This document shows, in pieces, positions 1 through 64,000 of a DNA stretch of 64,000 nt; positions within the stretch are counted from its first letter, which is position 1; every line of letters begins with the position of its first letter. The stretch is from the NCBI GenBank assembly GCA_041483895.1, contig JBGPGO010000001.1, forward strand, positions 416,001 through 480,000. The letters are read 5' to 3'. The DNA is from Fimbriimonadia bacterium. GTDB lineage: Bacteria > Armatimonadota > Fimbriimonadia > Fimbriimonadales > JABRVX01. The translations under genes were made by a program, and so were the position numbers. Below the pieces are notes generated by a model. That model was given only the letters and a program-made list of their open reading frames with translations. It was not told the DNA's origin and did no database searches.

Positions 1-32
1 CAGTAGTCTCGCCTGACGTCATCCGCTACTCA

Positions 33-269
33 TCAATAAAGGAAATCATTCCAAGAAGAAATCCCTAGCTCCTGCCATGCTTGTAACTCTTGCTGAAGTT
101 CTGCGCTCGGCGGATCGTCGGACAAGGGAATCAGCAAAACACCGTAGCGCGTTCCGATGACCCGCACCAACTGCTCGGGGGCGAAGCCGTAACGCTCCTT
201 GAGGTCCCGCGGCAGGTTGATTTCGCCTTGCCGTCCCACCGTGATACTTTCAATCGGTTTGGATGCCAC
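33..269 (-). CDS. AbrB/MazE/SpoVT-family DNA-binding protein (probable antitoxin)
   Basis: N-terminal ITVGRQGEINLPRDLKERYGF matches the AbrB looped-hinge-helix pattern; GTG start with TACAAT 6 nt upstream. Confidence 0.75.
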   Translation of the reverse strand: MASKPIESITVGRQGEINLPRDLKERYGFAPEQLVRVIGTRYGVLLIPLSDDPPSAELQQELQAWQELGISSWNDFLY

Positions 270-367
270 TCTAGCATTGTACTCCAGTCCCAGACGGTTG
301 CCCGCTGGACGGTCCGTCAGGTAGCCTATTGTTGAATTGCCCCTGGGTGGACAACGTGAGGGGTTGA

Positions 368-1081
368 ATGAACCGAAGCAGAATTATTGTCGCGCTCGAT
401 ACCAGTTCCTTAAAAGACGCCGCGAACCTCGTCCGGACCCTTTCCGAGCAGATCACCACGTATAAGATCGGCCCGGCCCTCACGGTCTGCCATGGGCTTG
501 ACGTGATCGCCCGGCTGCGGGACGCCGGCGCGGAACGAATTTTCCTCGATCTGAAATTCCACGACATTCCCAACTCGGTCGCACTCGCCGTGTACGAGGC
601 CGCCAAGTACGGCGTCTGGATGCTGACCCTGCACACGAGCGGCGGTGCGGCGATGATGCGGTCCGCTGTGGAGGCCGCCGAAGATGCCGGGCCGTTGGAA
701 CGGCCATTCCTGGTAGGCGTGACCGTACTGACCAGCCTGTCGGACCGCATGCTGTCGGAAGAGCTGGGGGTCAATCGGACTGTTTTGGAGCATGTGGAGT
801 CATTGGCGAAACTGGCCCACACTTGCGGTCTGGACGGTGCGGTTTCGTCTGTTCGCGAGGCCTCCCATTTGCGGGCCACGTTCGGGCCGGACTTTCTCCT
901 GGTCTGCCCTGGGGTGCGGCATCCGGGGGCCGATACGCACGATCACGAGCGGACCGCGACGGCATCCGAGGCCTTTGCGGCTGGCGCCAGCTACGTGGTC
1001 GTCGGCCGCGCCCTCACAGCCAGCCGGGACCCGGTCCAGGCGCTGGAACAGATGCTGGATGACCCTGCCCAGCCGGTATAG
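368..1081 (+). CDS. pyrF: Orotidine-5'-phosphate decarboxylase
   Basis: IIVALD, FLDLKFHDIPNSV active-site motif, VTVLTS, PGVR, VVGR. Confidence 0.97.
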   Translation: MNRSRIIVALDTSSLKDAANLVRTLSEQITTYKIGPALTVCHGLDVIARLRDAGAERIFLDLKFHDIPNSVALAVYEAAKYGVWMLTLHTSGGAAMMRSAVEAAEDAGPLERPFLVGVTVLTSLSDRMLSEELGVNRTVLEHVESLAKLAHTCGLDGAVSSVREASHLRATFGPDFLLVCPGVRHPGADTHDHERTATASEAFAAGASYVVVGRALTASRDPVQALEQMLDDPAQPV

Positions 1082-1115
1082 GACGTATAGGTCGTATATG
1101 TCTTATACGTCCTAT
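1078..1115. repeat. Palindromic REP-like element built of ~9-nt ATAGGACGT-type units
   Basis: ataggacgtataggtcgtatatgtcttatacgtcctat is nearly self-complementary; second copy at 3504-3541. Confidence 0.75.
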
Positions 1116-1140
1116 GGGTCGTATGGGCCAGAATCCCCTC

Positions 1141-3477
1141 ATGGACTCCCACGCCCTGCGGGTGATCGACTTCCCTGCCGTGTTGGAGCTGCTTGCCGCC
1201 CGGTGCGATACTGAGCAGGCGGCGGCCTCTGCCCGGACGCAGGAGCCGAGCGCGGAGCGAACGATTGTACAGCGGGGATTGAGGGAAACCGGCGAGGCGA
1301 GGCGGCTGATCGACACCCAAGTGATCCCATCCTTGGCCTCCCTGCGTGATGTCGCCAAGGCGGTCGACGCGGCCTCGAAAGGCATGACCCTGCCCGGCGA
1401 AGGCCTCTTCGCGGTCTATGAGAGCCTCGCCGCCGGCCGCCAGATGCACGCCTTCCTCGTCCACCGGACAGAGCCCTGCCCCCTGCTAGCCGACCGCGCC
1501 GGCCTCATCACCCCTTTACCGGGCCTGGAAAAACGGCTGCGTGACACGTTGGAGCCGGATGGGTTCGTCAAAGATTCAGCCAGTTCAGAGCTTGCGCGCT
1601 TGCGAACCCGGAAGAATGTGCTTGCCAACCGGGTCGGCGAACGGATGCAGGCCCTAAGCAACCGCCACCGGGAGGCCCTCTCCGACACTATCGTCACCCA
1701 GCGCTCCGGACGTTGGTGCCTGCCGGTTCGTACCGACCACAAGGGCAAAGTCAAAGGCATCGTCCACGACGTGAGCGCCAGCGGGCAGACCGTGTTCGTA
1801 GAGCCGGAAGAGATCGTGGCCATCGGAAACGAGATTCGCGAGGTGGAGGCGGCGGAGCGGCATGAAGTGGAACGCATTCTCGGGGAACTGTCCGCGGAAG
1901 TTGGGACGCATTCGGAAGAGATCGCGGCGAACGGCGACGCCTGCCTGCACCTGGACCTGATCTTCGCGAAGGGTCGCCTCTCCGCGGACCTTGGCTGCGT
2001 CGAACCAGAGCTGAAAGATACGCCGCAACTGATCGTCCGCCGCGGTCGCCATCCGCTCATTCACGCTGACGCGGTCGTCCCAATCGATCTGGAGATCGGA
2101 AAATCGTTCCAATGCCTGCTGATAACAGGACCCAACACGGGCGGAAAGACAGCGGCGCTAAAGTTCGCGGGTCTCTGCGTAGCGATGGCCCAATGCGGAA
2201 TGCATCTCCCCGCCACGGATGCCTCGCTCGGTGTGTTCAGCCAACTATGGGCCGATATCGGCGATGAGCAGAGCTTGCAGCAGTCCCTATCCACTTTTTC
2301 CGCCCATCTCAAGAACATTCAACGAATGCTGGTTGGTGTCAAGTCGGGGGCGCTGGTTCTGCTGGACGAAGTGGGCGCGGGAACCGATCCGGCGGAGGGT
2401 TCGGCTTTGGCAAAGGCCATTCTGTCGCGGCTCGTGGCGACGGGCGCATGCATCATCTGCACGACCCATTACGGCGAGCTGAAAGCCTATGCCTATAACA
2501 CATCCGGCATCCAAAACGCCGCGGTGGAGTTTGACGTACAGACCCTCGGTCCGACGTACCGGCTGATCATCGGCGTGCCCGGCGCTAGCCACGCTCTCAC
2601 CATCGCGCAGCGATTTGGAATACCCGACGACGTGCTGGCGGAGGCTCGGTCGGGCTTGAGCGAGGCGCAACAAGACGTTGCCAAGATGATGGGGAAGTTG
2701 GAGCAGGCCCGAAAGGATGCCGAAGCCGCGCTGGACGATGCGCTGCGCCAAGCGAAAGAGCTGAAAAAAGAGCGGATGGAATTGGCGAACAAGATCGAAG
2801 AGGTAGAGGAGCGGCGTCTGAAGGCGCGGGAGAATGTGCGCGATGAGATCGACGAAGTTCGGCGTCAGATTCGTGACGAGGCCGACCGGCTGTTTGCGGA
2901 GTTGAAGGGCCGAAAGGGGCACGATGTTCAGGACCTGAAAGAGGAGCTCAAGGCGCTGGACGAGGTATCGCGCGAGTTTGTGGAAGAGATCGCCCCGACG
3001 CCGATCCGATCGCCCCGACCCACCAATCTGAAAAAGGGCGACACGGTGAAAATCGCCGGATATTCGCAGACCGGCCGGCTGCTGGCCGATCCGGCGGATG
3101 GCAAGGCCCATGTGCTGGTGGGGGCGCTGAAGATGACGGTTGATGCTGCGGACCTGTCGGTGGCGGAGGTTGCGCCACCCAAGCGGCTGGCGGGAAAGAG
3201 CACGCGGCTGCAGTTGGACCGGGCCTTTGAGATATCGCCGGAGGTGCATCTACGGCTGATGCCCGCCGATGAGGCGATGCAGAAGTTGGACCGATACCTG
3301 GACGACGCGGTTCTCGCCGGGCTGGACACAGTGCGCGTTGTCCATGGCAAGGGGACGGGAACTTTGCGACGATTGTCCCATGAGATGCTGCGCTCGCACG
3401 GGGCGGTCAAATCCTTCCGCATGGCAACCATCACCGAAGGCGGCGGCGGCGTCACCATTGCCGAACTGAAACGATAG
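1141..3477 (+). CDS. mutS2: Endonuclease MutS2 (MutS ATPase + Smr domain)
   Basis: GIVHDVSASGQTVFVEP, ITGPNTGGKT, DIGDEQSLQQSLSTFS, LLDEVGAGTDP, C-terminal VVHGKGTG Smr; start moved to ATG 1141, after the repeat. Confidence 0.96.
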   Translation: MDSHALRVIDFPAVLELLAARCDTEQAAASARTQEPSAERTIVQRGLRETGEARRLIDTQVIPSLASLRDVAKAVDAASKGMTLPGEGLFAVYESLAAGRQMHAFLVHRTEPCPLLADRAGLITPLPGLEKRLRDTLEPDGFVKDSASSELARLRTRKNVLANRVGERMQALSNRHREALSDTIVTQRSGRWCLPVRTDHKGKVKGIVHDVSASGQTVFVEPEEIVAIGNEIREVEAAERHEVERILGELSAEVGTHSEEIAANGDACLHLDLIFAKGRLSADLGCVEPELKDTPQLIVRRGRHPLIHADAVVPIDLEIGKSFQCLLITGPNTGGKTAALKFAGLCVAMAQCGMHLPATDASLGVFSQLWADIGDEQSLQQSLSTFSAHLKNIQRMLVGVKSGALVLLDEVGAGTDPAEGSALAKAILSRLVATGACIICTTHYGELKAYAYNTSGIQNAAVEFDVQTLGPTYRLIIGVPGASHALTIAQRFGIPDDVLAEARSGLSEAQQDVAKMMGKLEQARKDAEAALDDALRQAKELKKERMELANKIEEVEERRLKARENVRDEIDEVRRQIRDEADRLFAELKGRKGHDVQDLKEELKALDEVSREFVEEIAPTPIRSPRPTNLKKGDTVKIAGYSQTGRLLADPADGKAHVLVGALKMTVDAADLSVAEVAPPKRLAGKSTRLQLDRAFEISPEVHLRLMPADEAMQKLDRYLDDAVLAGLDTVRVVHGKGTGTLRRLSHEMLRSHGAVKSFRMATITEGGGGVTIAELKR

Positions 3478-3503
3478 CGGTGGCGCCCTCCTCAATTGGG
3501 CAC

Positions 3504-3563
3504 ACAGGACTTATAGGTCGTATATGTCCTATATGTCCTATGCCGGCTGGAAGCCAGCGTTAC
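3504..3563. repeat. Two adjacent REP-like elements
   Basis: 3504-3541 resembles 1078-1115; 3542-3563 gccggctggaagccagcgttac is the exact reverse complement of 44269-44290. Confidence 0.75.
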
Positions 3564-3582
3564 GGGAAGGTACAGTATCGGC

Positions 3583-3954
3583 ATGCAGGACCTAATCGAT
3601 GCCGCGAGGGCAGCGAGGGCAAACGCCTATTGCCCCTACTCGAACTACCCCGTGGGGGCGGCGGTGCGGACGGAGGACGGGACGATTTTTGCCGGCTGCA
3701 ACGTGGAGAACGTCAGCTACGGCCTATCGATCTGCGCGGAGCGGAACGCCATCTTTGCCATGGTCGCTGGCGGCAGAAAGAAGCTGACCGAGTTGGTTGT
3801 GGTGACTCGCGACGGCGGATTTCCGTGTGGCGCCTGCCTGCAAGTTATTTCCGAATTTGCCGCACCACACGCCAAGATTCATTTGGTCGATGACAGCGGT
3901 TCGGCCACGACTTACGCCTTACCCGGCCTCCTGCCTCATCCGTTTAGAATCTAA
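3583..3954 (+). CDS. cdd: Cytidine deaminase
   Basis: AYCPYSNYPVGAA, GCNVEN, ICAERNA, PCGACLQ zinc motif. Confidence 0.96.
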   Translation: MQDLIDAARAARANAYCPYSNYPVGAAVRTEDGTIFAGCNVENVSYGLSICAERNAIFAMVAGGRKKLTELVVVTRDGGFPCGACLQVISEFAAPHAKIHLVDDSGSATTYALPGLLPHPFRI

Positions 3955-4231
3955 TTGGTTTGACTGGAAACAACTGCAAGGCAATTCTCGGTTGACGCGG
4001 CCAAATAAGGAATTTCGCAGCTTCGTAGGTTATTTCGCAACGGCCATCACCAATTATTAGCGTCCTTAGGCGAGAATTCGACAGGAAATCGATATCGCGC
4101 TCATTCCAGGGCGCCATCACGTAATTGCTCTCATAGAAGTCCATACAGTGGACTGAAGTTGCAGAATCCATGGAGATCGCTTCAGCATTGATGACGAGTG
4201 CAGCAAAGATTGTGCCTACCACCGCCAACAT
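3944..4231 (-). CDS. Hypothetical protein with signal-peptide-like N-terminus
   Basis: MLAVVGTIFAALVINAEA start, overlapping the end of the upstream ORF. Confidence 0.35.
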   Translation of the reverse strand: MLAVVGTIFAALVINAEAISMDSATSVHCMDFYESNYVMAPWNERDIDFLSNSRLRTLIIGDGRCEITYEAAKFLIWPRQPRIALQLFPVKPIRF

Positions 4232-4584
4232 CGCCCAAAATGGATGACAGGTCGATAGCAGCCGCAATAGAACGTTCGATACCAGACGGTTGGATAAACG
4301 GGAAAGACGACGGGATTCCAAATGAGCGGAGAATAACTGAAGTTCCACGTCACTATCGGCGCGCTGAAATAGTAAAACCCTGGCCAATAGCCGGTCGAAT
4401 GGAACCTGTTGTGCCAGACCGAATGGCGCGCCAGCTCCCGATGCTCTGACGGCGGTTGGGCCACGGTGGTGGCCCGACTTTTCGCGGCTTCCAGATAGTA
4501 AACGGATGTGCGGGCGGAGCCTACGTCGCCCAAAGCGGCCTGAGCCGCTATGAAGAGGCCGGCGAAGCAGACAAATCGCAACAT
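4216..4584 (-). CDS. Hypothetical secreted protein with aromatic/Pro-rich C-terminus
   Basis: GGAGG SD; signal peptide MLRFVCFAGLFIAAQAALG; W/Y/F-rich tail. Confidence 0.55.
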   Translation of the reverse strand: MLRFVCFAGLFIAAQAALGDVGSARTSVYYLEAAKSRATTVAQPPSEHRELARHSVWHNRFHSTGYWPGFYYFSAPIVTWNFSYSPLIWNPVVFPVYPTVWYRTFYCGCYRPVIHFGRCWRW

Positions 4585-4685
4585 GAACACACCTCCAAAG
4601 GTCCTACTGATCTTTCGACGTTTAGACTATTCAACGGTTTTGCACAAGGTATCCTGCAACTATTCTTTTTTGCAGGGAGGAAGAC

Positions 4686-5162
4686 ATGACAGCAATTGAA
4701 TGGCATGCAGGGCTGCTTCAGCGGGCGGCGCTGTTCTTGGCCCACGCCGTGGAGAAGACACCGCCCGATAAACTGAACTGGCGACCGTGCCCGGAAGGCG
4801 ACGATCCGAACACTCGAACGCCGCTGCACCAGCTTGCCGAATGTGCCACAGTGAACCGCAGATTTGCAGCGTTATTCCGTGGCGAGACGGTTGAAGGGCC
4901 GCTACAGTTTGAGGCGTACAAGAGCGCCGATCAGGGCCGATCCGACCTGAAGGCCAGCGCAAACGAGTTGGCTGCCGCGATTAAGGATGCGGGAGACGGC
5001 GTGTTCGACAAGAAGTACAAGACCAGCTTCGGGGAGATGCCTGGTTCCGTGCTGATGGAGATTTCGTTGAGCAACATGCACTACCACTCGGGCCAAATCT
5101 GCCAGAACCAGTTGATGTATGGCGACACGGTGTTCCATATCCCGCCGGAGTTTATGAGCTAA
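4686..5162 (+). CDS. DinB/YfiT-family protein
   Basis: KLNWRP...RTPLHQLAE and NMHYHSGQI motifs; GGAGG SD. Confidence 0.85.
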   Translation: MTAIEWHAGLLQRAALFLAHAVEKTPPDKLNWRPCPEGDDPNTRTPLHQLAECATVNRRFAALFRGETVEGPLQFEAYKSADQGRSDLKASANELAAAIKDAGDGVFDKKYKTSFGEMPGSVLMEISLSNMHYHSGQICQNQLMYGDTVFHIPPEFMS

Positions 5163-5168
5163 CCGGAA

Positions 5169-5194
5169 GACCCCCGGCCGATTTGGTCGGGGGT
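5169..5194. terminator. Hairpin between convergent genes
   Basis: gacccccggccga-tt-tggtcgggggtc stem-loop. Confidence 0.6.
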
Positions 5195-5236
5195 CCTGCA
5201 TTTACCGCGGAGGAGATTCAAGTGACCGGGAAGCGC

Positions 5237-5791
5237 TTACGAATTTTTTCGGCGTCGGAATAGTAACGGAACGGCAATGCCAAGCGCAGCGAATGTGCCG
5301 GGCTCCGGTACCGATTGGAAAGAAAGGTCGTCGATTGTGAAGGCTGTATCTTGCATGTCGTCAACGACAACCTTATGGATGCCGCCGGCGAAGCTCAACC
5401 AGCCATCACCGATGAGCTGCTGGTAATCGATCTGGACGCCGTTGATATCATAAGCCCAGGCCTGGAGCATGTCGGTTTCCAGACCGTTGCCCGGACCGAA
5501 GTGGTTATAGAACTGAACAGTATTGGAAATGGCGTCAATCGACGAATCGCCCGGCGCGCAGAATGTAATTACCAGCGGAGAATACCAATCGCCCGACGTC
5601 AAAATTTCTGTGATACCAAAGCCGGATCCGTAATCGTATACCTGTGCTCCGGCGGGTCCGCCAAAGTAGACCCCGTTTGCCAGGTATTCGTAGCCGGTAA
5701 TCGCGCCGGATGGAATTCCTTCGAAGTCCAATGTGGTCGCGAAGGAAGCGGTTGCGACGATCGATGCGGTGAGTGCGAATAGTTTCTTCAA
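5237..5791 (-). CDS. PEP-CTERM sorting domain protein
   Basis: Signal peptide; C-terminal VPEPGTFAALGIAVPLLFRRRK. Confidence 0.93.
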   Translation of the reverse strand: MKKLFALTASIVATASFATTLDFEGIPSGAITGYEYLANGVYFGGPAGAQVYDYGSGFGITEILTSGDWYSPLVITFCAPGDSSIDAISNTVQFYNHFGPGNGLETDMLQAWAYDINGVQIDYQQLIGDGWLSFAGGIHKVVVDDMQDTAFTIDDLSFQSVPEPGTFAALGIAVPLLFRRRKNS

Positions 5792-5825
5792 GTGCGCCTG
5801 CCTCCCTTAGGGTTTTCTAAGGAAC

Positions 5826-5841
5826 GGCAATCGGCGTGCCG
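5826..5841 (-). promoter_or_regulatory. Putative sigma54 (-24/-12) promoter of the PEP-CTERM gene
   Basis: Minus strand CGGCACGCCGATTGCC = GG-N10-GC with GGCAC and TTGC. Confidence 0.7.
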
Positions 5842-5880
5842 TCAGACCCTGCTGCATTGGAACCTGGCATTTATTCGGTA

Positions 5881-6384
5881 TTACTGGTACGGCAGCATGG
5901 CTTCGTCAATTGCCGGCGCATTCGTCTTGATAGAAGCAAGCGCCAGAATCTTGATATCCGGGTCACTCGGCAAGATTAAGGTTGTCGTTCCCTTAGGCAC
6001 CATAATATCATACTTAAATAGGTAGCAATCGATGTAAAGATCATTTCCACCGGTTTTGTCGTGCCGATGCGTGGCCAGCCAGCCGACCGGGACCCGCTTT
6101 ACATTGGGCGAAGAAAACTTTGCGGGGTCGGTCTGCGGTTCCCCATTAACGATCATGTTGCGGAATGAGCCTTCGAAGTTGAAGACGTAATCGGGGTATT
6201 GGTCGAAGAAAGCGAAATTGGCGTTGAGGGTTTTGGGCAGGTGGTCGCGGATGGTGTCCTGGATGGTCCAGAGCCAGTTGGTGTCCAGGTGCGCGGTGGC
6301 GACGGTGTGGACGGTGTTGTTCTTGGGCAGGTCAATCTTGGGAGATTGTGCGGCGATGATCGAGGCGAGGATGAGAGATAACAT
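5881..6384 (-). pseudogene. Internally deleted GH38 alpha-mannosidase (N- and C-terminal ends fused in frame)
   Basis: AHLDTNWLWT..YPDYVFNFEGS is the GH38 N-terminal motif, joined to a VGWLATHRH..YLFKY..LILP..IKILA C-terminal segment; only ~167 aa. Confidence 0.75.
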
Positions 6385-6616
6385 GGGTTGCTCCAATAGC
6401 TTGTTCGAATACTGATCCTGTTCGACTGCCTCCCATTGCTTCCTGCAGGGCTGTCGTGCGGTACGATGGAATCTGGACCGAGTTGGTCAGTCAGTTCATG
6501 CTTTTCGCCGGATTCTTAGCTTTCTTTCTTGTCAAGGGAATAGATTCGTAGATTTTCGGAGTCATCTATGGGAGGGCAAGAAAGCCGTGAAATTCGGCAG
6601 TAACGGAGGATTGTGA

Positions 6617-7990
6617 ATGGTTATTACCCCAAAGGCGGTAATTAGCATTTGGATTGGCTTGCTTTGCCAGATTACTTGGGCACAGCAACAGTGGCATCAT
6701 CAGTTGCTCCAAGAAGGATTCCTCGGCGCATCCAATGCGGAGAATACGGGAGCATACGTAAATCGCGCGGGCCAGCCGGCTTACAATCTAAACTTTCAAG
6801 GCAGCAACAATGTCGATGTATACCGAAATCTCGAGAACTTGACCGCGTGGCTCGGACCGCAAAGAGTTGCGGATTGCTTGGGCATCAATGACAAAGGACA
6901 AGTGGCGTATGCAGCCTTTACAAGTGGACCGCACTTTACGATCTATACCGACCATCATGACTGGAGCAGTTCGGTTCTCAATCCGAACGTGATCTATCAG
7001 TATTTTCGAGGTGGAATTGATGCATCTGGCCAACCGCTTTGGAAGGTATCGGAAAGTAGCTCAGGAAAACTCAGCCTCCATCTCTTCCTTGGTTCTCAGC
7101 CTATTTCGGACTCAATCCTCACCGGTACAGTGAGTATAACTTCCCAACACGTGAATCGGAATGGCGATGTAGCGTGGGGGGCGTCAGCTAATGAGACTAA
7201 CGGAATATCACAGGTATTTTTCAACCAGACAGCATATTCGGCAAGTATCGTCGGTCCGAACGTTGCCGCTTCTCCGATTGGCTTGAGTGACGCTGGCGAC
7301 ATCTATTGGACTGCGAGAATCAATGGCATTGATCACATCTTCATCAACTCATTTGACTTCACGAATTCCGTATATGGAGCCGATGGAATCGATCACAAAT
7401 GCCTTACTCGAGGTGTGAGCAGCGACGGCGCCTTGCTGTGGTACACCGGGAACGGTTTGACGTCTAACCCGCTCAACGGACTATTCGTCAACAATCGAAA
7501 TATCTCGTATGAAGCTTTTGGCACCCAGACACTGCAGCAACGAGAGGCCCTGCAGGTCGCCAATAACGGCCATGCCTATTGGGACGCTCAGCTGCCAAAC
7601 TGGACCCATGCACACCTTATGGTCGATACCAGGGATGTATCTTTCGAAGCGCTTGGCGACAACGTCATTCCTGATGCTTATCGATCGGGAATCGATGATT
7701 CTGGACACCTTATGTGGACGGTGCGAGATGGCTACCTGGGAAGCAAGAATCGCGTTTATGTTGACGACTTCGCTCTTTCGGACGACGCATTAGGAACCAA
7801 TGCGGGAAAATTCAACAGTCAAGGCATCCAGATAGGTCCAAACGGACAAGTGATGTGGGTGGCATGGGATCCCAATCACTTAGACAACCGGCTTTATCTA
7901 TCCACAGCAGTGCCCGAGCCAACCCTTGCAGCTGGCTTACTGCCGTTGCTCCTGCTTTGGCGCAGGAGGAGAACCCTCAGTCAGTCTTAG
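6617..7990 (+). CDS. PEP-CTERM protein with ~45-aa internal repeats (possible beta-propeller)
   Basis: Signal peptide, repeated G(I/V)xxxG..W units, VPEPTLAAGLLPLLLLWRRRR; AT-richer than flanks. Confidence 0.88.
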   Translation: MVITPKAVISIWIGLLCQITWAQQQWHHQLLQEGFLGASNAENTGAYVNRAGQPAYNLNFQGSNNVDVYRNLENLTAWLGPQRVADCLGINDKGQVAYAAFTSGPHFTIYTDHHDWSSSVLNPNVIYQYFRGGIDASGQPLWKVSESSSGKLSLHLFLGSQPISDSILTGTVSITSQHVNRNGDVAWGASANETNGISQVFFNQTAYSASIVGPNVAASPIGLSDAGDIYWTARINGIDHIFINSFDFTNSVYGADGIDHKCLTRGVSSDGALLWYTGNGLTSNPLNGLFVNNRNISYEAFGTQTLQQREALQVANNGHAYWDAQLPNWTHAHLMVDTRDVSFEALGDNVIPDAYRSGIDDSGHLMWTVRDGYLGSKNRVYVDDFALSDDALGTNAGKFNSQGIQIGPNGQVMWVAWDPNHLDNRLYLSTAVPEPTLAAGLLPLLLLWRRRRTLSQS

Positions 7991-9113
7991 CGGAAAGTAG
8001 CACGTCCACAAGCGCCGAAATCCCTTCGCCTGTGGCGGAGATGGTTTTGATAATCGGCACGTCCTTCAATATCTCTTGCCGGATTTGGGCCATCAGCTTG
8101 TCCGCGCCAGGGAGGTCGGCTTTGTTGACAACGAACACCTGCGCTATCTCCGTGATGCCCGCCTTTTGCAACTGCAGATCGTCCCCCGCGCCGGGCATCA
8201 TCATCAAGACCACGGTGGCGGCCACCTTCCGCACTTCCACGTCGTTCTGCCCAGCGCCGACGGTCTCGACGAACAGCGCGTCGAAGCCGGACGCGTCCAT
8301 GGCGCGCAGCATTGCTCCGGTCATCGGGGCAATGCCGCCCATCGCGCCACGGCTGGCCGACGAACGGATGAAGACACAAGGATCCTCGGCGATGCCGGTC
8401 ATGCGCGCGCGGTCGCCGAGCAGCGCGCCGCCGGTGATCGGGCTAGCCGGGTCCACCGCCACCACGCCGATGCTCTTTCCACGATGCCGAATCTCTCGGA
8501 GCACCTGCGCGATGAGTGTGCTCTTGCCAACTCCCGGCGCGCCCGTGATCCCGATGCATGGCGCTTTTGTCGGCCCGCTGCCCAACATCGATTCGATTTC
8601 TGTTTGCGATGAGTCTGATTCGATCCAGGAGAGCACCCGGCCCAGTGCGGACCGATCTCCGGTTTCCGACGCGGCAAACCATTCTTGGATTCCACCGCTT
8701 TCGGGTAGGCGCGCCGGTTTGCCATTTCGCACCGCGACGCGCTTGATCGTCTCCACCACCTCATCCAGCGAGTGCTCCGGCCCAAACATCGCGGCAATTC
8801 CGGTGGCCTTCAGCGTCTCGACATCTTCCGGCGGGATGATGCCGCCGATCACAATGGGAACATGCGACCGGCCGTGCCGCGCCATCTCCTCCTGCACCAA
8901 TGGCACGAGGGTGTTGTGCGCGGCGGAATGCAGGCTGAGACCCAGCACGTCCACGTCCTCTTCCATCGCCGCCTTGGCCGCCGCTGCGGGTGTCTGCCAT
9001 AGGCCCGTGTAAATCACTTCAATCCCTGCTTCGCGCAGGCATCTTGTCAGTACTTTGACGCCGCGATCATGACCGTCCAGACCGACTTTTGCCAGCACCA
9101 TACGCGCTACCAA
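7977..9113 (-). CDS. Fusion of cobalamin-binding mutase small subunit and MeaB/MeaI GTPase chaperone
   Basis: N-terminal GLDGHDRG (DxHxxG); C-terminal GITGAPGVGKST, VDPASPITGGALLGDRARM, ETVGAGQ, NKAD. Confidence 0.92.
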   Translation of the reverse strand: MVARMVLAKVGLDGHDRGVKVLTRCLREAGIEVIYTGLWQTPAAAAKAAMEEDVDVLGLSLHSAAHNTLVPLVQEEMARHGRSHVPIVIGGIIPPEDVETLKATGIAAMFGPEHSLDEVVETIKRVAVRNGKPARLPESGGIQEWFAASETGDRSALGRVLSWIESDSSQTEIESMLGSGPTKAPCIGITGAPGVGKSTLIAQVLREIRHRGKSIGVVAVDPASPITGGALLGDRARMTGIAEDPCVFIRSSASRGAMGGIAPMTGAMLRAMDASGFDALFVETVGAGQNDVEVRKVAATVVLMMMPGAGDDLQLQKAGITEIAQVFVVNKADLPGADKLMAQIRQEILKDVPIIKTISATGEGISALVDVLLSAKTD

Positions 9114-10717
9114 AGATTGCCACCATCGTATCGGCCATACACATCTTCCAATGCCTTTGACAACTCTCCTAGCGTGGCGTAGGTCTTCGCTGCCGCGACC
9201 AGCTCCGGCATGACGTTTTTGCCGTCCCTTGCGGCCTGTCGAACGTCCGCGAGCGCCTTTGTGACCGCCGCGTTGTCCCGATTGGATTTGAGAGATTGCA
9301 GTTCGCGCGCCTTTTCCTCTCCCAACGCACGGCTGATCTTCAGTATTTCGATGTCGTTCTCTTCCTCTTCCACATATTCATTGACGCCGACAATGATACG
9401 CTCTCTGTTGTTAACCCGCTTGCTATCATAGTATGCGGCATCGGCGATCTCTTTTCGTATATATCCCGACTCAATGGCGCGTATCATGCCACCCATTTCG
9501 TCAATGCGATGTATATACTCCCATGCCTCGTCTTCCAAATCCTTTGTCAATCGCTCCACGTAGTAGCTGCCACCGAGCGGATCCACGGTGTTGGTGATAC
9601 CCGTCTCGTGCGCCAGTACCTGCTGCGTGCGCAGGGCGAGTGTTACCGCGCTTTCCGTCGGCAAGCTGAGTGTTTCATCCATGCTATTCGTATGCAGCGA
9701 TTGGCAGCCGCCGAGCGCCGCCGCCATCGCCTGATATGCCACGCGCATCAGGTTGTTATAGGGCTGCTTGTTGTAGAGCGAGCAGCCCGCAGTCTGCGCA
9801 TGGAACCGCAGCCATAGGGAGCGCTCGTTTTTGGCATGGAATCGGTCCCGCATCAGGTGCGCCCACAATCGCCGTGCGGCGCGATATTTGGCTATCTCCT
9901 CGAAGAACTCGTTGTGCGCATTGAAGAAGAAGGAGAGTCGGGGCGCGAACAAGTCCACATCCAATCCCCGCTTCATCGATTCTTCGACATAGGTGATACC
10001 ATCATAGATGGTAAATGCCAGTTCCTGACCGGCCGTGGATCCTGCCTCGCGAATATGATATCCACTGATACTGACAGGGTTGTATTGCGGCATTTCTTGG
10101 GCGCAGAACTCGATGGTATCGATCACCAATTTGACGGAGGCCTGTGGCGGATAGATGAACTCGTTCTGTGCGTGGAACTCCTTGAGTATATCATTCTGGC
10201 ATGTACCACGGAGCTGGTCGCGCGCAACGCCCTCCTTGTCGGCGGTCGCGATATAGAAGGCCAGGATGATGGCGGCGGGCGCATTTATCGTCATGGAAAC
10301 GCTGACCCCGCCCAGGTTGATTCCGCCGTAAAGAACCTCAAAATCCTTGAGCGTATCGACCGCAACGCCGCACTTGCCGACCTCACCGACCGATAGCGGA
10401 TCGTCGCTGTCCCGCGTCATCAACGTCGGCAGGTCGAAGGCGGTGGAAAGCCCCGTCTGGCCCTTGGCAAGCAGAAACTTGAAACGCTCGTTGGTCTGTT
10501 GCGGCGTGCCGAAGCCCGCGAACTGCCGCATGGTCCACAGCTGTTTGCGATACATCACCTTGTGGATGCCGCGAGTGAACGGGAACTGACCCGGCTCGCC
10601 GATCTCCTCCGGCTTGATCTCTTTCAGGTCATCCGGTCCGTAGACGGCCTTTACCGGCCTGCCGGATATGGTGACAAATTCCGGCTCTTTCTGCTCGTGC
10701 TTCAACTCTGTAGCCAT
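9107..10717 (-). CDS. Acyl-CoA mutase large subunit (isobutyryl-CoA mutase-like specificity residues)
   Basis: PGQFPFTRG, WTMRQFAGFG, QNDILKEFHAQN, SISGYHIREAG, SLHTNSMDE; no B12 domain. Confidence 0.93.
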   Translation of the reverse strand: MATELKHEQKEPEFVTISGRPVKAVYGPDDLKEIKPEEIGEPGQFPFTRGIHKVMYRKQLWTMRQFAGFGTPQQTNERFKFLLAKGQTGLSTAFDLPTLMTRDSDDPLSVGEVGKCGVAVDTLKDFEVLYGGINLGGVSVSMTINAPAAIILAFYIATADKEGVARDQLRGTCQNDILKEFHAQNEFIYPPQASVKLVIDTIEFCAQEMPQYNPVSISGYHIREAGSTAGQELAFTIYDGITYVEESMKRGLDVDLFAPRLSFFFNAHNEFFEEIAKYRAARRLWAHLMRDRFHAKNERSLWLRFHAQTAGCSLYNKQPYNNLMRVAYQAMAAALGGCQSLHTNSMDETLSLPTESAVTLALRTQQVLAHETGITNTVDPLGGSYYVERLTKDLEDEAWEYIHRIDEMGGMIRAIESGYIRKEIADAAYYDSKRVNNRERIIVGVNEYVEEEENDIEILKISRALGEEKARELQSLKSNRDNAAVTKALADVRQAARDGKNVMPELVAAAKTYATLGELSKALEDVYGRYDGGNLW

Positions 10718-10820
10718 TGCCAACCCCTTCGTTGCGCGAATTTCCGTTCAATTATAGCCGGAATCGCTCGGCACATCTTCGGTTTGTGCATAATAGTCAA
10801 AACGGTGCCGAGAGGAACCA

Positions 10821-11018
10821 ATGACCCAAATTACGGTCCCAATCCCAGACGAACAATTGCAGGAACTTCACGAGAAGGCCAATCGCCTCGGCGTTTCGAT
10901 AGAGCTTTTGGCCCGAATCGGTATCGAGTCGATATTGGTCGATTTGGCCGAGGATTTCGAGAAGGCGTCAGGCTATGTACTGAAGAAGAACGCTGAGCTG
11001 TACAAGCGGCTAGCATAA
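10821..11018 (+). CDS. Ribbon-helix-helix antitoxin
   Basis: Small RHH-like protein ending VLKKNAELYKRLA, directly upstream of a Doc toxin. Confidence 0.85.
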   Translation: MTQITVPIPDEQLQELHEKANRLGVSIELLARIGIESILVDLAEDFEKASGYVLKKNAELYKRLA

Positions 11019-11408
11019 GTGCGTTATCTTTCCAGCGGCGAAGTCCTACGGTTGTACGATATTGTCATTCACCAACACGGTGGCATGGCAGGCATTCGGG
11101 ATATTGGCGCGCTCGAATCTGCACTAGCCCAACCTCGCATGACGTTCGACGGCGTTGAACTCTATCCGACAACGATTGACAAGGCTGCAGCGCTCTGCTT
11201 TTCGCTCGTCATGAACCATCCGTTCGTTGACGGAAATAAGCGGATTGGACATGCGGTTTTGGAAACGTTCCTGGTATTGAACGGATTGGAGATCTCGACC
11301 TCGGTTGAGGATCAGGAGCGAGTCATTCTCGGTATTGCATCCGGCGAAGTTCAGCGCGATCAGTTTGTCGATTGGCTTGGGGCAAACTCAGTACCTTTCG
11401 GCGGTTAA
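11019..11408 (+). CDS. doc: Doc (death-on-curing) Fic-family toxin
   Basis: IRDIGALESAL and HPFVDGNKR Fic/Doc motif. Confidence 0.93.
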   Translation: MRYLSSGEVLRLYDIVIHQHGGMAGIRDIGALESALAQPRMTFDGVELYPTTIDKAAALCFSLVMNHPFVDGNKRIGHAVLETFLVLNGLEISTSVEDQERVILGIASGEVQRDQFVDWLGANSVPFGG

Positions 11409-11412
11409 CCAC

Positions 11413-12585
11413 TCAAGTTATCTTCAACCGCCGCAATAATCCCTTCATCGTAACCGCCTGCACAATCACCGAAAAAGCCACGACTCCAAATGTCGCGACG
11501 GAGATCGCCTCCCGGTTGGGGAAATCGTCCGGCAGGCCGAGAACCAACGCCAGCCCGAGCGCCCCGCGAAGGCCGCCCCAAAACAGAATGTGCTGATGCG
11601 ACAAGGACACCTTCCAGCGCGACCAATGGAAGCCGAGCGACGTGGTGTACACAGCCAGCGCACGCGAGAATAGCACGAGCAGAATCGCGACACAAATCGT
11701 CTCCCAATATGACAGCATCGGCACATGAACGACGCGCAAGCCGATAAGCAAAAAGATAACAGAGTTGGCGGCGAATGCCGCAAACTCCCAAAACGACTCC
11801 ACTGCCTCCCGCCCGCGGTCGGAAAACGCACCGATAGGCCCCGTGTTGCCGAAGATCACCCCCGCTGTTACTGTGGCCAATATGCCGGAAAGATGCAGTT
11901 CGTCGGCAAGCAAAAACGAACCATACGCCGCCACCACAGAAAAGGTGATCTCCACCAAATGATCCTCCGCCCGCCCCGCCAACAGTAAGGTGGCGGCCGC
12001 AACCAATCCGCCGGCCAGAACCCCGCCGCCTGCCACCAACAGAAACGATCCCGCCGCGCCCGCCGTCGTCGTCGAAACGCCGTTCACATACGCTGTCGCC
12101 AAACCAAACGCGACCACAGCCGCGCCGTCGTTGACCAGACTTTCCGCGTCTACCAGCAGCTTCAGCCGCCCACCGATGCCTGTTTCCCGGAAAAGAGCGA
12201 TGACGGACACTGGGTCCGTCGCGGAAATCAGAGCCCCGAACACCAGCGCGACCGGAAGCGCCCAACCGATGAAAAGATGCAGCCCCCATCCCACGACAAA
12301 CGTGCCGACCACCACACCAATCATCGCTAGGAGCCCGACTGGAAACAAGTCCTTCCGCAGCTCCTTCCATACAAGATTCAGCGCCGCCTCGAAAATGAGC
12401 GGCGGGATGATTGCGGTGAAGATCAGCTCCTTTGTAACGTGCACCGGATTAACGACCGGAACCAGCCCTAATCCGACCCCGGCCAGCACCAGGCCCACCG
12501 TGTATGGCAGTCGGATGCGCCGCGCTAACACCGCGACCAGGGAGGCGACAAGCAGCAAGACGGCAAGGTTTTCGATGCTGATCAT
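11413..12585 (-). CDS. CPA1 Na+/H+ antiporter (NhaP/NhaG-like)
   Basis: PPLIFEAA, ISATDPVSV, ESLVNDG, GGLRGAL; many TM helices. Confidence 0.93.
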   Translation of the reverse strand: MISIENLAVLLLVASLVAVLARRIRLPYTVGLVLAGVGLGLVPVVNPVHVTKELIFTAIIPPLIFEAALNLVWKELRKDLFPVGLLAMIGVVVGTFVVGWGLHLFIGWALPVALVFGALISATDPVSVIALFRETGIGGRLKLLVDAESLVNDGAAVVAFGLATAYVNGVSTTTAGAAGSFLLVAGGGVLAGGLVAAATLLLAGRAEDHLVEITFSVVAAYGSFLLADELHLSGILATVTAGVIFGNTGPIGAFSDRGREAVESFWEFAAFAANSVIFLLIGLRVVHVPMLSYWETICVAILLVLFSRALAVYTTSLGFHWSRWKVSLSHQHILFWGGLRGALGLALVLGLPDDFPNREAISVATFGVVAFSVIVQAVTMKGLLRRLKIT

Positions 12586-12652
12586 TTTTCTACACCTAGA
12601 TTACTCCACAGGCGGCAGCGGTAGCCGCACGCTTTAGCTTGCGCAAATTCAC

Positions 12653-12784
12653 GATGTGTCGGGGTTCACGTTCGGCATTTCCTCGGCCTGCCAGCAACCG
12701 AAGACCCCGACACGAAGAATGAAGAAAACCCCCACCCAACCCTCCCCCTTTTCCAGGCTGGCGCCTGAAAAAAGGGGAGGGCTT
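12653..12784. repeat. Composite repeat, copy 1 (GGGGT-N36-GACCCC inverted-repeat element + CCCTCCCC..GGGGAGGG REP)
   Basis: Direct-orientation homologue at 17277-17434. Confidence 0.85.
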
Positions 12785-12787
12785 CGG

Positions 12788-12815
12788 TTGCCAGGTGAAA
12801 CTATCTGTGTATAAT
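12788..12815 (+). promoter_or_regulatory. Putative sigma70 promoter of the four-gene cluster
   Basis: TTGCCA-N16-TATAAT. Confidence 0.6.
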
Positions 12816-12833
12816 GATTACAGTTAGGGACGA

Positions 12834-12904
12834 TTATCCCTTCACATTCGCAATGTGAAGGGGATCATCAGCATTTATCCCTTCATAGTCGCACTATGAA
12901 GGGT
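12834..12904. repeat. Tandem pair of covarying hairpins in the 5' UTR
   Basis: cccttcacatt-cgc-aatgtgaaggg and cccttcatagt-cgc-actatgaaggg, 41 nt apart. Confidence 0.85.
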
Positions 12905-12919
12905 CTTGAGAGGGGCGGC

Positions 12920-13939
12920 ATGATGACAAGACGATCGACTTTGGCGCTCGCGTGGCTACTCCCGGCGTTGTGCTCGGCAAGCGACGGCAGACTCTATTTT
13001 CGCAACGAGACCACGGGACAAGAAAACATCGGCGCGCTGTACGCGATCCCCGGCGACGTGATCACCCTGCGCTACAGCTACCATAGCGACACGAGTTGGG
13101 GCACGCTGCAGTTCGCGCTGGACCTCACCCAATCGTCCATCATCTCGGCAGCGGACGCGGCCAACTGGTCCACCCAGGTCCGCGCGGTGTTTCCGGCGAC
13201 GGACTACTACACGCGCTTGGTATACGGGCCGGGCGTTCTCTACGACAGCGCGCGGAAGCCCGGCGACACCACTCAGGCGCTCATCGCTTCCAACGCGCTG
13301 TACGGGCTGGTGCAGGTCTCCTACTTCAAGGCGCTATCGAAAGATGTGGACGCGACGCTGTTCCAGTTCACGGTAGCAAACGGCACGGAGACTCAGGAAC
13401 TGCATTGGCTGAACGAGGAGCGCGTAACGCAGAACGGCATCTCCACGCGCGTCATCCTGCCGGGATATCTGACGGAACCGATCGCGGATAACTTCGTACG
13501 GGTACGTCAAAACCACATCGCAGGAAGAATAGAATTTTCGGACGTTGCCGATACATTCAAACCACCCTCATCAGTGATAATGCGCATTTCGCCGACTGGA
13601 GGAACACCGTACTATCAGTGGGTCTCGCTGGACGCATATGGCGGATTCGATCTGCTGCAGCGCGCTGGCACCTGCAAGCTGTCCGTTAAGTATAGCCACT
13701 GGCTACGCCGAACGATATCGGTAGATAATACGCTTGGCGACGTTTCTGGCGCAGTCCTGAGTTTGGTCAATGGCGACGCCTTCCTTGATGGCATCGTGGA
13801 CCTAAGGGACATCAACTGGTTGTTTTTGTGGTGGATGTCTCCTGGCGCACCGTTCTCGGACCTAAATGAAGATGGGTTCACCGATCTGCTGGACCTCAGC
13901 ATCGTATTCATGAATCAGCTGTTGAAGGACGATGATTAG
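12920..13939 (+). CDS. Secreted protein with C-terminal dockerin-like domain (type A)
   Basis: Signal peptide; SHWLRR..LVNGDAFLDGIVDLRD..DLNEDGFTDLLDL; paralogue of 15011-16030. Confidence 0.85.
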   Translation: MMTRRSTLALAWLLPALCSASDGRLYFRNETTGQENIGALYAIPGDVITLRYSYHSDTSWGTLQFALDLTQSSIISAADAANWSTQVRAVFPATDYYTRLVYGPGVLYDSARKPGDTTQALIASNALYGLVQVSYFKALSKDVDATLFQFTVANGTETQELHWLNEERVTQNGISTRVILPGYLTEPIADNFVRVRQNHIAGRIEFSDVADTFKPPSSVIMRISPTGGTPYYQWVSLDAYGGFDLLQRAGTCKLSVKYSHWLRRTISVDNTLGDVSGAVLSLVNGDAFLDGIVDLRDINWLFLWWMSPGAPFSDLNEDGFTDLLDLSIVFMNQLLKDDD

Positions 13940-15014
13940 AATGAACCGCATGCTCGGTACGGTTCAGTTGGCGATGTTGGCGATCGGGATTCTGATCGTC
14001 CCGGCCCATGGTGCATACGAAGCGCGGCTATATTTCTTCAACTCGACAAGGCTCGACGCGCGCAGCGGTCAGGTGAATGCAAATGTTGGTGACGTCATTG
14101 AGGTTTGGTATTACTTCAATGACCTCGACACGATCAGTCCCCGCAACTGGGGAACGCTTCAAACAACGCTTTGCTTTGATGGCCTTTCGCTCGTATCCCG
14201 GACGGATCAGATGAACTGGAACGCATCGATCACTGCCGGAATTAAGAGCGGCGGGTCTCTGGCAGACTTCTTGACGACAGTGATGGGCAATGGGCCCTTA
14301 TACGACAATGCGTTCGATCCGACCGATATCAGCCAATTGAAAATCTGCGACAATGGTCTGTTTCTATACCTAAAGATCGACGAAATCAAACCTAGGGCCC
14401 GAAACTGGGCCATTAAGCTTTGGGAATTCACCGTCCAGCCAGAAAGCGAAGGACAGATTTTGGACTGGACGTTTGCGGGGAGAGACACTACCATCGGATT
14501 ATCGACACGAATTATCGACCAGAAGGGCGCGACCCAAAATATATCTGACAATTATTTAAAGGTGGTTGGCGGCAGAACTGTGACAACTTTTGCTGGAAAG
14601 GTGAACTTCGATCGGATAGTGAATGAGGCGTCAAAACCGGCAACAATGGAGGTCCGAGTGAGGCCGGAGGTCGGGGATGATCGCGTCATCCCGAATGTCC
14701 CGCTGACCCCGGACGGACACTTTCAGATCGAATTGCCTGCGGAACGATACCTAATCTCCTGCCGAGCGCAATCTTGGCTGCGACGGACTGCCTACGTCGA
14801 TCTGACAAGAGGGGACGTGACCGACTTTTCCATCGATCTGCCGAATGGCGACGCATTTGCGGACGGCGTTGTCGACACTAGAGATGTCAATTGGGTCTTC
14901 GTTTATTTCGGATCGCCGGGAGAGAACTACTCCGATCTGAACCGCGATGGAGAGACAAATCTGCTCGATTTGAACATCGTCTTCACGAATTACGGTCTGG
15001 TTGGTGATCCATGA
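13932..15014 (+). CDS. Secreted protein with C-terminal dockerin-like domain (type B)
   Basis: SWLRR..NGDAFADGVVDTRD..DLNRDGETNLLDL..GDP; paralogue of 16027-17073. Confidence 0.85.
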   Translation: MIRMNRMLGTVQLAMLAIGILIVPAHGAYEARLYFFNSTRLDARSGQVNANVGDVIEVWYYFNDLDTISPRNWGTLQTTLCFDGLSLVSRTDQMNWNASITAGIKSGGSLADFLTTVMGNGPLYDNAFDPTDISQLKICDNGLFLYLKIDEIKPRARNWAIKLWEFTVQPESEGQILDWTFAGRDTTIGLSTRIIDQKGATQNISDNYLKVVGGRTVTTFAGKVNFDRIVNEASKPATMEVRVRPEVGDDRVIPNVPLTPDGHFQIELPAERYLISCRAQSWLRRTAYVDLTRGDVTDFSIDLPNGDAFADGVVDTRDVNWVFVYFGSPGENYSDLNRDGETNLLDLNIVFTNYGLVGDP

Positions 15015-16030
15015 TCAGAGCGCTGATCGCATTGCTCCTGACCTCAGTAATATCGACAATGTTTGGATCTTACACGGTCCGGCTCTACTTTCGCAACGAA
15101 ACAACGGGCCAGGAGAACGCCGGGGCGCTGTTCGCTCTGCCGGGAGACAGGATGACGCTGCGCTACAGCTACCACGGCGACACAAATTGGGGCACGCTGC
15201 AGATGGCCATCGATTTATCCCAATCTAGCATTGTCTCTGCGACAGACGCCTCTCAATGGTTATCGCAAGTGAGAGACGTGTTCATGTCCGCAAATTTCTT
15301 CTCCGAAATGATTTACGGGCCGGGTGCGCTCTACGACAGTGCGCGGGAACCAAGCGACAACACCCAACCATTAGTCTCAACGAATGCGCTCTATGCCCTC
15401 GGCCAGATATCCTATAACGATCCGAATTCAAAGGACTTCGATGCGACGCTTTTCAAGTTCACGGTGGCAAGCAGTACGGAGGGCCAGGAACTGCACTGGA
15501 TCAACGAGGGACGCTGGACGCAAGATGGCGTCTCAACTCGCGTAATTCTTCCCGGCCAACAGACGCAGTTGATAACCGATAATTTCGTGCGTGTGCGGCG
15601 CAATCACATCATCGGTAAGATTGATTTTACACGCGCAGCGCCAACCTTCAAAATGCCTTCAACGATCAGCATGCGTTTCACGCCGGCAATTGGATCACAA
15701 TTTAATCAGACCGTCCATTTAGATAGCGGCGGAAATTTCGATGTTGCCCTGCGAGCTGGAGTTTATGACGTATCGGTTCAATACACTCATTGGCTCCGGC
15801 GGTCGATACTAGTGGATGCGAGTCAAGGCGATGTAACCGGCGCAACCTTCACTTTGGTAAACGGCGACGCATTTGTGGACGGACTCGTAAACCTCAAAGA
15901 TATCAATTGGATTTTCGTCTACTTCGGAACCTCGGGACAAAACTATTCCGATCTTAATCAAGATGGGACGACAGATTTATTGGATTTGAACATCGTGTTT
16001 ACGAATTTCGGACTGTCGGGAGATCCATAA
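15011..16030 (+). CDS. Secreted protein with C-terminal dockerin-like domain (type A')
   Basis: ATGA overlap with the upstream gene; RLYFRNETTGQEN shared with 12920 gene. Confidence 0.85.
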   Translation: MIRALIALLLTSVISTMFGSYTVRLYFRNETTGQENAGALFALPGDRMTLRYSYHGDTNWGTLQMAIDLSQSSIVSATDASQWLSQVRDVFMSANFFSEMIYGPGALYDSAREPSDNTQPLVSTNALYALGQISYNDPNSKDFDATLFKFTVASSTEGQELHWINEGRWTQDGVSTRVILPGQQTQLITDNFVRVRRNHIIGKIDFTRAAPTFKMPSTISMRFTPAIGSQFNQTVHLDSGGNFDVALRAGVYDVSVQYTHWLRRSILVDASQGDVTGATFTLVNGDAFVDGLVNLKDINWIFVYFGTSGQNYSDLNQDGTTDLLDLNIVFTNFGLSGDP

Positions 16031-17073
16031 TTAAAACTTTCCTCTGCTTGCTGCTGCTTTGCACGATTGCGACGATGCATGGTTCGTACAAGGTCCGACT
16101 TTATTACCGCAACGCGACGAAGAATACGCAAAATGCGGGACCCGTGGAAGCTGCACCTGGAGATGTTATCGAAGTTTGGTATTCGTTCCACAAGCTGAAC
16201 ACATCGAACCCATTCAAATGGGGAACGCTGCAGGTGACCATCTGTTTCGACGGCCTCTCGACGCTGAGCGATGGCCACATGGCGAATTTTCCCAACGCCA
16301 TTGCTCTGGCGAAGACGGTTGGTGGTCCGCCGACCGAATTTTTGTCCACCGTCACCGGCATTGGAGCACTCTACGATAATGCGATCGACCCGTCGGATTC
16401 CAATTCTCCGAAAGTTTGCAACAGGGGAGTATATGTCCTACTTGGCATCCACGGGCAAAAACCACGAGCACAAGACTGGGATGTCATGCTTTGGAGCTTC
16501 ACTGTCCAAAGTGTGACGCACGATGAGATATTGGACTGGAAATTTGACAATCGCGCTACGTCGAACGGCCTGTCCACTTGCATTTTGGACCAATGCTGTC
16601 GTGGACCGGATATGACCGACAACTATGTTCACGTGAGCCCAAATAGGAGCTTGACCGGGCATATAACATTCACTCGGCTCGCTGCAGGGGCGTTGGGACC
16701 AGATCATGCCGAAATCCGGGCGACGCCGGAGGTAGGGGATGTGATCACGCAGACCGTGTCGGTGGACGCGCGCGGCAACTTCCAGATCACGCTGCCTCCG
16801 GATCGCTACATGATCTCCGTCAGATCCGATTCCTGGCTCCGGCAGACGGGGTATGCCGACCTGACGAACGGCGATCTGTCCGGCTTCGAGATCGAGCTGC
16901 CCAACGGCGACGCGCTGCCGGACAACATGGTCGACCTGCGCGACCTGAATCTGATTTTCGTGTACTTCGGAGAGCCGGGACAACTGTTCTCCGACCTCAA
17001 CCGCGATGGCATAACAGGCCTGATCGACTTCAACATCGTGGTAACGAATTTTGGGATGAAGGGGGATCCGTAG
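16027..17073 (+). CDS. Secreted protein with C-terminal dockerin-like domain (type B'); homologous start codon is ATA
   Basis: In-frame ATA-ATT-AAA-ACT-TTC-CTC-TGC precedes the TTG at 16048 and overlaps the upstream TAA. Confidence 0.8.
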   Translation: MIKTFLCLLLLCTIATMHGSYKVRLYYRNATKNTQNAGPVEAAPGDVIEVWYSFHKLNTSNPFKWGTLQVTICFDGLSTLSDGHMANFPNAIALAKTVGGPPTEFLSTVTGIGALYDNAIDPSDSNSPKVCNRGVYVLLGIHGQKPRAQDWDVMLWSFTVQSVTHDEILDWKFDNRATSNGLSTCILDQCCRGPDMTDNYVHVSPNRSLTGHITFTRLAAGALGPDHAEIRATPEVGDVITQTVSVDARGNFQITLPPDRYMISVRSDSWLRQTGYADLTNGDLSGFEIELPNGDALPDNMVDLRDLNLIFVYFGEPGQLFSDLNRDGITGLIDFNIVVTNFGMKGDP

Positions 17074-17179
17074 CCGTGGGTCGAGTTGGCGATATCATCT
17101 GACTTATAGACCACTAAGACCCACGTAGCTGACCTCTCAGGACAGCCGCTCACCCTATGTTCGGGTTGCGATCGAGGGG

Positions 17180-17255
17180 TCACCCTGAGCTTGGCGAAGG
17201 GGTCTCTTTCTTCCGGGGTTCAGAAAGGGATTCTTCAACTCCGTTCAGAATGACG
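17180..17255. repeat. REP-like short palindromes
   Basis: caccctgagcttggcgaaggg (inverse of ccttcggcaagctcagg inside the 17277 repeat) and gattcttcaactccgttcagaatgac. Confidence 0.6.
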
Positions 17256-17276
17256 ACGTCTTCGTTCCCCCTCGGG

Positions 17277-17434
17277 GATGTGTCGGGGTTCACGCCTGTC
17301 GATATCCGTGGCCGACCGACCACCAAAGACCCCGACACGAAGAACGATGAAAAACCCCCACCCAACTCCTTCGGCAAGCTCAGGACAGGCTCTCCCCCTT
17401 TCCCAGGCTGCCGCCTGAAAAAAGGGGAGGGCTT
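17277..17434. repeat. Composite repeat, copy 2, with a nested REP insertion
   Basis: Matches 12653-12784 plus inserted ccttcggcaagctcaggacagg. Confidence 0.85.
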
Positions 17435-17479
17435 TTGCTGTTGACGAATTTGGGTAGGAGATTTTTCACACGAGGTTAA

Positions 17480-18931
17480 ATGATGCGGATTGGGATTGTT
17501 ACGTTTACGGACGGCCGAAAACGAGTAGCGGAGGCGTTGCGCGCCGATACCGACCGGTTCCAGAAGAAGATCGCCGGGTTCTTTCAAAAGGAGGGACATG
17601 AGGTGGTCGAGGGCGAGGAGGTGGTCTGGGACTGGCAGACCGCCCGCACGCAGGCCCGCCGAATGAACGACCATAATTGCGACATCGTCATCTTCAACTA
17701 CTGCGTCTGGGCCTATCCCGACTTTTCCGCCCAGGTGGCCCGCGATGTGGACGCGCCGATCCTGTTCGTCGGCAACATCAACCCCGCCTATCCCGGCTGG
17801 GTCGGGTTCTTCGCCTCCGCCGGCGCGCTGGACGAGATGGGCGTCCCCTTTGGCCGCGCGCTCGGCGACGTGGACGATCCCAAAGTCGCCGGCGCCATCC
17901 GCACGTTCCTGGAAAGACATAAGCCCAACCGAAGAGAGGTCGGCGTGGAGGCCGCCGAAAAGCTGCACGGCCTGCGATACGGCGAATTCGACGGCCCGAG
18001 CATGGGGATGTACACCGGCCATATCGATCCCAGCCAATGGATGGAACTGTTCGGCGTGCACGTCTTTCATCGCAGCCAGCTAACCATGGCTTGGCTGGCC
18101 GACGAGGTCGCCGAGGACCGGGTGCAAAGCGGTTTGAAATGGCTAGAGGAGCACGCGAAAGAGATTGTATGGAACGACGATCGGCTCAGCAAAGGGGATC
18201 TCGGCAAACAGATTCGCGTCTATCTCGGCCTCAAGGACTACTGCAAGACAGAGGGGCTGGACTTCCTCGGCCTCACCGGACAGCTCGACTACACCGAATG
18301 GAAAAACGGCTGCACCATGGACCTGCCTGAAGCGCTGCTCAACGACACCGCCGACTGGGAGGAGGAGGACAAAAAGCCGATCATCACCGCCACCGAGTGC
18401 GACAGCAACGGCGCCCTCACGATGCGGCTTCTGCACCACCTCTCCGGCACGCCCGTGCTGTTCGCCGACCTGCGCCATTATCATCAGGACCTGGACATCT
18501 ACGATCTGGTCAATTCCGGCCAGCACGCGCCCTGGTTCGCCAGCTACAGCAACGATTTCCGCAAGAACTGGGGCCAAACGAGGCTGTTCCCAAGCAACCC
18601 GATGTACTTCCCGTGCGGCGGGGCGTCGGTGCAGTTCTACTCGCCGCAGGCCGACAAGGTGACCTTCGCCCGCCTCACTCGGACGTCGGGCAACTATCGT
18701 ATGCACTTTTTCACCGGGAGCTTCGTCGGCTACGATTGGGAGACAAACGAGCGGCTGGGGAAGATGACGACCTACGAATGGCCGCACGCGTGGGCGCGGT
18801 TCGACTGTCCGCCGGAAGCGCTGGCGAAGCAGTTCTCTTGTAACCACATTCACGCGATTTTGGGCGATTGGATGGGGGAGATCCAGGCCGCATGCGAAGT
18901 TTTGGGGGTCGAAACGATCCCAATGTCCTAG
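17480..18931 (+). CDS. L-fucose/D-arabinose isomerase-family protein
   Basis: YPGWVG, GPSMGM, ATECDSNG, FADLRH, TFARL, WPHAW, NHIH: the E/D/H metal ligands of the FucI family. Confidence 0.88.
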   Translation: MMRIGIVTFTDGRKRVAEALRADTDRFQKKIAGFFQKEGHEVVEGEEVVWDWQTARTQARRMNDHNCDIVIFNYCVWAYPDFSAQVARDVDAPILFVGNINPAYPGWVGFFASAGALDEMGVPFGRALGDVDDPKVAGAIRTFLERHKPNRREVGVEAAEKLHGLRYGEFDGPSMGMYTGHIDPSQWMELFGVHVFHRSQLTMAWLADEVAEDRVQSGLKWLEEHAKEIVWNDDRLSKGDLGKQIRVYLGLKDYCKTEGLDFLGLTGQLDYTEWKNGCTMDLPEALLNDTADWEEEDKKPIITATECDSNGALTMRLLHHLSGTPVLFADLRHYHQDLDIYDLVNSGQHAPWFASYSNDFRKNWGQTRLFPSNPMYFPCGGASVQFYSPQADKVTFARLTRTSGNYRMHFFTGSFVGYDWETNERLGKMTTYEWPHAWARFDCPPEALAKQFSCNHIHAILGDWMGEIQAACEVLGVETIPMS

Positions 18932-19087
18932 CAAGAATCTAGGCAATCCGGGTGTTTGGAAGGAGATTTCGCGGTAAAAACCGTATTAATTGTGTAGAAG
19001 TGGCAAAGAAAATCAGCCACAGGGGTTCCATTTTCGGAAAATCACGATAAAATAAGAAGACGGGTTTTTGATTGTCCCACTGTATTT

Positions 19088-19789
19088 ATGATCTCAGATA
19101 AGCACGCAGAAGGTACGGGAGCTCGCTCAAAGGGTTTCACCCTTATCGAGCTTCTCACCATTATAGGGGTTTTGGCGCTTTTGGCAGGAATTCTCATGCC
19201 TGTCATCGCTGGCGCGCGCCGATCTGGGCAGCGAACGGCGTGCTTATCCAATCTCCACCAGGCGGGCCAGGCGCTTGGCCTCTACGCGGATGACAACGTC
19301 GACTTCATGCCCACCTATATCGCGGATTCAGATGCGATGAACTACGCTTACGCCGAGCAGTTGGCGCACGATCAGTTCTGCCAATGCCAACTGAACAAGA
19401 AGAAAACCCCATGCTGGCTCAACCTAATCAAGCCGTATCTCAAGATTTCCAAGCTGTACTGCCCGGCCGACAATACGCCGACGGACCTGCGGGGGATCAG
19501 CTCCTACGAGTTCAAATTGCAGTTTGCCTATGAGCCGAATCGGGACCAAGTCGAGACCCCTTCCAAGGTGGCGACGGTGTGGGAAGAGTGGGCGTTTCAT
19601 CAGGCGGAGCGGTTTGGCGAATATGACAGCCGGGCGATGCTGAATATTCTGTTTATGGACGGCAGCGTTGCTTCGAAGCCGCTTGCCCGCGCGACGAGCA
19701 CAATCTTCGGCGACGGCCCGGACCTGCACTTCATCTTCTCCGGCGACGGTGAGAACCTGGATTATGCCGGCGAAGACTTCGTAGATTAG
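19088..19789 (+). CDS. Prepilin-type N-terminal cleavage/methylation protein (H-X9-DG-like C-terminus)
   Basis: KGFTLIELL..LAGILMPV..ACLSNLHQ..YADD; LYCPAD; NILFMDGSV. Confidence 0.9.
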   Translation: MISDKHAEGTGARSKGFTLIELLTIIGVLALLAGILMPVIAGARRSGQRTACLSNLHQAGQALGLYADDNVDFMPTYIADSDAMNYAYAEQLAHDQFCQCQLNKKKTPCWLNLIKPYLKISKLYCPADNTPTDLRGISSYEFKLQFAYEPNRDQVETPSKVATVWEEWAFHQAERFGEYDSRAMLNILFMDGSVASKPLARATSTIFGDGPDLHFIFSGDGENLDYAGEDFVD

Positions 19790-19815
19790 ATCCCCAATTG
19801 CGGTAAGATCGCACC

Positions 19816-20187
19816 ATGCCAGCTAACAGAAACGATCGGGCAATCGGGTGTCTCCTCATATTTGTGGGCGTTATCGTGCTCCTTGCCGCCGCTGCGGTTC
19901 CAAAGGACGCGAGTGCGCAACCGTTTATGTTTCCCTTGCTTCTCGCCATAGGAGTTGTCAACATCCTCCTAGGAATTGGGGTGATTCGATCCGTACCCTG
20001 GGCGTTGCTGACCGTGGCAATCCTTTATGCAATCGAGGTGCTCACATTTCCGTTGCGAGTGGATTGGTCCAATCCGGGTCCTTACCTTGCGGGAGGGTTG
20101 GTGGGTGTCGTCATGGGGCTGGTATTCGGCATCTATTGCTTCATGAGGTTTCTGGAGCTTGTGAGGCAGGGGCGGCCACCAAGCTAA
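19816..20187 (+). CDS. Hypothetical membrane protein (about 4 TM)
   Basis: Hydrophobic helices; TAAGAT 6 nt before ATG. Confidence 0.7.
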   Translation: MPANRNDRAIGCLLIFVGVIVLLAAAAVPKDASAQPFMFPLLLAIGVVNILLGIGVIRSVPWALLTVAILYAIEVLTFPLRVDWSNPGPYLAGGLVGVVMGLVFGIYCFMRFLELVRQGRPPS

Positions 20188-20248
20188 AAGGATTCCAACC
20201 GGCCATCCTCGAATTCGGTTTGTAATCCCACGAATTCGAGGTGCCGAC

Positions 20249-21376
20249 ATGCACGTAACCCCTGACAAATTGGCGAAGCTGGAATCTGAATACAAAGGCT
20301 ACTTGGAAGGCGAAATCGTCAACCAGTTCCTAAAAGAGTTTGGCGTCAACTTTTCCGCCGGCCACTGGTGCGCCGGCGAGTTCTACGACCGATTTTGCCC
20401 GGTCGGCTACAACAGCCACAAGGAATTCGACAACTCGGAAGAAGCGCAAATCGAGCGCGTCAAGAAGGCCGGCATTCGAGGCATCGAGTTCCACGAACGC
20501 TGCTTCATCGACAAGCACTATCAGCGCGACCAGAAGCGGCTGGACGCGGTGTCGGCGGCGCTGCGCCATCACGACATGATCTGCACCAACATGAACTTCA
20601 ACACCTGGACCGATCCCAAGTGGCAGTTCGGCGGCGTGACCCATCCGGATCCGGGAGTGCGGCGCCAGTGCATCGAGCTATGCCTGCAAGGCGTCGAGTT
20701 CGGCCTGGAATTAGGCTGCATCTCCTGCAACCTTTGGCCAGGTTCAGACGGCTGGGACTATCACTTTGAGGTGGATTACGGGGATCGGTTGTCATGGTAT
20801 ATAGATGGCTGCACAGCCATCGCGGAGGCCTGCGACCGGCACGGGCTGACGTTCGGCACCGAGTCCAAGCAGAAGGAGCCGCGCGAGGGCAACATGATCA
20901 TCAACACCGTTGCCAAAGCCGCGCTGGTGGCCGAGCAGGTGAACAAGAACCTGGGCAAGACCGTGATGGGAGTGGTGATCGATTACGGGCACGAGCAGAT
21001 GGTGGGCAACACGCCGGCGGACAGCCTGTATATGCTCAAGCGGATCGGGATTCCGATCGCCAACTTCCATATCAATGGCGCAAAGTACAACTCGAACGAT
21101 GAGGACCGGATTGCCGGGACGGACGACATCTGGCGGCTGGTCGAGTTCTGCTATGCGGCGATCGATACGGGATATGAGGGGTGGTTCGGGGAGGATCAGT
21201 TCACCTATCGCACGGAGCAGGTGACGGCGATGACACTGTCCAAGGAGTTCTTCGCGAACTGCATGAAGAAGGCGCTGCTCATCTACGCCCGACGGCCGGA
21301 CCTCCTGAAAGCCCAGGCGACGGGGGATGCGGCGCAGACGATTAATGTGGTGAAGAAGGTGATTTACGGGGGATAG
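20249..21376 (+). CDS. Xylose-isomerase-like TIM-barrel sugar isomerase
   Basis: IEFH, LWPGSDG, ESKQKEPREG, DYGHEQM, FHING..DED parallel the XylA/RhaI metal motifs. Confidence 0.85.
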   Translation: MHVTPDKLAKLESEYKGYLEGEIVNQFLKEFGVNFSAGHWCAGEFYDRFCPVGYNSHKEFDNSEEAQIERVKKAGIRGIEFHERCFIDKHYQRDQKRLDAVSAALRHHDMICTNMNFNTWTDPKWQFGGVTHPDPGVRRQCIELCLQGVEFGLELGCISCNLWPGSDGWDYHFEVDYGDRLSWYIDGCTAIAEACDRHGLTFGTESKQKEPREGNMIINTVAKAALVAEQVNKNLGKTVMGVVIDYGHEQMVGNTPADSLYMLKRIGIPIANFHINGAKYNSNDEDRIAGTDDIWRLVEFCYAAIDTGYEGWFGEDQFTYRTEQVTAMTLSKEFFANCMKKALLIYARRPDLLKAQATGDAAQTINVVKKVIYGG

Positions 21377-21378
21377 GA

Positions 21379-22056
21379 TTATTCGAGCTCTCGGAGGGAT
21401 TTGACGACATCTGTCAGTAATGCAGTCTGGGTCAGCGCCCGAATCTCGTCCGAAAAGGTCATTAAGGGGCGGTCAAAGTCTTGCTGATCCAGAATCGCGA
21501 TCAGTAGTTCGGGACCTCCAATCCTGCCAAGGAGGATTCCAACTGCCCTCCAATAATTGCGCAAAATAATGCGCTTTAGCCATGTCCATCTGGTAGGAGC
21601 CTGCCGCGGGCATCGAAGATGCTGCTTGTTCAAAATCCTCAGGATATGGCTAATGTTGGCTTTCACAATGCCAAGTTCGCCTTTGTCCCGCAAGAATTGA
21701 TCCGCCATACCCTCTCGGACAACCTCTAGTATCCACTTCGGTCGTTTAGCCATTCCCACGACGTAAATAGCGGAGGTAACGCCAGCCACCGCAGCCTCGT
21801 GAAAGCGGTACTTACTCGTCTCATTGGACATTGGCAGTATGAAGGTGTGTGAGTTTCCAATGTGCAATTCCGAACGCCGGAAGCCGAAAAGCAGTTCAAA
21901 ATCATGTGTGTTCGAGGCATGCGACATTAGCGCATCTTTAGCCGGGGCAAGATGCGACTCGAGTAGCTGCAGCGTCTGGTCGCGGCAGCATTCAAACCAC
22001 TCCGCGGTTTGAGGATCTACGCCCTTAGTCCGAAAAATGTCGGTCAAGCCACCCAT
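21379..22056 (-). CDS. Hypothetical protein (AT-richer)
   Basis: 225-aa ORF filling the gap; TAGAAT upstream. Confidence 0.55.
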   Translation of the reverse strand: MGGLTDIFRTKGVDPQTAEWFECCRDQTLQLLESHLAPAKDALMSHASNTHDFELLFGFRRSELHIGNSHTFILPMSNETSKYRFHEAAVAGVTSAIYVVGMAKRPKWILEVVREGMADQFLRDKGELGIVKANISHILRILNKQHLRCPRQAPTRWTWLKRIILRNYWRAVGILLGRIGGPELLIAILDQQDFDRPLMTFSDEIRALTQTALLTDVVKSLRELE

Positions 22057-22330
22057 GACGCTAGAATTCTACTCGGTGAATTGCGGTGTGACCTCAAAAT
22101 CGTCCCCCTTTCTCTCCAAGAAATGAGATGAGCCAAGAGAATCATCCGGTACCATGATCTGGAGAGCGGAGCTTGACAGATGGGTTCAGGAAAAGTGCAA
22201 GGGCGATTGTGGTGACAGAAGACGCGGGATTTGGGTCCGAACGGGCAATGCGTGCAATGGTGGCGTAGTTCCGCCAACCGGACGGGAGGTACCACATTAG
22301 CAACACGTTCCGATACCTCACCGCCCGCAG

Positions 22331-23605
22331 CTAGTCGTAGTCTTCCTCGTAGCGTGAAGAAGATTCCGGGAACACCTCGACCTCGGCCGGATGGGTCGCC
22401 ATTTGCTGCCGCAGGTTGTCCGCCTGCGCCGGCATCACATCATCCATGCTGCCTGACGCCGAAGCGTTCACCCATTGCATCATCGACGACAGAAACAGCT
22501 CCTTGATATACGCGAACGAAAAGCCGTCGGTCCGCTCGGTCACCGTCGAAATACCGCCGTCCGATAGCCGCAGTTTTTCCGACAGCTTGTCATTCCAGAG
22601 AAAGACATACGCCTGTCGCTCGGTCGGCCCCGGTAGCTCGAAGTGGTACTTCCGATCGAATCGACTCGGCCGGTCCACAATCGCCGCATCCAGCTTCTCC
22701 GGATGGTTCGTGGTCGCGAGCGTGAAGATGCCGGCATTCGCCGCGAATCCGTCCAGCTCGTTCAAAAAGAACGACCGATTTCGCTCCGTTACCAACGAGT
22801 CGATATCTTCGAGGATGAACAGGCAAGGCGCGGTTTCGCGCGCTTTTTCAAATGCCATCCTCATGCAGCTCTGGTCGCTGCCGTAGTGCGCCGTAAAGCT
22901 CCGCACATACAGCGCAGGCAGCCGGGAATCATTGATGATCGATTTCACCGCATGGGTCTTGCCGTTTCCTGGCGGGCCGATGAAGATGATTCCACGCTTC
23001 CACGGCACGCTGTATTCCTCATACACGCTCTTGGAGCCAAGGAAATTGCGCACCTCCTGACGGATTTCCGTTGTCAATTCGGAAGGCAGAATCAGGTTAT
23101 CGAATCGCGCCGACTGGATGGATTCGTACAGCTCTTCGTTGAACGACCAATTCCCTTCCGAAAAGACCAGCACCTCGTTGCGGATTTGCGCGCACCATTC
23201 GCAGGCAGCGACGAAGAACCGCTGGACTGTCTCCGTCGATTCGCCGATGATCCAGGTCCGCGATTGGTTGCCGCAATCACCCGGCCATTCGAGTACGACC
23301 ACTTCGAACCTATATTCGTCCCATTTGACGTCATACCAGCACGAAGAAGGGGACGCCCATAGACCGTAGTTCTGGCGCCAGCCATGATGGATGATGCTAT
23401 GCACATCCTCCCGCAAGTGACCCGTGCAGAACTCGCCGTAAAGCAGCCGATAAAGTTGGAACCCGCTCTGACCGGTCGCCAATATGTGACTCGTCGGGAA
23501 CGCCTCGTGCAATGCCTTGCTCATCGAATACTCGATGGTGGATTCCGGCTGCGCGAGCGCGGACGAGAACATCTCCCCGACGGATGATATCTCCTCAGTT
23601 TTCAT
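22331..23605 (-). CDS. AAA+ ATPase (BCS1-like single domain)
   Basis: GPPGNGKT Walker A, FILEDIDS Walker B, TTNHPEKLDAAIVDRPSRFDRK. Confidence 0.92.
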   Translation of the reverse strand: MKTEEISSVGEMFSSALAQPESTIEYSMSKALHEAFPTSHILATGQSGFQLYRLLYGEFCTGHLREDVHSIIHHGWRQNYGLWASPSSCWYDVKWDEYRFEVVVLEWPGDCGNQSRTWIIGESTETVQRFFVAACEWCAQIRNEVLVFSEGNWSFNEELYESIQSARFDNLILPSELTTEIRQEVRNFLGSKSVYEEYSVPWKRGIIFIGPPGNGKTHAVKSIINDSRLPALYVRSFTAHYGSDQSCMRMAFEKARETAPCLFILEDIDSLVTERNRSFFLNELDGFAANAGIFTLATTNHPEKLDAAIVDRPSRFDRKYHFELPGPTERQAYVFLWNDKLSEKLRLSDGGISTVTERTDGFSFAYIKELFLSSMMQWVNASASGSMDDVMPAQADNLRQQMATHPAEVEVFPESSSRYEEDYD

Positions 23606-23740
23606 AAGCGTGTACTGTACCTCTTTTGAATGTAACTTCTACGCCGAGGTCCTGGGCACCTGCTCCGCAATGGCGACGTCGTGCTCCGCTTAGAACTCCG
23701 TGTTATACTGAGATAGGCATCTCTTGCCGGAAGGAATACT

Positions 23741-25600
23741 ATGAAACGCGCACTCATCATCCTCGCCGCCTTCGCGGCCATCGTTGCCTCCACCGCCGCG
23801 CAAACGGCATTCACTTATCAAGGGCAGCTCATGCAAAGCGGCCTACCTGTGAGTGGGAATGTCAACCTCGTCTTTACTCTCTATGATGACCCGACGCTGA
23901 CAGTCAACCATCAGATCGGCAATCCGATAACCCTGAACAATCAACCACTCACGAACGGGTTGTTCACCGTGCCGCTCGACTTTGGCGCCAATGCGTTCCC
24001 CAGCGCGCGCAGGTGGGTGCAGGAGAGCGTCAACGGCACAACGCTCTCTCCGCGTCAAGAAGTCACTCCCACTCCCTATGCACTCAACCTTCGGCTTCCA
24101 TTTGCGGGCAACGCGAGCGTCAACGGCAACACCTTTGCCGTTACCAACAGCTTTGGCACCGGCACCGCGCTCTATGGGCATAACCTGGATAATGGAACCG
24201 GCGTCTTTGGCGAGAGTCCCAACGGCATCGGCGTTTATGGCCAGAGCGACACCGGCTACGCCGTCTACGCCCAAAGCACGGACGGCTTCGGCGTTTGGGC
24301 CGAAGCTGATGGAACCGGCTCCGGTGTATACGCAATCAGCGACAGTGGCGTCGGCGTCAACGCCGGTAGCAACAGCGGCATCGGCGTTTATGGCCAGAGC
24401 GACACCGGCAACGGCGTCGGTGGCCAAAGCACGGGCGGCACAGCCGTTTGGGCCCAAGCGCTGGGATCCGGCTACGGTGTATATGCACGCAGCGACCTTG
24501 GCAGCGGCATCTATGGCGTCTCTTTCGCGAGCAACGGCACCGGTGTCGTCGGCGAGGCCAATAACGGCGGAAACGCCTACGGCGTGTTCGGAACGAGTGC
24601 CAATGGCTACGGTGTACATGCAAGCAGCGACACTGGCACCGGCGTCTACGCCGGTAGCAACAGCGGCATTGGCGTCTACGCTCAGAGCACGACCGGCAAC
24701 GGCGTCTTCGCCGTCAGCACGTCTGGCCCAGCCGTTCAGGCCCAAACTTCGGGATCCGGCTACGGTGTATATGCAATCAGCGAAGGTGGCACCGGCATCT
24801 ATGGCGTCTCCTTCGCCAAAGACCGCACCGGTGTCTTCGGCGAGGCCCTTAACGGCAGCACCGCCAACGGCGTGTTCGGAAAGAGTGCCAATGGCAATGG
24901 TGTCTACGGCCAGACCACGAGCGGCACCGGCGTCTACGGCCATACCACGAGCGGCGTCGGCGTCTACGGCTCTGCGGACGGCGGAGTCGGAGTCTACAAC
25001 GTCGGCGTATATGGCTTTTCGAACGTTGGAGGCGACGGCATTTATGGTTTCAACTCTACAGGCGGCTATGCAGGCTATTTCGACGGGAAGCTCTATGCCA
25101 CAAGCGCCAGCTCCAGCATCAAGGCCTTCCGCATTGATCACCCCGTGGATCCTGAAAACAAATACCTGCAGCATTCCAGTGTCGAGAGTCCTGATATGAT
25201 GAACATATACAACGGCAATGCCATATTGGGGGCCAATGGTGAGACGTGGGTGGAACTTCCGACATACTTTGAAGCGCTGAATCGTGACTTTCGCTACCAG
25301 CTCACATGCATCGGGCAACCGGCGCTCGTATATATCAAGCAAGAGATTTCCGGTAATCGATTCCTGATTGCTGGTGGCAAAAAGGGCATGAAGGTGTCCT
25401 GGCAGGTGACTGGAATCCGCCAAGACCCCGCCGCCAACCTCTATCGCATCGAGGTGGAACCGGACAAAGCCGACAAAGATCGCGGCAAGTTTTTGGTTCC
25501 GGAAGCCTACGGCCAACCGAAAGAGAGCGGGATCAACCCTCCACCGAATCAGGAATCTACCAGTGACAAAAAGATTGAGAATCCCGAGGTGAAGAAATGA
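23741..25600 (+). CDS. Secreted fibre-like repeat protein
   Basis: Signal peptide, AFTYQGQL head, ~13-aa GVYGxS repeats, C-terminal KAFRIDHPVDPENKYLQHSSVESP domain. Confidence 0.85.
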   Translation: MKRALIILAAFAAIVASTAAQTAFTYQGQLMQSGLPVSGNVNLVFTLYDDPTLTVNHQIGNPITLNNQPLTNGLFTVPLDFGANAFPSARRWVQESVNGTTLSPRQEVTPTPYALNLRLPFAGNASVNGNTFAVTNSFGTGTALYGHNLDNGTGVFGESPNGIGVYGQSDTGYAVYAQSTDGFGVWAEADGTGSGVYAISDSGVGVNAGSNSGIGVYGQSDTGNGVGGQSTGGTAVWAQALGSGYGVYARSDLGSGIYGVSFASNGTGVVGEANNGGNAYGVFGTSANGYGVHASSDTGTGVYAGSNSGIGVYAQSTTGNGVFAVSTSGPAVQAQTSGSGYGVYAISEGGTGIYGVSFAKDRTGVFGEALNGSTANGVFGKSANGNGVYGQTTSGTGVYGHTTSGVGVYGSADGGVGVYNVGVYGFSNVGGDGIYGFNSTGGYAGYFDGKLYATSASSSIKAFRIDHPVDPENKYLQHSSVESPDMMNIYNGNAILGANGETWVELPTYFEALNRDFRYQLTCIGQPALVYIKQEISGNRFLIAGGKKGMKVSWQVTGIRQDPAANLYRIEVEPDKADKDRGKFLVPEAYGQPKESGINPPPNQESTSDKKIENPEVKK

Positions 25601-26238
25601 GACTTTGGATCGCTATCTTTGCGTTAGTGCCATTGGCGGTCGGCGCGCAGACCGATCTGTCATGGAACACAATCGCCGGCGGCGGCGCGACGTATAGCAA
25701 CGGAGGGACCTATTCTCTGGGTGGCACCATTGGACAGGGTTCGGCGGGAACATTGTCAGGCGGCAGCTATTCTCTGACGGGCGGATTCTGGGCGGAAGCA
25801 AGAACGGGTCCCGTTACGCTGAAGGGCCATTGCACGCTCGGCAGCTTCAGCGGAAACCCGGCCGGCATCCCGATCACTATTCGAATCAAGAAAGGAGCGT
25901 CGATTCTCGAAACGGAGAATACGACTCTCGATGCATCGGGCAACTACCAGCTTGCGATCTACTTGACCGGCACAAATGATGTCGGGGCAAAGCCGTTTCA
26001 TTGGCTGTCCAAAAAGGTGGCGAACGTTCCGCTCTTCGGCTCAGTGACGCTCGATTTCGATTTCGCAATCAACGGCAACGCAAGTCTCAATGACTGTATC
26101 GATACATACGATCTCAATCTTGTCTTCCTGAATTATGGGACCGACGATCCCGCAACGGATTTCAATGGATCGGGTCAGGTAAACGTCGTGGATATGAACA
26201 TGGTCTTTATCGGCTTTACCCAGTGTGGAGAGTGGTAA
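25597..26238 (+). CDS. Secreted partner protein with dockerin-like C-terminus
   Basis: ATGA-coupled; LSWNTIAGGG..YSLGGTIGQ..SLTGGFW N-domain; HWLSK..NGNA..DFNGSGQVN. Confidence 0.85.
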   Translation: MRLWIAIFALVPLAVGAQTDLSWNTIAGGGATYSNGGTYSLGGTIGQGSAGTLSGGSYSLTGGFWAEARTGPVTLKGHCTLGSFSGNPAGIPITIRIKKGASILETENTTLDASGNYQLAIYLTGTNDVGAKPFHWLSKKVANVPLFGSVTLDFDFAINGNASLNDCIDTYDLNLVFLNYGTDDPATDFNGSGQVNVVDMNMVFIGFTQCGEW

Positions 26239-26733
26239 TCACTTTGCGGAAACGTACGCGCCGATGCTCATCAACCTATGTGATCCGATAGCCAGACCTG
26301 GCAAGCACAGGTCTGGTATCGAATGTCTCTCCGTTTCACATGTGCGATAAAAGACCACATCAGTTGCAAATATTATGGCATGGGGCAAACTGACAATCAA
26401 GTCGGTTGTATTGTGTCTATGGATTTTATGACAGCAGATATGCCGAGCTGGCAGAAAGTTCGCGTGTCGATCCCTCCGTCTATATTTCCAAGCGCCCGCG
26501 TTGATTGTTCAACCAGGATGCATGGATTGCTCGTAGGCAGGTAGGTGGTCTTGCTGCAAACAAGATTGGGCCGTACTTTACAATTATCGAATACAAACTC
26601 GTTAACGTAGTGCTCGTCATCGCCTTGTTTGACTTTCCCCGTATCGGATAAACCTGACCGTTGCAATCGGCTGAATCATGTGGTATTAATTAAACGCCTA
26701 GCGAATAGGAATATTGGAGTAAGGGGGTCTGAT

Positions 26734-27387
26734 ATGATCCATCGAGCTTTGTCTCCGCGTGAGGAGGAAATTGTCGGATTGTCGGTCCAAGGGCTAACGA
26801 ATGACGCCATTGCCGACAAGCTTAGCTTGAGCGTCGGTACCGTCAACACCTATTGGCTGCGGATCCGGCTGAAAGTGGGTGGGGCGGGCCGCACCGACAC
26901 AGTCGCCAAAGTGATCACGGAACGAGCCGAACGGGCGCTGCGAGAGGCGAATGTCGAGCGGAAGGAGTTCGCGGCTCTTATCGCCTTGAAGGAGCAGTCT
27001 GTGCTGGACCTCCGTGCAGCCCTCGCGCTGCTGCGGCTTGCGATGGAGGAAATACGGTCTACCGTATGGGCCGCAGATAACGATCTACGGATACATGTGA
27101 TTGCCAACGGCGAGATGCCGGCGCTTCATAGCGGGGTCGCGTGGGAGTCAGGCAAGACGATTTACGAGATATTCCAGTCAGACGACCCGGCAGATCCTCC
27201 CATTAAGGCACATGAGCAGGCCCTAGGGGGCCTTGAGAGCAGCATTCGCCTGGCGGCCCCACTCGCCAACATGGTGCTGCGAGTGATCCCGTTGCGGGAC
27301 GAGACGGAGGACATCATGGGCTGCATCAGCATCTTGAACAGCATGGGGTCGGCAACTGAGCACCAGCTCCCACAAAAATCCGCCTGA
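26734..27387 (+). CDS. LuxR-type HTH regulator with coiled coil and PAS-like C-terminus
   Basis: LSPREEEIVGL..GLTNDAIADKLSLSVGTVNTY..RIRLK. Confidence 0.85.
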   Translation: MIHRALSPREEEIVGLSVQGLTNDAIADKLSLSVGTVNTYWLRIRLKVGGAGRTDTVAKVITERAERALREANVERKEFAALIALKEQSVLDLRAALALLRLAMEEIRSTVWAADNDLRIHVIANGEMPALHSGVAWESGKTIYEIFQSDDPADPPIKAHEQALGGLESSIRLAAPLANMVLRVIPLRDETEDIMGCISILNSMGSATEHQLPQKSA

Positions 27388-27447
27388 CAAAGCCAGCTAG
27401 CTAGCACCCATATGGCCCGTTCCGTTCGCGTCGCACGCGCAGGACAC

Positions 27448-27600
27448 CTAAATGAGTTTCCGCCTTCCTTGGAGAAGGTTGATCACGACGACAGCGAGCG
27501 CCACGACCAATAGGATGTGGATAAGTCCGCCCATTGCATGCGCGGACACGAGGCCGAGAAACCACAAGATGACCAAAAAAACTGCGATAGTCCATAACAT
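27448..27600 (-). CDS. lmo0937/DUF5670-family small membrane protein
   Basis: MLWTIAVFLVILWFLG..MGGLIHILLVVALAVVVINLLQGRR. Confidence 0.85.
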   Translation of the reverse strand: MLWTIAVFLVILWFLGLVSAHAMGGLIHILLVVALAVVVINLLQGRRKLI

Positions 27601-27737
27601 GTCCACCAGCCTACACCTTCTCTCTAGAGAACGCAAGTCAGCCTTTATCTGTCTACATATATCCTGACAGCCAAAGAGACGACTTGCACCCTGCGCCAAG
27701 ACGCGCCACAGTGGGGTTAAGAAAAAGGTGACGAATA

Positions 27738-28205
27738 ATGAAATTCATTACGTATGTTTTGACAATTGCTCTCGCAACGGCAGCCTCGGTTGTATCGGCA
27801 CAGCAAATTCACGCGACGGTGGACGGCACAGCGCCCAACGGTTCGTACAACAGTGAGACGGTCGGCATGACAGCGATCCAGTACCCCATCGCGTTCGGTG
27901 GGAACTTCCTGTTCTATGTGTGGGGAGGCCCTCGTGCAGAGGCGCGAGCTATCACGATTGCGGGCCGGCTGGTCCGTGTCTTGACCGACACAACCCTCAC
28001 GCCCGCGGATGTGCATGTCGTCAGAGTCGCTCACACCGAGGCAGTAGTTTACGTCGGCAAAGTGCCGTTCGCAACGGCGACCAAGCACGATGCGGTCCTG
28101 AGTGGGATGACAAGCTTCGCAACGGCGAACCACTGGTCAGACCAGATCAAGCTCGTTATCAGCAACATCACAATGATTGCCGGCCCAGGTGAGACAGCAG
28201 ATTAG
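27738..28205 (+). CDS. Hypothetical secreted protein
   Basis: Signal peptide MKFITYVLTIALATAA; paralogue immediately downstream. Confidence 0.7.
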   Translation: MKFITYVLTIALATAASVVSAQQIHATVDGTAPNGSYNSETVGMTAIQYPIAFGGNFLFYVWGGPRAEARAITIAGRLVRVLTDTTLTPADVHVVRVAHTEAVVYVGKVPFATATKHDAVLSGMTSFATANHWSDQIKLVISNITMIAGPGETAD

Positions 28206-28425
28206 GACAATGGTGTCCTTTTGAAATGCCCCTCACGCTTTGTGCCACGGACGGCACGAACGCGGGGGCTCTGCGCTATCAGAGCGGGTGACCGGTCCGT
28301 CGCAGATGCGTAATTTGGAGGCAAGTCAGCCCCTCTCTGTCCATCAACTTCCTGACAACAAAAGAGAAGACTCACCACCTGGGCCGTGACACGCGACAAT
28401 AAGATCAACAAGAGGAGGAACAGCT

Positions 28426-28967
28426 ATGAAAGCCATTCCGTATGTTCTGACAGTTGCTCTTGCCGTGACAGCCCCGGCTGTAGCGGTGCGACAGATTCGC
28501 GCAATGATGGGTGGCGCCGCGGTGGATATCTCTTGCGTCCAGCCGCTGATGGCGGCGGCATGCATATTGGCGCCGGATCGCTTCGTCAGAGAGGCGCTTG
28601 GCGCCCTAGGTAACTATGCGCAGACCGTGGCTATTTATACTTCCAGATTAATGCTCGCGGAAGTCAATCTGTCCGGCGATGGCACCACCGAAACTGGTAC
28701 CGTTCCGTACAAAAACGACGACATGATCGGCACGACGGCCATCCGGTACTCCATCGCAATCGGCGGTAACTTCCTGTCCTACGTGTGGGGAGGCCCCAAC
28801 GCGGAAGCACGGGCTATCTCGATTGCCGGCTGGCTGGTTCGTGTCGTAACGGACACGGTCCTGAATAGGACGACCTGTTTCCAGACGTCAACCACTGGGC
28901 AGACCAGATCAGGCTGGTTCTCAGCAACTTCACAATGAATGCCTGCCCCGGTGCGACAACAGATTAG
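28426..28967 (+). pseudogene. Frameshifted paralogue of 27738-28205
   Basis: Shares TAI.Y.IA.GGNFL.YVWGGP.AEARAI; the homologous C-terminus NHWADQIRLVLSNFTM..TTD* lies in another frame, ending at 28967. Confidence 0.7.
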
Positions 28968-29406
28968 GATGATTGTGGACCACTAATGTCCTCACACCTG
29001 TGCCACGGACGGCACAAGCGTTGGGAGACCCTTGGCCGCGTGTGCCCTAGTGCCACCGCCTCACCGAAAAGCGCTCAAGCCGGACACGAAGTTTCCATAG
29101 CGTTGGACCGTAGTGTGTCGATGCGCGATGAACCCAATCCATCTCAGCCTAGACTTGAGCGACCCTGCCTAGCAAACGGCCAGGCGGCCGCGAACGGAAT
29201 CCCTCAGGGCGATTTCTCCCTTCACAATGTCTTCCTTCTGCCTTCACAATCCCCATTGTCAAGGGCCTTAATGTTCTTTTTCTCCCTTCACAATACCCAA
29301 TCCCTGTAGCCGTGGGTCAGCATGCAGATTGGCTTCTTGTGGATATAACCCAAGTGCCCGCAGCGTCGACAGGCAGGCGCGGGGCGACGATGGGCCCACC
29401 CACTTT

Positions 29407-29663
29407 TGTGTTGGGGTCTGAGGTGGTCGGCACTCCGTGGCAAGCGGCAGACGAGGACCCCAACACATCGCTGCCTTTCCACGCGCGGGAGAATCCATCA
29501 GAGAGCGAAGAAAACGCTACCCCTCCCCGATTTGCCGGGGTCCACATCTACTACTGCGTGGGGAAAAGCCGCTACCCTAGACCCCGGCACATCGGGATTC
29601 CGTGTTGGGTCTAGGTCCGGTCGAATTCGGCTAGGTTCTGCAACAGTGGACCCCAACACATCG
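29407..29663. repeat. Three clustered GGGGTC-N37-GACCCC inverted-repeat elements
   Basis: Units at 29407-29470, 29528-29594 and 29601-29663, each with a 37-nt spacer. Confidence 0.85.
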
Positions 29664-29708
29664 AGTGGTGAAAGCGACCGGTATGACTCCATCGGGTACG
29701 ATCTCAAT

Positions 29709-29993
29709 ATGTTTACGATGGATGATCAACACGTTCAAATCCGACTGCACAGGTTCTTGTCAGCCAAAGGTTCCAACACCGTCCCCAGCGTCAGGGATCC
29801 TGGGCAAGCTATACCGTTAGCCGACGTGAGTGACATAATGGCTGTCGCCCACGATGAAAGCATTCTGAAAGAGGTTTTCCGAGGCAAGCTGACCACTGAA
29901 GCAGGCGAACTGTTCGAGTCAGTACGCCCCCAGTTACAGTGTAAGGAACTCGTCAACGCGACTTCAGAGGAAGTGGAACAGTACTTTAGTTAA
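29709..29993 (+). CDS. Hypothetical protein or gene fragment
   Basis: 3' part of the 29406-29993 ORF, beyond the repeats; globular-looking composition. Confidence 0.35.
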   Translation: MFTMDDQHVQIRLHRFLSAKGSNTVPSVRDPGQAIPLADVSDIMAVAHDESILKEVFRGKLTTEAGELFESVRPQLQCKELVNATSEEVEQYFS

Positions 29994-30080
29994 GCAACGG
30001 CACTGTCGAATCTTTGCCTTTCTCGTTGACCAATTGCGGAGTTTCGTCCGTCGCCTCCGCAACAGGATTCGCTGAGAAGC

Positions 30081-30659
30081 TCACTCTTTCAGTACTGATT
30101 TCAGGGACCGAAATAGGACAATTGCTGTCGCTATTGCCACCATCGCAAATCCACCATTTATGAGCAATCGATTTATCTCGCTGGGGGAAGTTGCCAGGTA
30201 GGCACTAGTGTCCCGCTCCCGCTCCTCACTAATTTGCTTCGCCACCTGGTTGAGTTCCCTATCGGCATCCACGTATCGCGCGTCCGATTCCGGTGGACCG
30301 CTTGGCAGACCCCGATAAGGGTCGCTTGCCAGATCCCGCCAAGGGTCGTTCTTATCTTCCGGTTCATTGATGATCCTGGTTCGAACCTCGGTTCTGCGAT
30401 CCAAAGCAGTCTGGAAACTGTGATCTCGAGCAGCTTCTCGCTTCCGAAACGCTGAAAGGTAAGACTGTCGCCCTGCATCATAGCGGAATTTGTATGCCTC
30501 TGATAAGACGATCGCGCCGGCGACGTACGATAGTGCGACGATCGCGATCACAGTGAGCGCCTTCGGATAAGTCACTTCAGATTGACCTCCGGGCGGCACT
30601 CTCCCCATGGGATAAGCGTACTCAACACGGCGTCGGCGCTGATCAACTCGCCAACGCAT
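30081..30659 (-). CDS. Hypothetical protein with two TM helices and a coiled region
   Basis: ALTVIAIVALSYVAGAIVL and GGFAMVAIATAIVLF; true start is probably the GTG near 30575. Confidence 0.6.
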   Translation of the reverse strand: MRWRVDQRRRRVEYAYPMGRVPPGGQSEVTYPKALTVIAIVALSYVAGAIVLSEAYKFRYDAGRQSYLSAFRKREAARDHSFQTALDRRTEVRTRIINEPEDKNDPWRDLASDPYRGLPSGPPESDARYVDADRELNQVAKQISEERERDTSAYLATSPSEINRLLINGGFAMVAIATAIVLFRSLKSVLKE

Positions 30660-30756
30660 TCGCTAAGATTCACGCGCTCACCTCGAATCTTGAACAACCT
30701 AGTAATGGTAGCACGATTCTGGTTCATATGGCGGCTGCCGGGACAATTCCCCATCT

Positions 30757-32205
30757 CTACTCCAAATCCGTCTGCGCGCGGGTGATGGCGCGGATGACCG
30801 CCTCGGCCTTGCTGCGGCATTCCTGCCACTCGCGCGAAGGATCGGAATCGGCCACAATTCCGGCGCCCGCCTGCACATGCGCGATGCCGTCTTTCAGCAC
30901 AACCGAACGGATGTTGATACACATATCCATATCCCCCCCATAGCCGATATAGCCCACCGCGCCGGAATATGGACCGCGCCGCGACACCTCTAACTCGTCG
31001 ATAATCTCCATCGCCCGGATCTTCGGCGCGCCGGACACCGTGCCCGCCGGAAATGTGGCGCGCAACAGATCGAACGCGTCCGCATCATCCACCAATGTCC
31101 CGGTCACGTCGGACACGATGTGCATTACGTGTGAGTATCGCTCCACATACATCAGCTTGTTCACCGTCACCGTGCCGAACTCGCACGCGCGGCCCAGATC
31201 GTTGCGGCCGAGGTCCACCAACATCAGGTGCTCCGCGCGCTCCTTTTCGTCCGCCATCAGCTCGGCGGCCAGGCGCTCGTCTTCCTCGAAATTATCTCCG
31301 CGGGGGCGCGTGCCGGCGATCGGGCGGACAGTGGCGGTGGTACCCTGCAGCGTGACCAAAACTTCCGGCGAGCCGCCGATCACCTGCACATCGTCGCAGT
31401 TGAGCAGAAACATGTAGGGCGAAGGATTGACCGCCCGAATCGCGCGATAAATGTTAATGGGGGCCGCCGAAACGGGTGCGCTGAACCGCTGGGAGATCAC
31501 CATCTGCACGCCATCCCCGGCTTCTATATACTCTTTGGTCCGCAGCACCGCCGCCTCGTACGCGTCCCGCGACATGTTGGCGGTGAACGTCGGCTCTCCC
31601 CCGGCGATGGGTGGCAAATCCGGCAGCGGGGCTCTGAGCAGGGAGACAATCCGCTCGATGTCCGCGCACGCCCATTCGTACTCGCCGGTCTGGGCGTTGA
31701 CAATGATCTGCATGTTCCGCTTGGCATGGTCGAACGCCACAACCGCATCGCACAGCATCATGCAGCAGTCCGGCGCGTCCAGATCATCCGGGTTTCCGTC
31801 CGGCAGCTTCTCGATGAATCGGACCATATCGTAGGACAAAAACCCCACTGCCCCGCCGACGAACGGGGGCATGGCCGGGTCCTCAACCTGCGGCTCGCCC
31901 AACAGCCGGTGGAGGGCCGTCAGCGGGTCGCCATCCACCGGTGACCACACCCCGTCCCTCATCACTTTGACTGCTTGTCCTTTGGTCCACAAAACCGCGC
32001 GGGGACGCGTGCCCAAGAAGGAATACCGGCCCACCCGCTCCCCGCCCACCACGGACTCAAGCAGGAACGAGAACGGCTCTCCATGCGCCAGCTTCCAATA
32101 TGCCGAGACTGGGGTTTCCAGGTCAGCCAGTATGGTGCGGCAGACGGGCACGCGATGGCCTCCGGCGGCGAGGCGCTCGAAGTTTGGGAGGTCAGGCTGG
32201 ATCAC
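30757..32205 (-). CDS. trpE: Anthranilate synthase component I
   Basis: DLETPVSAY, FLLESV, NPSPYM, GSPEVL, PIAGTRPRG, KERAEHLMLVDLGRND, FPAGTVSGAPK. Confidence 0.95.
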   Translation of the reverse strand: MIQPDLPNFERLAAGGHRVPVCRTILADLETPVSAYWKLAHGEPFSFLLESVVGGERVGRYSFLGTRPRAVLWTKGQAVKVMRDGVWSPVDGDPLTALHRLLGEPQVEDPAMPPFVGGAVGFLSYDMVRFIEKLPDGNPDDLDAPDCCMMLCDAVVAFDHAKRNMQIIVNAQTGEYEWACADIERIVSLLRAPLPDLPPIAGGEPTFTANMSRDAYEAAVLRTKEYIEAGDGVQMVISQRFSAPVSAAPINIYRAIRAVNPSPYMFLLNCDDVQVIGGSPEVLVTLQGTTATVRPIAGTRPRGDNFEEDERLAAELMADEKERAEHLMLVDLGRNDLGRACEFGTVTVNKLMYVERYSHVMHIVSDVTGTLVDDADAFDLLRATFPAGTVSGAPKIRAMEIIDELEVSRRGPYSGAVGYIGYGGDMDMCINIRSVVLKDGIAHVQAGAGIVADSDPSREWQECRSKAEAVIRAITRAQTDLE

Positions 32206-32229
32206 GGTGGGATTGTACCGAACCCTATT

Positions 32230-32258
32230 AAAGAAAATGGCCCCGGTGTGGCGGGGCT
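32230..32258 (-). terminator. Rho-independent terminator
   Basis: Minus strand agccccg-ccacac-cggggcc-attttcttt. Confidence 0.75.
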
Positions 32259-32372
32259 AGGAAGGAGTAGAGAGGAAGACGTCTCGTAACCCGTCGACAG
32301 CTCCCTATTCTCTTCGGCCCTCGGCCTCCGATGTGCTGCTATCGAGAGAAGGTGGGTGATGCGTCTTTCGCT
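32230..32372 (-). ncRNA. Candidate ~140-nt small RNA
   Basis: Lies between a sigma54-like promoter and an intrinsic terminator; no convincing internal ORF; CU-rich tracts. Confidence 0.5.
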
Positions 32373-32381
32373 GTATCCTGT

Positions 32382-32397
32382 TGCAGGCCTCGTGCCA
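32382..32397 (-). promoter_or_regulatory. Putative sigma54 promoter
   Basis: Minus strand TGGCACGAGGCCTGCA = GG-N10-GC. Confidence 0.65.
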
Positions 32398-32510
32398 AAT
32401 CCGTGGGGAGGGGAAAAGACCGGTAAGAATTCGGTGCGCCGAGGACACGGGGGAAATTTGGTTAGATTTAAGCCGTTTGATGGTAAGAGGCCATAGATGG
32501 AGGTATGGAT

Positions 32511-32726
32511 ATGCCAAGCCAAATGAAAATAATCCACAGGCCCCGATGCCTCGGATGCGGCGGGGTCTTGGAGCTCCAGCCGATCTGGCTGCCCAAGCCA
32601 GGCGGTGAGTGTGAAAAAGAGATCGTCTACCGCTGTCCAACCTGCGCGGCCTTCGTGGTCCATCCGCATCCCTCCGTGCGGGAAATCGTGGAGTGGCGGA
32701 ATTCTCATCTCATCCAGCCGAATTAG
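32511..32726 (+). CDS. Small zinc-ribbon protein
   Basis: CLGC...CPTC; GGAGG SD 7 nt upstream of ATG 32511. Confidence 0.55.
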   Translation: MPSQMKIIHRPRCLGCGGVLELQPIWLPKPGGECEKEIVYRCPTCAAFVVHPHPSVREIVEWRNSHLIQPN

Positions 32727-32827
32727 CATCTACACGCCACGGGTCCCAAAAGGACCTACTCTCCGCAACCCACCAGCCCTCCACACGGTAGATTGACAAG
32801 TAGATCCAGACGTGTGGAGGGACTTGT

Positions 32828-33100
32828 ATGTTGGCGATTGTGCAAACCGGGGTTTTGGCGGCGGTATGGTGGGTGTGGTGGAAGCTGTTCGGTACGCCTA
32901 TGCTGAAAAGCTCGGCGACGGGTTATTCCATCCGGGAGCGATTTTCCAGCGGCGTTGGGGTTGTGTTTTGGAATTTGACGTTTCTTAGCATGCTGATTTG
33001 GATATGGGGGATTTTCCCGACGTGGCTGATTGCGCCGTTTGTCATCATCATGGCGATCTGCGCTGCCATCCTCAGCGGCTGGTCGAAGTCCAAAGAGTAG
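32828..33100 (+). CDS. Small membrane protein (about 3 TM)
   Basis: GGAGG SD; hydrophobic Trp-rich helices. Confidence 0.7.
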   Translation: MLAIVQTGVLAAVWWVWWKLFGTPMLKSSATGYSIRERFSSGVGVVFWNLTFLSMLIWIWGIFPTWLIAPFVIIMAICAAILSGWSKSKE

Positions 33101-33261
33101 CCGCGGATTCTCGTTCTGACCCCTGACCGAATCGCCACACCCAAAACCCGCGCTTGACCACGTCGCAAGAATCGATATCGTTTTGGCGTTTTCACCGTGG
33201 TCACTCGCGGGTCTTGTTCCTGGCGCAAGAAACGGATATCAGAACGAGGACCCGCGGCTAC
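33097..33261. repeat. REPIN/MITE-like 165-bp palindromic element
   Basis: Ends gtagccgcggattctcgttctga / tcagaacgaggacccgcggctac; inner inverted repeat acccgcgcttgaccacg / cgtggtcactcgcgggt. Confidence 0.85.
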
Positions 33262-34355
33262 AAATCAGGATCGATTGACCGTAACAGTTGTTCGACGGGT
33301 TCTTTGGGATCACCCGCCGGACGGAGAAGTTCCCTCTTTGCGGCATCGGTCCCTGCGCTCGCGCGCAAAAGAGTGGACCGATCTTTCGCCTGTTCCAGCC
33401 TCCGCTGAATTGCCTGGGCGGCGGCCGCGGCGGCATCCTTCACCTCAGGATTCGTCGCCTGGGAGCCAACCTTCTCCACCAACTGAAGCTCTCTCTCCGC
33501 TCCATACAGGCCGACGACGTGCAACGCTCCGGCGGCAAGCTGCGGATTCTGATTCCAGCACAACGTGACGATGGCTTGCCGTTGCCATTCGTTGATCGCC
33601 GATGCGTCGGTCACTTTCGGAAGAACCTCTTTGAGCGCCCCGCCCGCGCCGGATAAGATATCGGTTTGATAAGCGACTGCGAGGATCCCCGCCGCCCATG
33701 GACGTGGCGAACCCGCAAGGTATTGCAACGCCATCGCCTCAACCGCATTCCTGTTCGAGCGGAAGACAAGTACCGCGAGACACGCAACCGCCATGGGTAG
33801 CAGCCCCAACACTAAATTCTCGTGATAGAGGCCAAAAGACACAGCCATCCCCGCGAGCGATAGTGCCATCCATGCACCGTCATTCGCGCCGTTTTTGGCG
33901 AAGCGAAAACGGATCTGGCGCAGCTCGACGATGCGGGCGATCGCGTGTATCGCCTTGTCTGTAGCGATTTTGGCAAGAGCCTCCATCGCGGACTTCACGG
34001 CCGGCATCGGCGCTCGGCGATTGTCCAGGACCTCGGCCAGCGCCGGCACCGCGTCCTCCCCGATCGCCGCCAGGGTCGCGATTTCCCTATTGGCATGGTT
34101 GGAATACTTCGACGCCAACCGATCAATGAACCTGCGGCAGATACGATCCTCTCGCGTCAGTTTGAACATCCTGCGCCAAAATCCCGGTTCTGGCTCGTCG
34201 CGCTGATCGCCATACTGTTTGTAGCCGCAATGGGGACAGGCCCATCGTGGCAATTTGAGCGGCCGATCTGCGGCGATCGTAGCGGACGGCTTGTGGCAAG
34301 ATGGACAAACGACAGCAGACGACGTACCGTTGCCCCATTCCGACTCGGGATTCAT
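33258..34355 (-). CDS. Zn-ribbon + HEAT-repeat membrane protein (paralogue 2)
   Basis: CPSC..CPHCG, HEAT-like helices, 2 TM, C-terminal TLLRAS..ELLRP..QLLR. Confidence 0.85.
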   Translation of the reverse strand: MNPESEWGNGTSSAVVCPSCHKPSATIAADRPLKLPRWACPHCGYKQYGDQRDEPEPGFWRRMFKLTREDRICRRFIDRLASKYSNHANREIATLAAIGEDAVPALAEVLDNRRAPMPAVKSAMEALAKIATDKAIHAIARIVELRQIRFRFAKNGANDGAWMALSLAGMAVSFGLYHENLVLGLLPMAVACLAVLVFRSNRNAVEAMALQYLAGSPRPWAAGILAVAYQTDILSGAGGALKEVLPKVTDASAINEWQRQAIVTLCWNQNPQLAAGALHVVGLYGAERELQLVEKVGSQATNPEVKDAAAAAAQAIQRRLEQAKDRSTLLRASAGTDAAKRELLRPAGDPKEPVEQLLRSIDPDL

Positions 34356-35488
34356 ATTGGATCGATCGGCCGCAAGAGTTGATCGTCCGGCTCTATCAAA
34401 TGGCCCGCGGCTCGGAGCAGACCCTGCTGCTCGACCGCCTCACTCGTTGCTGCCCGCAGAAGGGTGCTCTTGTCCCTAAAAAGCTTCACGCGCTCCCGGA
34501 TGATATCGGCGGCGCGGAGCGCTGCATTTCGCACACTCGGATCGGTCGTCTTGGAGAGCGCCTTTTCGATCACGCGTAATTCCTCCTGCTCGCCGTACAA
34601 GCCGATGACATGGAACGCTCCGACCGCCAATGATTCGTCCTCGCTGGTGCAGAGCGCCTCGATCGACCTGCGTTGCAGCGGGGTGAGCGGGGCTGGGTCG
34701 GTGACGAGTGGCAGCACTTCCGCCAGCGCAACCTGCACCATGGGAGAGGCGTCGTGCTCGTGATATGCCACGGCGAGCAGGCCGGCTGCTTCCGGCCGCT
34801 TAAGCAGCGCGAGGGCGTCGGTGGATTTGGCCCTCAGCTTTCGCATGGGATCGACGAGCGCCGCAGAAATGAGGCCGAGAAAGATAAACACCGCGTAAAC
34901 AGCATCAAGAAAGTCATACAGCATCAGCAGTGACACCACGCTGATGACGCCGATGAGACACGCAAGCCCAACTCGAAGATACACGTTGGGTAGGTGGCCG
35001 CGGCTGGATACTTGCTGTCCATTCACAGACCGAATCAAAGCGTCGGCAGCGCGCTTGGTGCCAATGCGAGCTAAGGCTTCGGCCGCGGACTCCCTAGCAA
35101 CGGGATCATAACGACTTTTTTCCAGCACCTCGATCAGCGCCATCACGGCATCATCCCCGATCGCGACCATCGTGTTGACCTCCGCCTTGCGATGGTTATC
35201 CGCCGATGTGCCGAGCCGCGCCATGAATTTCTGCCAGAGCTGCATCTGAGTCGAGTTCCAAAACTGGCGGCGCAGATAGGATAGGTTGTTCTCGTAAAGC
35301 ATCTTCGCATCATCGCGCGCATCGCCATAGAGCCTGAGCCCGCACTCCGGGCACGCCCACTTCGGTAGCTTCAGAGGCCGCTCGGTGTAAATGGTGGACG
35401 ACGTTTTGTGGCACGAAGGACAGGTCATCCGGGGCGGTTTGCCCGGCCCCAGCGCAGCCAACGACGCAAATTCATTGAACTCAGTCAT
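34352..35488 (-). CDS. Zn-ribbon + HEAT-repeat membrane protein (paralogue 1)
   Basis: CPSC..CPECG, same architecture, coupled to paralogue 2. Confidence 0.85.
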   Translation of the reverse strand: MTEFNEFASLAALGPGKPPRMTCPSCHKTSSTIYTERPLKLPKWACPECGLRLYGDARDDAKMLYENNLSYLRRQFWNSTQMQLWQKFMARLGTSADNHRKAEVNTMVAIGDDAVMALIEVLEKSRYDPVARESAAEALARIGTKRAADALIRSVNGQQVSSRGHLPNVYLRVGLACLIGVISVVSLLMLYDFLDAVYAVFIFLGLISAALVDPMRKLRAKSTDALALLKRPEAAGLLAVAYHEHDASPMVQVALAEVLPLVTDPAPLTPLQRRSIEALCTSEDESLAVGAFHVIGLYGEQEELRVIEKALSKTTDPSVRNAALRAADIIRERVKLFRDKSTLLRAATSEAVEQQGLLRAAGHLIEPDDQLLRPIDPI

Positions 35489-35495
35489 CCCACAC

Positions 35496-38231
35496 CTATG
35501 CGAGAACGAAATGGTGGTCGCCGGCGCCTGCCTCGCGCGACGACCCGTCTAGTTGACGGATTTCCGCTGTGATTCCGTTCGGTATGGATACGTCCAAAGT
35601 CAGTTTGCCGTTGCTATGGTTCCATTTGACATGGATCGGTCCGTGGGGAGTTGGCACGGAACCTTCGGCTTCTGCCAGCCCGCATGGGTGAGGGTCGATT
35701 TCGGCGCGGCTAAAACCGGGTTCCAGCGGTCGGACGCCGAGAATGCACGCGCTTAGGAAGTAGGCCGGCGCTGCGCTCCAGGCATGGCAGTGGCTGCGCG
35801 TCCATCGGCCCGCCGGCATGAAGCCGGGAAACAGCTCCCAGCAGGTTGTCGCGCCGCGATCTAGCATAATCCCCCACTTATCGCGGATGATCGCTACGAT
35901 ATCATCCGTCCGGCCCAGCCGCGCCAGCGCCTCCAACTGGAAGAATGTGAAGAACGGCGTACCGACTCTTACTATCTGTTCCGGCGGATCTATTAGATAC
36001 TTCTCCAGTGTCGTTCGTCGTTCGTCTTCCGCGCAGTTGGATAGCAATGCCAGTATCTGCGTCTGCTGGCTGATCGTCTCGCTACCCAGGCGATCCACGT
36101 ATGCCTGCTTTTCCTCCGACCATAGATGCTTGTTGATCGCTGCGAACAGTTTCTTGCGCTCCCCAGCAAATTCCGACCGACCGGTCAGCCGCGCGACGAA
36201 ATCCCATGTCATACCGAGCATCAGATTTTGCGGTGTGACCACCCCTTCGTTGGGTTGGTCCATCGGCGCCCAATCCGTCAGGTTCCACGCCTCGATTTCA
36301 AACAATCCATTCAAGTTAATATACTTAAGACAGTTCTCCGCCTGCATAACAAGTGGTGGTGTCAGTTCTTCGAGCGTTGCTCTATCTCCCGTAAATCGAT
36401 AGTAGTCCTCCACTGCAAGCGCCCACATAAAGGACCAATTCGGTATCACATTGGTCCATGCGCTAGGCACCTGCGACTGCACCAGATCCGATCGCTTTAG
36501 CGACTCCCCCGCAAGCCGCAGGCATCGTGCGCTTATATCATACGCCCCAAACGCATAGTAGTTGGCGACAGACTCTGTCAGACTATCACCTACCCAAAAC
36601 GTCTGCTCATAGGTGGGGCAATCCACATACGTATCATCCATGCACAAACGCACGGTGTATGCGGACATCTCCCATATCTTGTTCAGCCGCTCGTCGTCGC
36701 ACCGGAACGATCCGATCGGCTGCACCGGATAGGTGGCCTGTATTGTGCGAATGCCATGCAAGACGATCGGCTCCGCATGATCGCGGAACGTCGCAATCAG
36801 ATACCGGCACCCGCGCCGATTGAAGCATCGATACGACTGGCGACCCTCCCGGCACCAATATCGCAGCGTGTTGTTCATCTCCCATGGCAGATCGAGAATC
36901 CCGTCCTGCACCGCCTCCGCCCCCAACAGATCGATGATCGCTCCCTCCGGCGCGTCAATATCCATCTCCCAATAGCCGACCGTCATCTTGCCCAGATCGA
37001 ATACGATCTCTTCGTCCCCTGCGCCCGCCGATATCGTCAACGGGAAGGCACAATCCACGGTTAACGCCCCGACCTCTGTGGCGAAGGCCACACGATCCGT
37101 CACGACCTGATGATGCGTGTCCAGCGCCGTCACCGGTTGGAGCAGGTCCCCCGTGACAGCCTCCAGTTCTTCCACCGTCCGCGACGAGCGAATCTGCTCC
37201 GCCATTGGATCATTTGGCGAGATAGCGATGGTTGCAAACTCCGCGCTTCGATGACGCGGTCCGTGCGTGCCGATAGTCGCATCGAATGCCGCCCGCGCAG
37301 TCCATTCGTGGTACCTGCCGCTCACATCCCACACAAGAAGATTCGGTCCATGGACGAGCGACAACCTGTAGCGCCGTGACCCGGTCCAGAGGGGCAATGT
37401 GGGCTCCACCGCCTCGACCTCTCGTCCGTTGAGTCGAATGCGCCCCGGTCCGGCATCCACGCCTCCAATCGCCTCCATCTCCACCACTTCCCTACTGTCC
37501 GATTCGATCACGCAGGTGAGGAAGCCCTCGATATTCATCTGATTGGCCTCGATGTATCCCGGAAGCAGGTTGCGCCGCAAGGAGACAGACCAGACTGTGG
37601 GCGGCGGAGCAACGCGCCGCGCCCGCCAGATAGATGCCGGTTCAATCGGCTCTTCCGTCAGAAATGGAACGTCGCGCGGATGCAGCGAAGACCACGGCGG
37701 CGACCCAACCGGGCCGATCTCAAACGCCGTCTGCCAACCGCCATCATCATAGGCAATCTCATGCCAACCGTGCGGCTCCAGCCGGGCATCGTATGTCTCC
37801 GCCCAACCCATCTGGCAACTGATCCGCGCCGTGTCGCGGCTGAAAGTAGGATGCTCCATCCATTTCCAATCCGGATCGGTAGCAACCAGGCATTCGTCCC
37901 CGGCGCATATCTCCGCAAGCAATCCACCGCGAGTAGGCAGGCTCTGGAAAGTGCCGACGCCGAATTCGTGCGCCAATACAGCGAGGCAGTTTCCGCCGGG
38001 CCGGAGGTGAACTTCGTATTCATCGTACCGGTAGGTCTCGGGGAAGGCTCGGACGGGACCGTTACCGATCAACTGGCCGTTCAACCATGCGCGATAGCGT
38101 GAATCGGCGGTGATTCGCAGCGTCGCCGGACCTCCATTAGCATGGAATTCCCTCCGAAAACAGAGCCAATAGTTCCATTGCCGGTCGTTGGTGTCGCTCC
38201 AAATCCATTTCCCGTGCCAATGAGTTGTCAT
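35496..38231 (-). CDS. GH78 alpha-L-rhamnosidase-family glycoside hydrolase
   Basis: KWIW, ITADSRY, YVDCPTYEQTFWVGD, GATTCWE, SHCHAWSAAP, VPTPHG; start MTTHWHG. Confidence 0.9.
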   Translation of the reverse strand: MTTHWHGKWIWSDTNDRQWNYWLCFRREFHANGGPATLRITADSRYRAWLNGQLIGNGPVRAFPETYRYDEYEVHLRPGGNCLAVLAHEFGVGTFQSLPTRGGLLAEICAGDECLVATDPDWKWMEHPTFSRDTARISCQMGWAETYDARLEPHGWHEIAYDDGGWQTAFEIGPVGSPPWSSLHPRDVPFLTEEPIEPASIWRARRVAPPPTVWSVSLRRNLLPGYIEANQMNIEGFLTCVIESDSREVVEMEAIGGVDAGPGRIRLNGREVEAVEPTLPLWTGSRRYRLSLVHGPNLLVWDVSGRYHEWTARAAFDATIGTHGPRHRSAEFATIAISPNDPMAEQIRSSRTVEELEAVTGDLLQPVTALDTHHQVVTDRVAFATEVGALTVDCAFPLTISAGAGDEEIVFDLGKMTVGYWEMDIDAPEGAIIDLLGAEAVQDGILDLPWEMNNTLRYWCREGRQSYRCFNRRGCRYLIATFRDHAEPIVLHGIRTIQATYPVQPIGSFRCDDERLNKIWEMSAYTVRLCMDDTYVDCPTYEQTFWVGDSLTESVANYYAFGAYDISARCLRLAGESLKRSDLVQSQVPSAWTNVIPNWSFMWALAVEDYYRFTGDRATLEELTPPLVMQAENCLKYINLNGLFEIEAWNLTDWAPMDQPNEGVVTPQNLMLGMTWDFVARLTGRSEFAGERKKLFAAINKHLWSEEKQAYVDRLGSETISQQTQILALLSNCAEDERRTTLEKYLIDPPEQIVRVGTPFFTFFQLEALARLGRTDDIVAIIRDKWGIMLDRGATTCWELFPGFMPAGRWTRSHCHAWSAAPAYFLSACILGVRPLEPGFSRAEIDPHPCGLAEAEGSVPTPHGPIHVKWNHSNGKLTLDVSIPNGITAEIRQLDGSSREAGAGDHHFVLA

Positions 38232-38266
38232 TCCGAGATTATAGCGGACGATTGGGCTGTGATTGC

Positions 38267-39649
38267 CTAAACGTTGTCGAGAGCGGTGGCGAGCTTCGCG
38301 ATCGTGGTCTTCGCGTTGCCAAACACCATGATGGTATTCGGCTGCAAGAACAGCTCGTTTTCGATGCCGGCAAATCCGGGGTTCATGGAGCGCTTGCACA
38401 CAATCACCGTCTTCGCCTTGTCCACGTCCAGGATCGGCATGCCGTAGATCGGGCTGGCTTTGTCGTATCGCGCGGCCGGATTCACCACATCGTTCGCGCC
38501 TATCACCAACGCCACATCCGTTTCGGCGAACATTGGATTGATCTCCTCCAGATCGTAGAGCTGTTCATACGGGACGTCCGCCTCCGCAAGCAAAACGTTC
38601 ATGTGGCCCGGCATTCGGCCCGCCACCGGATGGATGGCGTACTTCACATCGATTCCATCTGCCATCAGCTTGGAAGCCAGCTCCTTGACCACATGCTGGG
38701 CCTGCGCGACTGCCATCCCATATCCGGGAACGATGACAACGCTTGACGCGCTCGAAAAAATGATCGCCGCATCCTCCACCGAGTAGCTTCGGACCGAGCC
38801 TTTCAACGCATGGTGTTCCCCGCCCCCAGTCGGCACAGCGCCGAACGCGCCAAAGATTACGTTTTCCAGCGACCGGTTCATTGCCTTGCACATTTGGAGC
38901 GTTAAGATCAGCCCGCTAGCGCCCACCAAGCCGCCGCCGATCAGCAATGCGGTATTCCCCAACACAAAACCCGCCAGTCCTGCCGCGCAGCCGGTAAACG
39001 AGTTGAGGAGGGAAATCACGACCGGCATATCCGCTCCTCCGATGGGTAGCACCAATAGCATCCCAAGCAGCAGCGAGACACCGAAGAGACCGAGGAAAAG
39101 CGGAATCGAATGCGTCCCGGAAATCAGGAGCACAAGGTAGACCGCCAAACCCAGGAGCAGAAAGAAGTTAACCACCTTTTGGCCGGGATAGGTGAGCGGC
39201 CGGCCGCTCATCAATTCTTGCAGCTTCGCGAACGCGATCATACTGCCGGAAAAGCTGATGCTGCCGATCATGAGGCTTAGCACCATGGTGGCGTTCTGGA
39301 CCAAATCCCGATCTACCGTCGCGTCGGTTCGCATGTACTCGATGAGAGCCACCAACGCAACCGCCCCGCCACCCAGACCGTTGAACATGGCAACCATCTG
39401 CGGCATCGCGGTCATCTGCACGCGGCGCGCGGATACCACGCCGATCACCCCGCCGATTGCGCACGCCGCGAGGATCCATCCGAAATTCCCGATGCCTGGG
39501 ATGAATAGAGTGGCGATCAGCGCGACCGCCATTCCGCCGGCGGCCAACCAATTTCCCTGCCGCCCCGTGCGAGGCGAATTCAAGAGTTTGAGCGATAAGA
39601 TGAAACAGATGGCCGTCAACAGATAGGCAATATCAATCCAGTCGCTCAA
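38267..39649 (-). CDS. pntB: NAD(P) transhydrogenase beta subunit
   Basis: MTAMPQMVA, PIGGADMPVVISLLNS, VPGYGMAVAQAQH, HPVAGRMPGHMNVLLAEA. Confidence 0.97.
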   Translation of the reverse strand: MSDWIDIAYLLTAICFILSLKLLNSPRTGRQGNWLAAGGMAVALIATLFIPGIGNFGWILAACAIGGVIGVVSARRVQMTAMPQMVAMFNGLGGGAVALVALIEYMRTDATVDRDLVQNATMVLSLMIGSISFSGSMIAFAKLQELMSGRPLTYPGQKVVNFFLLLGLAVYLVLLISGTHSIPLFLGLFGVSLLLGMLLVLPIGGADMPVVISLLNSFTGCAAGLAGFVLGNTALLIGGGLVGASGLILTLQMCKAMNRSLENVIFGAFGAVPTGGGEHHALKGSVRSYSVEDAAIIFSSASSVVIVPGYGMAVAQAQHVVKELASKLMADGIDVKYAIHPVAGRMPGHMNVLLAEADVPYEQLYDLEEINPMFAETDVALVIGANDVVNPAARYDKASPIYGMPILDVDKAKTVIVCKRSMNPGFAGIENELFLQPNTIMVFGNAKTTIAKLATALDNV

Positions 39650-39944
39650 CGGATTTCACCTCCTGTTTCGGCTTGCGCTTGAACATCTCCAGCATTCGAT
39701 CCGTGACGACAAATCCGCCCACGACGTTGAGGACGCCGAAAATCGTGGCGCCCATCCCAAGCGCTATCGTCGCCGGCGTTTGAGCGGTCCCAAGAACGAT
39801 AAACCCGCCGACCAAGATAACGCCATGGATTGCGTTCGTGGCGGACATCAGCGGGGTGTGGAGCGTCTGCGGCACCTTCGCGATGACCTCCAGACCGACG
39901 AAGACCGCAAGGATGAAGATGGTGACGACCGCGATCAGGGTCAT
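39633..39944 (-). CDS. pntAb: NAD(P) transhydrogenase alpha subunit, membrane part
   Basis: LHTPLMSATNAIHG, NVVGGFVVTDRMLEMF. Confidence 0.96.
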   Translation of the reverse strand: MTLIAVVTIFILAVFVGLEVIAKVPQTLHTPLMSATNAIHGVILVGGFIVLGTAQTPATIALGMGATIFGVLNVVGGFVVTDRMLEMFKRKPKQEVKSVERLD

Positions 39945-41092
39945 GCCGCGCCCCCTCTCTCTAATGCCAGGCGGATGATCTCATGCACCAGGCGTCCTTC
40001 ATGCGTCACGAGCGTTCCTTTGATGATCTCGTCCGTCATGTCTATTTCCAAATCGCCGTCCTTTAGCATGAGGCCCAAAAACGAGGAGATATTCTTGGAG
40101 TACATTCGGCTGGCATCGCAGGCCATGCGGCCGATCAGGTCCGTCTGACCAATGATCGTAACTCCGTCTTTGACAATGTTCTGACCCGGAACCGTCGCCT
40201 CGCAGTTGCCGCCGTTGGTCGCGGCAATATCGACGATTACGGAACCCGGCCGCATTTTCCTGACCATCTCGTTCGTGATCAGCGTCGGAGCGGGCTTGCC
40301 TGGGATCAGCGCAGTCGTGATCACGGCGTTCACGTGTGGCAGCCGCGATGCGATCAGCTCCAGCTCCCGGGCGTGGGTGTCTCCGCTTACCTCTTTCGCA
40401 TATCCGCTGGCATCCTCGGCTTCTTCGGTAAGGAGCGACATTCCGACAAACTTGCCCCCCAAGCTCTCAATTTGCTCTTTGACCGCCGGCCGGACGTCGA
40501 ATGCCTCAACGATTGCGCCGAGCCGGCGGCAGGTCGCTATCGCTTGCAAACCCGATACCCCGGCGCCGATGACGAAAATACGGGCCGGGGGCAAGGTTCC
40601 CGCCGCGGTCATGAGCATCGGGAAAAACATCGGCAGCGCGTCCGCGCACAGAATGGCGGCCTGATAGCCCGCGATTGTGCTCATGGAGGAGATAGCGTCC
40701 ATGCTCTGAGCGCGGGAGATCCGGGGCATCATATCCATCGCGAACGCCGATATCTGATGGGCGCAAAGAGTCTCAATAATGGCTGAATTTGCGGTCGGCA
40801 TCAAAAAAGACACCAATACGGTGCCTGGTCGGAGGGCCTCGATCTCCTCCACGGTTGGCGGAAGCACTTTGAGCACGACCTCCGCCCCGCCCACAGTTGT
40901 TGCGAAATCAGGACAAATGTCCGCTCCCACCTCGGCATAGGCTTCGTCGGGGCATAAACTCGCTGCACCTGCCTGCGATTGTACGGACAGCTTCGTCCCT
41001 TTGCCGATGAGCTCCTTCGCTCCGTCCGGCGTGAGCGCGACCCTGCGCTCATCTCGGGCCGATTCCTTCGGCACCGCAATCCTCATTTTCAC
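39941..41092 (-). CDS. pntAa: NAD(P) transhydrogenase alpha subunit, NAD-binding part
   Basis: ERRVALTP, PRISRAQSMD, MTAAGT, GAGVSGLQAIA, TTALIPGKPAP. Confidence 0.96.
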   Translation of the reverse strand: MKMRIAVPKESARDERRVALTPDGAKELIGKGTKLSVQSQAGAASLCPDEAYAEVGADICPDFATTVGGAEVVLKVLPPTVEEIEALRPGTVLVSFLMPTANSAIIETLCAHQISAFAMDMMPRISRAQSMDAISSMSTIAGYQAAILCADALPMFFPMLMTAAGTLPPARIFVIGAGVSGLQAIATCRRLGAIVEAFDVRPAVKEQIESLGGKFVGMSLLTEEAEDASGYAKEVSGDTHARELELIASRLPHVNAVITTALIPGKPAPTLITNEMVRKMRPGSVIVDIAATNGGNCEATVPGQNIVKDGVTIIGQTDLIGRMACDASRMYSKNISSFLGLMLKDGDLEIDMTDEIIKGTLVTHEGRLVHEIIRLALERGGAA

Positions 41093-41132
41093 TCCAAGTA
41101 CCCGGTTGGGGCGCTTGGATTATACCTAAAGC

Positions 41133-41657
41133 CTACGGACCGCCAAGACCATTGTTGGGCTTCGTTTCTGTCGGTTTATCTACCGGCTTGACTTCCGGCT
41201 TCTTCTCTTCGGCGGCCGGAATCGGACCAACCATCGAGGTGACTGCGCCATTTACGTAGGTGAGCACCATGCGGTAGTACTTGGCTTCCTTAGGCGGGGC
41301 CTTGGTCAGGGAGAGCGGAAGCTGCTCAAACCGATACCGCCAAATCTCTTTCTTGCTCTTGTCCAGGAACGCTATGAACGCCCCGTTCAGGAAGTCGGAG
41401 TTACCGGCCCACGATATTCGAACTTGGCCGTCCTTCAAAACGTCCACGTCGAAGCTCTCGCTATTGCGTGGAACGATGTTGCTCAGAGGTGAGCCGGATA
41501 CGGTATCGGAACCGTTGAGGAATAACGGGGCGTTGGTGTTGAACGGCACGATACGAGTTCCCGGACCTACGGGCAGAGTGTCCTGATTCGGGTCAATTTG
41601 CTGGGCATTGGCGCCCGCAAACGCACAAAGTAAGAACGCAGCGACTGCAAACCTCAT
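41133..41657 (-). CDS. Hypothetical secreted protein
   Basis: AGGAGG SD; signal peptide MRFAVAAFLLCAFAGANA. Confidence 0.75.
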   Translation of the reverse strand: MRFAVAAFLLCAFAGANAQQIDPNQDTLPVGPGTRIVPFNTNAPLFLNGSDTVSGSPLSNIVPRNSESFDVDVLKDGQVRISWAGNSDFLNGAFIAFLDKSKKEIWRYRFEQLPLSLTKAPPKEAKYYRMVLTYVNGAVTSMVGPIPAAEEKKPEVKPVDKPTETKPNNGLGGP

Positions 41658-41850
41658 GACTTCTACCTCCTATTCAAACAAGCGTCACAACTTATCAGAC
41701 GACTCGGACCGCCCTCCGTGTTCCAAAACCCCGCCAAGCCGAAAGTCTCAATTTCTTTACCCTCCCTATTGACAAAGCCGGATTGTGCCGACCAAACTGA
41801 TTATGCAGGCGAATGTGCGCCTAGATTTCAGAAGGAGGAGCCGAAGTACG

Positions 41851-41949
41851 ATGAAGTTCACCGATCGCTTCATTCCACAGCGACTGGCAGGCACCGGCTC
41901 TGCCCTTCGTGGCGTCATTGCGTCCGCAATATGGGGGAATATGTATTAG
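41851..41949 (+). CDS. Putative 32-aa leader peptide MKFTDRFIPQRLAGTGSALRGVIASAIWGNMY
   Basis: AGAAGGAGG SD; TTGACA at 41769; followed by a terminator; below the ORF-track size cutoff. Confidence 0.65.
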   Translation: MKFTDRFIPQRLAGTGSALRGVIASAIWGNMY

Positions 41950-41977
41950 GTAGCCCCCTCCTTCTCAAGACGTATTG

Positions 41978-42009
41978 ACGCCGCGTGGAGAACATCCCGT
42001 GGCGTTTTT
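41978..42009 (+). terminator. Attenuator terminator
   Basis: acgccgcgtgga-gaaca-tcccgtggcgt-tttt; its 5' arm can instead pair with 41909-41924. Confidence 0.75.
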
Positions 42010-42023
42010 GCGCATTTGCCCCC

Positions 42024-42085
42024 GCCGGCAGCCAGCGCTCCCCATAATCCCCTCCCCCGCTTGCGGGGGAGGGTTAGGGTGGGGG
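42024..42085. repeat. Composite REP, left copy of an inverted pair
   Basis: Near-identical reverse complement at 44196-44258. Confidence 0.85.
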
Positions 42086-42125
42086 CTCTTTCAAACCCGG
42101 CCCCGCCCGACAAAGGAGATTATCC

Positions 42126-43019
42126 TTGGAAACCTTAGTTCTAGAAAATGACAAGCCAAGCGGCGATGCCCGCGTTCCGGTCGCGATCGGGGTCTACAGC
42201 GTCGAGAAGAGCTTCTATGAATCGGAAGACGAGGGTGAGCGCCTGATCGACTGGCGTCGATTTCTCCCCAAACTGGGCGCCAAGCGGACGGTCAAGAAGG
42301 CCGTGGACGGCATCTCCTTCGAAGTGCCGGAGGGCGAGGTGTTTGGCGTTCTGGGCCCAAACGGGTCGGGAAAGTCAACGCTGATTCGAATGTTGGCCAC
42401 GCTGCTGATACCGGATGCCGGGCGGCTGGAGGTCTTTGGCGTGGACGTCGTCAAGCACTCGCTCCAGGCAAGGACGCTGATCAACCGCGTGTCCGTCGAA
42501 GCCAGCTTTTTCAAAACGCTGTCCACTGCGGAAAACCTGCTGCACAGCGCCCGATTGTACGGGTTGGACATCAACGAAGCGAAGAATCGGGCCTTCGATG
42601 CGCTGGAGCGGCTTGGATTCGAGATGAAACGATTGGACAGACCGGTCCAATATCTCTCCCGAGGCCAGCAGCAAAAGGTGGCGATCACGCGGGCCTTCAT
42701 CACACGGCCGCGCGTGCTGCTGCTGGACGAGCCGACCACCGGGTTGGACCCGCGTTCCAAGCGAGAAGTGCAGGCGTTCGTCCGGATGCTGCGCTCCGAG
42801 CACAACGTGACCATCCTGATCACGACGCACGACATGGCGGAAGCGGAAGAGATGTGCGATCGCATCGCCATCATGAACATCGGCAAGATGGCGGCCTGCG
42901 GCACAGCCGATGGACTAAAGAAATTGGCGGCAAAGAACGGCGAGACCCCATCCATGGAGGACGTCTTCATGACCCTGACGGGCAAGTCGTTTGAAGCCGC
43001 GGAGGAAGAGGAAAAATGA
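42126..43019 (+). CDS. ABC exporter ATP-binding protein (DrrA-like)
   Basis: GPNGSGKST, LSRGQQQKV, LLLDEPTTGLDP, TTHDMAEAE. Confidence 0.95.
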   Translation: METLVLENDKPSGDARVPVAIGVYSVEKSFYESEDEGERLIDWRRFLPKLGAKRTVKKAVDGISFEVPEGEVFGVLGPNGSGKSTLIRMLATLLIPDAGRLEVFGVDVVKHSLQARTLINRVSVEASFFKTLSTAENLLHSARLYGLDINEAKNRAFDALERLGFEMKRLDRPVQYLSRGQQQKVAITRAFITRPRVLLLDEPTTGLDPRSKREVQAFVRMLRSEHNVTILITTHDMAEAEEMCDRIAIMNIGKMAACGTADGLKKLAAKNGETPSMEDVFMTLTGKSFEAAEEEEK

Positions 43020-44194
43020 CAACAATCGAACAGATGACAGAAAAAGATGTGGCCGGCGCATGCCGTCTTTGGAGCTTCTGCTTCGATCATGGCAAGGCGC
43101 GCGAGCGCACGTTCGAGCAGATTACAACGGAGGCTGACGGCTTTGTGGCAAAGGCGGATGGGCAGTTCGTGGGAGCCTACATCAATCGCCTGCTCGACAT
43201 GTCCTACGACGGGCAGTTCGTCCCAATCGGCGCAATCGCGGCGGTCGGGACGGAGCTGGCCTCCCGTGGGTCCGGCGTGGCACGAGCGATGATGCAGCAT
43301 GCGGTCCGACATAACCGGGAAATCGGACGCCCGGTCAGCATGCTGTATCCGTTCTCGGTCAAGTTCTATCGCGATTTGGGATGGGAGCTGGCGGGGACCA
43401 ACTACTTCGTCAGCCTCGGCCTTAAAGATGTTCGGCCGGGACCGGAGACGGACCGGGTGCGAGCCGTGACTGCAACGGAATTCGATTCCGTGTACGACCG
43501 TTTCGCGCAGCGATATCGCGGGTGCATGAAGCGGACGCCGTATATATGGGAGCGCGTGCTCAAGCCTGTGGACGGCGAGCACCGGTTCATGTATGTGTAC
43601 GAGGGCGACGCCGGGCCGGAAGGGTTCATGCACTTCTGCTTCGGCAGCCAGTACTACAACGATGAGCTGCAAAGACCCGGCGAGGTGTTCGTCCGCGATC
43701 TGATCGCGCTGACGCCCGCCGCGCATCGCGGCCTGGTCGGCACGCTCGCGAGGCTCAAGATGCAGGTTGAACGTGTGTGCTGGGAGGTCCCGGCAGACGA
43801 TCCGGTGTTTTTCGAACCGTACGATCACAACCGGGTTGCCACTCTTACCTCGGAGCGGATGTTCCGCGTGGTGGACGCCGAGAAGCTGCTCGCCAGGCCC
43901 TCCGAAGGACCCGTGTCCGGCGAGTACACCATCCGGATCATGGACGACGAGTGGGCCGGCGGGCCACAGACCTACCTAGTCCGGCTTGAGGATGGGACGC
44001 CGCGGGTGTTCCCTTCCTCGGCGACGCCGTCGATTGAAATGACACAGCGGGCGTTCGCCCAGTGCTGGGTCGGGGATCCATCCGCCGAGCCGCTGCGCCG
44101 CGCGGGCCACATCCAGGTGCACGATGACAACCAGTTCGGGACCTTCCGGTCCCACTTCGGACCAGGGACGTTCATGACATGCGACCCGTTTTGA
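43016..44194 (+). CDS. Eis-like GNAT acetyltransferase
   Basis: IAAVGT..SRGSGVA, LYPFSVKFYRDLGWE, SCP2-like C-terminal domain ending DPF. Confidence 0.88.
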   Translation: MTTIEQMTEKDVAGACRLWSFCFDHGKARERTFEQITTEADGFVAKADGQFVGAYINRLLDMSYDGQFVPIGAIAAVGTELASRGSGVARAMMQHAVRHNREIGRPVSMLYPFSVKFYRDLGWELAGTNYFVSLGLKDVRPGPETDRVRAVTATEFDSVYDRFAQRYRGCMKRTPYIWERVLKPVDGEHRFMYVYEGDAGPEGFMHFCFGSQYYNDELQRPGEVFVRDLIALTPAAHRGLVGTLARLKMQVERVCWEVPADDPVFFEPYDHNRVATLTSERMFRVVDAEKLLARPSEGPVSGEYTIRIMDDEWAGGPQTYLVRLEDGTPRVFPSSATPSIEMTQRAFAQCWVGDPSAEPLRRAGHIQVHDDNQFGTFRSHFGPGTFMTCDPF

Positions 44195-44195
44195 A

Positions 44196-44290
44196 CCCCC
44201 ACCCTAACCCTCCCCCGCAAGCGGGGAGGGGATTGGGGAGCGCTGGCTTCTAGCCGGCATTGCGTCTTGTAACGCTGGCTTCCAGCCGGC
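44196..44290. repeat. Composite REP, right copy, plus extra GTAACGCTGGCTTCCAGCCGGC REP
   Basis: Inverse of 42024-42085; 44269-44290 is the inverse of 3542-3563. Confidence 0.85.
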
Positions 44291-44299
44291 AAAAGGAGG

Positions 44300-45139
44300 T
44301 TGACAATGATTGCCAATCCGGTACTACCGATCCGTGCGGCCCTCAGCTTCACGGAACGACAATTCATGCTGATCAAACGGCTCTGGGGCTGGGAAGCGAT
44401 GTTTCTCTTCTACACGCTCTGCAGCACGATGGCAATCGGCTACCTGGCCACCTCTCTCGGTGAAGGCGGCACAGTCGTGTCCCAGGCGAAGGTCAACGAG
44501 ATCACAATCTCGCTGCTTGTCGGGACATTGCTGTGGGGCTACCTATCGACGCTGTTCTGGGAGCTGAGCGCCACCATGTCTTGGGAGCGCTGGGAAGGGA
44601 CGATTGAATACACGTTCATGGCCCCCGTTTCCCGCGCCGCGCACATCTTCGGCATGAGCATCTACGCGATCGTCTATTCGCTTTGCCGGGCCGGGGCGAC
44701 GCTAGGCATTGTTGTGCTGACGTTCAGCATCGGGTTTCATAACGCCAACTGGCTTGCCGCGTTCATTGTCCTCTTAACGGCGACGGCGTCGTTTGTGGGC
44801 ATCGGGATCATGGTCTCCGTGCTCCCGCTGCTCGCACCGGAAAAAGGACAGATGATCGTAGGCGCTGTCGAAGGCGGCATGCTGCTGGTGTCGGGTGTTT
44901 ACTACCCGATCAGCGTCCTGCCGACATGGATGCAATACGTTGCGAAGCTGTCCCCGGCCACCTATACGCTGGAGGGGATCCGGGCGGCGCTGATCAAGGG
45001 AGCGGGCCTGACGGAACTCGCGCCGCAACTGATGATCCTGGCTCTGATGGGAGTGCTCTTTATCCCGCTCGGGCTGTATCTATTCGGCGTGGCCGAGATC
45101 TATTGCAAGCGGACGGGGCGATTGAAGCGCAGCGGCTAG
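44300..45139 (+). CDS. ABC-2 type exporter permease
   Basis: ERWEGTIEYTFMAPVSR, SGVYYPISVLPTWMQ..SPATY. Confidence 0.93.
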   Translation: MTMIANPVLPIRAALSFTERQFMLIKRLWGWEAMFLFYTLCSTMAIGYLATSLGEGGTVVSQAKVNEITISLLVGTLLWGYLSTLFWELSATMSWERWEGTIEYTFMAPVSRAAHIFGMSIYAIVYSLCRAGATLGIVVLTFSIGFHNANWLAAFIVLLTATASFVGIGIMVSVLPLLAPEKGQMIVGAVEGGMLLVSGVYYPISVLPTWMQYVAKLSPATYTLEGIRAALIKGAGLTELAPQLMILALMGVLFIPLGLYLFGVAEIYCKRTGRLKRSG

Positions 45140-45198
45140 CCAGCAATGGCAGCCGCTCGCCTTCAGTTTCTACGATCCAATTCGCTAGAATGGAACTC

Positions 45199-45570
45199 AT
45201 GAACGTAATCTCAAAGTTGTCGCGCCAATGGAGAGCTTTATTTTTCCCATCTACATTCCCAGCGGGAAAGCTTCCGGATGAATTTGAGAGACTCAAGGAA
45301 GTTCTCGGCGTTATCGGTGGTATGTCACAGGATGAGGAAGTGGAATCGACCAAACTGCTATCGGATTCAATAAGGCATCTATCCCTTAGTCAGTTGAAGG
45401 AGCTACGCAAAGAGATCGACGACTTACAGGCGAGAGAGCCCTTTCCTATCGACGCGCTTGAGAACGAACTCACTGTGACCTTCGCCTCGGCAGCCAAAGG
45501 GTATGAATGGCTTCGACAATTTCGGGGCCAGGTTGAAAAGCGTCTCGCCGATAATTGGCCTGGTCGTTGA
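45199..45570 (+). CDS. Hypothetical helical protein (weakly CdiI-immunity-like)
   Basis: AT-richer ORF with TAGAAT 7 nt upstream; the family guess is weak. Confidence 0.5.
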   Translation: MNVISKLSRQWRALFFPSTFPAGKLPDEFERLKEVLGVIGGMSQDEEVESTKLLSDSIRHLSLSQLKELRKEIDDLQAREPFPIDALENELTVTFASAAKGYEWLRQFRGQVEKRLADNWPGR

Positions 45571-45608
45571 GATACGAAAACACTTGCATTTCATCGACGA
45601 TCGCATCG

Positions 45609-46640
45609 TCAACATTCTGACAACAGACCCCATCGCAGGCCGCGGACGGAGACCCGAATTGTCTCGACTTTGAGCAGGTACATGCACCGCTCGAGGATGA
45701 GCGCGCCGGCATGGATCATCGGTCCTCTGCCGGATTCCATGCCGGGGAAGGCCTGCCGCTCGTCCGCCGAGAGTCGGCATAACACGCCGGCGTTCTTCCC
45801 TACCCATTCATAGTCCAGCTCGGCGCCATGCACCGCGTCCGGATTGAAATCCAATCCCCGGCGAATCGAGGCGAGATTGACGCCCGTTGCGCCGATAGTC
45901 ACAACCATGGAGGGCTCTATCTTGGAGGGCTCCGCTCTGTCGGAGCCGGATTTGGGAGGCGTACTTTCGGCTCCGATGGAACGGAGCCCTCCAAGGCATT
46001 CATCGATATATTTGAAGGCGCGGAAGATGGCGGCCTCGTCGCATGGACCGTAGCCGAGAACGTCTTGGATGAGACGTAGCGATCCGATGGGATGGCTGAC
46101 CGCGCTGTCGGCGGTCGAAAACTCGGTCGATGCTCCACCGATATCGACCACCGTCAATATCGGCGTATTGCCAAACGCCGGATCCTCCGCCACGGAAAGG
46201 AACCCGTATCGGGCCTCTTCTTCCCCGGTCAGAACGCGGATGCGTATCCCTTCATGCAGCAAGGGGCGCTCCAATTCGGAGCGGTTTTGCGCGCTTCTCA
46301 CCGCTTGTGTTCCCACAACCGTCACGCGATCCGCGCCATGCAAGTGTGCGGCGCGATGAAGATGAATCACGGCCTCGGCGGTGCGTCGCATGGATTCGGG
46401 CGAGAGGGTGATGGCAGGCGGCTCCGTTGGAACGGAGCCCTCCAAAGAAGAGCCCTCCAAAGAAGAGCCCTCCAGAACGGAGCCCACTAAGAGCGGCTCC
46501 GACGGAGCGGAGCCCTCCAAGAGACGGGTGATCACGCATTCTTCCCACACGCGGCGCCAAGGAGTGTCGTCCTCGCGTTCCGCCACCAAGCCGAGCACGG
46601 AGGTGGACCCGACGTCAATCACACCGGTCCGGCGAAGCAT
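45609..46640 (-). CDS. ppx: Ppx/GppA exopolyphosphatase-family protein with in-frame REP insertions
   Basis: VIDVGSTS, VGTQAVRSAQN, GEEEARY, DIGGASTE, GLRWG. Confidence 0.88.
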   Translation of the reverse strand: MLRRTGVIDVGSTSVLGLVAEREDDTPWRRVWEECVITRLLEGSAPSEPLLVGSVLEGSSLEGSSLEGSVPTEPPAITLSPESMRRTAEAVIHLHRAAHLHGADRVTVVGTQAVRSAQNRSELERPLLHEGIRIRVLTGEEEARYGFLSVAEDPAFGNTPILTVVDIGGASTEFSTADSAVSHPIGSLRLIQDVLGYGPCDEAAIFRAFKYIDECLGGLRSIGAESTPPKSGSDRAEPSKIEPSMVVTIGATGVNLASIRRGLDFNPDAVHGAELDYEWVGKNAGVLCRLSADERQAFPGMESGRGPMIHAGALILERCMYLLKVETIRVSVRGLRWGLLSEC

Positions 46641-47543
46641 CTAACGGATGTTGTTTCGCGCGACGATGTTGTCGGGATCGGTTTCCAGAACGCGCAGAAA
46701 TTCCGCTTGGGCCGCCAAGGGCTGATCCGAATCGCGGAAAGTGACAGCCAAGTGCAATCGGGCCTCCACATAGTTCGGGTTGACTTCCAGCGCCTGGTTG
46801 AACTGCTGAATGCTCTGCTCGACTTTCCCCAACGCATGCAGCGCGAGACCGTAATGGCATCGCAAGTCGGCGAATTTTGGCTTGATCGCCAGTGCCTTCT
46901 CGTACTCTTCCGCCGCCTGTTGGTAGAGGCCCTTCTTGTACAGACCATCCGCTAACCGGGCATGGGACATCACGTCGTCCAGCGCCTCGGGAATCGACTC
47001 CAGCGCCACCATCGCCGTCTCATGTTCGCCGCTTTCGGATAGACCCTTGGCCCGTTCATAGCGGTCGTTGCGGAGCGAAGGATCGAGGGAGATCGCCTGC
47101 TCCGCGCGCTTCAATCCGCTCTCATATTCACCCTGTTGGTAGGCCTGGATGCCCTGCTCCAAAATCGCTTTGGCGAACTTGGGATTTAGGACCAAAGCCT
47201 CCGCGATATGGCCCTGCGCGACCTCGATGTCGCCGGCCTTGCGAGCCGCGACCGCCAGATAGTAGTGCAGGTCCGGATAGTTGGGGTGGATTTCCAGCGC
47301 GCTCACAAACTGCTTTGCCGCAGCCGAATAATCGTTGCGCTTAAGAGCCTGTTGCCCGAGCTGAGAATAGGCCTCGGCGCTGTAGAATTTCGCCAGCCGA
47401 GTGACCATCGAATCCTGCGGCTTCTGCAGAACCGCCACGAAGAGATCGATGGCCTCCTGATAGTTGCCCTCGTCGTAATATCGAATGGCGCGATCGTAGT
47501 TCTCATCGCGGCCATAGCCCATCATGCGTCCGACTACCGACAT
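46641..47543 (-). CDS. Tetratricopeptide repeat protein
   Basis: Multiple TPRs (ALEIHPNYPDLHYYLA, ALEVNPNYVEARLHLA). Confidence 0.92.
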   Translation of the reverse strand: MSVVGRMMGYGRDENYDRAIRYYDEGNYQEAIDLFVAVLQKPQDSMVTRLAKFYSAEAYSQLGQQALKRNDYSAAAKQFVSALEIHPNYPDLHYYLAVAARKAGDIEVAQGHIAEALVLNPKFAKAILEQGIQAYQQGEYESGLKRAEQAISLDPSLRNDRYERAKGLSESGEHETAMVALESIPEALDDVMSHARLADGLYKKGLYQQAAEEYEKALAIKPKFADLRCHYGLALHALGKVEQSIQQFNQALEVNPNYVEARLHLAVTFRDSDQPLAAQAEFLRVLETDPDNIVARNNIR

Positions 47544-47564
47544 TTTCGTCCCTCCGATTTGGGG

Positions 47565-48863
47565 TTACGAGGCAGCGCGACCGATGCCATAGTACTCGAA
47601 ACCCGCCTTGCTCGCCCGCGCCGGGTCATAAATGTTGCGGCCGTCGAACAGATAGGGCCGCCGGACAATGGCGCGGAGCCGCTCAAGATTGAGCTGCTTG
47701 AATTCATTCCATTCCGTAACGATGAGCACGGCGTCCGCACCCTCCGCCGCTTCGTACGCGTTGGCGCAGTAGGTGATCTCCGGATAGAGTTTGCGGAAGT
47801 TCTCCGTCGCGACCGCATCGTAGGCACGGATCTTCGCCCCGTCCGCCAGGAGCATTTTCACGATCTCGATCGATTTCGCATCGCGCAGGTCGTCCGTGTT
47901 GGGTTTGAATGCCAGTCCGAGCACGGCAATCGTCGCGCCATCGAGGGTGCCGAGGCGCTGACGCACCTTGTTCACAAACCGTATCGGCTGGTCTACGTTG
48001 ATGCGGTAGGTCTCTTCCAAAAGCTCCAGCGGATAGTCCAGTTTTCGGGCGGTGCTGATCAGGCCCAAAACATCTTTCGGGAAGCAGCTTCCGCCCCATC
48101 CCAGCCCCGCGTTTAGGAATGCGGAACCGATGCGATTATCGTAGCCCATCCCTTTGCTGACCTGCATCACGTCCGCGCCGCACTCCTCGCACAGATTGGC
48201 GATGGCGTTGATGAAGCTGATCTTCATCGCGAGGAAGCAGTTGGAGGCGTATTTGATGATTTCCGCGCTGGCAAGGTCGGTGATCAGCATCGGGCGCTCG
48301 ATCGGCGCGTACAGCTCCACCAGCTTGTTCGCGGCTTCTCGGCGAGAGGAGCCGATGACGATTCGATCTGGGCACAGCGTATCGTGGATGGCCGAGCCCT
48401 CGCGAAGGAATTCGGGATTGGAAACCACATCAAAACTGTCCGGTCTCGCCCCGCCGGCGAGCAGCAGATCGCGCACCCAATCGCCCGTTCCTACCGGCAC
48501 TGTGGATTTGTTGACGACGACGGTGTAGTGATCGATGTTCGGGCCGATCTGTTTCGCGACCGCCTCGACCTGACTGAGGTCGGGTACGCCGTCCTCGCCC
48601 GACGGGGTGCCGACCGCAATGAACACCACATCCGCCCAGCGAACGGCGTCGGCCAACTCCGTTGTGAAGACGAGCCGGTTCTCCGCCAGGCCACGCGTGA
48701 TCAGCTCGTCAATCCCCGGTTCATAGATCGGGGACTTCCCTTTTCGGAGCATGTCGATCTTCGCCGCGTCCTTATCGATGCAGCGGACTTCGTTGCCGAG
48801 GTCCGCAAAAACAACTCCGGTCACAAGACCGACATAGCCGGTGCCAACGACGCAAATATTCAT
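47565..48863 (-). CDS. ugd: UDP-glucose 6-dehydrogenase
   Basis: GTGYVG, IAVGTP, KSTVPVGT, SNPEFLREG, GGSCFPKD, GLAFKPNTDD. Confidence 0.96.
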   Translation of the reverse strand: MNICVVGTGYVGLVTGVVFADLGNEVRCIDKDAAKIDMLRKGKSPIYEPGIDELITRGLAENRLVFTTELADAVRWADVVFIAVGTPSGEDGVPDLSQVEAVAKQIGPNIDHYTVVVNKSTVPVGTGDWVRDLLLAGGARPDSFDVVSNPEFLREGSAIHDTLCPDRIVIGSSRREAANKLVELYAPIERPMLITDLASAEIIKYASNCFLAMKISFINAIANLCEECGADVMQVSKGMGYDNRIGSAFLNAGLGWGGSCFPKDVLGLISTARKLDYPLELLEETYRINVDQPIRFVNKVRQRLGTLDGATIAVLGLAFKPNTDDLRDAKSIEIVKMLLADGAKIRAYDAVATENFRKLYPEITYCANAYEAAEGADAVLIVTEWNEFKQLNLERLRAIVRRPYLFDGRNIYDPARASKAGFEYYGIGRAAS

Positions 48864-48917
48864 GGATTACTCTAGTTTTCGGCAGATTCTTGCCTGAATT
48901 GGACCCTGATGAACCCT

Positions 48918-48947
48918 TTACGGCATGGTACCGCTTACCAGGCGGCT
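48918..48947 (-). repeat. Duplicate of the rseP 3' end (copy C)
   Basis: Minus strand AGC CGC CTG GTA AGC GGT ACC ATG CCG TAA. Confidence 0.9.
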
Positions 48948-48965
48948 ATTGCCTACGAGACCGGG

Positions 48966-49724
48966 CTACCGATGAACCTTGAGCGGCGGGTGCGGTGGAC
49001 CGCCAAATGCGATGCCGCTGTATGGCGGAATACTGAGTATTTCGGATGGGTATAGCCAACGGACCTTTTTCAAAGGGACGCTCGCGGGAAGGCAGTAAAC
49101 GCGAACCTCCAGAAGGTATCGCCCAACCTGCTGGAGCGTCGCCTTGTCTTTGAGCGACAAAAGCGGCGCGAGCTTCGCAGTTGGAATCAGGCTTGCGGGA
49201 AATTCCACCTCGATCTCCGATCCCTGGACGCGCAACTTCCCGGCGGCGAGAACCTTCGCTGTATAAGATCGGCTGTCCTTTGACATCTGGCCGCGGACGA
49301 TCGCGGCCTGGTTTGGATCAAGTGACGCTGCCGAACCATAGGAACCGGATACCACGCCGACGATCTTCGTCTCCGTTTGACGATCCTTGGGCGGGAACAC
49401 GTCGCCGAGGAATATTTCGACCCAAAAGAATCCTTGCGACCCCTTCGGTATCTCCGCGCCCATCTGGAAGATGAATTTGACGGTATCGCCCTGAGAAATC
49501 AATGTTAGCACGCGCAGGTCCGCGTAAGCGGGGGCTTTGAATTCGACAGGTCCCTGATCGCTGTCCGCAGGCCAATATTCAACTTGCGCATGCGGAACGT
49601 CACAATTCCAAGAATTCTTCTTGTTTGTCTCCGCTTGCTGCTCAGGCGCCACCGAGGCGAAAGCGAGTCGTATCCCCAGAACGCCCACCACCCCAACGAC
49701 CAACGAGCGACGATAGCGCTTCAT
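48966..49724 (-). CDS. Hypothetical secreted protein (cassette 2)
   Basis: N-terminal hydrophobic segment; paralogue of 49782-50549 (AP.YADLR, GRYLLE.RVYCLPAS, IPPYSGI..GGP.HPPLK). Confidence 0.8.
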   Translation of the reverse strand: MKRYRRSLVVGVVGVLGIRLAFASVAPEQQAETNKKNSWNCDVPHAQVEYWPADSDQGPVEFKAPAYADLRVLTLISQGDTVKFIFQMGAEIPKGSQGFFWVEIFLGDVFPPKDRQTETKIVGVVSGSYGSAASLDPNQAAIVRGQMSKDSRSYTAKVLAAGKLRVQGSEIEVEFPASLIPTAKLAPLLSLKDKATLQQVGRYLLEVRVYCLPASVPLKKVRWLYPSEILSIPPYSGIAFGGPPHPPLKVHR

Positions 49725-49732
49725 TTCCCCTC

Positions 49733-49762
49733 CTACGGCATGGTACCGCTAACCAGGCGAGT
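49733..49762 (-). repeat. Duplicate of the rseP 3' end (copy B)
   Basis: Minus strand ACT CGC CTG GTT AGC GGT ACC ATG CCG TAG. Confidence 0.9.
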
Positions 49763-49781
49763 AAATAATATCCAGAGAGGG

Positions 49782-50549
49782 TTATCGCTTCGGTCCGCTT
49801 GCGTTTCGGGCCTTCAGCGGGGGATGTTCGGGACCGCCGAGCAGTATGCCGCTGTAGGGAGGAATGCAGATATCGTCGGTCCGATAGACCCAGCGGACCG
49901 AATCCGTTGGGATGCTGGCGGGCAGGCAATACACGCGCGCCTCAAGCAGGTAACGGCCCAGTTCCTTCCAATTGCCCATGCCTTTCACATTGAACAGCGA
50001 GATAAGTTTTTGCGGAGGTATTTCGGTGGCTGGGAATTCCAGCTCCACCTTTGATCCCTGAATTTGCATAGTGGCCACGCTCAGCACGCTGGCGCTATAA
50101 CTTTTCCCGTCAGGCGCGGGGCGGCCGAGGACGATGGCCGTTTGGCCTGCGTTCAAGGCAGGCTCGGATCCGTAAGAACCTAACACCACAGCGACGATTT
50201 TCTTATGCGGAGTTCGGTCCCAATAAGGAAAAACGTCGAAGAGGTCGATCTCGAACCAGAGTTGGTCCGTTGCATCTTTGGGAATGGGTGCTGCCATTTG
50301 AAGCACAAATTTGACGGATTCGCTGCTCGCGCTTACGGTGAGAATTCGTAAGTCCGCGTAGCTCGGAGCTGCCACTTCGACCGGAGCGTAATCTTTCCCC
50401 TTGGCAAGATAACTCACCCATGGGGACCCGCATCTTCGAGCCCAAGAAATATGCTGCGTGTCTCCAGGCGTTTGGATGCCGGACGAGAATAAGCGTGCGA
50501 CCGATGCCATCGCCATTAGGATTGAAAAGCTCATGACGAGGACCTCCAT
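49782..50549 (-). CDS. Hypothetical secreted protein (cassette 1)
   Basis: Paralogue of 48966-49724. Confidence 0.8.
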   Translation of the reverse strand: MEVLVMSFSILMAMASVARLFSSGIQTPGDTQHISWARRCGSPWVSYLAKGKDYAPVEVAAPSYADLRILTVSASSESVKFVLQMAAPIPKDATDQLWFEIDLFDVFPYWDRTPHKKIVAVVLGSYGSEPALNAGQTAIVLGRPAPDGKSYSASVLSVATMQIQGSKVELEFPATEIPPQKLISLFNVKGMGNWKELGRYLLEARVYCLPASIPTDSVRWVYRTDDICIPPYSGILLGGPEHPPLKARNASGPKR

Positions 50550-50676
50550 ACTGACAAGTAATAGCCGATTGACGATTCGTACGAAATCATCATTACTCAG
50601 CCTTTGTACGCAGTTTAGCGATCTCTGGGTGCCTTGTCAAGCGCGGGAGACCACAAATTCCGTATAACTCGCGCCG

Positions 50677-51747
50677 CTACGGCATGGTACCGCTAACGAG
50701 GCGGGTGATGTCCAGGGTCATGACGAGTAGGAAGATGGCGGCGAGAATGACGAGGCCGGCCGCTTGGATTCTCATCTGCGCCGCCGCCGAGAAACGCCGT
50801 CCGCCCCGCAGGAATTCCACAAAATACAGAAACAGGTGCCCGCCGTCCAGCACTGGGATCGGCAGCAGGTTGATCACGCCCAGCGATAGGCTGAGCTGGC
50901 CAGCCAGCGATAGCACCTCGGCGAATCCGCGCTGCGATGCCTGAGATGTGACGCTGACGATAGCCACGGGACCCCCGATGCTCTCAAATGCGAACTTGCT
51001 GGTGAGCGTTCCCACAAGAAGCATGATGTTCCCGCCGAATTCCGCAGTCGCCGTCGAGACCGAGCCGGCGACCCCAACGCGCTTGCGCTCCATGTCCGGC
51101 ATGCAGAAAATGCGCCCGATCTGTATCTTCTTCGGCCGCAGCGGATCGGAAATGTCGGGAACCGTGTCCTTCTCCGGCACGACAATCGTGCTGAACTGTT
51201 CCCCCTTGCGCTCCAGCGTCAATTGGATCGGCCGGTCAACGCTCATATGGATGCGCTCAGCCAGTTGATCCCACTTCGTTACAGGCTCCCCCTCGATGGC
51301 AAGGACTCGATCCCCATCGCGGATGCCCGCATTCCATGCAACCTTATCCTTTTGCACCGTGCCAAAGGTCGGGGGTTCTGTCAGCGTCATGATTCCGTAA
51401 GTCGTGCCGACGACGATGAAGAGTATGTATCCGAGGAGAAGGCTCATGAAAGGCCCGGCAAGAATGACGATCGCGCGCTTGAATAGCGGCGCATCCTGGA
51501 ACGCCCGTTCTTCCGGAGCGTAGTCCCCTGGCGCCATCCCGTGTATGGCCACGAACCCGCCGATCGGCCATGGACCGACGCTGAACTCGGTATCCCCCCA
51601 CTGCCCAAGCCGGATGAATGATTTGCCAAAGCCGACCTGGAACCTGTCCGCGCGCACATTGGCCCAGCGGGCAGCGAAAAAGTGCCCTAGCTCGTGAACG
51701 ATGACGAGCAGGAAGAATATGAATAGGACGTTGATTACTGTAAGCAA
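50677..51747 (-). CDS. rseP: RseP-like site-2 (M50) metalloprotease with PDZ domain
   Basis: HELGH, AGPFMS, GIRDGDRV, NLLPIPVLDGG; follows dxr. Confidence 0.94.
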   Translation of the reverse strand: MLTVINVLFIFFLLVIVHELGHFFAARWANVRADRFQVGFGKSFIRLGQWGDTEFSVGPWPIGGFVAIHGMAPGDYAPEERAFQDAPLFKRAIVILAGPFMSLLLGYILFIVVGTTYGIMTLTEPPTFGTVQKDKVAWNAGIRDGDRVLAIEGEPVTKWDQLAERIHMSVDRPIQLTLERKGEQFSTIVVPEKDTVPDISDPLRPKKIQIGRIFCMPDMERKRVGVAGSVSTATAEFGGNIMLLVGTLTSKFAFESIGGPVAIVSVTSQASQRGFAEVLSLAGQLSLSLGVINLLPIPVLDGGHLFLYFVEFLRGGRRFSAAAQMRIQAAGLVILAAIFLLVMTLDITRLVSGTMP

Positions 51748-52886
51748 GCGCCCACCGTTTCCGTTTTTGCTTTGGCCGCGTCTCGCGCCCATATGTCAGC
51801 GGCAATGACCGCCTCCAGTGTAGCTTCCACAGGCGGATGGTCGGCCATGACTGATTCTAGAATACGGGGAATGTCCATGAATGTTATCTTTCCATCTAAG
51901 AACATCGGTACCAACGCCTCATTCGCTCCGTTCAATACCGCCGGCATCGTACCTCCGGCCTCCAATGCCTCGTAGGCAAGGCGGAGACACGGGAAAGCGT
52001 TTTCGTCTACAGGCTCGAGCGATAGGCTGTAAGATTTGCTGAAATCAAATCTCTCCAGACCGGTATCTTGCCTTTCCGGATGGAGCAAGGCCACTTGGAT
52101 CGGCATCCGCATGTCCGGGTAGCCAAGCTGAGCCAACATCGACCCATCGACGAATTGGACGATGGAGTGCAGGATGCTTTGCGGGTGGACGACAACTTCG
52201 ATCTTCTCCGGCGGGAGGCCAAAAAGCCAATGCGCTTCGATCACTTCCAGTCCCTTGTTCATCAGCGTGGCCGAATCGATGGTGATTTTTGGTCCCATGC
52301 GCCATGTGGGATGGGCCAGCGCCATGTCGGGAGTCACGGTTGCCAGTTGGTCTCGCGTCCAGCCGCGGAACGGTCCGCCGGAGGCAGTCAGAATGACCTG
52401 ATCAAGATTGTCCCGGCCCCGTCCATCGAGGCATTGGAAGATCGCGCTATGCTCGCTGTCGATCGGCAGAAGCTGGTCTTGGCGCGTGATTGCTCGGGTC
52501 ACGGCCTGGCCGGCGGCGACCAGCACCTCTTTGCTGGCGAGGGCGATGGTCTTTCCTCTTTGCAAAGCAATCAGGGTCGGCTTCAGTCCAATCATGCCGG
52601 AAACGCTGACGACGAGCATGTCGTAATCGGCTTCTCCCGCCATCTCGGCCATCGCGTCGGGTCCCACCAGAGCGCGGCAACCATCCGGCAGACCGTCGAG
52701 CGTAGCGCCCTGAGTCAAAGCCGCATAGGAAGCGCGCCATTTTCGAGCCTGCTCCGCCACGAGATCGGCATTCCGCGCGGCCGCCAATCCGACTACTTCA
52801 ATCTGTCCCCCCAGGCGCTCGCATACGTCGAGGACCTGGCGGCCAATCGAACCCGTTGATCCGAGCAACAGGATGCGCTTAGCCAC
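51735..52886 (-). CDS. dxr: 1-deoxy-D-xylulose-5-phosphate reductoisomerase
   Basis: LGSTGSIG, PIDSEHSAIFQ, LTASGGPF, HPTWRMGPKITIDSATLMNKGLEVIEA. Confidence 0.97.
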   Translation of the reverse strand: MAKRILLLGSTGSIGRQVLDVCERLGGQIEVVGLAAARNADLVAEQARKWRASYAALTQGATLDGLPDGCRALVGPDAMAEMAGEADYDMLVVSVSGMIGLKPTLIALQRGKTIALASKEVLVAAGQAVTRAITRQDQLLPIDSEHSAIFQCLDGRGRDNLDQVILTASGGPFRGWTRDQLATVTPDMALAHPTWRMGPKITIDSATLMNKGLEVIEAHWLFGLPPEKIEVVVHPQSILHSIVQFVDGSMLAQLGYPDMRMPIQVALLHPERQDTGLERFDFSKSYSLSLEPVDENAFPCLRLAYEALEAGGTMPAVLNGANEALVPMFLDGKITFMDIPRILESVMADHPPVEATLEAVIAADIWARDAAKAKTETVGACLQ

Positions 52887-53673
52887 GAGTCAGCCCGCCA
52901 AATTTGCGCGTCCGGTCTTGATAATCCAAGACCGCATCAAACATGGCTTCCTCTTTGAATTCCGGCCAGAGTGATTTCGATATGTGGAGTTCGCAATATG
53001 CCGATTGCCAGAGCAAGAAGTTGCTCACGCGCAGGTCCCCACCGGTTCGGATCATGAGGTCCGGGTCCGGCAGATCGGGATGGTACAGCCTGCGCGCGAT
53101 GTCCTGCTCCGTAACGGCCTCCGGCTCGATGGCCCCTTCCCGCACGTCCGCGGCAATCTTTCGCACCGCGTCCACGATCTCCGCCCGTCCACCGTAATTA
53201 ATCGCTAGGTTGAACACCATGCGCGTATTGTCCTTCGTCGTCTCCGCGCCGATCGCTAATGCCTCTCGCAGGCCGGCGGGCACTTCGTCCAACCTGCCGC
53301 TGGAGAGTACGCGCACGTTGTTCTGGTGGAGCACTCGGAGCTCATCCCGCGCCGCCCGCTCGATCAGCTTGAACAGCCCGGCCACTTCGTCATTCGGGCG
53401 TCGCCAATTCTCGGCGCTGAAAGCATAGACGGTGAGGACCTTGATTCCGAGATCAGCGGCGTCCAGCAGCACGCCGCGAAGATTCTTGTATCCCTGGCGA
53501 TGGCCGAACAGGCGGGGTTTGCCGCGCATTTGCGCCCATCGGCCGTTCCCGTCCATGATGATTGCGACGTGGACCGGCAGTCGGTCGAGGTCGATGCCGT
53601 GCCGCTCCGCGCGTTCTCGGATCGGGTTGTCGGTCGGGGGAAGCAGGCCGAGCATGCCCGCGCGGTCTCCCAC
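52879..53673 (-). CDS. uppS: Undecaprenyl diphosphate synthase
   Basis: HVAIIMDGNGRWA, YAFSAENWRRP, NYGGRAEI, IRTGGDLRVSNFLLWQ. Confidence 0.97.
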   Translation of the reverse strand: MGDRAGMLGLLPPTDNPIRERAERHGIDLDRLPVHVAIIMDGNGRWAQMRGKPRLFGHRQGYKNLRGVLLDAADLGIKVLTVYAFSAENWRRPNDEVAGLFKLIERAARDELRVLHQNNVRVLSSGRLDEVPAGLREALAIGAETTKDNTRMVFNLAINYGGRAEIVDAVRKIAADVREGAIEPEAVTEQDIARRLYHPDLPDPDLMIRTGGDLRVSNFLLWQSAYCELHISKSLWPEFKEEAMFDAVLDYQDRTRKFGGLTRG

Positions 53674-54230
53674 TAGACCTCCATCAACTCCTCTTCCTTG
53701 GCCTTCTGAATATCGTGTATCTGCTCGACGTATTGATCGGTCAGCTTCTGCAGCTTTTGTTCAGCCCGCTTGAGATCGTCCTCGGACACCTCGTGATTCT
53801 TTTCCGACTGTTTCATGTGGTTGTGGGCATCGCGCCGGATGTTGCGAACCCCCACGCAGCCCTCTTCTGCCCGCGCGTGAAGCTGCTTTACCATATCCTT
53901 GCGGCGCTCCTCGGTCATCGCCGGGACGTTGAGCCGGATGCCGCTGCCATCGGTAATCGGGTTGATTCCAAGGTCGCTCTTTAGAATTGCCCGCTCAATG
54001 TTCGGCGTTGCCGATTTGTCATAAGGCGTGACGAGAAGCTGGCGCGGCTCCGGCACGCTGATATTCGCAACCTGATTAATTGGGGTCGGGGTGCCGTAAT
54101 AGTCAACCATCACCCGTTCCAGCATTTGCGGGTTGGCCCGGCCGGTTCGCAGCCGCTGAAAGTCATGCCCGGCGGCCTCAACCGCCTGCTGCATCTTCTG
54201 TTCCGCTTTGTGAAGCATATCGTCGATCAT
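53673..54230 (-). CDS. frr: Ribosome recycling factor
   Basis: [30 protein letters not shown]. Confidence 0.98.
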
Positions 54231-54958
54231 GTCTCTTGACCTCCTACCGTCGTACCGATTGACTCTCCCGAAAGCGCCCGTTGGATACTGTGCTCCTCAT
54301 TGAGGGCGAACACAACGATGGGCAATTGGTGCTCTCGGCACATCGTGAACGCGGTCTGATCCATTACGGCGAGCCTGCGCTCAATAGCATCATCATACGA
54401 CAGATATTGGTATTTTCTTGCATCCGAACTCTTGAGCGGGTCCTTATCGTACACGCCGTCCACTTTTGTAGCCTTGAATAGGGCGTCCGCTCCAATTTCC
54501 AGAGCGCGCAGGACTGCTGCTGTGTCGGTACTGAAAAACGGGTTTCCAGTTCCGGCGGCTAAGATAACGATGCGGCCCTTCTCAAGGTGCCGGATCGCGC
54601 GGCGGCGGATAAACGGCTCGGAAACCTCTCGAACGGCGATCGCGCTCTGCAGCCGCGTCACGACTCCCAACTTCTCCAGCGCCTGTTGGAGGGCAAGGGC
54701 ATTGATGATCGTCCCCAGCATGCCCATATAGTCGGCGGTCGCCTGATCCGCGCCTTCCATGGACGCGGTGGCGCCGCGAATGATGTTGCCGCCACCCACT
54801 ACCAGAGCTATTTCTATGCCGAGAGACTGAGCCTCCTGGATTTTCCCTGCGATTCCGAAGACGGCAGACGTATCGATGCCAAACCCGCGCTCCCCGGCGA
54901 GCGCCTCGCCGGACAGCTTGAGCAGAACTCGCTTGTACTTTGGGCCGGCATCCTCCAC
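54227..54958 (-). CDS. pyrH: UMP kinase
   Basis: [33 protein letters not shown]. Confidence 0.98.
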
Positions 54959-54963
54959 GCCCG

Positions 54964-55806
54964 TTAACCCCCTACTGCAAATCGTGTAAAGCCAACTACG
55001 GATACGCCCGGAACCTTTTCGACCATCTCTCGCACGGTCTGCGACTGTCCGAGATAGCCCTGCTCCAACAGGCAGACGGCCTGGAGGAAGTTCTTGTTGA
55101 CCCGTCCCTGGGCGATCTGCTCCGCGGCGGCCTCCGGTTTTCCATCGTTCATCGCGCGGGCCTTTTCTATTTCCAGCTCCCGTTTCAGCCGGTCCTGATC
55201 GACGTCGTCTCGGCTGACAAATTCCGGCGCGGCCCAGGCGACATGGATGCCGATTTGGTGGGCAAGCTCGACAGCGGCATCGCTCGTGATGCCACCTAAT
55301 TCGACCAGAACACCTTTCGTCTTGTCGTGATGGATGTAGGTGTCCACCAGCCCTTCCGGCGCCTGCCGAACCTTGACGTTCCCCAACTCGATTTTCTCGC
55401 CGATCTTGCCCACAGCGCTCGTAATCGCGGCCTCGACCGTACCGCCGGCGAGCGACAGGGCAAGAACCTCTTCGCGCGTCGCGCCGTCATTGGCCGAAGT
55501 CAAGGCAACGTCGGCGATCTGCTGCGCCAACTGAACGAAATCTGGATTTCGGGCAACGAAATCTGTTTCGCAACCCAAGGCGACCAGGGCAGCCTTCCGT
55601 CGATCACCCGTCTCGGCGCTGGCAATCACGCCTGCGCTCGCCTCCCGGCCGGCGCGCTTGACCGCAACCGCGACTCCGCGCTCGCGCAGAAGCTGTTTGG
55701 CCCTTTCGACGTCGCCTGCCGATTCGACCAAGGCCTTCTTGCAATCCATCATGGGAACCCCGGTGTCGTCCCGGAGCTCCTTTACCATCGCGGCAGTTAC
55801 TTCCAT
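54964..55806 (-). CDS. tsf: Elongation factor Ts
   Basis: [26 protein letters not shown]. Confidence 0.97.
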
Positions 55807-56852
55807 TACTCCACTTCCTCTTTCCGTCGCGAGCGCCTCGGCTTTTCCTTCTCCTTCTCCGCTTCCGGCTCGGCCTTGACCTTGCCGGCGTCGCCTTGTT
55901 CTAACATCTTCTTCGCCAAATCTTCGGCTGTCAGTTTGGTCACGTCCTCTTCCGGTTTTGCCGGCGGCTCATCCACCAAGAATTCTTCGTCGATCTTTTT
56001 CAGGAGAACATCCTCAAGCTGGACAACGTCTTGAGCGTCCAAGAACCCCGCTTTGGCGGCGAGAAGATCGCTGCTGATTTCACCGTGCGGGATCGCTCCC
56101 TCTTGGAACGCCTCGGCGTCTTCCTCGGTCGCGGGCGTCTCTTCGCCCTCTTCCAGCAGCTCTTCTTCTGTATGAGGCAGAACTTCGATGATTGAATCGG
56201 CGATTTTTCCCGCAACGAGCTTGATGGCGCGAATAGCGTCGTCGTTGCCTGGAATTACATAATCTACGTCGTCGGGATCACAATTCGTATCAACGATTGC
56301 GACGATCGGGATGCCGAGCTTTTTGGCTTCGGCAACCGCGATGGCCTCTTTCTTGAGGTCCACGATGAACATCAGCTTGGGAAGGCTGGGCATATCCTTG
56401 ATGCCGTCCAGATATCGATGAAGCCGGCCCAATTCGTCCCTTCGCAGCATCGCTTCCTTTTTGGGCAGGCGCGCCAGGAACCCGTCCGCGTCCATTCGCT
56501 CCAGATCCCGCAGGCGGGTTATGCGCTGCGCGATGGTTTTCCAATTCGTAAGCATTCCACCCAGCCATCGTTCGCAAACGAAATACTGGCGGCACCGGAC
56601 CGCCGCCTCTTTGACCGCCGATTGGGCCTGCTTCTTGGTGCCGACGAACAGAACGTGGCCGCCTTCGCTGATGCTGTTTTGAACGTAGTTGACCGCGTCG
56701 TCGAACAGTTTTATGGTCTGGTGAAGGTCGATGATGTAGATGCCGCTGCGGGCGCCGTAGATATAGGGCTTCATTTTGGGGTTCCACTTGCGGGTTACGT
56801 GGCCGAAGTGGACGCCCGATTCCAGAAGCTCTTTCATGCTGAGAGCTGCCAA
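55806..56852 (-). CDS. rpsB: 30S ribosomal protein S2 with long acidic C-terminal extension
   Basis: [44 protein letters not shown] start with AAGGAG SD. Confidence 0.97.
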
Positions 56853-56955
56853 TTGATACTCCTTCGGGTTATTTCCTCCCGTGTCGGCCTGGTCCCGCCA
56901 TTCCCGGTTGTCCCAGGACACCCTTGCGGGGGTCGATCGCGGTGCGTGATGGGGG
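56853..56955 (-). promoter_or_regulatory. Probable rpsB leader (S2 autoregulatory 5' UTR)
   Basis: Structured UTR with GGGTG and GGAGGAAATAACCC elements like known rpsB leaders; TATACT at 56958-56963. Confidence 0.6.
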
Positions 56956-57008
56956 TGAGTATACCGAAATGATTTGGTATCATGCGCTGGACGCATTGAG
57001 TGTGGAAG

Positions 57009-57218
57009 ATGAATAAGTACGAGATCATCATTTTTTGGAGCGAGGAAGACGGTCGTTTCGTGGCCGAAGTGCCCGAATTGCCTGGATGCATGGCTGACGG
57101 CGAGACCCAACAGGAGGCCCTTGCCAGCGCGGAAGAGTCGACGAGACTTTGGATTGAGACGGCCCAAGAACTTGGCCGGGCCATACCGCAACCCAAGGGC
57201 CGACTATGCTTCGCTTAG
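57009..57218 (+). CDS. hicB: HicB-family antitoxin (no adjacent HicA)
   Basis: [44 protein letters not shown]. Confidence 0.92.
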
Positions 57219-57259
57219 GCAGGCAGGGGTACAAAAGCAAGCGACGAAGCTGACTCTCT

Positions 57260-59395
57260 GTGTTCCAATCCCTCCTGATCGCCACATCCCTTCTGGTCAA
57301 CCCGACGCAGAGCCTTTTCGCCGGTCATCCTGACTGGCTGCTGGATCCGGCCCCATACAAGACCAAGATCACTGTAACGCCCGATAAACGGGCAATCACG
57401 CTCACAAACGGTCTGATCAAGCGCGTCTGGCGGCTGACCCCGAATGCCGCCACAGTGGCTCTCGATAACCTGATGACCTGCGAATCGATGCTCCGGGCGG
57501 TGAAGCCGGAGGCAAAACTGACCCTCGATGGGAAGGAATACTCGGTAGGCGGCCTGATCGGGCAGCCAAATCTGGCCTACCTGCGACCGGAATGGCTGGA
57601 CCAATTGAAAGCGGACCCGAACGCCCTGCAATTCACCGGATGGGACCGGGCGCCGGTCGAGGAGCGGTTCGCTTGGAAGCGGGTCCGTCACGCGGCGAAC
57701 ATGCCCTGGCCACCGCCGGGTCAGGGTCTCGTTTTTCACTTCCAAGGACCGAACCAGCTAGCCGTAGATGTTCACTATGAGATGTACGACGGAATACCCT
57801 TGGTTGCCAAGTGGGTGCTGCTCAACAATGGCGGCGTCAAGGCGGTACGGCTCGATCGGTTCACTTCCGAGGTGTTGGCGTTTGCCGAATTTGAGTCTGC
57901 GGTGGGTGAGCAGAAGCACTGGGACAGCCCGAATGTGTACGTGTTCAGCGACTACGCCTTCGGCGGCGATACGACCAAGAACGCCAACCACACAACCTTC
58001 TGGGAGACGGACCCCAGCTATCAATCGCAGGTCAACTACGACCTTAAGACCCCCAACACGCTGGAATCTCGGCCTCCGCTTGGACCTGCCATGGACATCC
58101 CTCCCGGCGGCTCCTTCGAGACCTTCCGGACCTTCGAGCTGCTCTACGATTCGACGGAACGAGAGCGCAAAGGTCTCGACGTGCGCCGGGCTTACAAAAC
58201 CTTGGCTCCGTGGGTCACGGAAAGCCCTCTCATGCTCCACCTCACCTCAACCGACCCGCAGGTCGTCCATCGCGCAATCGATCAATGCGCGGAGGTCGGC
58301 TTCGAGATGGTGATCTTCAGCTTCGGCAGCGGGCTGAATATGGAAGACGATTCTGAGGTCAACATTCGAAAATTCAGAGAGTTCTCGGACTATGCGCACT
58401 CCAAGGGGTTGCAAATTGGCGGCTATTCACTGCTCGCAAGCCGCCGGATCAGCGACGAGGACGACGTGATCGATCCCGAGACCAAGAAGCCGGGCAAGGC
58501 AATCTTCGGCAACTCCCCCTGCCTTGGGAGCCGTTGGGCGGATCGCTATTTCGCGGCGCTGCGAACGTTCCTGGTAGGGACCCATTTCGACCTGTTGGAA
58601 CATGACGGCAGCTATCCGGGAGACGTATGCGCCTCGACGACCCATCCGGGTCATAAGGGCTTGGAAGATTCGCAATGGACCCAATTTCAGAAAATCGTGG
58701 AGTTCTATCGCTGGTGCCGAGCGCAAGGCATCTTCTTGAATGTCCCGGATTGGTATTTTCTGGAAGGGTCGAACAAGTCCGGAATGGGATACCGGGAAAC
58801 CAACTGGTCGCTTCCGCGCGAAGAGCAGATTGTGCTCGCTCGCCAAAACATGTACGACGGCACCTGGGAAAAGACTCCTACGATGGGTTGGATGTTCTGT
58901 CCGCTCGTTGAGTATCAGGGCGGCGGCGCCGCCGCGACGATTGAGCCGCTTAGCGAGCATTTGGATGCTTACGGAGCGCATTTGCGCAACTATGTCGGCT
59001 TCGGGGTGCAGGCCTGCTACCGGGGTCCGCGGCTGTACGATTCGCCGAAAACGGAGGCGCTCGTCAAGAAATGGGTCTCGTTCTTCAAGGAGCATCGAGA
59101 CATTCTGGAGTGCGACATCGTGCACGTGCGGCGCGCGAACGGACGCGATCTGGACATCATCTTGCACGTCAATCCCAAATTGACGACCAAAGGGTTTGCC
59201 ATGATTTACAACCCCACCTCCGATCCGATAACGGAAGAAGTAATGCTTTCCAGCTATTACACCGGCTTGAGCCAAAACGCCACGATTCAAATTCAGGATG
59301 GCAAGGCGAAGACCGTTCCCATCGATCCTTCGGGCCGGATTCATCTGTCTGTGACGGTTCCATCCCAAGGCGCTATTTGGCTGACGATACGGTAA
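57260..59395 (+). CDS. Alpha-galactosidase-like glycoside hydrolase (GH36/clan D-like)
   Basis: MLRAVKPEA, HYEMYDG.P, APWVTESP, GFEMVIFSFGSG, EHDGSYPGD, MGYRETNWSLPR. Confidence 0.75.
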   Translation: MFQSLLIATSLLVNPTQSLFAGHPDWLLDPAPYKTKITVTPDKRAITLTNGLIKRVWRLTPNAATVALDNLMTCESMLRAVKPEAKLTLDGKEYSVGGLIGQPNLAYLRPEWLDQLKADPNALQFTGWDRAPVEERFAWKRVRHAANMPWPPPGQGLVFHFQGPNQLAVDVHYEMYDGIPLVAKWVLLNNGGVKAVRLDRFTSEVLAFAEFESAVGEQKHWDSPNVYVFSDYAFGGDTTKNANHTTFWETDPSYQSQVNYDLKTPNTLESRPPLGPAMDIPPGGSFETFRTFELLYDSTERERKGLDVRRAYKTLAPWVTESPLMLHLTSTDPQVVHRAIDQCAEVGFEMVIFSFGSGLNMEDDSEVNIRKFREFSDYAHSKGLQIGGYSLLASRRISDEDDVIDPETKKPGKAIFGNSPCLGSRWADRYFAALRTFLVGTHFDLLEHDGSYPGDVCASTTHPGHKGLEDSQWTQFQKIVEFYRWCRAQGIFLNVPDWYFLEGSNKSGMGYRETNWSLPREEQIVLARQNMYDGTWEKTPTMGWMFCPLVEYQGGGAAATIEPLSEHLDAYGAHLRNYVGFGVQACYRGPRLYDSPKTEALVKKWVSFFKEHRDILECDIVHVRRANGRDLDIILHVNPKLTTKGFAMIYNPTSDPITEEVMLSSYYTGLSQNATIQIQDGKAKTVPIDPSGRIHLSVTVPSQGAIWLTIR

Positions 59396-59481
59396 GGATG
59401 CGGAACTGAGACAATTCTTATCTTGTTTGAGCTATCGAGCACCGATTTGCGGTGCGGCGCGATAGGTTGGAAGGAGAACAT

Positions 59482-62415
59482 ATGCGTAATCTGCTGGCCC
59501 TGGCGGTCGGTGTATCCGCCATGGCGTCTGCGTTGGCGTTGCCGAGAGCAGCCGCCATCCTCGATTTTCACAAGATCAATCCAAATGCCAAGTTCTACAT
59601 GGACGGCGCAAGCATCCGCCGGGTTTATGGTCCGGCCTTTGCAACAGGCATCAACGCCGAGGATACTGCCATTCGGTTCCTGAAGAGTTATAGCTCCATG
59701 TTCGGCGTTGCCGCCGTTGATTTGCATCCCACGCTGACCACGGACCTCATGCGAGGCAAGTTCACGATGATCCGATACGAGCAGCGTTACTACGGCATTC
59801 CCGTTCATGGCGCCTATCTGACTCTGGTGATGCGGACCGATGCGAACAACAGCATGGTGCTCGCTTCCAACTATCTCAAGCCGATCGCCGGCAGCGTGCC
59901 GCCTCCCTATGCGGTGTCTTCCGATGATGTCCTTACTCGTTGGCGTCCCTGGTTCGTCGACTTCACATTTTCGACTCCAGCACCGGTCGTCTACATTGAA
60001 GACAATGGGCGCGCGAAGTTCGGATATCAATTCACGGTCAGAAACACCAACGCGGTTTATCCCGAGAAGTATCTCGTAATCGTCGATGGTTCCGACCCGA
60101 AAGCCTCGATCCTGTTCCAAGAATCGCGCATCTATGATGATGATGTTTCCGGATCTGTTCAGGGTTGGGCGACTCCGGGCGACCTGCCGGATGTTGCGAC
60201 CAACCTGCCGACATTGCAGCCCATTGATGGCATGAGGGTAAAAGTTGCGGGCGGCAACACCGGCCAATCCGATCTAAGTGGCCTGTTCACCATCGTGAAC
60301 GCAGGCAGCTCCCCGGTGGACGTCAGCGCAAATGTCACGGGTCCCGGATCGACGGTCGGCGGACAATGGGTCTGGATTGATGACCAGCAGGGCGTCGAAA
60401 TGTCGCTTTCCCAAAACGTTACTCCTCCGGGACCGGCGGACTTCATCTTCAATTCCAGTCCGACCCAATTCACCACGGCCCAGATAAACGCATTCATCTG
60501 GGTGCCGAGAACTCACAACATGGTGAAAGCAACTGATCCAACATACCCAGGCATCGACGTCCAAATGCGTGCGAACGTGAACTTGACTAGTACCTGCAAC
60601 GCTTTTTATGACGGCGCGTCGGTCAACTTTTATAACGCGGGCGGCGGATGTCCGAATACGGCCTATTCCACGGTCATGGCCCACGAATACGGTCATCACA
60701 TCGTGGCGAGTGGACACGCGAATCCATCGGGAGACTTCCATGAAGGCGTCGCCGATGTTACCGCGGAGCTGCTGATCGACAGCGACTGTCTTGGTCGTGG
60801 ATTCCAGGGAGGTACGGGGTGCCTTCGCAGTGGCTACAACAGCGTCAAATACCCTTGCAGCGGTGAAGTGCACACCTGCGGAGAGGTCATGTCTGGGGCA
60901 TATTGGTTGACCCGCGACCAGATGAAAATCACGGAACCCGTCAACTATCTCAGCATCATGCGCGACCTCTATGTATTCATGATCAAGATGTCGCCGACTA
61001 TCGATCCTAGTATTACTGTCGACGTTCTCACATTGGACGACGACAACGGCGATATCGACGATGGAACGCCGCACTACAATGAAATCGCCGCTGGGTTCGG
61101 TGCAAAGAACCTCACGGCGCCGCCATTGGTCTATCTGGACTTTACCTATCCCGACGGCAAGCCGGAGCTCGTCAGTCCCGCAGGCGGAACCCGAATGCGA
61201 GTTATCGTGTCGGGCCACGTCAAGACGCCTCAGCCGGGCACCGGCAAACTGTATTACAGCACCGGCGGATCCTACACCGCGATCCCAATGGAGGAGGTCT
61301 CCTCGAATGTCTACGACGCCGTCTTCCCATCGCTGCCGTGCGGATCAACGGTAAAGTACTACGTCAATGCCCAGACGACCGATGCGACAGAGGCATTCGA
61401 CCCAACCAACGCCCCGACCGGCTATTACAGGACGATCAGCGCTTACGGATTGACGCCCTACTTCGACGACAACTTTGAAACCGATCAAGGTTGGACTGTA
61501 TCCAATAGCGGCGCCACCACAGGCATCTGGGCTCGCGGTACTCCGGCGGGAGGAGGAGCGCGAGGCGACAATCCGACGGACTACAACGGTTCGGGCCAAT
61601 GCTATTGCACGGACCCGGCAGCCGGCGATACCGACGTTGACGGCGGGACGACTCGCCTGATTTCGCCGACCTTTAATCTCGCTGGTACCAATGCGATCAT
61701 CAGCTACGCCCGCTGGTACTCCAACAGTTTTGGTGGCGACCCGCATAACGACACCATGACGGTTCAAATAACCAACAACGGTACCCTTTGGACTACTGTG
61801 GAGACTGTCGGCCCGGTCAATCAGGCAGACGGCGGTTGGTTCACCAATTCGTTCAAAGTGAGCGATTACATCACCCCTTCGGCAACGATAAAAGTGAGAT
61901 TCAATGCTTCCGATCTCGGCTCAGGCTCGGTTGTTGAGGCTGCCGTCGACGCTTTCAAGGTTGAAACTTTGAATTGCACACCGTCGAACAGCCTGTTCGG
62001 TCATATCGATCTCGATCTGCTCTCTGCCTCGCCATCCGGCCAGGCCGTGACGATCGAGTTCCGGACACCGAACACCGCCACCGTAGTTGCCAGCTATCCG
62101 GTCGTCCTCGACAGTTTGGGAAACTACAACATCCCGTCCGTTGTCGGTGGCACATACGACATCGCCGCCAAGGGTGCGAATTGGCTGCGTCAGAAGCTGC
62201 TGTCTCAGACCGTTAGCGGCACGACTGAGGCGAACTTCGCGCTGATCAACGGAGACGCGGATCCAAACAATGCGGTGGATCTTGGTGACATGAACAAGGT
62301 GTTCATAAACTTTGCAAACCCAGGCGGCGACGGGGACATCAATTGGGATGGAATCGTCGGCGTGGAGGATCTGTCGATCATCTTCATTGAGTTTGGAGCG
62401 AACGGCGATTCCTAG
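59482..62415 (+). CDS. Secreted M4/M36-like zinc metallopeptidase with beta-sandwich and dockerin-like domains
   Basis: Signal peptide, FTP-like propeptide (RYEQRYYGIPV), CNAFYDG, HEYGH, EGVAD, C-terminal NWLR..NGDADPNNAVDLGD..DINWDG. Confidence 0.88.
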   Translation: MRNLLALAVGVSAMASALALPRAAAILDFHKINPNAKFYMDGASIRRVYGPAFATGINAEDTAIRFLKSYSSMFGVAAVDLHPTLTTDLMRGKFTMIRYEQRYYGIPVHGAYLTLVMRTDANNSMVLASNYLKPIAGSVPPPYAVSSDDVLTRWRPWFVDFTFSTPAPVVYIEDNGRAKFGYQFTVRNTNAVYPEKYLVIVDGSDPKASILFQESRIYDDDVSGSVQGWATPGDLPDVATNLPTLQPIDGMRVKVAGGNTGQSDLSGLFTIVNAGSSPVDVSANVTGPGSTVGGQWVWIDDQQGVEMSLSQNVTPPGPADFIFNSSPTQFTTAQINAFIWVPRTHNMVKATDPTYPGIDVQMRANVNLTSTCNAFYDGASVNFYNAGGGCPNTAYSTVMAHEYGHHIVASGHANPSGDFHEGVADVTAELLIDSDCLGRGFQGGTGCLRSGYNSVKYPCSGEVHTCGEVMSGAYWLTRDQMKITEPVNYLSIMRDLYVFMIKMSPTIDPSITVDVLTLDDDNGDIDDGTPHYNEIAAGFGAKNLTAPPLVYLDFTYPDGKPELVSPAGGTRMRVIVSGHVKTPQPGTGKLYYSTGGSYTAIPMEEVSSNVYDAVFPSLPCGSTVKYYVNAQTTDATEAFDPTNAPTGYYRTISAYGLTPYFDDNFETDQGWTVSNSGATTGIWARGTPAGGGARGDNPTDYNGSGQCYCTDPAAGDTDVDGGTTRLISPTFNLAGTNAIISYARWYSNSFGGDPHNDTMTVQITNNGTLWTTVETVGPVNQADGGWFTNSFKVSDYITPSATIKVRFNASDLGSGSVVEAAVDAFKVETLNCTPSNSLFGHIDLDLLSASPSGQAVTIEFRTPNTATVVASYPVVLDSLGNYNIPSVVGGTYDIAAKGANWLRQKLLSQTVSGTTEANFALINGDADPNNAVDLGDMNKVFINFANPGGDGDINWDGIVGVEDLSIIFIEFGANGDS

Positions 62416-62432
62416 CAAGTACACCTAAGACG

Positions 62433-62464
62433 AGAGGCCGGGGCATACCGCTCCGGCCTTTTCG
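62433..62464 (+). terminator. Rho-independent terminator
   Basis: aggccggg-cataccgc-tccggcct-ttt. Confidence 0.7.
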
Positions 62465-62566
62465 CTATATAATCATGCTGACGGAATCGGTGGTCCGAAC
62501 GTCAGAACTGATAGAGGCTCGATACCCAATTTGAGGTAGATCGAATAGGCTCGTGGAGGCGGAGAG

Positions 62567-64000
62567 ATGAATCCAGTACGATTTCGATGGCAGTGGGTAA
62601 TCGCCGGCACGATTTCGCTGTTTGCGATCGGGTTGGCAGACGGTGTGTACGGACAGGCTTCATCCGGTCACGGCGGAGGCAAATCCGACATCGGTGGAAA
62701 GTCGGATGGAGGCAAGTCTTCGGGTGGGGGTAAGTCCGAAGGCACAAGATCATCCGGCGGCTCCGGTACGGTTTCCGGCTCACGCGGTGGCGGTCAGGGC
62801 AGCGGCTCCGGTACGGTTTCCGGCTCACGCGGCGGCGGCTCCAACGGCGGCGGACAAGGCACCGGCTCCGGTACGGTTTCCGGCTCACGCGGCGGCGGCT
62901 CCAACGGCGGCGGACAAGGCAGCGGCACCGTTTCTGGCTCACGCGGCGGTGGGTCCAATGGAGGCGGTCAGGGCAGCGGCTCCGGCACGGTTTCCGGCTC
63001 ACGCGGCGGTGGTTCCACCGGTGGCGGCTCCGGCACCGTTTCTGGCTCACGCGGTGGAGGCTCCAACAGTGGCGGCCAGGGCAGCGGCTCTGGCACCATT
63101 TCCGGCTCACGCGGCGGTGGCCCCAACGGCGGCGGACAGGGCAGCGGCTCCGGCACTGTTTCCGGTTCACGCGGCGGCAGTAACCAAGGCAGCGGCACGG
63201 TTTCGGGCTCGCGCGGCAACGGTCAAAGCGGGGGCTCCGGCACGGTGTCCGGTTCACGCGGTGGCGGCTCCAACGGAGGTGGCCAAGGAACCATCGGCGG
63301 ACGCGATACTGGCGGCACTCACTCCAGCGGTCAAGGCACAATCGGTGGTCGCGACAGTGGCGGTAACCAGGGCGGAGGCCAAGGAACCATCGGCGGACGC
63401 GATACCGGAAGCCAGGGCACAATCGGTGGCCGCGACACCAGCGGTAGCCACAAGGGCGACATGAATCGCGGCGGCTCCAATGACGGCCAGTTCAGCCACG
63501 GCGGACGCCAAGGCGGTGACGGCGGACGCGACAGCGGAAATAAGAGCGGCGCCGACATCCAAGGCAGGCAGGGCGGCTACCGAATGGGCAGCGACAAAGG
63601 CCAAAAGGGTGGATGGTCCGATCGCGTCCAACCCGGAATGGACTACCGCAAGACCAACGAGATCAAAGGCATCATCGCGCCCAGCAAGTTGGGGGACCAC
63701 AACCGGACCGGCAAAGGGGACGGGACCTACAAGCGCGGCGGCTTCGGTTCCATCGAGCGCGGCAATCGCAACCACGGCGTCATCATCAACACCGACGGAT
63801 GGCGACACGGCTTTTGGGGCTGGAATCGCAGCTGGCGGGATGACTTCTGGTTCTGGGACTACTACTGCTACTCGCCGATTATCAATTTCTGCTCGCCGTC
63901 GATCTACTACTGGTATGGATCCTGCCCGCCCTATCTATGGTATGCGCGGCTGGTCATCCGTCCGTATCCGATCATAATATATGTTGAGCGGCCTTGCAGT
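62567..64000 (+). CDS. Secreted Gly/Ser-rich repeat protein, truncated by the window end (absent from the ORF track)
   Basis: GGAGG SD; MNPVRFRWQWVIAGTISLFAIGLADG signal; about ten GT(V/I)SGSRGG repeats; aromatic domain WRHGFWGWNRSWRDDFWFWDYY; the frame appears open to 64000. Confidence 0.85.
   Translation, partial: MNPVRFRWQWVIAGTISLFAIGLADGVYGQASSGHGGGKSDIGGKSDGGKSSGGGKSEGTRSSGGSGTVSGSRGGGQGSGSGTVSGSRGGGSNGGGQGTGSGTVSGSRGGGSNGGGQGSGTVSGSRGGGSNGGGQGSGSGTVSGSRGGGSTGGGSGTVSGSRGGGSNSGGQGSGSGTISGSRGGGPNGGGQGSGSGTVSGSRGGSNQGSGTVSGSRGNGQSGGSGTVSGSRGGGSNGGGQGTIGGRDTGGTHSSGQGTIGGRDSGGNQGGGQGTIGGRDTGSQGTIGGRDTSGSHKGDMNRGGSNDGQFSHGGRQGGDGGRDSGNKSGADIQGRQGGYRMGSDKGQKGGWSDRVQPGMDYRKTNEIKGIIAPSKLGDHNRTGKGDGTYKRGGFGSIERGNRNHGVIINTDGWRHGFWGWNRSWRDDFWFWDYYCYSPIINFCSPSIYYWYGSCPPYLWYARLVIRPYPIIIYVERPCS

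Follow-up and report, generated by a model that had tools for sequence, protein, structure and literature searches.

The 3' end of rseP in this genome raises the question of why the last codons of one gene should occur three times in direct orientation, and how the small genes enclosed between the copies came to lie there. The window, i.e. the whole stretch of 64,000 nt that was analysed, comes from a Fimbriimonadia bacterium. On its minus strand the order is dxr, rseP, gene A, gene B and ugd, and rseP sits in the run tsf-pyrH-frr-uppS-dxr-rseP (dxr identified by Pfam, the genes upstream of it named from translations). Counting the three copies of the rseP end, here called T1, T2 and T3, the overall arrangement is rseP-T1-A-T2-B-T3-ugd (Table 1), and rseP itself is intact. 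An Rfam scan of the window gave 0 matches. A preliminary description had read the locus as an attB-like hotspot or cassette array, in which successive modules arrived with a functional rseP tail.

The direct copies of about 30 nt that had been described at 48918-48947, 49733-49762 and 50677-50706 are all present. The description of a repeat of about ten codons that varies only synonymously holds in part: the conserved block within the copies is 27 nt long (RLVSGTMP*), and across it the copies differ at third positions only and synonymously, whereas the tenth codon, outside the block, reads ACC, ACT or AGC and is non-synonymous in T3. T1 reads CGC CTC GTT AGC GGT ACC ATG CCG TAG. T2 departs from it once (CTG, a third position), and T3 three times (CTG, GTA and TAA, again all third positions). 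A core of 17 nt is invariant and has 3 occurrences in the whole 3.95-Mb genome; the next best genomic matches show at least 3 mismatches to the core and 7 mismatches to the 27-mer. Among 228 genomes of the class, the 27-nt pattern occurs in this genome alone. The core is an imperfect palindrome (CGGTA-CCA-TGCCG) that contains the hexamer TACCAT. From T1, T2 and T3, the distances to the following start codons are 142, 8 and 54 nt. The TAG of T2, which precedes the gene B ATG by 8 nt, overlaps the ribosome site there.

Table 1. Features of the region between rseP and ugd (positions within the window).
Feature	Position	Strand	Remarks
rseP (M50 peptidase + PDZ), target gene	50677..51792	-	Pfam PF02163, E 1e-50, plus PDZ
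T1, working 27-nt rseP end (RLVSGTMP*)	50677..50703	-	attL-like; invariant core 50678-50694
Leader of module A	50535..50676	-	142 nt; TTGACA-17-TAAACT at 50640-50612; GGAGG ribosome site
Gene A	49782..50534	-	orphan; 250 aa when read from the likely start, 255 aa when read from 50549; DOMON/Glucodextran_C-like and probably exported
Spacer of module A	49760..49781	-	22 nt; LDI-like remnant 49767-49775; homologous to module B spacer
T2, rseP-end copy	49733..49759	-	junction of modules A and B; 26/27 to T1
Gene B	48966..49724	-	252 aa; paralog of A; signal-peptide-like N terminus
Spacer of module B	48945..48965	-	21 nt; puts T3 in frame behind the gene B stop
T3, most distal rseP-end copy	48918..48944	-	attR-like; presumed displaced original rseP end; 24/27 to T1
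Ancestral rseP-ugd spacer	48864..48917	-	48869-48883 (15 nt) identical in G001 and G002 directly before ugd
ugd, UDP-glucose dehydrogenase	47565..48863	-	right flank; Pfam; 76-77% identity to the post-rseP gene of G001 and G002

The interval from T1 to T2 measures 944 bp and that from T2 to T3 815 bp. Each holds one ORF, with no recombinase or conjugation gene inside either unit, and the two ORFs are, as had been proposed, one paralog per interval: the products of genes A and B share 47% of their residues across 240 aa, and identity at the DNA level is about 60%. The modules are collinear up to their right ends (stop codon, spacer of 22 or 21 nt, tail), and their spacers agree at 11/21 positions with one gap (shuffle p 0.017). 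Because the modules are homologous right up to the tail, the tail has been part of the unit since A and B split. The left ends differ: module A has the leader, while B begins 8 nt past T2, so that module B contains 56 non-coding bases in total. The promoter-like site of the A leader is a lead only, because about one such site is expected by chance (1 found against 1.1 expected), and the leader has no significant match to the spacer between rseP and ugd of related genomes (p 0.34 and 0.90). We infer that A and B are co-transcribed from this leader. The LDI remnant reported earlier is recognizable in the spacer of module A (7/9 nt, shuffle p 0.015), but it stands 4 nt out of the register of the tail. 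This suggests that the duplicated piece was formerly longer and has decayed beyond the 27-nt block. Regarding composition, the modules have a GC content of 0.51-0.585, slightly below the flanks, and GC3 of the cargo genes is 0.62-0.65 against 0.67-0.77 in eight neighbours.

The three-copy structure is no assembly artefact, because contigs assembled from public sediment runs bridge all three tails with 0 differences (T3 in 4/4 runs, T2 in 3/4 and T1 in 2/4, gaps in contig cover being uninformative). The run that matches best may derive from the source sample itself. Insight into the earlier state of the locus was gained from the two other genomes of the family, G001 and G002, which belong to a different genus and whose RseP is 54% identical. 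In both of them ugd begins 124-125 nt after rseP, i.e. the site is empty, and each carries a single copy of its own, different rseP tail. The end of RseP varies between the genera, GRMIRGETP* in the relatives versus RLVSGTMP* here, and both spare tails match the end of the host gene. The 54 nt past T3 align with the rseP-ugd spacer of the relatives and share an exact stretch of 15 nt with it (with either relative, none of 500 shuffles scored as high), and the DNA past T1 and past T2 has no match to that spacer. T3 is the end joined to the ancestral flank, because only the DNA behind it matches the spacer of the relatives. The empty site and the spacer homology after T3 bear out the earlier proposal of an insertion at the rseP 3' end with the old tail displaced, and these comparisons support the view that the 815- and 944-bp modules represent such an insertion.

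The genes and the tails carry very different signs of age. Between genes A and B, 19/65 fourfold-degenerate third positions are identical, which amounts to saturation, whereas T2 and T3, neither of which is coding now, are identical at 25/27 positions. A tail match of this kind has a probability of about 1e-11 at the fourfold-site rate and of 2e-4 at the whole-gene identity of 60%. This shows the tails to be far younger, or more constrained, than the divergence of the A and B genes. One ancient tandem duplication, which the preliminary description had named as the scenario opposed to its own, is rejected in the form in which the tails stay idle, because the paralogs are saturated and yet the spare tails are near-identical. 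The tails are either constrained as DNA or refreshed through recombination with rseP. The idea that each copy was once under coding selection fares less well. Two changes are private to T3 and both are synonymous (p of about 0.06), one of them being the last base of the repeat; 25% of all single changes would be synonymous. CTC is private to the working gene in T1, which is constrained anyway, and T2 has no private change. Overall, these observations argue weakly for past coding selection on each tail copy, and a DNA-level constraint on a recombination core would account for the conservation of the tail equally well.

In the case of the cargo, genes A and B belong to no Pfam or NCBIfam family. 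The designation as secreted proteins, as judged from sequence alone, is clear for B (hydropathy 2.9) and weaker for A (2.1). The family is present in 2/228 genomes of the class, and among 1.84 billion representatives it has one outside homolog, P0003, which lies in G001 in a different genomic context. P0003 is 24% identical, and its end coincides with that of A and B. It lies near the start of a contig, which begins about 1 kb upstream; no repeat surrounds it, and the ORF upstream of it is not recognizable as a paralog (probability 0.3). A homolog search with B matched B alone, a search for B in metagenome contigs gave 268 pattern matches with 0 confirmed, and an alignment-based search returned B and P0003 alone among 8000 candidates scored. 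In a sample of 401 genomes of the phylum, this genome alone carries the cargo. When P0003 was compared with genome contigs, one match of 40 residues was seen, in an actinomycete. The top ESM Atlas matches were Glucodextran_C clusters, with a value of 0.95 for B, where recognition fell short of the reliable range, and of 0.94 for P0003. The best structural match of a low-confidence model (mean pLDDT 51) was 1ulv_A, with a Z of 7.0 and an rmsd of 2.9 over 110 residues, where a Z below 8 may reflect a common fold alone; Foldseek with the cargo model yielded nothing with an E value of 0.001 or less. By these Atlas and Z values the cargo is like the glucodextranase C-terminal/DOMON-like beta-sandwich (PF09985; PDB 1ULV), but it is unlike PF09985 members in having no Pfam match and a weak model, and the likeness is a lead, not an assignment. 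A and B are probably exported cell-surface beta-sandwich binding proteins.

On balance, and with modest confidence, we favour an accretion of the CIME type, in which two one-gene modules devoid of an integrase joined an attachment site at the 3' end of rseP. The last 27 nt of the gene would be the attachment site, and a unit would consist of a gene, a spacer of 21-22 nt and a copy of the rseP end. Two separate events are envisaged, B first and A later, each arriving module supplying a working rseP end and pushing the earlier end downstream. A site-specific recombinase would have acted in trans or been supplied by a helper or parent element since lost, as in CIME accretion, with the crossover presumably in or just before the invariant core. 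A crossover at the 5' edge would mean that every tail was formerly the working end, and one within the core that the right half alone was exchanged. The three variable tail positions fit both options. Against such accretion, the few non-coding bases of module B leave little room for arm sites, which lambda-type integrases need. The genome also carries ordinary long tandem paralog arrays, an observation that counts against the accretion model as well. A related reading, which we consider distinctly unlikely, takes the modules not as decayed ICE remnants but as a long-lived family of minimal one-gene cassettes circulating in the lineage. These would dock, in an integron-like manner, at the last nine codons of rseP, served by a host recombinase acting in trans.

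In agreement with the preliminary description, no recombinase match was obtained anywhere in the window. The genome as a whole has 10 tyrosine and 4 serine recombinase matches, none of them linked to the rseP-tail site. The matches are XerC/D, two integrases beside tRNA-Asn and tRNA-Arg, a group of closely similar paralogs next to an unrelated palindrome (contigs C4 and C7), and serine enzymes, which lie at least 250 kb from the locus or on other contigs. No ICE or IME using the site was found in the 227 other genomes of the class, in IMG/VR (0 viral contigs with the tail, 0 with the cargo) or at 74 other rseP loci. These loci comprise 45 of 80 metagenome loci, 27 of 28 fetched relatives, and G001 and G002, the rest being without the C terminus or 1.5 kb downstream. 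They showed no clear tail copy, in a scan without a positive control (the own locus was filtered out, though a similar earlier test did recover T2); 1/74 has a single 17-mer 15 kb away, which was taken as chance. Metagenome RseP, among the matches listed, are distant relatives only (27-44% identical). Among the 15 joints shown (1 unshown) in contigs of 4/21 runs at a depth of about 3-7, none at the tails corresponded to an empty site or a circle; contigs drop rare variants, which limits this search. Signs of a hotspot, of a varying number of cassettes, of circles or of a recombinase for the site were found neither in the run contigs and the genome scan, nor at the 74 loci, nor in the 228 class genomes.

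A scan of gene ends yielded one other non-dispersed case. On contig C6, the last 29 nt of a nuoF-like gene (a name that rests on likeness to TIGR01959 matches in G001 and G002) recur 6,339 bp downstream, with one non-synonymous change (APMVPALV* versus APMVPVLV*). The islet in between has three genes on the opposite strand and no recombinase match. Other genes follow nuoF in G001 and G002, and no empty site for the islet is seen there. As a control, 6 matches at gene ends compare with 0-23 at shifted positions; the shifted matches shown resemble dispersed repeats, as do 3/6 of the gene-end matches, and the counts by themselves show no excess. The nuoF repeat shares 9/10 nt with the rseP core in opposite orientation, which has a chance of about 2%, was found post hoc and is a lead only. 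Under the unlikely reading of circulating one-gene cassettes, the host recombinase acting in trans might serve the nuoF end too.

Could the array have been built without a recombinase? An old insertion might have given T-X-T, upon which RecA, slippage or microhomology recombination, or the capture of another X allele from a sister strain, stacked a second module and refreshed the tails. This would agree with the lack of a cognate integrase in the genome scan, with the minimal gene-proximal arm sequence (8 nt for module B and 3 nt for the nuoF islet) and with the lack of special ssDNA structure at the tails (z +1.1 to -1.6). We nevertheless regard it as doubtful: 27 nt is near the minimum homology for RecA, loss is expected to exceed gain, the model does not account for the first duplication of the tail and its constant spacer of 21-22 nt, and the spare tails would have to outlast the entire A/B divergence. 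A single insertion followed by ancient tandem duplication would preserve the tails if A, B and ugd each needed the 27-mer ahead of them for regulation in cis (as a promoter, operator or ribosome-coupling element). In line with this, the two modules are homologous and collinear, T2 reaches into the ribosome site of B from 8 nt before the gene, the core is an imperfect palindrome with a TACCAT hexamer, long tandem paralog arrays exist elsewhere in the genome, and the arrangement is the same in all contigs compared (4 runs). What makes regulation an unlikely reason is that the genome has no further copy of the core within 2 mismatches, and that ugd of the relatives follows rseP without the motif, a different 15-nt element before ugd being common to them and this genome. 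In addition, gene A has its own promoter-like site, the distances from the tails to the start codons are unequal, and regulation does not need the exact rseP reading frame up to the stop.

Coding selection on the tails would also follow if stop readthrough appended them to the cargo protein as its C terminus. Reading on past the TAG of gene B leads into T3 in frame, and reading on past the TAA of gene A leads in frame into the LDI codons, but T2 itself is shifted by 1 nt relative to A (same letters in contigs of 3 runs), P0003 ends at the same position as A and B, and TAG is the stop of rseP in this genome, G001 and G002, which leaves readthrough highly improbable. Integron cassettes (attC) or Xer/dif modules would explain one ORF per unit and a very short non-coding part, and a 7-mer with the stop of A pairs at 6/7 positions with the GTT-bearing 7-mer of T2. 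However, the paired stretch covers 41 nt only, T3 has GTA instead of GTT, and no stable attC-like hairpin forms, ssDNA folding being no better than in shuffles on both strands (18 folds). The two Xer-like proteins scanned score as XerC/XerD and fall under the cut-off of the integron integrase TIGR02249 (2/10 tyrosine matches were profile-scanned, the rest judged from translations, in a genome that is 95% complete). A candidate dif at C2:25.7 kb, located with a short motif, and the C4 and C7 palindromes are unlike the rseP repeat. Folding, family scans and the dissimilar dif disfavour membership in either system, and we give it hardly any credence.

If accretion at gene ends is the right reading, the locus adds rseP, and probably nuoF, to the ends of protein genes that serve as insertion sites, in a little-studied phylum, and illustrates that such units can be as small as one gene plus 56 non-coding bases. 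The contrast of saturated cargo and near-identical tails would date the process, with units that long stayed coupled to the host tail. A trans-acting recombinase, if there is one, would make this a compact system for gene capture and possibly a tool for integration. As an integration site, rseP was not found in the literature searched, where supplements with attB tables may list it. Pavlovic et al. 2004 is said to be a further reference for CIMEs and tandem accretion.

Relevant passages of PMC5704250 and PMC7563491 describe CIMEs and the tandem accretion of ICEs and IMEs at the 3' ends of fda, rpsI, rpmG and rplL in streptococci, with direct repeats of 8-60 bp and integrase-less CIMEs left behind. 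The locus is like the CIMEs of these passages in its tandem units between short direct repeats of a housekeeping gene 3' end, which carry cargo only and are without recombinase or transfer genes. The units differ from them in size (815 and 944 bp against 1.2-13 kb for cargo-bearing CIMEs of S. salivarius), in that both carry paralogs of one gene, and in that no tandem ICE or IME was found here or in relatives (PMC5704250, PMC7563491, same passages). By this analogy the locus would work like CIME accretion, with a putative descent from an ICE or IME and a putative att-site function of the tails. In the part of PMC3146451 on Dehalococcoides ssrA islands, several tandem units are likewise marked by target 3'-end copies of about 20 bp, some are without integration modules and proposed to be CIMEs, and the cargo is a paralog family (rdhA); unlike here, the target is a tmRNA gene, many islands have a DsiB serine integrase module, and they are strain-variable. 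SGI1, as covered in the pertinent section of PMC2297512, also has its attachment site in the final codons of a protein gene, namely in the last 18 bp of thdF/trmE, forms tandem arrays, and has an attP that differs from attB at 2 positions; unlike the modules at rseP, SGI1 is large, encodes a tyrosine integrase of its own and repeats a single element in its arrays.

A second gene-end repeat of the window's own genome (G000) could be identified at a nuoF-like gene on contig C6. Here, the 29 nt closing the gene recur 6,339 bp downstream, enclosing an islet that is integrase-less. A convergent 605-aa gene follows the opposite direction, and its stop overlaps the stop of the displaced nuoF-like tail copy.

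Recombinase genes were also detected elsewhere in this genome. One tyrosine recombinase family is present as six near-identical copies or fragments on contigs C2, C4, C6, C7 and C11, and a palindrome-bearing leader was common to all three of the copies whose leaders were compared. In the case of C7, tRNA-Asn is followed by an integrase, and a copy of the tRNA 3' end lies 27 kb away. As this copy is in inverted orientation, an internal inversion of the island is suggested. In the case of C1, tRNA-Ala and tRNA-Ile adjoin the paired large serine recombinases.

At the ugd side, the 15 nt shortly before the gene (window 48869-48883) are identical across G000 and the two same-family genomes of another genus, G001 and G002. 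Its final six bases, TAGAGT, are a candidate -10 site for a leaderless transcript; in G000, 5 nt separate them from the ATG. Regarding P0003, the homolog of cargo genes A and B in G001, the N terminus is lipoprotein-like, and directly upstream lie two overlapping ORFs (239 and 105 aa), which may represent a single gene split by a frameshift.

Tandem paralogs were found both on C21, where the N termini are signal-like and the C termini read ...ILCK* or similar, and in the window, where the four proteins have the C-terminal tail type ...NFGLSGDP* in common.

Coordinates of the features (gene names marked † are putative, as read from translations)
Feature	Location	Details
nuoF-like gene-end repeat and islet	G000:C6:215570-221937	
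nuoF islet genes	G000:C6	LuxR-like protein†; 585-aa protein; 1061-aa subtilisin-like protease†
tRNA-Asn and copy of its 3' end	G000:C7:34107-34182 and 61526-61570	copy of 45 nt
Two large serine recombinases, side by side	G000:C1:202760-206408	open frames of 707 and 519 aa
In-frame short repeats, VLEGSSLEGSSLEGS	window 46418-46524	15-28 nt, within Ppx/GppA-like† ORF
P0003 locus (L035)	G001:C62, 11-1864	
Tandem array	G000:C21:35335-47190	at least 12 paralogous proteins, ~300-330 aa
Four tandem paralogs	window 12896-17073	~340-360 aa
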